From Thelocarpon superellum (taxonomy: Eukaryota): a stretch of DNA of 46,508 bases. The position numbers and the translations under genes were made by a program. Positions 1 to 46,508 of this stretch are shown here, one piece after another. The stretch covers positions 1-46,508 of the forward strand of contig JAPEUG010000102.1 in assembly GCA_026025795.1 (NCBI GenBank), in the 5' to 3' direction. The number at the start of each line of letters is the position of its first letter. The stretch's first letter is position 1. The notes under the pieces are model-generated. The model made no database searches. It was given only the letters and a program-made list of their open reading frames with translations, and was not told the origin of the DNA.

Positions 1-547
1 ACACCATCACACCATCACACCACATCGCACCGCACCACACTGAATCGAATGGAATCGAATGGCATCACTCCGCAACGCATCGAATCGGAATCTCCACTAG
101 CTCTCTTCCCCGCTCGCCCATTCCACTACTGCGCTCTTCTCTTCCCTCGTCTCCCTTCCCCCTCCACTCTCACATTCAACCTCCACTCCATCCATTCCCG
201 CAGTCTCTGCCTCCCTCTCATCAGCCTCCTATCCTCTTCCCATCGCCTCCTTCGTTGATCCACTCCGCCTGACCCGCCATGTATCCATCCATCCGCCGTC
301 CACTACCCACCATCCCATCCGCTTCGATTGAACAACAACCTTCACGTCCGTCGTAGGATGCCACACCCAAGGAAGGAAAGATCGAATCAGAGGAAGAGGA
401 GGAAGACATCATGTATTTGTGTACGCGGAGGACCAAGTAGGCGAGCAAGGGGCGCGAGGTGAAGGAACAAGGACCGAGAGAGCAGGAGTGAGAGACGAGG
501 AGACGAGGAGTCGGAGGGAGCGAGAAAGGGTGCCCCGTCTCTCCACT

Positions 548-1523
548 TCACATGATCAGACATCGCTTCTTCTTGCCGTCCTTCTTCGTCAAGAGGGCGG
601 CGCGCGTGGCGTGCTCAAAAACCTCACGAACGCCTTCGTTGGTCTTGGCCGAGCACTCCAGATACTTGTAGGCACCGATCTTCTTGCGCACTTCCTCGCC
701 CTGCATCGATCGTCAGCGCGTGCCCTGCTTGTCGTTGTATCTCGCACCCAACCCACCTGTTCGGGGGTCACGGGCTTCTGCGATGTCTTGTGCAGCTCCT
801 CGATGGTCTTCTGATCGTATCGCAGATCCTTCTTGCATCCCACAAGGATGATGGGCAGGTTGTGGCAGAAGTGGAGGACCTCGGATATCCACTATCACGC
901 CACCTTCCGTCAGTCTCTCGTGCCTGCCATCGGGGCACGTGCTGCGGGTGCAGCGCATGTACCACGCGCCCGCATACCTTTTCTTGCACGTTATCAAGGG
1001 AATCGGGCGAGTCGACGGCGAAGCAGATCAGGATGACATGCGAGTCAGGATAGGAGAGCGGGCGAAGACGGTCGTAATCTTCTTGACCCGCCGTATCCCA
1101 GAGCGCGAGTTCCACGTGCTTGCTATCGACCTCGACATCGGCCACATAGTTCTCGAACACGGTGGGCACGTAGACCTATGCACCGTGCGTCAGCATCGGC
1201 GTCACACCGTTACCTCTCGGCGATGGGGGTGGCTGGGGCGCGATGCCCAAGATCCGAGAGCTGATGACGCGTGCGGCGGTTGGCGCAGCGCCCGGGGCAG
1301 CGCTGCGGCAGCTCCGACGGCGGGGACGGGCGGCATGCTTACCTCAGGGAAGGTTCCTTTTGAGAAGACGCTGACACGACGGATTAGCCTCCCGGGCTCC
1401 GCCATCTCCCGTGACCGCGACGGGCATCGGCCGCGGAGGAGACGGATGGACTCACATCAACAGACAGGTCTTTCCGCAGGCACCGTCACCGACGATGACG
1501 AGTTTGCGACGGATCTCGGCCAT
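548..1523 (-). CDS. rho1: Rho1 small GTPase; exons 1523-1456, 1370-1343, 1175-978, 891-757, 700-548
   Basis: Spliced protein [42 protein letters not shown]...[17 protein letters not shown]...KKKRCLIM*; four GT-AG introns restore the frame. Confidence 0.97.
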
Positions 1524-1707
1524 CGTGGGAGATCAGGGAGGCGTGGATGGAAGGCTCGGCGTCGACGGGACAGGGGCGACAATGGCAGCAAGGAGAGCGG
1601 CAAGGACACGGAGGATGATGATGATGGAGCGTGGTGGGTTGTTGAGGAATCGAAGCAGGTAGGGTGAGTGGAGCGAGGCTGCAGTGCTAGTCGATTGCTT
1701 AGGCGAT

Positions 1708-1731
1708 CTTGCACTTGCACTTGCACTTGCA
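1708..1731. repeat. (CTTGCA)4 microsatellite upstream of rho1
   Basis: Read directly from sequence. Confidence 0.85.
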
Positions 1732-3461
1732 CTCACGCACCGCCGCTCGCCGCTCGCCGCTCGCTGCTCGCTCTTCGCTTCTGCTCCACTTGCCCGCTTG
1801 TCCACGACTACGAGGTGGGGAGAGGAGTAGCCGCCAAAGCGCTGCCTGCTCGACATTACGGCACACCGAATCGGCCGTCGGGACGACTGATGGCGCGCCG
1901 GAGACGCTCGTTCACTCGACCGTTCCCTCGGCGTGCCAACGCCCGTGCCCACGAACTCTCACCACCGTTTCACGACGTGGGACCCGGCCAGAGGATACGA
2001 CCATCTCCGTCGCCCACGGCACCATCAGGGCACAGGCGGCGCACGGTGTGATTTACGAGGTACAATGTCACGACCACTGCTGGGAGAATGCTCCTCAAGG
2101 CGTTGGTGCAAGGATCCCTGACCATGGACTGATCGATGTCGCCGCCAGCGATGCATGGCGCCGTATGTGGAGGTGTGGGGGAAAATTGTGGTCCACGGCT
2201 GCACTGTCGTATTGTCTGCCTGGTCCGCTATCCCTACCATTGATGCCCACGCGACTGTCACGAGGCAAGAGGTGTAGTGCGCGCAGACATCAATTCACTG
2301 CGCAAGTACGAAGTATGTTGCTACTTGTAGACCCGATTTCCATTCAACGAGACCCGCGGTCGAGAAATTTGGTCCACTGGCGTACGCAACGACGCTCGCT
2401 ATAAGGAACCGAGAACGGAGTGCACCCTACAAGCTCTCCGAGGAGCGACCGGAGCGTCCACCACCTCCGACGGGTCCTTGGGAGGCCTGGAAGCTCTGAT
2501 CATGGCCTCCTGATCCGGCAAGGTGGCGCGAGGCCTGATGGAAGAACTTTGAAGAGTATGCTTCGGCTGACGCACCGTCTTGGGCCATACCCACCACCAG
2601 GACGAGTATGGCATCTTGACGTGCTGCCTGTGGCCACGACGGACGACCAGATTGAGCGGAGCGCCGGCTAGATTGCACGGTCTGGTGGCCCTGTCACCAT
2701 GGCGAGCGCACGCCATGACGCGAGGCCGGCGGTGTTGGTCCGCCTAGCGACCGATCCAAGCGTCTTTCAGCTCGTCAGGGGTTTCTGGTTACGAGGGCGC
2801 CCCTACGACGTGCCCGTCAGGAGTACTTTACGCCGTACCTTCGCGCCGCCCTTCCAGAAGTACTCCTCCCCGTGTTGCCACCAGTCTCTAGTCGCACTCG
2901 CCTGGCGTCGGGAGGATTCATACTGGTCGGCAAAAGCGTGGGGCGCAGCGGTGATCGGCGTCACTATCGACGACCAGCTCACTTGGCCCGAACCAGGTTC
3001 ATTGAACAGCTACCGGATCGGCCGCGTTCCCGGACGCGTATGGGCGGAGGCGGCCCACTGCCCTCTGTATCCAGGATGTTTCCCCCGCTGGTAACGCCCA
3101 GACGTGCCTCAGGTAAGCGCTACCTGGCTGTCGCAGACAAGACCTCTCTCGAGCTTTGCTCAAGGTTACGGGAGCGTCGTTCGCTCGCTTGCCCATCTCT
3201 TGGGCGATCGCCGTGCGGGTTGTTGCATGCCGTGGATGGCCGTTGGCTTCGTCAGTTACCCGAATTTGCCCGCATTGTTCAGTGACATCAATAGGCGGGA
3301 TCATGCACTTGGATCCTCTCCTTCCTACGGGAGGTTCTACAGTTCTAGGTGATTGGGACAGAGATGATCATCTTGGATGGTACATCCACCCATGTCCCAT
3401 CTTGACGCCGTACCCGATGCCCCCCAGGCTCCAGACTCTCAAAGTCCTGAATTACAGATGC

Positions 3462-4290
3462 TCAGCCGAGCCCGATCGCTCGTCCTAACCTCATCCTCCA
3501 CCCCTCCCAGGAGTTTAGCTTTGGTCGAACGTCGAGGAAGAAGTTGAGGCTCTTGCCCTTTCCTTCGTCCTTGCCAGCGTAGAAGTCGATGACGTAATCG
3601 ACCTTGGTCCCACAGCGATCGACCACCCAGTCATGTCGATCAAAGGGTGCTTGGTATCCAAGCACGGTGTAGAGTCGTGCACGAGGTGTCATGGCAGCCG
3701 CGGTGCCGGAGAAGGAGTCTAATCGAGGTCCTCCACAGCTGCGCAAACATTCTCGTCAGTCTCCACATCAGGTCTGCCTCGGAGTTCAAGACCTACCGCT
3801 CTGCGCCTTGGCCCTTCTCCCATTGTTTGATCTCCATCCAGGCGCGCTCGTTGACGGCGTTGTGGATGGGTACGATGGCGCGCATATCCTCGGTCTTGGG
3901 GTCGTAGTTCTTCCTCTTCATGGCGTTGAAAAACATCTGCTCGGATGGGTAGATCCACTTGCCCGAGGCCGACACGCCGCTCTCCTGCTCGCTGTTTGCC
4001 GGCTCCATGTCGTCGGTAGGCGAGCCTGCGCGCGGGATGCTGGACACTTCTCGGTCGGTGCCCAACGGCGGAGCCCTCCACCATTTCGGCGCCGGTAGCG
4101 TGGACGGAGAGTGTTGAGCGCGGGAAGGTTGTAGGGTTTGGTCCATCCTTGACGAATCACAACTCTCGGCCGATCCACCGAGCATCGCAGGTCGGGAATC
4201 GGAGTGAGATGAGGTTCTGGCGTTCTCCAGCCATATCGAGCGTGTCTTGTGATCTACCGGACAGGCCGACTTCTCCGTATCGTCGCTCAT
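3462..4290 (-). CDS. CYT2: Holocytochrome c-type synthase, probably cytochrome c1 heme lyase; intron 3739-3796
   Basis: N-terminal CPVDH heme-regulatory motif; WIYPSEQMFFNAMKRK, IVPIHNAVNERAW, PFDRHDWVVDRCG, YVIDFY, LDVRP. CYT2 versus CYC3 is less certain than the family call. Confidence 0.88.
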
Positions 4291-4693
4291 TTCCTTCTCT
4301 TGAGATTCTCATCGGATGGACCTTCAGACGGGGGACCAAGGTCAGCTAGGACATTGACCCTGAACCTCCAGTGGTAAAAGTAGTACTGATGGACTCTTTC
4401 GCCGCCGTACGTCACCAAAGTCAGGGTGCTCGCGACACGCAGATCCGTCTCAGGCGCGCCATGATACGCTAGCCACGCCGCCGCCAGGAGTCAGCTCGTT
4501 CATCGCTGGCGCCTCTGATTGGACGATCAGCTCAAGCTCCGCGAGCGCCTTCTGAGCCTTCTGAAGTCACGCATTCCTACGCCTCTCGGTAGAAGTGGAG
4601 AGCACGGAAGCTACAAGATCTATGTTGTAGGCATGCCCCTGTCGGTCGCCGCACCTATAAACTTGCCTTGCCCCACTTGCCTCTCTGTCCATA

Positions 4694-5944
4694 ATGACGG
4701 ACTCCAGGATATATCGAGCCAGTGCGACTGCACCCGTGAACATTGCCGTGATCAAGTGCGTGCCGTGTCTGCCGTCCCCCGCTGGCACCATTTGATACTC
4801 ACCAGGCTTCAGGTACTGGGGGAAACGAGACATCCCATTGATCCTCCCCACCAGTTCCTCGCTGTCCGTCACGCTGTCGCAGGATGACCTGCGGGCCCAT
4901 ACCACGGCCACGTGCTCATCCAGCTATGCTCCGGCGGACACGCTGCTGCTCAATGGCGAAGTGCAGAACATCGACAACTCACGCACGACGAAATGCTTCG
5001 CGGCCCTACGACAGCTGCGGAAATCGTTAGAAGAGAGTCACCCCTCCCTACCTCCGCTATCTCAATACCCGCTTCACCTGGCATCAGCCAACAACTTCCC
5101 CACCGCGGCCGGACTGGCCAGTTCCGCCGCGGGCTTCGCCGCCCTGGTCCGCGCTGTGGCCAACCTGTACGAGCTCCCCACCTCAGCCACCGAGCTCTCC
5201 CGCATCGCCCGCCAAGGCTCCGGGTCTGCATGTCGCAGCCTCTTCGGCGGCTACGTGGCCTGGAACATGGGCGAGCGAATGGACGGCGCCGACAGCGTGG
5301 CAGTACAGATCGCACCGGCGTCGCACTGGCCGAGCATGCGGGCGCTGATCCTCGTGGTATCCGCGGCCAAGAAGAGCGTCAGCTCGACAGCAGGGATGCA
5401 GAGCACAGTCGCGACGTCGAGCCTCTTCCCTCGACGAGCAGCCGAGATCGTACCCGCGCGGATGCGAGCCATGGAGCGCGCGATCCAGAGCCGCGACTTC
5501 GACAGCTTCGCGCACATCACCATGTGCGAGAGCAACAGCTTCCACGCCACCTGCCTCGACACCGACCCGCCCATCTTCTACCTCAACGATGTCTCGCGCG
5601 CCGCTATCCGCGTCGTCGAGGGCATCAATGCCCACGCCGGCTCCCGCGTCGCTGCTTACACTTTCGACGCCGGCCCCAACGCCGTCGTGTACTACCTCGC
5701 GGAGAACAGTGCGGCCGCTACGGACGTGTTTCGAGATGCTCTGGGCCATCTGGAGGGATGGACGGCCGGTGGGGCCCCTTCTACCACCGCCACTCCGTCG
5801 CCGATCCCCGCGGCCGTAGATCGAAAGGCCCTAGCGGTGCTGAAAGAGGGCGTGAGCCGCGTCATCTTGACCGGTGTAGGCGAAGGGCCCCTAAGCACGG
5901 ACGAACACCTGATAGGCGCCGATGGGGAGGTGGTGAGGGGTTGA
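4694..5944 (+). CDS. MVD1: Diphosphomevalonate decarboxylase; intron 4756-4812
   Basis: TAPVNIAVIK|YWGKRD, NNFPTAAGLASSAAG, ARQGSGSACRSLFGG, AYTFDAGPNAV. Confidence 0.97.
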
Positions 5945-6036
5945 TGGACGATACTTAGAGATGCACAGTTGTCCAATCCCTTTCGTTCCTCTACCCCTGA
6001 CTTAAATGCGACGACGTCTAGAAGGACCGGGGACTG

Positions 6037-9000
6037 CTAGCCCAGAATAGCCAGCCGCTTCATATCCTGGACGATGGGCACATCCAGACTCACTTCTGTC
6101 CTCCCACCCTCCTGCTCTTCCTCCTTTCCGCCTGCATCGGCATCCTGGGACACGCGCACGTTCGCACGCGCCGCCGGCTCGAAAACCTCCACCACGCACC
6201 GCTGACACAGTGCCAGCACGTCGCTCATGGCTCGCTCGAGCGCGAGACCGCGTTCGCGCATATGGCGAGTAGCACAGGCGCGCAGGAGGCGGTCCACGTC
6301 GTCGCGAACACTGTCCACGCGCTCCATCAGGCGCCGAAGCGAATTCACGAGGTACTCTTCCTCGTACACGCTACCCTTTTTGCCGCGCGCGCGCTTGCGC
6401 TCTTCTCGTCGTCGGTTCTTGCTACTTCGTCGCGTCGTGTGGCTGTTCAAACTCCCCGTTTGGCCGGTGTATCGTGTGAATAGCGAGGCGGACGTCGACA
6501 TTGTCGTATTTGCCAGTGATACGTTATCTGGAATATCGCCTTCTGTCGTCGGACCGTCGTAGAAGCCCACTGCTCTAAAGGTTAGCCGGGCGATGGTGGC
6601 TGCGACGGGAGGGGATCTCGCACGGGGATCTTCTTCCTTTTTCGTACGTAACTCCCGTATTCGAGGCACTTGCGCGTTAATCTGCCCTCTGCATTCTGCT
6701 AGTAGTTCCGAGGTCGTCACGAGCCCGTCGATCAAGCCTTGGTCGATCACTGGTTCGAGGAGATCGAGACGACGTTTCAATCCAAGAATCCGGGCGGCTT
6801 CGGCGAAGAAGTACCCCTTGCACCAGGAACGTGCTGCTAACTCGACGTCGTCTTTATAGTCGAGGTAGAGAGTTGCGGCGTTGAAGTAGTCTTTGGCTTC
6901 GTATAAGCCATCGGCAAGTGTCGTTGCGAGGTCACGGAGCCGTCCCGGTTCCAATGGTATTCGAGAGGCGCTGAAGAGCGCTTCTCGCCATCGTCCAGCC
7001 GCTCGGTATGCCTCCATGGCTTTTGTATGTTCGGAGAGATAATCGTAGACTGGCTAATCAGTTCAAGCTGCGAAAGGGAGTCACGCCACACTTACTCGGA
7101 GCGGCCTCGTCGAATTGAGATGCTTGATCTAAGTGTTCGGCGTACAGCTTGAGAATCTCGTTAAGCCGTGGTGCCTGGTATCGACAGAGCTTCAAGCCTT
7201 CCTCAAATAGCTCGTGCTTCACGACATAGAGGTTGACCTCCTGAACAGCTTCCATGTCGTGGAGATGTTTCAAGGCCTTTCCATGCCGTTTGAGTCCATC
7301 GTCAATGGTATACTGCCTTCGCAACTGAGTCATCTCTTGTAGCTTCTGCAGAAAGGGCAGATATTCGCGCGGATCCTACAACGAAGTCAATATGTAGTAT
7401 CTATGGAGCGAATGAAACGTACCTTTTGTGATTGTTGAGCCACTAGGAGAGTCAAGTCAAGATCATAGAGACCAAGAGCATTGTCATACAATCGGTTGAT
7501 ATCTGCCAGGAAGCAGATGTGTTCCACTGCTCTTTCTAGCAGATTCGAATTCTCTCCTACGAAGGTTAGACGGATGTCGCCTTCCCGAAAGACTTCATAG
7601 GTTTCGTTGATGTTCTACTCACTTCTCAACCGTCCCACGACCAACAATCCTGCGTCGAGGTCTGGAGGTACTTTGCACACGTGAGCGGTGATGATGTTTT
7701 GAAGGTTTGTTGCTCCGCGCTGATTCAGCGCGGCGAGTAAGGCATCGCAGATTCGGTTGACTTTCGACTGTGACGGTTGTCCAATTTCTGAAATGTCTTT
7801 CTTCGAGTCATCTTCATGCATACCCTCGGACGGCGAGGTCTCTTGATACATAGTCCTCGACACATCTTCCTCGCTACAGCACACTCACTTAGTATGCATG
7901 GACCAGGCAATGTTGGTCAAAACGTACCGTAACTGGGATAGGAATAGATCGATGTGCTCTATTTTCTTAACCTGATCCACAAACAGCCCGACCTGAGCCA
8001 TGAATTGTTCCGGTGCGTGGTCATGGAGGATGTTCATGTCCACGCGATGGTTTCGACATGCAAAGAAGGCCGTTTTGTAGTCCTTGTTGGCGATAGACCT
8101 CCGGATTCCTGCCAGAACCAGCGCTCGGGGATAGATGGTCTCCAGGTTACCGCGTGGCATCTGCAGCACCACGGAGAAGGTTGTTGGCATGACCGTAATC
8201 AGCTTGGCGCCACGCTCAATACTCCTGCAACGTTCATCGCTCTCGGGATTATCTGGCGGGACTTGAAGGACTAAGGACAGTCAGACCGACTTGAACCTTT
8301 GCAGGTGGGGTGCATACATTCAACGGTGGCCATGTGGACGAACTTGATGAGATGTTGCGTGGTCGTCAGGATGAGATGCGCCGAGGTGGCTAGAAATGAG
8401 GTACAGTTTCGGACCAGCAATCGTTCATTGGCGTAGAGGGAGCCGTTTGCTGAGAGTCCAAAGACAATGGACTGTTTCGTGTCAGCGCCGGCCCCACGTT
8501 CACTGCCTCTGTGAGCTCGACTCACCTGCTCAGCATGGTGGATGGATTCGATCCACGGCGTACTTGTTGGCAACTTTGTCACATCTTGCAGGCCGAGCTT
8601 TCCATGCTCAAGGGCACTCTCCGCAACCACGTTGGCTTCGGTCTGGACACAGATCCGTTCATAGTCAAGGCTTGCGAACATCCTACTAATGTGCGTTGGC
8701 ATCTCATAGCATGTTTCCGGACTCTGTTGGTCAAGAACCGAGTACTGGTATATGACCGAGCGGATGTGATCAGACCCCAGAATAAAGATATGCGAATCCT
8801 CGAGGAAACAAATCTGTCGTGGCATTGGTGTCATCTTCTTGGAGAGGTTGATACGATGGGTTCGCTGATGCTCAGTGTCGGACGGATTTGACGGTTGCCA
8901 AACGTAGACGTCGACCGTCGGACCGCACAAGGCGGCGATGTGCGTCCCGCTTCGACTGACAGCCGCGTCGATGACATTCGACGAGGTTGAGATCTCCAAG

Positions 9001-10410
9001 AGTGCCATCGGGGGCGGCATGTTTGCCGTCCTTAGAGGCGTGACTTTGAGGACAGCTATCTCAATCAGCAGGAAGTCTTGGCGGCTTCTCTGAGAGACTG
9101 ACCCCCATCGATGACTGCCTGTACGCCGTAGTCGCTGGGTAACATTGTCGACCCTCTCGCAGTGATGAGAGCATATTCTAGGACGGTCATGGAACCTGTC
9201 AGGAGTGTTAGCGTTCACTTCAATACAGAGACGCGTGCCATGATCACGCACATGACAACGGAAGTGCAAGGCGCAAAGAAGCCTCGGGGTGCCATGGATT
9301 CGAGCTCGCGGTGACCGCAAGTGAGAACGTTGGGAAGGGGATGTCTTGCTTCAGATAGTAATGGTAGTTGCCCATGGTCCATAGCTGCACGCGATCCTTG
9401 AAGTAAATGGCCAGCACGGTGGAATCGATATTCCAGTCGAGGAGGACGTCCGATGCCCAGCTGCTCATCTCTTCAACACCAAGACGCAAGGCGAACTCGC
9501 CGTGACGTAGTCCGTTCCGCTCAAAGAAGACAACCTCTAGACGGTCCGTCTTACGTTGGACCGCGGCCATGAGGTTGCCGGCCGGCCGCCAACTCAAGGC
9601 GCCTTCTAGACCATCCACGGGTTCGCTAACGCTGTCAAGCTGACCGTCTCGCGAGTAGACGCGGATGATTCTCCTGGATTCCGGCTGCAGGGTGGAGATG
9701 GCCAGATATGCGCCATCGCCTCGCCAGCTGATGATTGCCCGTCCTTGGTCACAGGGGCTGGGTCGACCGTGGTCGACCGTCTCGGGCATGGTAGGATCCC
9801 GCAAGGCCTTGGCACGCTTTCCCTTGAATTGCGTCTCGGACTTGCCCCAGCCGACGGAGACATGATTCGAGGCCTTGAGATCTTCCGCTGTCATGGGAAC
9901 CTCTGCCACGTTCTCAATGTCCCGGCTCATGTAAAGCAGTGTGTCGGCACGGGTGGTGATTGCCAGCAGTTCGCCATCGGGCGACCAACGGGCAGCGGTG
10001 ATGCCGACGTCGACCGTCCCCATGACCTCCACCTTCTCCTGATGTGATGCCGGCTGTTCACGGACGACGATAATGTCGCCCCCTGCGAGAACCAAGCAGG
10101 CCTGGGCATCTTCAGAGGAGTAGTGGAGAGATAGGACACGGTCGCAGACTAGGTCCGGTAACGGGCACGGTGCATCCCACGCAGCAATCACCCCGACCTG
10201 CTCTCCGTTCAGACCGTTCCGTGGCGTTTGGGGATGATGCCGCCATGCCGAGGAAGGGTCAACACGAGCCAACGTGATGCTCGCCTTGCCCTGCGTTGGT
10301 CCAAAGGCACAGATCAAGTCATCAGAGACGGCATCCCATGCGGTGGCTGACAAGGCAAGCCCTTGGTCGAAGGAGACAGTCGACCACCGTATGTTCTTGA
10401 GGTTACGCAT
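6037..10410 (-). CDS. ELP1: Elongator subunit 1; exons 10410-9252, 9195-9103, 9055-8526, 8471-8318, 8270-7928, 7873-7623, 7556-7423, 7375-7096, 7049-6624, 6569-6037 (alternative ATG at 10416)
   Basis: MRNL start, VSVGWGKSETQFKGK, FFERNGLRHGEF, LWTMGNYHYYLKQ, LQMPRGNLETIYPR, SQKDPREYLPFL, RRREERKRARGKKGSVYEEEYLVNS; nine GT-AG introns restore the frame. Confidence 0.95.
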
Positions 10411-10757
10411 TGTCACGCTATCGTGACGTAAAGGAGAACATGGTCATATCCAGTCCAGGTAGATCAGGTTGAATTGAAGATTTGCTCTGGGAACGGGCCT
10501 GTTGCAGACGATTGCCATGAAGATGGCAAAGTGCGCTACGGTCGGGCCAAGTTGTGACTCGCATCTCCAACTTCCGTCACGACCCCAAATGAGATCCGAT
10601 TGGATCTAGCCGCCTCTGCCGGGAGCCGATAATGCTCACGGTCCAGCAGGTCTTGCCCAGCCAGACGTTGACATGGATTCGATCACACGGGGACATTGCA
10701 TAGAGAACGGGGCACATTCTACAGTACGCGGCTTGATGTATGACACACAGCCCTTCA

Positions 10758-10804
10758 CCAGACCTTGCCAGACCTTGCCAGACCTTGCCAGACCTTGCCA
10801 GACC
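10758..10804. repeat. (CCAGACCTTG)x4.7 tandem repeat between COX7c 3' end and ELP1 start
   Basis: Four perfect 10-mers plus CCAGACC. Confidence 0.9.
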
Positions 10805-10850
10805 CAGTTGAACGTCTATCTCTAGGAAACCACACGACACACTTCCTGCG

Positions 10851-11302
10851 CTACTTGTTCTTGTACGTCTGCCATACTGTATTGCCACATCTTGTCAGCA
10901 TTGTCCAGAAGATCACCGTTCCCATCTCCTCGGGCCTTGGTAAGTAGAAGGAGAATGCCATCCATGACTCACCCGCAATGCCAAATGGAGCTCCGAATCC
11001 CACCGCTAAACAGTCTTCAGCATTCGTCGCAGGGGAGCATGGTGTTGACTGTGTCTGCTTACCCATGTACCCCCAGAAGCGCAGAGCGAACCATTTGGTC
11101 AGAGGGTTGAACCTGGTAGGCAACACGTAGTCAGCGTGAAGTGCTCGGATGACGAGGGCAAGCTTAACACGCACGGAAGGTTGGATCGTGGACCCTCGGG
11201 GTAATGGTAGGGGCTGCTCAGACGGGCCCGCGAGACGTGGAAGGCCCGCCGAGCGACGAGGGGCGCGAGTGACGGCGCGGAGACCGCGGACCGGGCCAAC
11301 AT
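10851..11302 (-). CDS. COX8: Cytochrome c oxidase subunit VIIc (yeast Cox8-like); exons 11302-11175, 11112-11063, 11005-10973, 10876-10851
   Basis: Presequence MLARSAVS...RRAFHVSRARLSS then HYPEGPRSNLPFNP...FWGYMAVGFGAPFGIAVWQTYKNK. Confidence 0.9.
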
Positions 11303-11729
11303 CTGCGTGGTCCATCAGCAACATTGCCTAAGTGAGGCCGGAGTAAACGAGGCATACGTTGCACGTGATACCGCAAGGGAAGGATGAAGGACAGACGACG
11401 GAGGAGACGGGAGCAGAGATGAAGATCAGATGGCTGTCTACAGTCCGAGGTCCTCGCAGTTACCGAGATCGAAAGTCGAAAGTCGTGAGGTGTTGATCTC
11501 GGTCGCTTGTCAGCCAATCACAAGTCGTCGATCGTTGCACTTTCTCGATTTGCACAAAGTTCTCTCTACATTCTCCCGGTGCAAGACGTCGAGGGGAGAT
11601 ATTTACATGACGGACAAAGACCGTCCACAAGGCATGTTTCAAGAATCTACGGCGAGTGCCGTCAGGATGAACCACATTCTGTAATCTCCGTCGCCAGCCC
11701 CTTGAACGGAGCGGCGAACGCTCATTGCC

Positions 11730-14700
11730 ATGGACGAGCTCTTCGACGTCTTCGACGCTCCGGCCCCCACCGCATCAGCGCCGTCCAACACCGCCAAGGC
11801 CCCTTCCAGCCAGGACAAGAGCAAGAAACGAGGACCCAATGGAGATTTCAAGCCCACAAACGGTGCGGGGGGTGGGGATGAAAATGTCCGGATGCTGGAT
11901 GTTGCACCCACACCGCCAGAGCCCGCTGACATTGTGACGGACGGCGGACTCGGGGAGCTGCCCGAGCCCAAGCGCCAACGCCGCGATCTCGAGCCCGAGC
12001 CCGTCGTCACCGATTCCTTTGAGACGGAGCAGTCTCGCGAGGTGGCCGCCTCGGCGGGCTTGCAAGGAAGCAAAGAGGGCAAGGACAGCGCCGTCGTCTT
12101 GTCGCACCAGGTCCGGCATCAAGTCGCCCTGCCGCCCGACTATGACTACGTCCCCATCTCGCAGCACAAGCCGCCCGAGACGCCGGCCCGGACGTGGCCC
12201 TTCACTCTCGATCCCTTCCAGCAAGTGTCTATCGCCTCCATCGAGCGCGGCGAGAGCGTGCTCGTGTCCGCCCACACCAGCGCCGGCAAGACCGTGGTGG
12301 CCGAGTACGCCATCGCCCAGAGCTTGCGGAACAACCAGCGCGTCATCTACACCAGCCCCATCAAGGCCCTGAGCAACCAAAAGTACCGCGAGTTCACGGC
12401 CGAGTTTGGCGACGTGGGCCTGATGACGGGCGACGTCACCATCAACCCGACGGCGACGTGCCTGGTGATGACGACGGAGATCCTCCGGTCCATGCTGTAT
12501 CGCGGGTCGGAGATCATGCGCGAGGTGGCCTGGGTCGTCTTCGACGAGATCCACTACCTGCGCGACAAGGCGCGTGGCGTGGTGTGGGAGGAGACGATCA
12601 TCCTGCTGCCGGACAAGGTGCGCTACGTCTTCCTGTCGGCCACCATCCCCAACGCCATGCAGTTCGCCGAGTGGATCACCAAGACGCACAGCCAACCCTG
12701 CCACGTCGTTTACACGGACTTCCGGCCGACGCCACTGCAGCACTATTTCTTCCCCGCCGGCGCCGACGGCATCCACCTGGTCGTGGACGAGAAGGGCCAG
12801 TTCCGCGAGGACAACTTCCAAAAAGCCATGACCTCCATCGCCGACGCGCACGGCGACGATCCGGCCGACGCGTCGGCGAAGCGGCGGGGCAAGGGCAAGG
12901 ACAAGAAGCTGCATAAGGGGGGCACCAAGGGCCCGTCGGACATTTACAAGATCGTCAAGATGATCATGCTCAAGAACTACAACCCCGTCATCGTCTTCAG
13001 CTTTAGCAAGCGCGAGTGCGAGGCGTACGCGCTGCAGATGAGCAGCATCGCCTTCAACGACGACTCGGAGAAGGCCATGGTGGCCAAGGTGTTCAACAGC
13101 GCCATCGAGATGCTGTCGGAGGAAGATAAGACGCTGCCGCAGATCCAGCACATCCTGCCGCTCCTGCGGCGCGGCATCGGCGTGCACCACTCGGGCCTGC
13201 TGCCGATCCTCAAGGAGACCATCGAGATCCTCTTCCAGGAGGGCCTCATCAAGGTGCTCTTCGCCACCGAGACCTTCTCCATCGGCCTCAACATGCCGGC
13301 CAAGACCGTCGTCTTCACCAGCGTGCGCAAGTTCGACGGCGTCAGCCAACGCTGGGTCACGCCTTCGGAGTTTGTGCAGATGTCGGGCCGAGCCGGGCGC
13401 CGCGGGCTCGACGATCGCGGCATCGTCATCATGATGATTGACGAGAAGATGGAGCCCGACGTGGCCAAGGAGATCGTGCGCGGCGAGCAGGACAAGCTCA
13501 ACTCCGCCTTCCACCTCGGCTACAACATGATCCTCAACCTGATGCGTGTCGAGGGCATCTCGCCCGACTTCATGCTCGAGCATTGCTTCTACCAGTTTCA
13601 GAACACGGCCAGCGTCGCCGGGCTTGAGACGGAGCTGCGCGAGCTAGCGGCGACGCGCGCCGCCCTGGCCATCCCCGACGAGCCGGCGATCCGCGAGTAC
13701 TATGAGCTGCGCCAGCAGCTGACCACCTACACCCAGGACATGCGCGACGTCATCAACCACCCCAACTACAGCCTGCCCTTCATGCAGCCCGGCCGGCTGG
13801 TGCGCATCAAGCACGGCGCGCACGACTTTGGCTGGGGCGCCGTCGTGAACTGGACCAAGCGCCGGCCCGAGCCGAGCGGGCGTGGACGCCGCGGCGGCGG
13901 CGGCGGCGGCGACGCCGAGGCGGCGCCGTCGCCACAGCAGGCGCACGTGCTGGACGTGCTGCTACGCGTCGCCGACGACACGGGCGCCGTCGGCACGCAG
14001 ACGCACCAGGAGCTGCCGCCGGGGGTACGGCCGCCGGCGGCGGGGGCGGCGGGCAAGATGGAGGTGGTGCCGGTGCTGCTGTCGTGTGTCGAGGCCATCG
14101 GGCACGTGCGCGTCTTCCTGCCCAAGGACCTCAAGAACGCAGAGCAGCGCAACACGATGCGCAAGGCGCTGGACGAGGTGCAGAAGCGCTTCCCCGACGG
14201 GCTCGCCGTGCTGGACCCGGTGGAGAACATGGGCATCACGGACGACGCCTTCCGCAAACTGCTCCGCAAGATCGAGATCCTCGAGTCGCGCCTGCTGTCG
14301 AATCCGCTGCACCACTCCCCGCGCCTGCCGGAGCGCTACAACCAGTACGCGCACAAGATGGCGCTGTCGGAGCAGATCAAGGCGGTGCAGCGCCACATCA
14401 CCGCCGCCCTGTCCATCATGCAGCTGGACGAGCTCAAGTGCCGCAAGCGCGTGCTGCGCCGCCTCGGCTTCATCAACGACGCCGACGTGGTGCAGCTCAA
14501 GGCACGGGTGGCGTGCGAGATCAGCACGGGCGACGAGCTGCTGCTGAGCGAGCTGCTCTTCAACCGCTTTTTCAACGAGCTGACGCCCGAGCAGTGCGCC
14601 GCGCTGCTGAGCTGCTTCATCTTCGAGGAGAAGAGCGAGGGCAAGGCGGTCCAGGACGAGCTGGCCAAGCCCTTCCACGACATCCAGGCGCACGCGCGCA

Positions 14701-15077
14701 TCATCGCCAAGGTGTCGCAGGAGAGCAAGCTCGCGCTCAACGAGGACGAGTACGTGGCCACGTTCAAGCACGAGCTTATGGAGGTCGTCTCCGCCTGGGC
14801 CCACGGCGCCTCCTTTGCCCAGATCTGGTGAGCGGCCCGCCCCGCCGGCCGAGGCCGCGCACAACGCACGGCGCACAAGTGCTAACGTGGGCGCAGCAAG
14901 TTGACGGACGTGTATGAGGGCAGCTTGATCCGCCTCTTCCGCCGGCTCGAGGAGCTGCTCCGGCAGATGGCCGAGGCGGCGCGGGTCATGGGCAGCGACG
15001 ACCTGAAGCAGAAGTTCGAGACGGCCCTGAGCAAGGTCAAGCGCGACATCGTCGCCGCACAGTCTTTGTACCTGTAG
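11730..15077 (+). CDS. MTR4: Ski2-like DExH RNA helicase Mtr4; intron 14828-14896
   Basis: [35 protein letters not shown], arch/KOW region, C-terminal DVYEGSLIR...[12 protein letters not shown]. Confidence 0.97.
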
Positions 15078-15714
15078 CCGCACGGCCAGGAGAAACGTCT
15101 CAGCCTCCGGTGGAGGTGCCATCCGGCAGCCAAGGCACGACCGCACGCTGGGTCAGCAGTAGCTTCGCAGTAGCGGTGTAGGCAGGGGCCGGCGCGTGAA
15201 CTAGCCGATGCGGATGCAGGATAGATCCATTCCTTCCGAATATCGATCGTGGTGGACCTGCCCGCCACAGATATCGCGCTCGTGAGTCAAGTCATTGCTC
15301 TGAGGTTGTGACGTCCGTGGGCCTCAGACCGGACGGGGTACACGATTCTTTGGCCGCCGAACGGAGGGCGAGTACGGTGTGCAGGAGAGCGTGGAGAAAG
15401 ATGAGTGTTAGGAATAACATAGTCGCTGCGCGGCCCCAGCACGTGACTTAGCATAGTAGTGGAGCAGCGCTGGCCCTGGGGACTGCGACCCTACTGTCAA
15501 TCAATGGGCCTACCGCTGCTGGTCTTCCTCCCCGATCGCGCGAGCGCTGTAACAATGAGCGTCTCCTCGGTACGACGAGAGGAGAGCGTGCTTGGTACGA
15601 GAGTACCCTCACGGGCATGTTACGCGGACCCGTACTGCAGCTGTCTCGTCCGGTCGGCTGTCTCTCGTGCTCTGTGTCCCTCCATCCCTTCGTTCCAGTA
15701 ACATGGTGTTCGCC

Positions 15715-15762
15715 TGTTCCTCTGTTACTCTGTTCCTCTGTTACTCTGTTCCTCTGTTCCTC
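15715..15762. repeat. (TGTTMCTC)x6 octamer repeat
   Basis: Six units of TGTTCCTC/TGTTACTC. Confidence 0.85.
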
Positions 15763-17098
15763 GGCACCTACCGAGATAGTGCTCACGGAACAGCTGCAGC
15801 TGCAGCACGCTGCACCCCGATCGGTGCTAAGAACGAGCCCGGTCCATGCCGGCGCCGAGGATAGGCGGGAGAGGTGACCGGTCCAGACGTCCAGGTCGAC
15901 CAGACGTAAGACGTGTCAGAGCATGGTAAGCAGCTGTACGAAGTACTCCCGTACTTCGTACAGTCCCTCGTAGGTACAGAGGACTGTGCCATCGGTGCGA
16001 GGACCTGCCGACCTCGACCTCGACCGTGCAGAAGTGGAACGTCTACCGTCGGCGTCATCGTAGGTTAGCCGTAACCGTAACCGCAAGGTCTTCGTAGCTC
16101 GCGCGTGCCCGCAACGCCCGTCCGGCTCGGACCACATCCTGACCGGAGCGCGGGATCAGCTCCAGGCTTAACTGGAAGCTCATTGGCGCTGCGTCATTGG
16201 GCGGGCGGATGTGCTGCAGATACCGTGCCTAGCAGGAGCTGCTAACGTCCCATCGACTGGACAGGGGATTTCGTGCGCGGGTCCGCAACGAGGTACTTCG
16301 TACATCCAGGATCGTGCGTACCTCCGCCGGTACCTCGTACTATACCATGCTGCAGGCCTGCTGGATTTCTCTATCGCCGATGCATCCCACTTCACCGCTC
16401 AACATCCTTATCCTGCCTTCCGCCAGGTGAAGCTCCTCGCTCGCCACAGCGTCTTCTTCCTCCCTCCTCCCCTCCGCCCCCGCCCCCCCATCGACCGGAC
16501 CAGTCGCCGGCGGCTCCCTCCATCGCTGCTCATCGCTGCCCCGCCGTGCCCGCGCCCCTGCGCGTGCCCCGTCGCACCCGTGCTCCACCAGCTTGGGCAT
16601 ATCTCCCCATGACCGGCGGCCCGCCTCCGCCCTCCGCTCTTCGCCTCCCGCTCCTCCGCCGCCGCGTCCGGCGTGGCACCAACGACCGTCGTCCCGTAGA
16701 CCGGACTCCGACGCAGAACATCATCCCCATCGTCGGGACGTGACGCACCCCAGCTCGTCGTCAATGCTCTTCGCCGCACCCCACCCGCGCCATTGCTCAT
16801 GAGAGCGCGCGTCGCGTTCTCCTCGTCGCTCGTTCCACACCACCGTCGCCGACCGTTGTTCTTGTCTCACGCTCCCTCCACCTGGCGGTCCTAGTGCGTG
16901 CGGTCTGTTTTCTATCTGCGGCATTGGACGAATAGCTAACGCGGTCCAGGCCAAGGCGGCAGTCTGCAGCTTTGGGCGCCAGCCGTTTGGTCTGCGTAAC
17001 GTGCGCGCTCGGTCGATGAAGAAGGCCGCCCCGTCCTGAGCCCGTACTCGACGGTGCCTCGAATTCCTTGAGCCGGGGCCCGCTCCGTCGCTCCTTCA

Positions 17099-20000
17099 AT
17101 GCCCGCCATGGAGCCCTCGTCCGCGCCGCTGGCGGATTACTTCTGGATCGCCGGCGTCGACTCCCTCTCCTATGGCCAGCATCTGCATCTCAACCTCAAC
17201 GGCGACAAGAGCACCAACGGCAACCACGCGGCTCCCATCGCCTCCACCATCGATGAGGACAGCGCCTTAGAGACGCCTCACCGGCCGGCCATGTCGCCCG
17301 ACGTCTCGCCGGGGGCCTCTCCCACCCGTGAACATTTTGGCACCGTCAAGCGCCTCTCAAAATTGTCCTTTGACGCCCCCAAATCGCTCAGACAAGCTCC
17401 GGGCGAGGTGCCGCCAACCGGAAGCAACCGGAGCAGCACGACCATCAAGGGCGTCCAGATCAATGGCTCCGCCGGGGAGCTCAATGATTTCGACTTTGAC
17501 CAGGCCTTGAAGAAGTTCGCCTCCGAGCGGGACAGCTTCTTGAATGAGCTTTCCTTCAGCGCCGGCCTCGTCCAGCCCGGCCGGTCGACCGGCTATGCCG
17601 CGACGCCGGTAGGGGCCAGTGATGATCCCACCGGCCTGAGATCCACCGCCGGTAGTGTCCGCCGTCGCATCTCCTTTCGCGACCTCAGCAGCATGAAGCG
17701 GCAGCCCTCGATGGCCCGGACAGGTATGATCCTCCATGGCGCCGGTGACGGCTCCTTGTGCTGACGGCCCACGTGGGCACAGCTTCCGTACGGACCTCCA
17801 AACGCTTGAGCAACTACAACTCCGTCATCCCGGCGCCACAGCCCCTCAACCTCTCCCCGAACATGCACCCGCTCAAGCGCAAGTTTGAACCCGTCCTGCT
17901 AGACCGCTATCCCCCAAAGGCTATGATGGAAGAGACGAGACGTCGAGGTCCCTTTCCCGACTACGTGCCCATGTTCGCCTTCCCCAACGACGTCACCATC
18001 GTCTCGGCCGATGAGCAACCGCGCGCGACGTGGCATGGCTTCGCTATGACCTCGGCGGACAACTCACGCCTCTACGGCATCTGCGTCACCGTCTGGCTGC
18101 CGCTCAAGCCCGACGCGGCACAGGAGATCGAGCGACAGTGCGAGGAGTGGCGGCGGGACAACATGACCAACGAGGAACGAGAGCTGGCCAACAGCCTGGG
18201 GGAGCGGCTGGCCGTCGAGCGGGCGAGACTCTCGGAGCACCTGGCCCGACTACCCTCCGTCGCGTCGGGATCGCTGGCCCGAGAGGCGCTGGAGGATCAG
18301 ATCAGCGCCATCGAGGAGCGCATCGGGCTGATGACGGACTTGCTCCGACCGGTGCGGCATGGTGCTGCCGCCAAGATCGATGGCCTCACCGATGGCGAAA
18401 CGGGCTTGTGGATCCCTCGCGTCTACGGCATCTTGGGCCGTGATGCGAGCTTGACGACCTTCTGGAAGGAGTGGCTCCGCGCCATCACCGTGCCCATGAT
18501 GAACGGTGCCATCTTACGCGTGCCGGCCAGCTCCCCCAGGGTCGGTATGTGGCAGCCGCTGGAGCGATATGTCGTCAATCTGTGCGCCGAGGCCTTGAGC
18601 CCCATCTCGTCCAAGACCCAGGTCGAGATTGCCATCCGGGAGTTGCGGCTCTTTGCGCGGAAGGAGGCCGTCAACGAATTACCTGGGTCTCGTAACGTAG
18701 GTTCCCACACGCCCGCACCTCTTCCGGATCGCACCACTCACTGACCGGGGCGCGCACCAGACGGATTTCTACGCTCTCTTCCGTGCACTATCCATCCCCA
18801 ACGTCATGAGTCTCTTTGAGGTAGGACTCATGTCGAGCCCGGCGCAGCGCCCCCTGCCCAGCGACTAATCTTCACCCGCGTAGTTTGTGCTCTCGGAATC
18901 GCGCATCATCCTCCTCTCCTCCCACACCTCGATGCTCCACTTGGTCAGCCGCTGTTTGGTCAGCCTCCTATACCCCCTCACCTGGTCGTGCATCTTCATC
19001 CCCGTGCTTCCCGCGCGTCTGTTGTCCGCCCTCGACGCGCCGTGTCCGTACATCGTCGGCATCGAGCGGCGATATGACAAGATCGAGCTTCCCGAAGACG
19101 ACTTTGTCTTGGTGGACCTCGATGAGAATCGCATCGAGAGCACCGCGATGCCCATTGCGCTGCCCCGCGCGCAACGGCGCAAATTGGCCTCACTCCTCCA
19201 GTTGGCGGCGCCTCACCACAACCGTTTTGGGGTGCCGGTTGGCCCGCCCGCCTACGCCATTGAGACCTTTCCCCATGATGCTTTCTCGTCGGAGAATGCG
19301 TCGCTCTTCACCCCCGTGGCACCGCCGAGCACGCTGGCCAAATACGCCAGCCTCAACTCGGCCGCCTTTGGCGCCGTCGATGCCGATGCCAAGGGCGTGG
19401 TCAAGCCTCCCGTCTTCAATGCCTTCTTACAGGCTCGACAAGACCCGACGACGAAGCCGCATTCGCCCGAGTCTCCCAAGTTGTCTCCCACCACCACCGC
19501 CTCGCCGCCATTGCCCATGACGCCCACATCGCGAAACGACTCGGGCTTCTCGCTGGCGGCGACGTTGCGGGAGAAGCGGTCAGGGCACTTTGACAATTCC
19601 TCGCGCCGGAGCTCGTCGGTAATGATTTCAGCTTGCTTTCCCCCTTCCCTGCTGGATGCTGACGTAGATCATGACAGTTCGGAATGGACCGTGGGCCGGG
19701 CTTGCGACGACCGAGCATCCCCTTCAGCCATCACACGTCCAGTCTGTCGATGACGGCCATGTCGGGCGACCATTTTGCTCCGTCCAGCTACGCGCAATCG
19801 ACCATCGCCGCTTCGACCATCATGCCAACCCTGCTGGTACAGCCGGTGAAGAACAGTGACAACACTTCGTGGGTCGAGGGTCATTGTTTGCAGTGGCGAG
19901 ATCTCGACGATAACTCTACCTGTGCCATCTGCGATGAAAAGGTAGAGGAGGGCTCATATGGATGCTCCGGTGAGTTCGGCCTGGTTGGATTGTGACGCCC

Positions 20001-20799
20001 AGGCTGACGGTTCATCAGGCTGCCATCTCTCTGCGCACCCGCGATGTGCCGAGCGCATCAGTCTCGTGTGCCCCGTCGCCTTTCATCCGGATCAGGTGCA
20101 GGTAGCATTCGTTCGGTGCTTCGCGAGCCTGCTCTACACCTATCGGAAGTATCTGCACCCGGCCGCTGGAGACCAGAAGAAGTCGGGCAAGTTGTATCAA
20201 TTCCACATGGAGGGCTTCTTGAAGAGCATGCCGCGGGAAAATGCCGAATATGTGCAGATGCTGCGGCAGACCCAAGGTAGGCGTGATGGATCAGATGCCT
20301 CGATCAGCACTGACGAAACCGTCTTCTCTAGCCTTCAACGAGTTTATTCATGAGCGCGAGACGACCAAGCCCAACGATCCGTCCATCATGCTCTTTGACC
20401 AGATCATCTTGGCGAAGCGGAATCGCGGACGAACGTCGCTGTTCTCCAAGTCCAGTACGTACTCGTGCACGGCAAAGAAAGGTCTCCCTAACCACCCGGC
20501 GCAGATACGGGCTTCTTACAAGATTCCGAGGATCATCTCTGGCGATCCGCGGCGGCGATGCCACCGAGCAGTCGATTTTCGGGGGATTACCGGCAAGTGA
20601 CGAGTCGAAGTGCGTATCATGACCGGACATGGTCGGTCCGATCCTCGCTGACCTGGCGGCCACAGTCCCGGCCAAGCTCGATCCCGCCCTCCTGAAAGAG
20701 CCGCGCGTCATCCAAGGCGCCCCACGGATCTCAACCGCCAAGACGCGCCGGAAACCGATCCCGTCGATGCTGGGAGTCAGTACTATGACGTCACGATGA
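17099..20799 (+). CDS. DENN-domain protein (uDENN/cDENN/C1-like zinc finger/dDENN), putative Rab GEF; exons 17099-17723, 17783-18696, 18761-18820, 18884-19618, 19678-19969, 20019-20276, 20332-20454, 20505-20609, 20666-20799
   Basis: LADYFWIAG, PVLLDRYPP, FPDYVPMFAFPND, LLYPLTWSCIFIPVLP, APCPYIVG; C1-like H...CAIC...CSGC...H..C...C; eight introns restore the frame. Confidence 0.9.
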
Positions 20800-21542
20800 G
20801 AGCAATTGTGTTTCACCGCGCCATGTATGCGGTCTTCACCAAGCGAAGAGAGACGAGAAGAGTCTGTAAGGAAGCGGGAAAGAAAGGATCCGCACCGATT
20901 TAGGGCGTGTCGCGTGTGGCCTTCGTGTCATGTCTGAGTGGATCTCCATCCCGCGTGATTGGACACTGAGGGTATGAGACGGAGATGGAGAGAACGAGGC
21001 ATCCTCTTGTCGTGACTTTTGCAAGGCGGGCGGGCGGCTTCTTGTATGATCGTGTCGTTTTCTATCTGTCTCATCGCCTGCCGTCTGCCGTCTCTTGATG
21101 GAGGAGTGGACGAGTGGACGAGCGGAGTCTACTCGATTGTAATCTCACGAATGAAACGTCTGTCTGTCGGTCTGTCCGAGAGGACGATTTCTTTCCATCC
21201 TCCCTTCCAATCTACCGGTAACTAAATGTCATATGCCATGTAGGACTCGCGCCCACCTATTCTCTCCAATGAGGGAGCTACTCCTGTTCGCTATGCGAAC
21301 TCCCTCACGACACCAAAGTAACGAATGAGTGAGTGAATGAGTGAAATGAATCAGAAAAGCCCACAATGCATCAAGAAAAAAAGAAGCCAAGGAACAACGG
21401 GTGCTTGATTCACATGCCAATGTCGCTCCTCCAGTCTTTCGTGTAGTATCTCGTATGTCGCACGCTGTATGCTGTCTGTCCTGCGTATCCCTGACTACAA
21501 GTCCTGGATGCGTCCTGAGTATAAATTCCATATGTACTAGTC

Positions 21543-23025
21543 CTAGCTCTCGAGGTCGGTCAGATCGGCGTAGCTCGTCGCGTTGCTAGAGGCCGCCGCG
21601 GTCCCGTTCGAAGTTGTGGTCACGTTCCCCGCCGTCACGTTCCAGTCCGGAAAGTAGTCGGCTGTGATGTCTTCCACTTGCGCCTCTGCCTGGGGGCTCA
21701 GATCGAATTCGGAGTCATCGTCGTCGTCGCCACCATTGTCGCCCTCGGCACCCGACGTGTCGATGGAATTGGATCCATCTAACGATGGTAACGATGACAG
21801 CCGTCTCCTTGACGCGGTGCGGCAGACGAAGCTTGCGCCATGTACGCCCACACAAGGCACGTAATGGAGCTGGTTCTGCGGCCCGCCCCAGCCCTCGCCA
21901 CCCCCGAAGAACCTCCACGCGTTGGCTAGACGTCCCATGGCAAAATCTTTAAAATCCTGTGCGACCGTTGGATCTCCTAGCTGCTGCGCCAGGTATAGGC
22001 CCATCATCTCTGCCGATCTCTGATATGGCACGGTCAAGAACTCAATGTATGCTTGGAGTACGCGTCCCGCATCTTCGCCGAAGGAGGCTTTCTGGATGAA
22101 CTCTGACATCCGGTTTGGATCGCCCTGGTGCGCGCGGCGCTCGTTAGCTCGTGGTGCTTCTCTCAGATCCTTGGGCGGGGAGGGCCATTTCAGGAGGACA
22201 TCCGCCTCGTTGCGCTTTCGGATGATGGCAAGGTGGCACGTACCGCGATTAGAGTGCCTGCAGCTTTATTCATCCACCCCGGGACTAGTATCGTGTTGAC
22301 AACGGTGTTGAGAATTGATCTGTGGGCCATAGTTTTCACAAAATCCTGGCCTTGGATCAAAACTGCAATGGTGGAGGTCCGATCTTTCAGGGCTACCTAC
22401 CGACGATACTTTGTACGGCACGTCTTGTCTCAGCTTGTAACTGTAAGATGGTCCAGAGTCCCTCGGAAGGTAACGCCATGTGAATTGCCACACCATGCTG
22501 ACGGGAAGAATGTGTTCCACGGTCAGCCATGACGGGATGTTCTGGATCTTACTCGCCATCACTCCAGCGACGCGGCCACTCGCTTCAACCACGGCCACGA
22601 TGCCACAGGCCAGGATTTCTCTTCTCAGCACTATCAACCCGTCAGCGGTCTGATGCCACGTCGCCGCGACGATGAGGAAGAATCGACACACCTGCAGAAT
22701 GCTTGGCTGCAAGCCGGGTCGCTTTTACGGCTGTCGTAGTTCCCGCCTCTTGTGGCCTTCTCTTCCGCAGTCCATCATGGATGATTGGGGGTTTTGCTTG
22801 CGCGGGTCGCTGTTGCGGCTGCTGTGGCTGCTGCGTAGGGAGATACTGGTAGAAGCCAAATGACTCGCCAGGGTCGGGGGCAGTCAGGTTGAAACTGGCG
22901 CTTACGCAGGTGGAGTTGTCATCGCCTCCGCGTCGCCCTAGCTGAGGGGCTATGGGCGAGGCGGAGCACAAAGACGACGACGCGGCAATCAGGGCCAGGA
23001 TGGGGAGAAATTGGCCCCGAATCAT
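21543..23025 (-). CDS. Putative secreted protein (~415 aa) with HNH/His-Me-finger-like motifs; proposed exons 23025-22692, 22630-22401, 22345-22244, 22124-21543
   Basis: Signal peptide MIRGQFLPILALIAASSSLCSASP, basic cleavage sites (RR, RKRR), three GT-AG introns joining ORFs in frame; middle intron is the least certain. Confidence 0.6.
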
Positions 23026-23730
23026 ATTGACGAGAATGACATGGACAACGACACTGGCAACGACACTGGCAACGACACCTTCTGGGTACAGAGCCCCATG
23101 ACAGTTTCAGTCCACACCCCATGGATGGTGGGGATGCGTCGAGCTTATATTTGGTCAGCTGGGCCATTGCACTGGCGCAAGGCCCATATGTCATGGTCAC
23201 AGAGACCACAAGGTTTGTTTCGAGTTCGTTGTTCTCAGCTCGAACAACCCGAGGCGAGATTCTCCAACGCATGGAAAGAGTTGATCGAGTCAAGCATCGG
23301 GTGCAACTGAGGTGGACGACCGACAGATCCGAACGTTGACGGGCAGGCGAAGGCTTAGCTGGCCAAAAATAGGTTTGCAGCAGAGTCGCATGATGGCAGT
23401 CCAGCTACGAGTCGCCCGTAAGCTTGGATCATGGATGTCGAAACCGTCACAGAGCCTGCCAAGGTAAGTCATGCAGCACGGCTCGAGCCGATGACCACCC
23501 CAGCATACCAACCTCGACACTGCTCGTTTACAAGTATGTTGGTCGTGGGATGAAAGGGTCGGTCACGTGCTTACGCGACGAATACGTCGAGATTTGGTGA
23601 ATGGCCGAGGGAGCTCCAGTTCGACTCGCCTACCATTCCATATAATCGGGCGGCGGTGGCAAACTGAGGGGCACTTCGGGGTCAGTGTCACGAACTTGGC
23701 CTGTTTCGACATCCGCCTGAGGAGCACACC

Positions 23731-25062
23731 ATGGCTACGACCACATGGTCAGCGAGAGCACAGGCTCCAATGGCGCAGACAGCCACGAAGCGCGAGAACA
23801 GCTCGAGACCATTGATAGCCGCCACCCCGTCGGCCGTCGCTGGTCGAAAACGCAAGACCACAATCGACCTGGATTCTCCCGCGCGCCCCGACCACTCTTC
23901 ACCTCCCAACTCGTCGCAAAGCCAGAAGCGGAGAAAGCCGGCGGCCACGCCGACGCCGAAGAGCCATCTCGCTAAGACCAGCGTGATGGGTCGGACGCCG
24001 GCGGTCCAGGAGTCTTCCCGCACCAAGGCCGCCAAAGCCCCAGCCAAAGTCAAAGCGGGGTTGCCGGCCGCTCCGCCCGAGGAGAAGCGGCGCAAACGGT
24101 ATGTGGAAGTTTGGAAAGATGAGAACAGCAACTGAAAGGTCCCATCAGCTTCCGAGACCACCCGCCAATCGTCTTCCAAGACCGGCTCGCGAGAGTCTTG
24201 ACTCAGAGGTGGGTTCCGTCACCATGGGCGAGCCGGCCGCGCAATGCTGATTGCTACAGGATGTTCGTGCTCGATCGCGGCTCCAGCGGTGAGGGGGATG
24301 CGTACCAGGAGACCTTTGAGATGGCAGGTTCCACCGGGAACGTCTACACCATCACCGTTGGCCACGTCCCCTCGTGCACCTGTCCCGATCACCGCGTCTC
24401 GGGGAATCAATGCAAGCACATCATCTATGTCCTGGTGAATGTTCTCAAAGCCCCAGCACACTTACAGTACCAGGCGGCCTTCCTGACCGCCGTACGTCCA
24501 CGGAGAATATCGTGGTCGAGCCCTGCTGACGGTGTGGATAGGAGCTGAAAGACATCTTCGAACACGCTCCCCGCTCTTCCACCGCGCAAGCCGAGACCGG
24601 CGAGCGCGACGGCAGGCGGAGACCAATTGAGGGGGAGTGCCCCATCTGCGTCCTCGACTTAGAGCCGGCCCACGAAGAGATTGTCTATTGTCGCGCGTCG
24701 TGCGGAAACAACCTGCATCAAGAGTGCTTCCGCCGATGGGCTGCGAGCAAGCGGGGCGCCCCTGTCACCTGCGTATACTGGTAAGGCTGCCCATGCCATG
24801 CGACCAAACACGGCTGACGCGTCATGGACAGTCGTGCACCATGGCAAGAGGACGAGGCCGCGATGGCGAAAATTGCCGCATTGGGGGCAAAGACCAGAGA
24901 GGGCTACGTCAATGTGGCTTCGCAGCTGGGCCTGTCCGGTCAACGAGGTCGGCCCAGGCTGAGCCCCATTACTCGCACAGATGACCTAACCCCCTTGATG
25001 ACGCAGATATTTCCACGTACCATGCGCCCTGGGTACGACGGAAGTACGGTTACGGTTACTAA
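23731..25062 (+). CDS. SWIM zinc finger + RING finger protein (ZSWIM2/MEKK1-like module); introns 24099-24148, 24209-24259, 24492-24541, 24781-24831, 24948-25006
   Basis: GSTGNVYTI..PSCTCPD...CKHIIYV (SWIM); CPIC...CRASCGNNLHQECF..W...CVYCRAPW (RING); GYVNVA. Confidence 0.9.
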
Positions 25063-25790
25063 GCCCTGCCGCCGTCCTTGCTGGGCCCTACTGCACGGTC
25101 CGTGGGGTGAGAAGTCTTTGCATTTGATGATGAAATGACGAGCGAATTCTAGAGAGTGGCGAGGCGGTGCTCCGGACGCTTATGCTCTTCCGTTGCGGGT
25201 CCGCCGTTGGTAGGGAGTAGTATCCACGACTCGGCCAATGATCGACTCGTCGAGGAGAGACATGGCTCGAGGACGGCAGAGCCATGTCCAAGGAGGGACG
25301 GCCATCTACCAGGTAGCAGGGTGGATACCGCGCGGTGCCCATAAATGGCGCGAGCGTCTTGCCAAGCGCTTGGTGGCACGACTGGTTGTGCATGCGCGGT
25401 GTGGAAGCACGATAACCGTCGATGAACTTCTCGGCAGCCTTGCACTGGCCCCACTAAAGGGAGAATTTTCTCTCGGGACCCCGACACCCCAGGCCCCGGG
25501 ACCGGTCGGACCTGCCTGCGGTCGTTGACCGTGTGGCCTGGAGTCGATGCGCCTTCGGATGGCAGTGTTCTGGCAGACGCCTCCTAAGAAGAACGGCATG
25601 AGAGAGGCCGGGAAAGCTCATGACCAGGGTGTAGCGGGGCCGGCGTATGGCAGCCAGTCGTCTCAGTGAGGCGGAAGCGAATGATGCGGCTTCGTCTCGC
25701 TTACGACCGTGATCGACGGTGGCTTCAGTACTTCGTGAGCGGCTGTGCGCCCATGTCCACGGCCATTTAGTGCTCGACTATGTTCACTAC

Positions 25791-25870
25791 CACCTGCCCA
25801 CCTGCCCGCCTGCCCACCTGCCCGCCTGCCCACCTGCCCACCTGCCCGCCTGCCCACCTGCCCGCCTGCC
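25791..25870. repeat. (CRCCTGCC)x10 minisatellite with 40-bp higher-order duplication
   Basis: Variable base order A,A,G,A,G,A,A,G,A,G. Confidence 0.92.
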
Positions 25871-27562
25871 CTCCCAAGACAGCTGTAGTTTCATTTCACT
25901 TCCCGATTCTTCAGTCGCCAGATTCTCGTAGAGCGATAGTCGGCACACGGCCCCAGCTGGCCCCCATAATCTCCGGTCCCCCCCCGGAGCACGGGATGCG
26001 CTGCGTGGGTGGTACGGGTCCAACTTCTCAGCCTCGCAGCCGAAATCCGTCCGACCCATCGTATTCATACTTCACCGGGGCGACTCCAAGCTCGACCGGC
26101 AAGCGTGGAGCTGGCCGGCACTTCGGTTAGTCAAAGCTTCGCGCCACCAAACCCGGTTCCGGCGGCACGGTTGGGGCTCTACCCACGCCACACCGTGGCA
26201 CGGTGCCGATTTTCGAGCTTCGAACATACGTGGGTGTCCCCTGGCACAAAGCGGTGAGCTGACCAATGCGAGCGGGAGCTCGAGCCCCAGACATGTGGCG
26301 CCCGCCGCTGGAGCAAAAAGCCAACGATAATGCTAGGCGTTGGGGACGTGGGTGAGGCGCCCCGTCGTCGGAACCCGGTCTGCAACGGGCCGACAAACCG
26401 CGGCTCCAATCTTTCACCGCGTCCGGAGCGGGAATGGAGGCAATCCTCATGGCTAGAGGAGGCATCGTCACCCCGTGCCCCTTCCTATCTCCTCCGCAGC
26501 GTTCCGGCGACCTCACCGCCAAATCGGGGCGCCGGCTGCGTTTTAGTCGCATGCCTCGATTCCCCCTCTCCTTGCCTGCTTCTGACCTGCTGGCCTCGGT
26601 GGGCAAGAGGGGTCAGCGGCCCCAGTTCACCCACGCTGCCACCATGCCCTGTCCGTCGCCCGCGCTTCACGCGGGCGCCATGTCTCTAGCTCGTTTGGTG
26701 CATGCTTGGAGCAGGATGCACTTCATAAGGTCGCCGTCACCTCCATGCTGCCGTGTGGCCTCGCCGTGTCTACCTCCGGCCGGACTCGCTCGCATTGCGT
26801 GGCCATCAAGGATCGTCATGGACTCGTCACGTCTTCTTCCTCGTGGCAGTAATCGACGGAGTCGATGCTTCCCGCACCTGCGTTTGCTCCCTCCCATTGA
26901 CGCGTAGATTGCCATCGCTTCCCGATTATCTCTCGATTGAAGTCGAACACCTCAGTGCCCGTTGCCCGTGAGCGCATCAAACCACCCACCGGGCCTTCCC
27001 CCTCCTTGCTTGACGTTCCCATTGCCAATCCACCACCCGCAGCATCAACCTCTCCCACCATTGACGCTGCACGACCCGACGCAAGGTCCATTGCCGCACT
27101 CGACGCCTCCCGACCTGCTCCTGACTCCCCCTTCTTCACTCCCCTACCTGCAGCTATCCGCGTGTCATTCGCCCCGTCTCTCCCCGTGCGACATCGACCT
27201 TTGGAAGTCTCGAGACCGCTGTCGTGGGCCGCGCGGGACGGGTTCGGTCAGCGCAGAGGTCAAACAGGTTCAGAGGCTCAGGACAGCAACTATATCAGAT
27301 CCCTTGGCCACAGTGGGCCACCAGATCCATCGCCTGGCCTCCATCGGCGTTGGCCATCAGATTGACGCGCTCGGTCCTTCCCACCCAACCCCTGCTCCAC
27401 GCCTTCCACCCGTGGCAGTGGATTGCCCACACGGTCGGACGCCTGTGAACAGACCGCCGTCTTCCATCAATCTCATTACCCCGACGGGCTGGTCTCAAGG
27501 CGACCAGATTGCCACCGCAGACCCCGAAGAGAGAGTTCGGAGAGAGCCATCGAAGGAGGGTC

Positions 27563-29418
27563 ATGGCCGGGAACGAAAATGCGGCAGCGAAGCCCGAGCA
27601 CGGCAGTTCCGTCTTCGGACCCGCCGGCGCATCTGGCTCGTCGAGCACCAGCGCCCGGCCCTCGTGTGCCCCCCAGCAGCCGGATCCGAACATGCTCGTG
27701 CCGCCGGGGAGCCCGGATGGGACAGATGCCGTGAGCACGGGCGTGGGGTGCGCGCCGCCGATGGGCGCCACCGGTGGGGCCGACGGCCTCCACCTCCCGC
27801 CCGTCACCGCGGCAGCCCTGCGTGAACTGGAGATCCCGCGCATCATCGGCAATCCTCGACTACGCCATGACCTCAACTTTGACACCAACCTGCACTTCAA
27901 GCCTAACACCGAAGGCGAGCGTGGCCGTCGCAAGAAGGCCCAGGCGGAGCGCTACTGGGCCAACTTGACCGAAGAGCTGCAGCGATGCGCCGATCATCCC
28001 GACCGCATCGATTGGCATTCGGGCCACGACCTGCCCAAGCTTCCGCTCGTCTTCGCCGAGATCCAGACCATCCTCCAGACCTTGGTGCCGGAGCGCGACA
28101 TGACGGTCGTGGAGGAGACGTTCGACGTGCCCCTCTTGATGCAGCAGATTCGGTGGCAAGCCTTGGACTACGTACGACTGTCCACGTGGACGGCCACGCT
28201 GCTGAAGATGCACTGCGCCCCGATGCGTGATCAGTGGCTGGACGACATGGTGAACCGCTTCCGGCGCGGGGTGAAGACGGGCGCCGTGACCGATCTTGTG
28301 GATGGCATCCGCATGTTGTTTGGGGTGCTCGAGGCCATGAAGCTGGTATCTGCCCTCTGGAGGCGCCCCGGTGCTGATCTGACGACGCTGACGGAGAGGG
28401 TCAGGACATCGCCAACCACCAGGTGCGGACGATGCGACCCTTGCTCGTCGAGGACACGGCGCATTTCGAGCAATCTTACTTCCTGCAGCGCATCCGCGAC
28501 GGTCGATTTGACACACGTCCCGTCCTGAATTGGTACGCACAGTCCCACCAGGACTGGCGTCGCCACCCGGACAGCATCCGCCTACCCCTGCGACACCAGC
28601 CCCTCGCCGTCTTCCTCAAGGGGGTCACGGAATCTCTCCGACCTTTGGGGCCGATGGACCTGCCGCCTACCTTTGCCTTTGACCTCGACCGCCTACGCAC
28701 CTTGCGGGCGGACCTAGATCGATTCCTGGCCCTCGAAGTATGCATTGAGAGCTTCAAAGGCTTCGTCTTGCACACGCTAGGCAGCCGTCGGGCCATTCCG
28801 GATCCTGCGCTACAAGACCTCCGCGCGGTTTTGCTTTCCATCATGGATGAGAGCCACGACGACGGGACGGACGGAGATGAATGGCGCCGGGAGACGGAGA
28901 CGCTGGTCTTGGAAATGGCTCGACGCGCGGAGGAGGTGACGGGGCATGCCAACATCTTGAACGAAGATCGTGGCCATGACAACACCCTCCGCCACGCTCT
29001 GAAGCTCCGGGTGAAGTCGAATTTGCGGCCCGACAGCACGCTCTGGCGCTATCTGGAAGACGGCGCGATCGACCGAATCTGGTGCCGAAGCTTTCTGCAG
29101 ATCGTCCGAGGTCGACATTACCCTTGGAGCGCTGCGGTCGAGGACGTCGCGAGTAAAGGCGGAGAGAAGCGAAGGTCCTCCTCTTGGCTCCTGTCGTATC
29201 CGCATCCACAGGCCCAGTTGGCACAGCAGTCTCACGCATACCGACGGGGAAAGGTACCAGCAACGGCACCAGCGCAGGCTCTCTTCGCCAGCATCGTCCA
29301 GTCTTTTACCCATATCATGTCTCTGCATTGGCAGGTGTTTGCGCCTTTGGTGTATCTCCAAGCCGAGGAGATGGTGCGGGCCCTACGACCGAGACACTTT
29401 GAGGCGGATGCGGCTTAG
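27563..29418 (+). CDS. SOK1: Sok1 / T-complex 11 family protein; intron 28346-28404; true start may lie upstream (possible ATG 26818 with extra introns)
   Basis: LPPVT...LRELE..RII.NPRLRHDLNFD.NLHFKPN, LKMHCAPMRD, LEAMKL|DIANHQ, PPTFAFDLDRL, LHWQVFAPLVY. Confidence 0.85.
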
Positions 29419-30057
29419 ACCAGTCTATTCGCCAGCCTGGCCTCCATCTGTCTGTCTACCAACCTGACCTCCATCACTCTGGCCACGCAGGGAGTCCCGA
29501 CCAGCAACGACATCACTCACCTCGACATAATTGACTTGTGCACCTGTGATACGTATAGATCCACGGAAAGCACCAGGGATGAAGGGGCAGGGGTCCAATG
29601 AAGACGGTGGTAATGTGTTCAATTGCTACTTCTGCCATCCTTCTCTTGTTCACTTCTTGCTACGATCCTTGCTTCATACTGATTTATTTATACTTACGTA
29701 TCACGACTCGCACGACTTACGACCTTTCCTTCTTCTCCTCCTATTCTTCTCTACAATACTACAAAGGCGGCAGGCTTCTCGACCAAACGCATGGGTGCCG
29801 AGAGATATGCGTATGGACGGTGGTATGCGGTCTTTCCACCTCTCATGCCTCTACAGTTTCTCTGTTTCGTTGTCCTCCTCTTCTTACCTGGACGTGTGGC
29901 GACGCGGTTTAGATCAAAACAAAAAGTAAGAGCTTGGTGGCTATGTTTGCCTGCTCGCACATTTGTGCCTACGTGTCTGTACAATTGCATCTCTACATGA
30001 CCACGTATGTAAAGCAGTGATCGGGCCTGTGAAATCAATCGTTTGTTCCGATGGTAG

Positions 30058-31227
30058 TTAGGACGGTGAGGATTCGGCGTCCAGGTTCAATTCCAATGCT
30101 TCAATCCCACCCTGCATCACCCTCTGGCGATTTTCCTGCCATCGGATCCACGCCACGCCTTGCAGGAGGCTGTCTGCTAGGTCGTCGAGCTTGCCGATGC
30201 CGTGGTCCACTTCTCCTTGTCCTACTCTTTCTCCCTCTTCTCCTTCGTCGTCGTGACTCCTTTCCGGCCCAGCTTGTGGATCGTGCGTCGTCGACTTTGG
30301 CTTCGCCTTCGACGTCACCGTCGACGTCACCTTCAACTTCGTCCGCCCCGCTCTTCCCCGCCACCTATCCAGATACGCAGCCGCGGTCTGTCTCGCCTCG
30401 GTCGACTCCACCAGGATCACATCGCCCTTCTCCAGCCACTGACCGACTAGGTCAATCTTGGCACCTTTATTCCTCGCCTTGGCCGACTTGGCCCTTCTCG
30501 TCTTCCGCCGGAGACTCTCTTCTCTGGCATCATCACCGTCGAGCGGGTCGAGCCAGAACGGGCCCACTTTGGCGGGTAAGACGCTGTGGACCGTGCCACG
30601 CCATTTTCCCTCCTGCGCAAGGGTGCGCAGCACCGCGTACAACATGCCCTCGAACATGTTGACGCGCACGGTCCATTCCTGGATCGCGGACGCGCCCATC
30701 GACCGGTACCGTTGGCGCTCGATCAGCACATGGCTCGCATCATGCGGAAGGAGGATCTGCGTCAGGAGCTGGTAGGCGTGCGAGGCGTAGGTCATTGGGT
30801 CGAAGCTCTCCTTGACCTTGAGGCTGTCGTCTCCCGTGGACGGAGGCGCGGTGATGGGTCTGGTGGAGGTTGGCGAGACGGCCATGCGCTTCCACGCGAG
30901 GATGGACGGCGTGGCCCGTGGACCCGAGCTGGCGGGAAGATCGAGGACGCAGTATGCCAGGTTGCGAATGCCCATGTCCACGCTCAGGATCCTGTCCGTA
31001 GCACCCTTCGTTTCCCCAATTCCATCGCTCGATCCGACGGGGAGCCGGGAGTTCAAGCTCGCCTGAGGTAACTCATCTCGCAGACGTGACGCAAGGAGTC
31101 CCTTGGTGCCGCCGGAATTGATCCCGCATTGCACGGCGAGGTGCTTCAGCTGAGCGAGCTTCAGGGACTGAAGCGTGGACAGAGTGAGCTTCATACATGC
31201 TGGCTTGACACCGAACCTCTGCGTCAT
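30058..31227 (-). CDS. CCE1: Mitochondrial Holliday-junction resolvase (Cce1/Ydc2) with N-terminal SAP domain
   Basis: SAP-like LKLAQLKHLAVQCGINSGGTK; ILSVDMGIRNLAY, VLIERQRYR, KLDDLADSLLQ. Confidence 0.92.
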   Translation of the reverse strand: MTQRFGVKPACMKLTLSTLQSLKLAQLKHLAVQCGINSGGTKGLLASRLRDELPQASLNSRLPVGSSDGIGETKGATDRILSVDMGIRNLAYCVLDLPASSGPRATPSILAWKRMAVSPTSTRPITAPPSTGDDSLKVKESFDPMTYASHAYQLLTQILLPHDASHVLIERQRYRSMGASAIQEWTVRVNMFEGMLYAVLRTLAQEGKWRGTVHSVLPAKVGPFWLDPLDGDDAREESLRRKTRRAKSAKARNKGAKIDLVGQWLEKGDVILVESTEARQTAAAYLDRWRGRAGRTKLKVTSTVTSKAKPKSTTHDPQAGPERSHDDEGEEGERVGQGEVDHGIGKLDDLADSLLQGVAWIRWQENRQRVMQGGIEALELNLDAESSPS

Positions 31228-31498
31228 CAGTTCTGGTCATCAATGAGACGAAGCGACGCGACTCGGCACGACGTGAGCGAAGGCTGACTCGCCGCGCGAA
31301 CACGCGTACAGGGAGCTCTGTCCTGGTAGCATAGCATAGCCCCTACGGTGCTCCGTTGCTAGACGAGCTTTGTTGGATCTAACATAGGCTCGGTTGAGGC
31401 TCTCATCCCAGGATCCCCTCCGTAGCTTCGACGGCTAGGATGACGTGATCCAGAAGCACACAGCCGCGGCATTTGTCGATCACGCGTGATACGGGTAC

Positions 31499-31630
31499 GA
31501 TAGCAGCAGTAGCACCGTACCTGACAGAGGCCGGACACGCTTTGAACGGCAATAGCTCGATTGAGATAGCAGCAGTGGCCCCGTACCTGACAGAGGCCCG
31601 AGACTCTTTGAACGGCAATAGCTCGATTGA
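31499..31630. repeat. 66-bp direct tandem duplication (61/66 identical) in CCE1-GLR1 divergent intergenic region
   Basis: Copies 31499-31564 and 31565-31630 aligned by eye. Confidence 0.92.
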
Positions 31631-31689
31631 GAATCCCAATCATCGCCAAGGGACCCAAAGTCGTAGAAGCGTAGGAGGGCGATCCGAGT

Positions 31690-31724
31690 GGTCGTAGGTC
31701 GTAGGTCGTAGGTCGTAGGTCGTA
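31690..31724. repeat. (GGTCGTA)x5 heptamer repeat
   Basis: Read directly from sequence. Confidence 0.9.
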
Positions 31725-31994
31725 CACCTTCTTGCCACCGTCCCATGTTCACATGCCCGTGGCTTATCCAACTCCGTCCGGTTGCCCCCACATGCAAGCT
31801 GGTTGACATCCTATGCTGGGACCCTGCTTGAAGCCCGACCACTTACCCCGCCACTCGTATCATCACCCGTCCCCTCCACGTCCACCAAGCTGTCTGCCTC
31901 TACCATCTTTCGCCGGTCGGCCTCCAAGTTGGCAGTCACGGCGTCGCCTCGTCTCACGACCATCTCCCGGCACTTTGCTACCTCACCCGCCGCT

Positions 31995-33458
31995 ATGGCG
32001 CCCATCAGCAAGGAAGTCGACTATCTCGTCGTCGGCGGGGGCAGTGGCGGTCTGGCCTCGGCCAGAAGGGCCAGCAGCTTATATGGAGCCAAAGCCATGG
32101 CCATTGAAAGCAACAAGCTCGGAGGCACCTGTGTCAACGTGGGGTCCGTTGCTTCCTGCTCCCCCAACTCCCGGTCATCGCTGACGACTCATGACAGATG
32201 CGTGCCCAAGAAGATCACATGGAATGCAGCGGCCATCCGAGAGACCTTGCACGATGCCAAGGCGTATGGCTTCTCCTTTGAAGAGACGGCGCCCTTCGAC
32301 TGGGCGGCCTTCAAGCACAAGCGGGACGAATACATCACACGGCTGAACGGAATCTACGAGCGGAACCTGGAGAAGGAAAAGGTCGAGTACGTGCATGGAC
32401 GCGCGCACATCCTGAGCAAGAACGAGGTCGAGATCACCCTGGACGATGGAAGCAAGGAGAGGGTTCGAACGAAGAAACTCCTCATCGCCACCGGCGGTCA
32501 TCCATCTATTCCGCACGACATCCCTGGTGCCGAGCTCGGCATCACCAGCGACGGCTTCTTCGAGCTGGAGAAGCAGCCCAAGAAGGTGGCCCTGGTCGGC
32601 GCAGGCTACATTGCCGTCGAGATGGCCGGCATGTTTAACGCGCTGGGCACAGAAACGCATCTGTTCATTCGACAAGACACCTTCCTGCGTACCTTTGACC
32701 CCATGATTCAAGAGGTGACGGTCAAGGAGTACGAACGCCAGGGCATCTACATCCACCGACAATCAAGCCAGTCCAAGGTCGAGAAGGACCCGAGCAAGCC
32801 CGGGTGGATCAAGCTCCACTACAAGGACTCGAAAGGGCAAGGTGTTCTTGGCCTGGACTGCCTCCTGTGGGCCATTGGACGCGCGCCAGAAGTCGAAGAC
32901 TTGGGACTCGAGAAGATCGGAGTCAAGCAGAACAAGAAGGGCCAGGTGATCGTGGACGACTACCAGAACACCAACATCGACGACGTCTACGCCCTCGGCG
33001 ACGTCTGCGGCCGGGTCGAGCTTACCCCCGTGGCCATCGCGGCGGGCCGACGCCTCAGCGATCGCATCTTCGGGCCGGAAAAGTTCCGCACCACCCGTCT
33101 CGTCTACGACAACATTCCCTCCGTCGTCTTCGCGCACCCGGAGATAGGGTCGACGGGGCTCACGGAGCCACAAGCGATCGAGCAATACGGCAAGGACAAC
33201 GTCAAGATCTACAAGACCGAGTTCACCGCCATGTACTACGCCATGATGGACGCGGGCGCCAAGGGGCCCACGGCCTACAAGCTGGTGTGTGTTGGGCCGG
33301 AAGAGAAGGTCGTCGGTCTGCATATCCTCGGCGTCGGAAGCGCCGAGATGCTACAAGGCTTCGGCGTCGCTGTCAAGATGGGCGCCACCAAGGCCGACTT
33401 CGACTCTTGTGTCGCCATTCATCCTACCAGCGCCGAGGAGCTCGTCACGCTGAAATAG
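31995..33458 (+). CDS. GLR1: Glutathione reductase; intron 32144-32197; probable N-terminal extension from CTG 31890
   Basis: [47 protein letters not shown]. Confidence 0.97.
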
Positions 33459-33560
33459 ATGCTGACCTATTTTAAAGGAAGGTGTCTCCTTTCGCCACGT
33501 GAGATGGCTTCCCAGCGTGTCCGGTAGTACTGAAGTAGCGTAACAAGACCGCGAACCAAA

Positions 33561-34790
33561 TCAGATCATGGATCCTTCCCTAGCCAAATCCGTCAACTCC
33601 CCACCAGTGCGCGTCTCGATCCAAAGGACGGTCCTCTCTACCATCCCATCGCACACCTTCCCCGTCTCATGCGCCTCCAGAGCAATCAAAGACGCCTCGT
33701 TCCGTGAGATGCGCAGCTGCGCTAGGAGACCCAGCCGCTCACGCAGCGTCAAGGCTGCGTCAGACGCGATGGCCGTGCGAAGGAACGCCCACGCTGCTTC
33801 GTGCGTCCATTCATATGTCATTGCCACGTTGAGAATATGCTCGAGAAGTTCGTACTTCCTGCTGCGGGGCTGTGTTGGTGGGGTCGGCGCTGAGATTGGG
33901 AGGGCTGGTGGTGGGGATGTGGATGGTGCTTTCCAGCCCAGAAGATACCATAGGAAGTCCCAGCCCGAGACATCGCTGGGGTTGCGTAAACACCAGTCGG
34001 TGACTTTGTCCGTGGCGGTAGAGAGGATGCTTTGTTCGACGAGAAGGCTGGGGGTGGTGCTGCTCGACCGGAGCAGAAAGGTCAACAGCCAGCGCGCGTA
34101 GGTCCAGGCATAGTAATTCTTAGGATGGCGTTCGCCCGCCTTGATCACGACGGCCAATTCTGCGTCATGAAAGCCTTGCTCCGCCTCGACCGGTTCCTCG
34201 GCTTTCTCGGGGGCGTGGCGAAGCTCCGGGTAGAAAGTGGACACGATCCAGCGCCGATGATGCCACAGCGTAGGCGACTTGGTATGGCGGTGCAACGGCG
34301 ACGTGAAGAAGCTATCGAGCACCGCCATCTCATCGCGTACTGCTCTGTGCAGCGCTCCCTGCCCCTGCCCCTGCCCCTGACCCGGCCGATCCGCCGCCGC
34401 CTTCAACGCAAGCAGGCGCCGCTTCCGCGCGTTGGCGGCCGTGAGAAACTCGGGATCAAAGAGTAACAGGACGTGGGAAGCATTGAGAACGGCATCACCG
34501 ATGGGAAGACGTCTGTCATCGAGGACTTGGAAAGCGGCACGAGCATGTGGGAGCGCTTGGATCAAGGCTTGCTTGAACACGCCGACGCTGCATCCGTCCA
34601 CGAGCACGCTCGATGGCTGGGTCGTGGGAGATGGCTGGAAGGCTGACGGTAGAATCTCTAGTTCTAGTACTTTCCCAGTGCGTGCTTGGAAACATTCTGC
34701 TATCGACCGATATGCTTCTGCCATGGGGGATACGATTGAGGTCCATCGTCTCGTCTCCATGTCGAGTACCTGGGACCGGCCGGTCGTCAT
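33561..34790 (-). CDS. Protein prenyltransferase alpha-subunit-repeat protein (PTAR1/Ecm9-like); start codon uncertain
   Basis: LLFDPEFLTAANARKR, HTKSPTLWHHRRW, ERHPKNYYAWTYARW, NPSDVSGW. Confidence 0.8.
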   Translation of the reverse strand: MTTGRSQVLDMETRRWTSIVSPMAEAYRSIAECFQARTGKVLELEILPSAFQPSPTTQPSSVLVDGCSVGVFKQALIQALPHARAAFQVLDDRRLPIGDAVLNASHVLLLFDPEFLTAANARKRRLLALKAAADRPGQGQGQGQGALHRAVRDEMAVLDSFFTSPLHRHTKSPTLWHHRRWIVSTFYPELRHAPEKAEEPVEAEQGFHDAELAVVIKAGERHPKNYYAWTYARWLLTFLLRSSSTTPSLLVEQSILSTATDKVTDWCLRNPSDVSGWDFLWYLLGWKAPSTSPPPALPISAPTPPTQPRSRKYELLEHILNVAMTYEWTHEAAWAFLRTAIASDAALTLRERLGLLAQLRISRNEASLIALEAHETGKVCDGMVERTVLWIETRTGGELTDLAREGSMI

Positions 34791-34971
34791 AGCATAAGTG
34801 GCGCTTATGTAAGCGTCAGATGAGCTCCGGGGAGTATGAGACTACCACACGTCGAGGATAGTATGACCATGACATTCATGCGCAGGCAAATTTATTCTTC
34901 TTGAATACCGGCAGGATCTCAATGTGAATGGATGAGACCTGGTTGACCTTCGCCCTCCCCCAGGCACCGAC

Positions 34972-35742
34972 ATGCCTTCCCTCCTTCTCACCGTGTTCGT
35001 GCTACAAATCGTCATCAGTGTGGTCAACACCATCGGCGTGTCGACGCTCAACAGTCTCGTGAGTGCCCCCGCTAGCTCGGGAGAGGTCCACACTGATGCT
35101 TCCTAGCTCTGGTTCCTCTTCACTCGAATACCTACTCCCACATCCAAGGCCGTGCTCAGCCAACGAAAGCTCCAACGCGAGTTTCTGCGGCAGCGCGCCG
35201 AGCTGAATGGCATCAGCAGCCAGGACCAGTTTGCCAAGTGGGCAAAGCTTCGAAGACAGCACGACAAGACCGTGGCAGATCTAGAAAAGACGAGTACGTG
35301 ATGGGCGATACCAGGTGAATCTGCTGCATGTTCATCCTTTTGACGCAGCGACTTAGCAAACACCATCAACGCCTCCAAAGCTTCCTTCGACCAGTCAGTA
35401 GTGCTGGTTCGATGGACGGCTACGAATGGCTTGCGGTTATTTCTACAGTTTTGGTACGCCAAGGAAGCATTGTTCTGGCTCCCGCAGGGCTGGCTCCCGT
35501 ACTACGTGGAGTGGCTCCTGTCCTTTCCCCGGGCGCCTCTGGGAAGCGTCAGCATCCAGGTCTGGGGCGGAGCGTGTTTGGCTGTGATTGACCTGGTCAG
35601 CACTGCACTAGTGGCGTTGTATTCAGTGATCACGTCGTGGACATCAAGCGGGGAGAAGGGTGAGGCACAGGCGTTCAGAGCGAGCCATAGCCCAGCAGCA
35701 GGAGCAGAGAAGGTTGGGTCGGACCCGAAGAAAGAGTTGTAG
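34972..35742 (+). CDS. GET1: GET complex insertase subunit Get1 (CHD5-like); exons 34972-35058, 35107-35293, 35357-35742
   Basis: N-terminal TM, ISSQDQFAKWAKLRRQHDK, FWLPQGWLPYYVEWLLSFPRAPLGSVSIQVW. Confidence 0.94.
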
Positions 35743-35851
35743 ATAAATATGCACAGTTCTATGGTCCGCTCAGGACATAGCGTATGTCATCAGCGCTGCG
35801 CCGTTCAGGCATTCCAAAGGTCAACTCGATCCGATCATCGTCATCTCAGAC

Positions 35852-36002
35852 TCATGTCTCTCAACAGATAGACGCAAGGGACCTCAAAGCCGCAGCTTAG
35901 ACCTTGCAACACGAAGTGAGAATGTAACATCTCGGCATATCTTTTTGACTCTGAGTGACCACGGAAGAGAGAGGTGCGCCAAAGCTTCGAAAGTGCCGTT
36001 TT
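35852..36002 (-). ncRNA. snR46: Box H/ACA snoRNA, snR46-like guide for LSU rRNA Psi2865 (yeast numbering)
   Basis: Hairpin 1: CGGCA/UGCCG lower stem, pocket UCGAAG (35985-35990) and UCAAAAAG (35941-35948), complementary to rRNA CUUUUUGA-U-N-CUUCGA, upper stem CUUUG/CAGAG. Hinge AGAUGU (imperfect H box). Hairpin 2: UUCUCA/UGAGAG and GCAAGG/CCUUGC. ACA at 35855-35857. rRNA context and snR46 target recalled from yeast. Confidence 0.78.
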
Positions 36003-36466
36003 GCGAATCCTCATAGGGCGTTGGGAAGACAATGGAATGGGCGAGTGACGAAGGTAGATAGACATTGGTGCTATGTAGAATGGAACAAGGACGTCGGCGA
36101 TCAATGGACCATCGCCGGTGCTGCTGTCTGAGTAGGAAAGAGTAAAGAGTAGTACGATGGGGATGAAAAGAGTGGTGGTAGACGCACAGTTGGTTAGGTT
36201 GTAGCTCTCGTTGACTTGGCTTAGGCGGAAGGCGAGCGCAGGTGAGGTCTAGCCACGTTAGTTCTGACGCGACTGCGAAGAGAGCAACGCGCTTGATTCG
36301 CCGCGACCGTTGCAGCCAGATGTTCGCATAGCCACGCAGACGCATGTTCAGAGCCACGAAGCCCCCCCACCAACATCATGCTCCGTGGTCCGTCATCGAG
36401 GACCGGTAAAGGTGCCAACCAGAGTGATTGCGACTCCAGGAGGGCCTCTTGACGCCCATCGCAAAC

Positions 36467-37675
36467 ATGGTGTCGTGGTCAACGTGAGTCATTCAGTAAC
36501 CCCGCCAGGCATCCATCTCGAATTAACCTCACCCCGCCCTGCGCAGCCTCCAAACCCTTCTCTTCACCCTGGCACCACTCCTCCTCCCACGCCTGATCTC
36601 CTATTACCGGTCGATGCGCTCGTCCGCGGCCAGCACAGCTGGGATATCAGTGCAACGTGCACCAGTGTCAGCCAAACGAGCATTCAATGTGCTGTTTGTC
36701 AGCGCCGCCCTGGCCCTCGTCTCCACCCTGCCCTACTTCCAACCACCCAACATCTTCCTCCAGACGCAATCCCGGATCCAGATCCCCACCGACGTGCTCT
36801 TCACTCGTCTCTCCGCCCTCCACCCTCTCTCGGCCACCGAAGAAGCCCTGCAGCAGAAACTCGTCTCCTTTGAAGCCCGCCTCCTCTACTTCACCTACGG
36901 GCCGGATCCACTGGCCCACTGCCGTTTCTGCAACAGCGACGACATCACCTCCTACCTCTACTATGCGCTCCCCTCGATCCTCATCCCGCACCTCGTCCAC
37001 CTCGTCTTCCTGGGCCTTGCAACGTCCACCCTGATCTGCGGCGGCCGCGAACCCGCCAAATGGCGGACCGTGGCAACATGCAGCAGCATCTTCCTGGCGC
37101 TGATGGAGATCTACTGCGTGGGGAGCCACAACCACAAGCTCAACACGGCCGCGCAGCGGGTGGGCGACATTGACTTCTTCCACTGGGACGTGCTCACGTA
37201 CCGGGGACTCTCCATCGCCGTCACGGACGCCGTGCTGGCCGGACTCATCTACCTGTCCTCGACGAACAGGATGTTCGTGACGCCGCTCACGACCGCCGAG
37301 CGGCTCGAAGTCAGCACGCGCATGCTGGAGGCAGCGAATAGCAAACTGCACGCCGCGGGCGTCACGAGGAACGCCATCTTCCGCGACGAGACGCTGCGGC
37401 GCAAAACGGCGGCCTATTGGGACGTCGAGGGCCGCGTGACGCGCGAGCTGTTCGAGGAGCGCGAGGTCGTCGAGGGCATTCGCGCAGCCTTGGGCCGCGT
37501 CGACGTCGCGTCCATTGGCCTCGAGGCCGGCCGGTTCGCCGATACCCTCGTTGGGGGCGTCCAGCTTGCGCCTCGACCGGAGGCGCAGGCCCAGGCCCAG
37601 ACCCAGGCCCAGGTGCAGGCACCGGGGCAGGTCCCAGGAGGTGGTACGAAAGAGGGAGACGTGGCGGCGCCGTGA
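36467..37675 (+). CDS. Conserved fungal multi-pass membrane protein of unknown function; intron 36484-36546
   Basis: MVSWSTLQTLLFTLAPLLLPRLISYYRS; several TM segments; PNIF..TQSRIQIPTDVLF.RL, RLLYF.YGP, CRFC, YLSSTNR motifs. Confidence 0.8.
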
Positions 37676-38349
37676 GATGGACATGGAGGGGAGACATCTT
37701 ATCGCATGCAGTCATTTCGACACCGTTTACTGTCCCGCACTGTAAAGTAGAAGGACCCACCATATGACCAGACCAATATAGCACAGGCAGGCCGAATAGA
37801 ATAGATGTTTGGAGTCGTGTGGGATGCTTGGAATGCCTGAAATGCCTGAAATGCCTGAAATGGATATGAGAGCTCGCGGAGCTCGTGTTTCTCGTGCTTG
37901 GCTTCGACCGACGTATCTCGACTCTACATGAGACATGGTCAATCCGATAGCATAGGCGATGTGGTGAAGCGCGTATCATCAAAGTACTGACGGTAAATGA
38001 TTGTGCACAAGATTCATTAGAGAGAGGATGCTCCACTGAGGAAAGGGACTGGGATAGAAAGGGTACGAGAGTGATATCAGAAGAGAAAAAAATGCAGGAG
38101 AAGGAGAAGGAGAAGGAGAAGAAAAGTGGACGTGTCCTGCAACGTGCAACAGCATCAGCCAAAGCTACTCCCCGCCCGTCTTAGCCAATTCACGTATAAC
38201 GCCTCGCTGTCTCATCTGTCGCGTCTCGTCTCATATCATCGTTTGCAAAGGTGGATGGGAGGAGGATGAATGGAGGATGCGTGAAGAGAGAAAATGAATG
38301 GAGCGGTTCAGATCGTCGAGGCCAGTCGCTCATAGTGCGTCTATCACAG

Positions 38350-39318
38350 CTATACGTCCTCAACGAACGAACCATATCGTGGATGAGTAGCGTCCGGTCG
38401 CTGGAGAGAATAGGGCTCCACGGCCATGTAGGCGGGATGTTGAGTCGTCTCTGGAGCGGGTGTGGGCGAAGGCCGGACGTAGTCTTTGAACTGAGCGTTG
38501 ACGTTCATGGGCTTGGAGATGTTGAGCGGCATCTTGGGATTGAGTGGTCGCCGCGAGTCACGGTCGTGCGAATGTTGAGAGGATGGCGATCCTTTGCGGG
38601 TCCCCATGAATTCGCTTCGAAAGGTCTTGCGACTGCGGGTCGAATGGCTGCGTGGACTTGTCTGCGCTGCCGTGGCGCCGTGGGCGCGCACTTGTCGGGC
38701 CGTGACGTCGAGGACGGAATCGCGAAAAACGTAGCTCTATCCTCCGATCAATGCGAATTCTTCACCGTCGCACACGAGTACATACCGCAATGATGTTAAG
38801 GAGGCCCAAGACCGCTACCACAATGCCAGATGCTATGACCACACGCCAGAAGCCAAGGCCCAACGACTCCTGACTGGTGGCTTCTTTATTCAGGTTGCCC
38901 AACACCGAGACGCCCACCACGATCATGGCGAATCCAAGGCCGACGAAGCCCGAGGAAGGACTCAAGAGCGGCCAGTTCCGGGAGAAGTAGGATTCAAATA
39001 GCGAGAGTTCGGAGACAATGAGGAACACTATGTCCAGGTCAGAAATGGAACCCGAGGCAGACGTGAAGGAGCACGAACTGCTGATACTGGAGGTGATGAT
39101 GTGGCTGACGGCGTCGAAGAAGAAGAACTATCTCCCCGTAAGCTTGACGGACCTCAGACCGGCACAGACTTGGCCCGTACCTTGGAAACGATAAAGGTCT
39201 TGACGAGCATGACCCAACTGGCCACCATGACAGCCGCGAGAGCAACGATATTCATGACCCGGAGGATGTTGAGAATGACGTAGCCTGGACCGGCCAGAAG
39301 CTTCTTTGAAGGAGGCAT
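38350..39318 (-). CDS. Conserved fungal four-TM membrane protein with Ser/Arg-rich tail; exons 39318-39181, 39127-39079, 39027-38786, 38736-38350
   Basis: LAGPGYVILNILRVMNIV, FFFFDAVSH, FLIVSEL..F.SYFSRNWPLL, VTARQVRAHGA; three GT-AG introns restore the frame. Confidence 0.85.
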
Positions 39319-40659
39319 GGTAAGGTTGAGGAGCGGGAGTCCCGGCCGCAGCGTTCCCGCCGCGGTGATTCTCGACGGGTTGAGCTACGATAGATCGAGG
39401 GCGAAGCGTGTAAGAAACGGACGACAGGTGGAAGAGTCTCTGTGAACTGGCCGGCAGTAGATAGAGAAGAGAATGTGAGCGGGAGAAGCCCGGGTAAGGA
39501 AAAGCTGCGTTGTCACGAAGATGAGCAGAGAGAAGGTGAGGAGGAAGAAAAGGCGTCCTCTGAAGGGATTGGTCGTGGATATAGCGTGCCGAGAGGATCA
39601 GCTGAGAGACGTCCGAGGTAGAACAATAAGTGCTGGATATTATTCACGGCGGACGAGTCATTGACAGGACAATAGAAGAGTGAAAAGAGTGAATTGGGAT
39701 CAGTCAGAGTCCGGATGGTCCGCACTTGATACCGACATCGGTAGCATGGGAGAGGTGGATGGCGGAGCGCCTCGTTTGGAGGCCGAATCATCCATCACGA
39801 ATCACCCATCACGAATCACGCATCAGTCAGAAACCAGCTTCGGCCAGAGGGATCTTGTTTCAGATGCTCCATTCCGTCTTATCGCTATCGCCACACCAGC
39901 TTGCTTCGACACCATCCTCCCTCCTCGAGCAGGCCTCCGACACATTTCCCACTCGACCGTGCGGGACAGGTGGGGTGTGGTCTCCATTCAGCCCAACCCA
40001 ACGCGTCTTGTTCGCTCACCTGTCGTCTCGGCCGCGCTGGATCCCCACGCAGGGGAGCGATGGTCAAAGGCCGGTGCAACAATGGAACGCCTTGGGTGGG
40101 GCGATCTAGAGCGTGGTCACCTCTCGACCAGACAATGGTCGACGTGACCGATGACCGGATAAGTCGAGTTTGGCGCCCGCCTACGGATTGTGTAGATTGG
40201 GTGGGCGAACAATGAAGTATTGGCCCCGGAGGCCCCATGCCCTGTAACGCGGGTGGTTTCAGGTCAGAAGCTGAACTGCTGGCGTTCCTGCAGGCAAGGC
40301 TAGGGAACCGCGGCCACCGGTGAAAGTAGCCGAAGAGGCCTGCGACCGCCCGGAAGGCGCGCCGATGCTAACGCAACGAGCGGCAGAGCCGTGCATTTGC
40401 ATGGAACGTCCCTCCTTCCCATATCCGCGATATGCTTTCAGCGGACTGGAAAGCTATTTGGACATGCAAGGCTCCGCGGGTCCGAAGGATTCGTCTCACG
40501 TGGAAAGGAAGTACTTCCTCTACAATCCTTCAATGCCATGACAATTCTCTATCTTTTCCTGCTCGCCGCCCCACATTGCCGTTGGCACTGAGGCCCCTCT
40601 CTTTCACTCCACTATTCCATCATGTTCACGCCGAGGACATCTCCCGGATACGCCGTACA

Positions 40660-41280
40660 ATGGCTTGGTCGGGGACGACGGAGCACTCCACGCATCATCG
40701 CCAGTTGCCCTACCTGCGCGTCGCCACCATCTTCCTCCTCCTGGTCACGCTCCTGGCCAACGTGCTGAACGCAAGTCCTATAATTTCCCCGCCACGACCT
40801 GTTCGAGTCGCCGCAGAATTGGCTCCCGCGAGCGCCGCCCGGGGTCTCGCGGCTCCACTAGATCGGCGAACAGCAACGAGCCTCATAGTGGTGTCCGGAG
40901 CTCGAACCTTTCACGTCAAATACTTCCAAAAGGCTGCCCTAGCCGAACAGATCGTTTCCACCATGCTCGTGGCCGCCTCGAACGCCCTGGCCAACTTCAT
41001 CAGTCATATACCAGCGTCGGCTATACCCGAGTTAGTCCGTCTCCCTACAGGACATTGGCAAACCCTGGCTGTCGACGGACAACACGCCCTCACGGTCGTG
41101 GCGAGGGACCGAAGTCATGGCTTGGTCGCACCCCTTCTCTGGGTGGACGTTCAGAGAATCATTGAGGACTTGCTCAGGATGATGCCCGAATCAGACAATG
41201 GGAGAAACTTCGGCGTCCTCCAAGCCCAGATCATCGATCTTTATAAACAGACCGTGGTGGGCGTACTTCGACTGGTGTGA
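40660..41280 (+). CDS. Small putative secreted protein (206 aa), no recognised family
   Basis: ATG in ACAATGG context, hydrophobic signal VATIFLLLVTLLANVLNA-SP, dibasic DRR site, intronless. Confidence 0.6.
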   Translation: MAWSGTTEHSTHHRQLPYLRVATIFLLLVTLLANVLNASPIISPPRPVRVAAELAPASAARGLAAPLDRRTATSLIVVSGARTFHVKYFQKAALAEQIVSTMLVAASNALANFISHIPASAIPELVRLPTGHWQTLAVDGQHALTVVARDRSHGLVAPLLWVDVQRIIEDLLRMMPESDNGRNFGVLQAQIIDLYKQTVVGVLRLV

Positions 41281-41588
41281 GACATGCTCATGACAATGCA
41301 TTGGAGGGACGACGATCGTGACGCAAGCCTTGTGGGCTTGTTCTTTACATATCTGGCACATGTCCGGTTCTGCATGGGGGTGCCTGCATCGTCATCCGGA
41401 TCGGACGGATCCTACTTTGTTGATCAGTTGTGTACCATATTGCAGAGACGAAAGATGCCTGCGCTCAAATTACGCCCCGCTGAGAGACGTTGATATCCCG
41501 CCCGAATGACATGAGCCATGAACCAAGATCCACAGCAGAGCAAGGTCAAATTGGCATCTTCTTCCGAACCGCACGTCCGATTCTCCAC

Positions 41589-42419
41589 TCACCAGAATCG
41601 ACACCAACGGCCCACCCTCCACAAGCTCGGGAACCACTGGCACACCAAGCCTGGAAGGAGGTAGGAGAAGAGGTTCCTGCTCATGCTCCTGGCATCGATC
41701 TCCTTTCCTCCGAGGCCCACTAGGCCCACTTCCTTGCCCACCCACTCCTCACGTCCTGCTCCGTCTTGCTCGTCCCCGTCCCGACCACTCATCATCACCA
41801 TCCCTCTCGCCAGATCCGCGTAGGAGAGCAGGGGCGAGACCTCAGTGGCAGAGATGCGCACCCCCCGAGCCTTATCGTGCACGAGTCCTCCAGATTGCGC
41901 CAGGACCAAGGGGAGCCAGGTCTGCGATTGCAGATAGGCCGTCGCATGCTTGATGTCCCCGTAGACGTTATATTCTCCTTGGCGCATCAGCCACTGGAAG
42001 AACGGCGGCAGAGTTGCCGGGAGCTTGGGATTGACCGCTGCGCTGGACAGGAAGACGAGGGTGGGACAGGTCCATGCCGAAGGCGTCGGCGCTTCCTCCC
42101 GGAGCAGCTCTAGAGCCGACACGATGCCGTGGGCCACTCGCTGCGCAATGTCCACCGTGGGCTCGTTGGTGTTCTGAGCCACGGTGTTGAACACGACGTC
42201 GCTGCCGCGGATGCAGTTCGTCAGCAGTGCCACGTCCGATACCTCGCCGATGAACGTGCTGGCTTTCTCCGTCGACGCCACCGCCGGATGGAGGGTGCTC
42301 AGGCGCTCTGCAGAACGCGCATAGAGGTGCAACTGCGTGGCTGCGGGGTCCTCCAGCAGTAGCTTGACCAGCTCCGATCCCGCCTGGCCCGTTGCTCCCA
42401 GAATGGCGTATTTGGGCAT
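41589..42419 (-). CDS. NAD(P)-binding Rossmann oxidoreductase, AvfA/AflX/MdpK-like
   Basis: MPKYAILGATGQAGS, LVFLSSA, VYGDI..A..YL, LSYADLARGM. Confidence 0.8.
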   Translation of the reverse strand: MPKYAILGATGQAGSELVKLLLEDPAATQLHLYARSAERLSTLHPAVASTEKASTFIGEVSDVALLTNCIRGSDVVFNTVAQNTNEPTVDIAQRVAHGIVSALELLREEAPTPSAWTCPTLVFLSSAAVNPKLPATLPPFFQWLMRQGEYNVYGDIKHATAYLQSQTWLPLVLAQSGGLVHDKARGVRISATEVSPLLSYADLARGMVMMSGRDGDEQDGAGREEWVGKEVGLVGLGGKEIDARSMSRNLFSYLLPGLVCQWFPSLWRVGRWCRFW

Positions 42420-43318
42420 GGTGGTGGACGACAAGAAGATGCGGATGTGTGAGCACACGATGTTCTTGTCGTGCGGAGGATACAGATGAACAATGAAGGT
42501 TTACAGGAAACCTCTTCGAAGACAGGGCTGGGAGCTTTCGCATTTAGAGCCAAGCACGGGTAGCCTTCTGGCCCTATCAACAGCTGCAGCTACCACCACC
42601 AGCACGAGTAGCATCTCTCATGCATGTCTCCCGCCCTTTCACACTGATCGAGAGGTATGGATGGATGATCGAAGACGGAGGCGTCGTCTACTTTCCACTC
42701 TGGGATCTCTCCTGAGCAGCGGGAGAACCTGTGGCAAGAAACGGTCCATCGCATCGCGCGCTTCGTGAGCGTGGCGGTGACGGTGGAGCAGTAGGTGCCT
42801 GGATCCACACTGCATAGTATGCATCGTTCCGCTACTGTAGTACGAAGTACTCGTCCATGCACCGGTCAGTGCGACCGATCCGCGCTGACCAACGACCAAC
42901 GTAGAGTTCCTCGTACTTCGCACATAGATCCTCGGATCGTCCCAGGCTCGATTGCCCACGACTCGTCGTCTTTGAAGCCTGCCTGAAGTCAGTCTCCTCC
43001 ACATTCTCTCGCACAGTAGAAAGACCGTGGCATACCAAGAATGATACTATCATCATAGATTTGAATCAGGCGACAGGGAAAAGGACTCCATGGATTGTCT
43101 CTGGCTCACGTGATCTTGGCGCAGCCATGCCAATCTAGTCACCGCATGTAAAGGTAGCATCCGTAGCCTGATCTTCCCCACCGCCGTCGTGACAATCCGC
43201 ATCATACTACCGTCCACGCCTACCAATTCTCTCCTTCCTGGCCTTGTCGCGGCCGTATCACAGCCGTCACACTCGCCCTATTGCGGACATCCAACATCCT
43301 CCACCCCGAGTTCTCGCC

Positions 43319-43859
43319 ATGGCTCGAGGCAACCAACGCGACAAGGCGCGCGAGAAGAATCTCAAGGACCAGGCCAGCGTTGTACGGCATGCCCCCACCT
43401 TCCTCTGCACACTGTCTCCGTCCTTGATCCCGACAACACGGTCTTGCTAACGAGATTTGAACCACTGCAGAAGAAGAAGAATACGGTAGGCGCAGTCCAG
43501 CTACTCAGAAGACTGGGACCTCGATACTGGAGCCGCCGTATTTGTGCTCATCCTGCCATCCGTCTAGCAAACGGGTACCGAGTTCCAACGCACTAAGGAA
43601 CAACAGGCGGCTATCATGCGTCAGAAGCAAGAACAAGGTATGGGTAGGAAAGTCATCGGCGACCGCGACGGCGGCAGTGGTGCTGCTCGTGCTCGTCTTT
43701 ACCGGTTGTGCGTGAGCACGACCGCTGCTGTTGTCCCCCGGCCTTCTACCCACCGTCTTTCCGTGGTGGTCTTGTGAAACAATGGATGGAGGCTGACTGT
43801 GCCTTGCGAGGATAGCCAATTCCAAGAAACAGGATGATGGCGCCGCCAGGAAGAAATAG
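43319..43859 (+). CDS. Small EDRK-rich factor (SERF/4F5 family); exons 43319-43381, 43471-43485, 43568-43637, 43816-43859
   Basis: MARGNQRDKAREKNLK...KKKNT|QTGTEFQRTKEQQAAIMRQKQ; includes a 15-nt exon. Confidence 0.92.
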
Positions 43860-44301
43860 CCCATGTCCTGCCCCCCCCGCGCAGCGGCAGGTGACGGCGG
43901 AGAAAGCACGGTCCTACGGCCGAGGTGATTACGTGGGAGGCATTACAAGCCAAGTCCGGTGTCGGTCCGATGTAGGAGTCATTCCAAATTTGCGTTGAAG
44001 CCCTCATCCGAGCATCTATATAATCGCGATAAAAATTCAGTGGTACCATATAGTACTGTTGATATCTCATGCCAAATACATACAGGAAACAGATCATTAT
44101 CTCTGATCCAGGAGATGGGGGGGTGCGTTGCACGTTGCACGCCGCCACAGACGGCTCGATACGGCTTCACACCTCCAACCAAAGAGAGGCCCGGCCTGCA
44201 AAATCATGGTTGGATCCGGCGGCCATCTCAAAAGAATTGGCGCAAGGCCATCTGTACAAGAACGAGGGGTGGACGTCGACGGCAGCTGGTCGAACGTCGC
44301 T

Positions 44302-45544
44302 CTACCGGTATCCGTACCCGGACGAGCCGGCAGTAGTCGCCGAGGATGGTGGGGGGGCGCCGATGGCCGGAGGTGAGTATCCCGAGGGTTGAGCGGATCC
44401 CATGGAACCCCACGACGCGGGCATTTGTCCTGCATCATTGGTCAATTCCGGCCCGTGCACCGCCGCTTCAGCGGGAGGGTGGCGGCGCTTACCTCCATAT
44501 CCACCGTACGCGTTCATCCCGGTCCCTTGAGGCCAGGACGCGGCGCCGCACAAGCACATGCATTGACACGAGCCCCCGCTGCTCGAACCCGTTCCTGACA
44601 CAATTTGAGACCCTGACGAAGACGGCGGGCTCGCGTTCGCTACCGCGTTCGCCGCTCCAGCGTCTGCCGTGCCGTTCTGTTGTATCGCCATCTGTTTGAA
44701 TAACGCTTGCGTCTTCTGTGCCGTGGGATTGATGGAGAAGACCATGCCCTTGCCGCAATGCGTGCCCTCCTTCTGCTTGCAGTAGAACCCTGCCCGAGAA
44801 AGTCAGCACTAGGGTCCAAGGAAAGGACGTTCACGCGACGTACACATGGGCGACGTCGTCGTCACTTGAATGGTGTAGGAGGGCGGAGGATTGACCGTGC
44901 CATCGTTGGGCATGAAACCCGAGTCCGAGCCTAGTCGGGAACAGATCAGCAATCGAGCGGTGGCATATCTGCCGAAGTGATCCCATGAACTCACCAGCCT
45001 TGACGCAGGGCTTATCAAACGCCGACTGTGTGACCGTATGGTTCTTCGACATGAAGTTGAATTGCACGAGGTCGTTCACGTCGGCCTGAATGCTATCGGG
45101 TGTGTAGACCAGCCCGGCGGATCCACCGACAGTGATCTACCGAACTCATCAGTCTCAGGGAATTGATCCCGGTCGTCAGCGGGACCTCACCACATGGGTC
45201 TTGCCCGGGGGAGCCGATGGCGTCATCTCTTGGGACATGGAACTTCCCCCGGCACTCATCTGGACCACGACGGCATCGACCAAGGCAGGCGCCGAGCTGC
45301 TTGACGACGATGGGTTGCTCACGGCGTCGACAGCTCCCATTCCAAGACTTCCGGGGCTGGCTTCCGCCGCCATGCTCGTGCAGGAGGTGGAGCTGCTGGA
45401 GCTGCTGCTAGAGCCGCTGGCGTAACCAGCGCTGCCGCCATAGCCCGAGCCACCGTAACCTGAACCGCCATAACCCGAGTCGGCGTAGACGCTCGCCGCC
45501 GAGGCGACGACGGTCAACGTCGAGAGGAGGGAGTGAAGCTGCAT
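44302..45544 (-). CDS. Secreted Ser/Gly-rich cupredoxin-domain protein; exons 45544-45191, 45136-44995, 44930-44844, 44789-44493, 44429-44302
   Basis: Signal peptide; THVITVGG..GLVYTPD, F.F...NHTVTQSAFDKPC, WFYCKQ....HCGKGMVFSINP with type-1 Cu ligands H/C/H/M. Confidence 0.9.
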
Positions 45545-46508
45545 GATGGAAAGAGACTGAAGATGCTCGAGAGGGAGACGTCGACCGCAATCTGGAGAAG
45601 CTGGATCGAGGTGGAAAGAGGAGGCAGGCCGCGGCCGTGGCGTAACGGTGCGAATGATCGAGAGCCTGGTCAGGAGAGAAGAGAGTGCAGAGCCTGCTCT
45701 GATAGATGACAAAAAGAAGGACAGACGGCCAAATGGCACGATTCAATGAAAGACAAGGCTGGACCGAGACACCACCGTGGCAAACTGGAGCACAACGCAT
45801 GAAGGTTGGGGGGAAAGGCACACTTAAATCGAAGCGTTACAGTCGCCCTCGACGTCCATGCGAATGGGCGAACACGAGTTGGGTCCCGCCAAACCACGAT
45901 CCAATTTGGTAGAGGGGTCGCAGGCGAAACTCCGATCACCCAGGTTCGTCGAGCCGCGGCCAGGTCTGGGCGGCCAACGTGACCGGGGTCATGGCTCCGA
46001 TCGGTGTAGCGAGGGCGCTCCCCGCTCACGCCTTCCCCCATGACGCTCCATGAAGGGTCAGATCATGGGCGTCGGGGCCACCAGGTCGACCGCGACTGCG
46101 GAATGTAAAATTTCGGTGTGCAGGGTGAGATGACATTGTCTTTGTATCGGATCTGTCTCGGGCCCCTCCTCACCCTGTCCGCCAGCAACCCCTCGAACGT
46201 ATGACGTTTCGCTAATACGGGAGCTAGCCCGGTATGATAGGGGAGCGCCCACAGACAAGCGACCGTTGCCCGCGCTCGAGCCCTCGCGTGGCCCGCGCGC
46301 CCACCCACACGCCCACTGCGACCACGACGGTAATGGAGGCTCGGTAGACGACCGAGTAAGATCATGCTCCCACAAAACATCCCTGCCCAGGACTGCCGGC
46401 CCTTAACTCATTCGTCGACGGACTCTCCTCCCGCCACCTACTATGACATTTCGAGTTCCAGATCCAGTCCAACGAGGCCTGCACATGCTCCTGGCCGGGG
46501 AACAAATA

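Follow-up and report, generated by a model that had tools for sequence, protein, structure and literature searches.

A putative snR46-type H/ACA snoRNA followed directly by a candidate box C/D snoRNA on the minus strand of a fungal contig

The minus strand of the analysed window (the whole stretch of DNA, 46,508 nt) probably encodes two ordinary snoRNAs arranged end to end, an snR46-type H/ACA RNA (~36000-35852) and, immediately behind it, a box C/D RNA (~35851-35764). A preliminary description of the region had proposed that the H/ACA RNA was enclosed by a box C/box D kink-turn, forming a composite C/D-H/ACA RNA. The H/ACA part consisted of the following elements:

35998-35933, minus strand: H/ACA 5' hairpin, identified by folding
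35932-35927, minus strand: H-like box AGAUGU in the hinge, 16 nt after the 5' upper stem
35921-35859, minus strand: H/ACA 3' hairpin, fold of -19.4 kcal/mol
35857-35855, minus strand: ACA box, 16 nt after the 3' upper stem

Folding revealed the hairpin-hinge-hairpin-tail arrangement with an internal pocket in each hairpin. The 5' hairpin was closed by the CGGCA/UGCCG stem and its upper stem was formed by CUUUGG (35984-35979) and UCAGAG (35954-35949), with UCGAAG (35990-35985) and UCAAAAAG (35948-35941) as the guide strands of the pocket. The 3' hairpin had UCUCA/UGAGA as its lower and GCAAGG/CCUUGC as its upper stem, and its pocket strands were CUUCGUGUU (35916-35908, 9 nt) and GUCUAUCUGU (35873-35864, 10 nt). 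The pocket geometry was alike in both hairpins, with 16 nt between the upper stem and the box. The target uridine of H/ACA RNAs lies 14-16 nt before box H or ACA, and the ACA box is located 3 nt before the mature 3' end (the ACA+3 rule); from this rule the mature 3' end of the RNA is expected at 35852. The hinge box, earlier called degenerate, indeed departed from the H consensus ANANNA, at the last position only, which is U. The minimum free energy fold of the whole stretch was not H/ACA-like and its stability was no better than that of shuffled sequences (z-score -0.08), a result to which little weight was given. A UGAG tetranucleotide, the sequence of a CAB box, was present at 35886-35883 (minus strand) in the stem or internal-loop part of the upper 3' hairpin and not in the terminal loop, which is UGCG.

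The 5' pocket predicts a target of the form 5'-CUUUUUGA-UN-CUUCGA-3'. The window is without rDNA, and fragments of eukaryotic LSU rRNA were taken from IMG/VR contigs. Among 118 loci that matched a sarcin-ricin-loop motif in these contigs, three (L066, L094 and L103) were 3' LSU fragments according to Rfam, L094 scoring 323 bits against the eukaryotic LSU rRNA model. An exact stretch of L094 used as a probe yielded a further fragment, L120, of 1,241 nt, and a scan for an rRNA source with an 18S primer motif gave 0 matches. A single site for the 5' pocket was found in L120, pairing with the two pocket strands over 8+6 bp, all of them Watson-Crick. The same site was present in the Rfam LSU_rRNA_eukarya consensus at positions 2866-2881, with the target U at model position 2874; the consensus reads GCUUUUUgAUCCUUCGAUGUCGG between model positions 2865 and 2887. 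To obtain yeast numbering, 15 yeast 25S modification positions taken from sections of PMC5699541 and PMC8307265 were compared with L094 at 20 offsets. The best offset put 14 of the 15 sites on the right base, the other 19 reaching at most 7, and it placed the target U of the 5' pocket at yeast 25S position 2865 (psi2865). In the same sections of PMC5699541 and PMC8307265, psi2865 of yeast 25S rRNA is assigned to snR46.

The snR46-type identity of the H/ACA RNA, already named in the preliminary description, was therefore upheld by a fully Watson-Crick pocket at the U equal to yeast psi2865. In the Rfam comparison that had been suggested as a check, SNORA16 (RF00190), which we take to be the human counterpart of snR46, was the only Rfam family matching the 171-nt H/ACA stretch (12.9 bits, E-value 1.9), and its consensus had the words UCGAAGCU and GUCAAAAA in common with the H/ACA RNA, but the SNORA16 gathering score of 35 was not reached and no family passed its gathering threshold anywhere across the 46,508 bases. 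No site for the 3' pocket was found in L120 (1,241 nt), which covers about one fifth of the rRNA and lies within at most the last third of the LSU. Taken at the level of sequence, the assignment of the candidate to H/ACA snoRNAs of the snR46/SNORA16 type is supported, and the U that its 5' pocket would convert to pseudouridine lies in the peptidyl-transferase centre and equals yeast 25S psi2865. The RNA is like yeast snR46 and SNORA16 in its two-hairpin layout, in UCGAAG and UCAAAAAG, which occur in the SNORA16 consensus, and in the same predicted target U; unlike them, it has an H box ending in U, a low Rfam score and a C/D snoRNA directly after it. A search for both strands of an snR46-type pocket also gave 12 matches in viral contigs, which were rejected as coding-like by eye and near a rough chance estimate.

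Directly downstream of the expected H/ACA 3' end, the elements of a candidate box C/D snoRNA were identified:

~35851-35764, minus strand: box C/D snoRNA of ~88 nt, starting right after ACA+3
35851-35847 and 35768-35764, minus strand: terminal stem of 5 bp, GUCUG/CGGAC, -6.5 kcal/mol
35844-35838, minus strand: box C AUGACGA (variant)
35837-35809, minus strand: first guide region, 29 nt
35808-35805, minus strand: box D' CUGA
35792-35787, minus strand: box C' UGAUGA
35786-35774, minus strand: second guide region, 13 nt
35773-35770, minus strand: box D CUGA

The terminal stem joins boxes C and D through the pairs G35851-C35764, U35850-A35765, C35849-G35766, U35848.G35767 and G35847-C35768, and the internal D' and C' boxes are separated by a linker of 12 nt. 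The C-D'-C'-D layout occurred at one locus in 46.5 kb (two strands) and in 0 of 200 dinucleotide shuffles; the search pattern was drawn up after the site had been seen and corresponds to the textbook architecture. A terminal stem of at least 5 bp had a chance level of 0.029. Such a 5',3'-terminal stem is present in most C/D snoRNAs according to the relevant section of PMC10557570.

Two features of the boxes were counted against the presence of two ordinary snoRNAs. Box C is a variant and the perfect boxes are C' and D', an inversion of the usual pattern, and an A.G mismatch adjoins the kink-turn bulge of the C/D snoRNA. A kink-turn needs the U-G-A and the G-A of box C, and AUGACGA keeps them. 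The alternative box C registers GAGAUGA (35847-35841) and ACGAUGA (35841-35835) were rejected, as they lose the U before GA and have no terminal stem. All six weak Rfam matches on the C/D stretch (99 bases) were to archaeal C/D sRNA models, with 7.8-12.5 bits vs gathering scores of 38-45, and most of these alignments were in register with the boxes. The candidate thus resembles canonical C/D snoRNAs in its normal box spacings, its 12-nt D'-C' linker and its 5-bp terminal stem, and differs from them in its box C, in the A.G mismatch beside the bulge and in matching no named family. In addition, a D'/C'-like K-loop composed of CUGA, a 3-nt loop GAU and GACGA can form within the segment GUCUGAGAUGACGA (35851-35838, minus strand), whose bases can equally be read as CUGA, GA and UGACGA. 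The sR30 model aligned with GUCUGAGAUGACGA in this K-loop form. The K-loop is a third structure competing for the CUGA at 35849-35846.

For the C/D guides, no acceptable rRNA site was found in 1,241 nt of foreign LSU rRNA (about one fifth of the rRNA), and no guide matching the downstream C/D snoRNA appeared in the Neurospora guide list of PMC2780460. Inspection by eye and a short-word search showed no obvious orthologue of either RNA among the H/ACA and C/D RNAs tabulated for Neurospora (PMC2780460, supplements 2, 4, 5 and 7). PMC2780460 includes Neurospora probes under the names snR46A and snR46B, and the corresponding RNAs are not among ACA1-20. The sole match to the C'-guide-D pattern in a metagenome scan (L119) was AT-rich and coding-looking, with no snoRNA context, and was judged to be due to chance.

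Both RNAs would derive from one minus-strand precursor, which we infer, as we do their expression, mature ends and cleavage. As a rule, C/D proteins fix snoRNA ends at the terminal stem and H/ACA proteins fix them at ACA+3. The H/ACA proteins would here set the 3' end at 35852, and the 5' end set by the C/D proteins would fall at the terminal stem or slightly within it (35851-35848), so that a spacer of 0-3 nt would remain between the two snoRNAs. Because the ends would be fixed by each protein set, one cut within this spacer would release both RNAs. The short spacer is unusual and was counted against two separate snoRNAs, as was the organization reported for Neurospora, where, in the section of PMC2780460 on genomic organization, clusters are C/D only, introns host one snoRNA each and most H/ACA genes stand alone.

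In known polycistronic units, the neighbouring snoRNAs are separated by dedicated cuts. Rnt1 cleaves between the snoRNAs of yeast units, as described in part of PMC10557570, and in the S. pombe snoU14-mamRNA pair Pac1 cuts at a conditional hairpin, according to part of PMC12508059. The locus is like these units in that two snoRNAs are probably carried by one precursor; unlike them, it has a spacer of 0-3 nt, no visible RNase III-type hairpin and a mixture of H/ACA and C/D RNAs. No AGNN-capped hairpin was seen between or beside the two snoRNAs. The signs of a host intron were limited to a single 5'-splice-like site (GTGCGT, 36187), and neither the branch point nor the 3' splice site had a convincing candidate.

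The motifs on which the proposed kink-turn had been based were located as follows:

36014-36008, minus strand: AUGAGGA, box-C-like or kink-turn-like heptamer in the leader
36010-36004, minus strand: GGAUUC(G), 5' strand of the proposed closing helix
35849-35846, minus strand: CUGA, the proposed 'box D', starting 5 nt after ACA

The positions reported earlier for AUGAGGA, ACA and CUGA on the minus strand were confirmed, and the distance from the end of AUGAGGA to the first H/ACA hairpin (start at 35998), given as about 10 nt, was measured as 9 nt. The pairing of GGAUUC with GAGUCU (35853-35848) after a tandem GA/AG was found exactly as claimed: the juxtaposed G36012.A35846 and A36011.G35847 are followed by G36010.U35848, G36009-C35849, A36008-U35850, U36007.G35851, U36006-A35852 and C36005-G35853. 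A seventh pair, G36004.U35854, is also possible and would give 7 contiguous pairs. The outer terminal stem was likewise as short as had been stated, stem I of the kink-turn being the single pair C36016-G35845, so that a canonical stem I of the U85 type is absent.

The chance level of this closure was estimated with 200,000 flank pairs drawn from the window. A GA/GA juxtaposition with at least 6 pairs was obtained in 0.5% of draws when both flanks were random and in 2% when only the upstream flank was random and the real, GA-rich downstream flank was kept. When the four H/ACA stems were enforced, the ensemble probability of the six closing pairs was 0.69-0.73 and that of the seventh 0.07, and the closing helix contributed -3.8 kcal/mol; the energy of the GGAUUC/GAGUCU duplex was -5.8 kcal/mol. 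The closure, which was spotted post hoc, is therefore uncommon by chance, not extreme, and physically plausible. The chance level of the C/D terminal stem (2.9%) resembles that of the closure, and this was counted against the interpretation as two snoRNAs.

The two helices compete for the same sequence. Three of the four bases of the proposed box D (35849-35847) belong to the 5' strand of the C/D terminal stem, and since both helices draw on the same bases they are mutually exclusive, the terminal stem being slightly stabler (-6.5 vs -5.8 kcal/mol). From 35845 onward, the 3' bases needed for stem I of the kink-turn coincide with box C of the downstream C/D snoRNA. If two snoRNAs lie end to end, the presumed box D would be a piece of GUCUG, the 5' strand of the C/D terminal stem, and the pairing of AUGAGGA and its flank with GAGUCU would be fortuitous, at most a transient precursor fold.

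It seems rather unlikely that the H/ACA and C/D units are functionally coupled, either as a tandem RNA of ~240 nt or by a switch in GAGUCUG, with the AUGAGGA/CUGA fold acting as a real, transient Snu13 site. The switch taken separately was considered unlikely: GAGUCUG would pair with the upstream GGAUUC or with the downstream CGGAC and in this way order or couple the assembly and processing of the two snoRNPs. The near-equal stability of the exclusive helices (-5.8 and -6.5 kcal/mol) speaks for such a mechanism, as does the fact that each helix is uncommon by chance on its own, and conditional structures order the maturation of co-hosted snoRNAs in S. pombe according to part of PMC12508059. 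The switch is nevertheless drawn from one sequence, and no RNase III-type signal (AGNN tetraloop) lies nearby, the flanks giving only CUAA and CCAA tetraloops.

The tandem arrangement, a single bifunctional H/ACA-C/D guide RNA of ~240-250 nt whose domains are never separated, appears very unlikely. Only 0-3 nt lie between ACA+3 (35852) and the C/D stem (35851), which would leave little space for an endonuclease between the bound RNPs. Each domain, however, has its own complete end-defining elements, and no precedent was found in the parts of the fungal literature consulted (PMC2780460, PMC5824354).

In the presumed 5' leader, a local hairpin was observed at 36095-36117 (minus strand) with a 7-bp stem CGGCGAU/AUCGCCG and a 9-nt loop lacking an AGNN tetraloop; it could be an element related to processing or termination. 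AUGGUCC (36106-36112) is exactly complementary to GGACCAU (35761-35767) on the minus strand, and these 7 bp would enclose the whole two-snoRNA unit. The complementarity is about at chance level, a rough estimate giving ~0.6 such matches between two 100-nt flanks.

The proposed composite, in which a guide-less C/D kink-turn (AUGAGGA and CUGA, bound by Snu13 and C/D proteins) would enclose the snR46-type domain and protect its ends as in U85-type scaRNAs, is highly improbable. The motifs and a non-canonical stem of 6-7 bp are present, with a chance level of 0.5-2%, and the helix reaches a probability of ~0.7 when the H/ACA stems are enforced. The composite is nevertheless not supported, because the CUGA sits in the GUCUG stem strand of the neighbouring C/D snoRNA, the helices are exclusive, stem I has 1 bp and there is no space for a methylation guide, CUGA starting 5 nt after ACA and AUGAGGA ending 9 nt before the hairpin, so that an antisense element is absent. 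Moreover, a complete C/D snoRNA takes its terminal stem and box C from CUGA and its 3' flank, and a composite RNA protected up to ~35842 would destroy this snoRNA; the two could not exist on one molecule. C/D motifs carry U.U at position 3b.3n, and the proposed kink-turn has G.U there. As alternative partners of AUGAGGA, D' (35808) and the terminal D (35773) were rejected for irregular loop sizes or a failed stem I.

U85 is a composite with a C/D core that stands by itself, according to part of PMC4041459. The H/ACA locus is like U85 (SCARNA10) in having a C-like motif upstream and a D-like motif downstream of the H/ACA domain. Unlike U85, it has a stem I of 1 bp, no methylation guide, a D-like motif claimed by another snoRNA and no UGAG in a terminal loop, the only UGAG being the stem-located one at 35886-35883. 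Neither a composite nor a mixed unit was noted in the parts consulted of the survey 'The fungal snoRNAome' (PMC5824354) or in the section on genomic organization of the Neurospora study (PMC2780460). More broadly, a limited literature search, within the portions of the papers it reached, brought up neither a composite C/D-H/ACA RNA from a fungus nor a pair of H/ACA and C/D RNAs that abut, in agreement with the earlier statement that no such description was known. A true fungal composite RNA would be surprising, and the evidence is against it.

If the locus indeed holds two adjacent snoRNAs, an snR46-type H/ACA RNA and an unassigned C/D snoRNA would be added to the annotation of a fungal genome, in a region that is silent in Rfam at curated thresholds. 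It would also illustrate how a box motif belonging to one snoRNA may be misread as capping the adjacent one. The feature of interest to specialists is the near-zero spacer between an H/ACA and a C/D snoRNA and the way in which both ends arise, as in known fungal units the snoRNAs are kept apart by introns or RNase III sites.

The snoRNA unit is flanked by two genes on the opposite strand:

34936-35742, plus strand: GET1/CHD5-like gene with at least 3 exons (PF04420)
35344-35742, plus strand: last exon of the GET1/CHD5-like gene (PF04420, E-value 2.6e-28)
36614-37675, plus strand: predicted membrane protein of 353 aa, no Pfam match

The 3' end of the C/D snoRNA is separated by ~22 nt from the stop codon of the GET1/CHD5-like gene at 35742 and the two units are convergent, so the transcription units would overlap or terminate head-on. 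The gene for the 353-aa protein is divergent from the snoRNA unit and may therefore share with it the promoter region at 36100-36600. A telomere-repeat-like word, AACCTAACCA, was found at 36191-36200 (minus strand), ~190 nt upstream of the H/ACA hairpin; AACCTAACCA resembles the Tbf1-type sites reported for ascomycete snoRNA and ribosomal-protein promoters. Two open reading frames, of 87 aa and 157 aa, cover the locus; a search with their translations for mis-called ORFs in relatives gave no match at E-values up to 0.01.

The four IMG/VR contigs that bear 3' parts of eukaryotic LSU rRNA (L066, L094, L103 and L120) are filed as viral. The rRNA was confirmed by Rfam RF02543 in L066, L094 and L103, and L120 has an exact 25-nt stretch of L094. 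All four are probably misfiled eukaryotic DNA.
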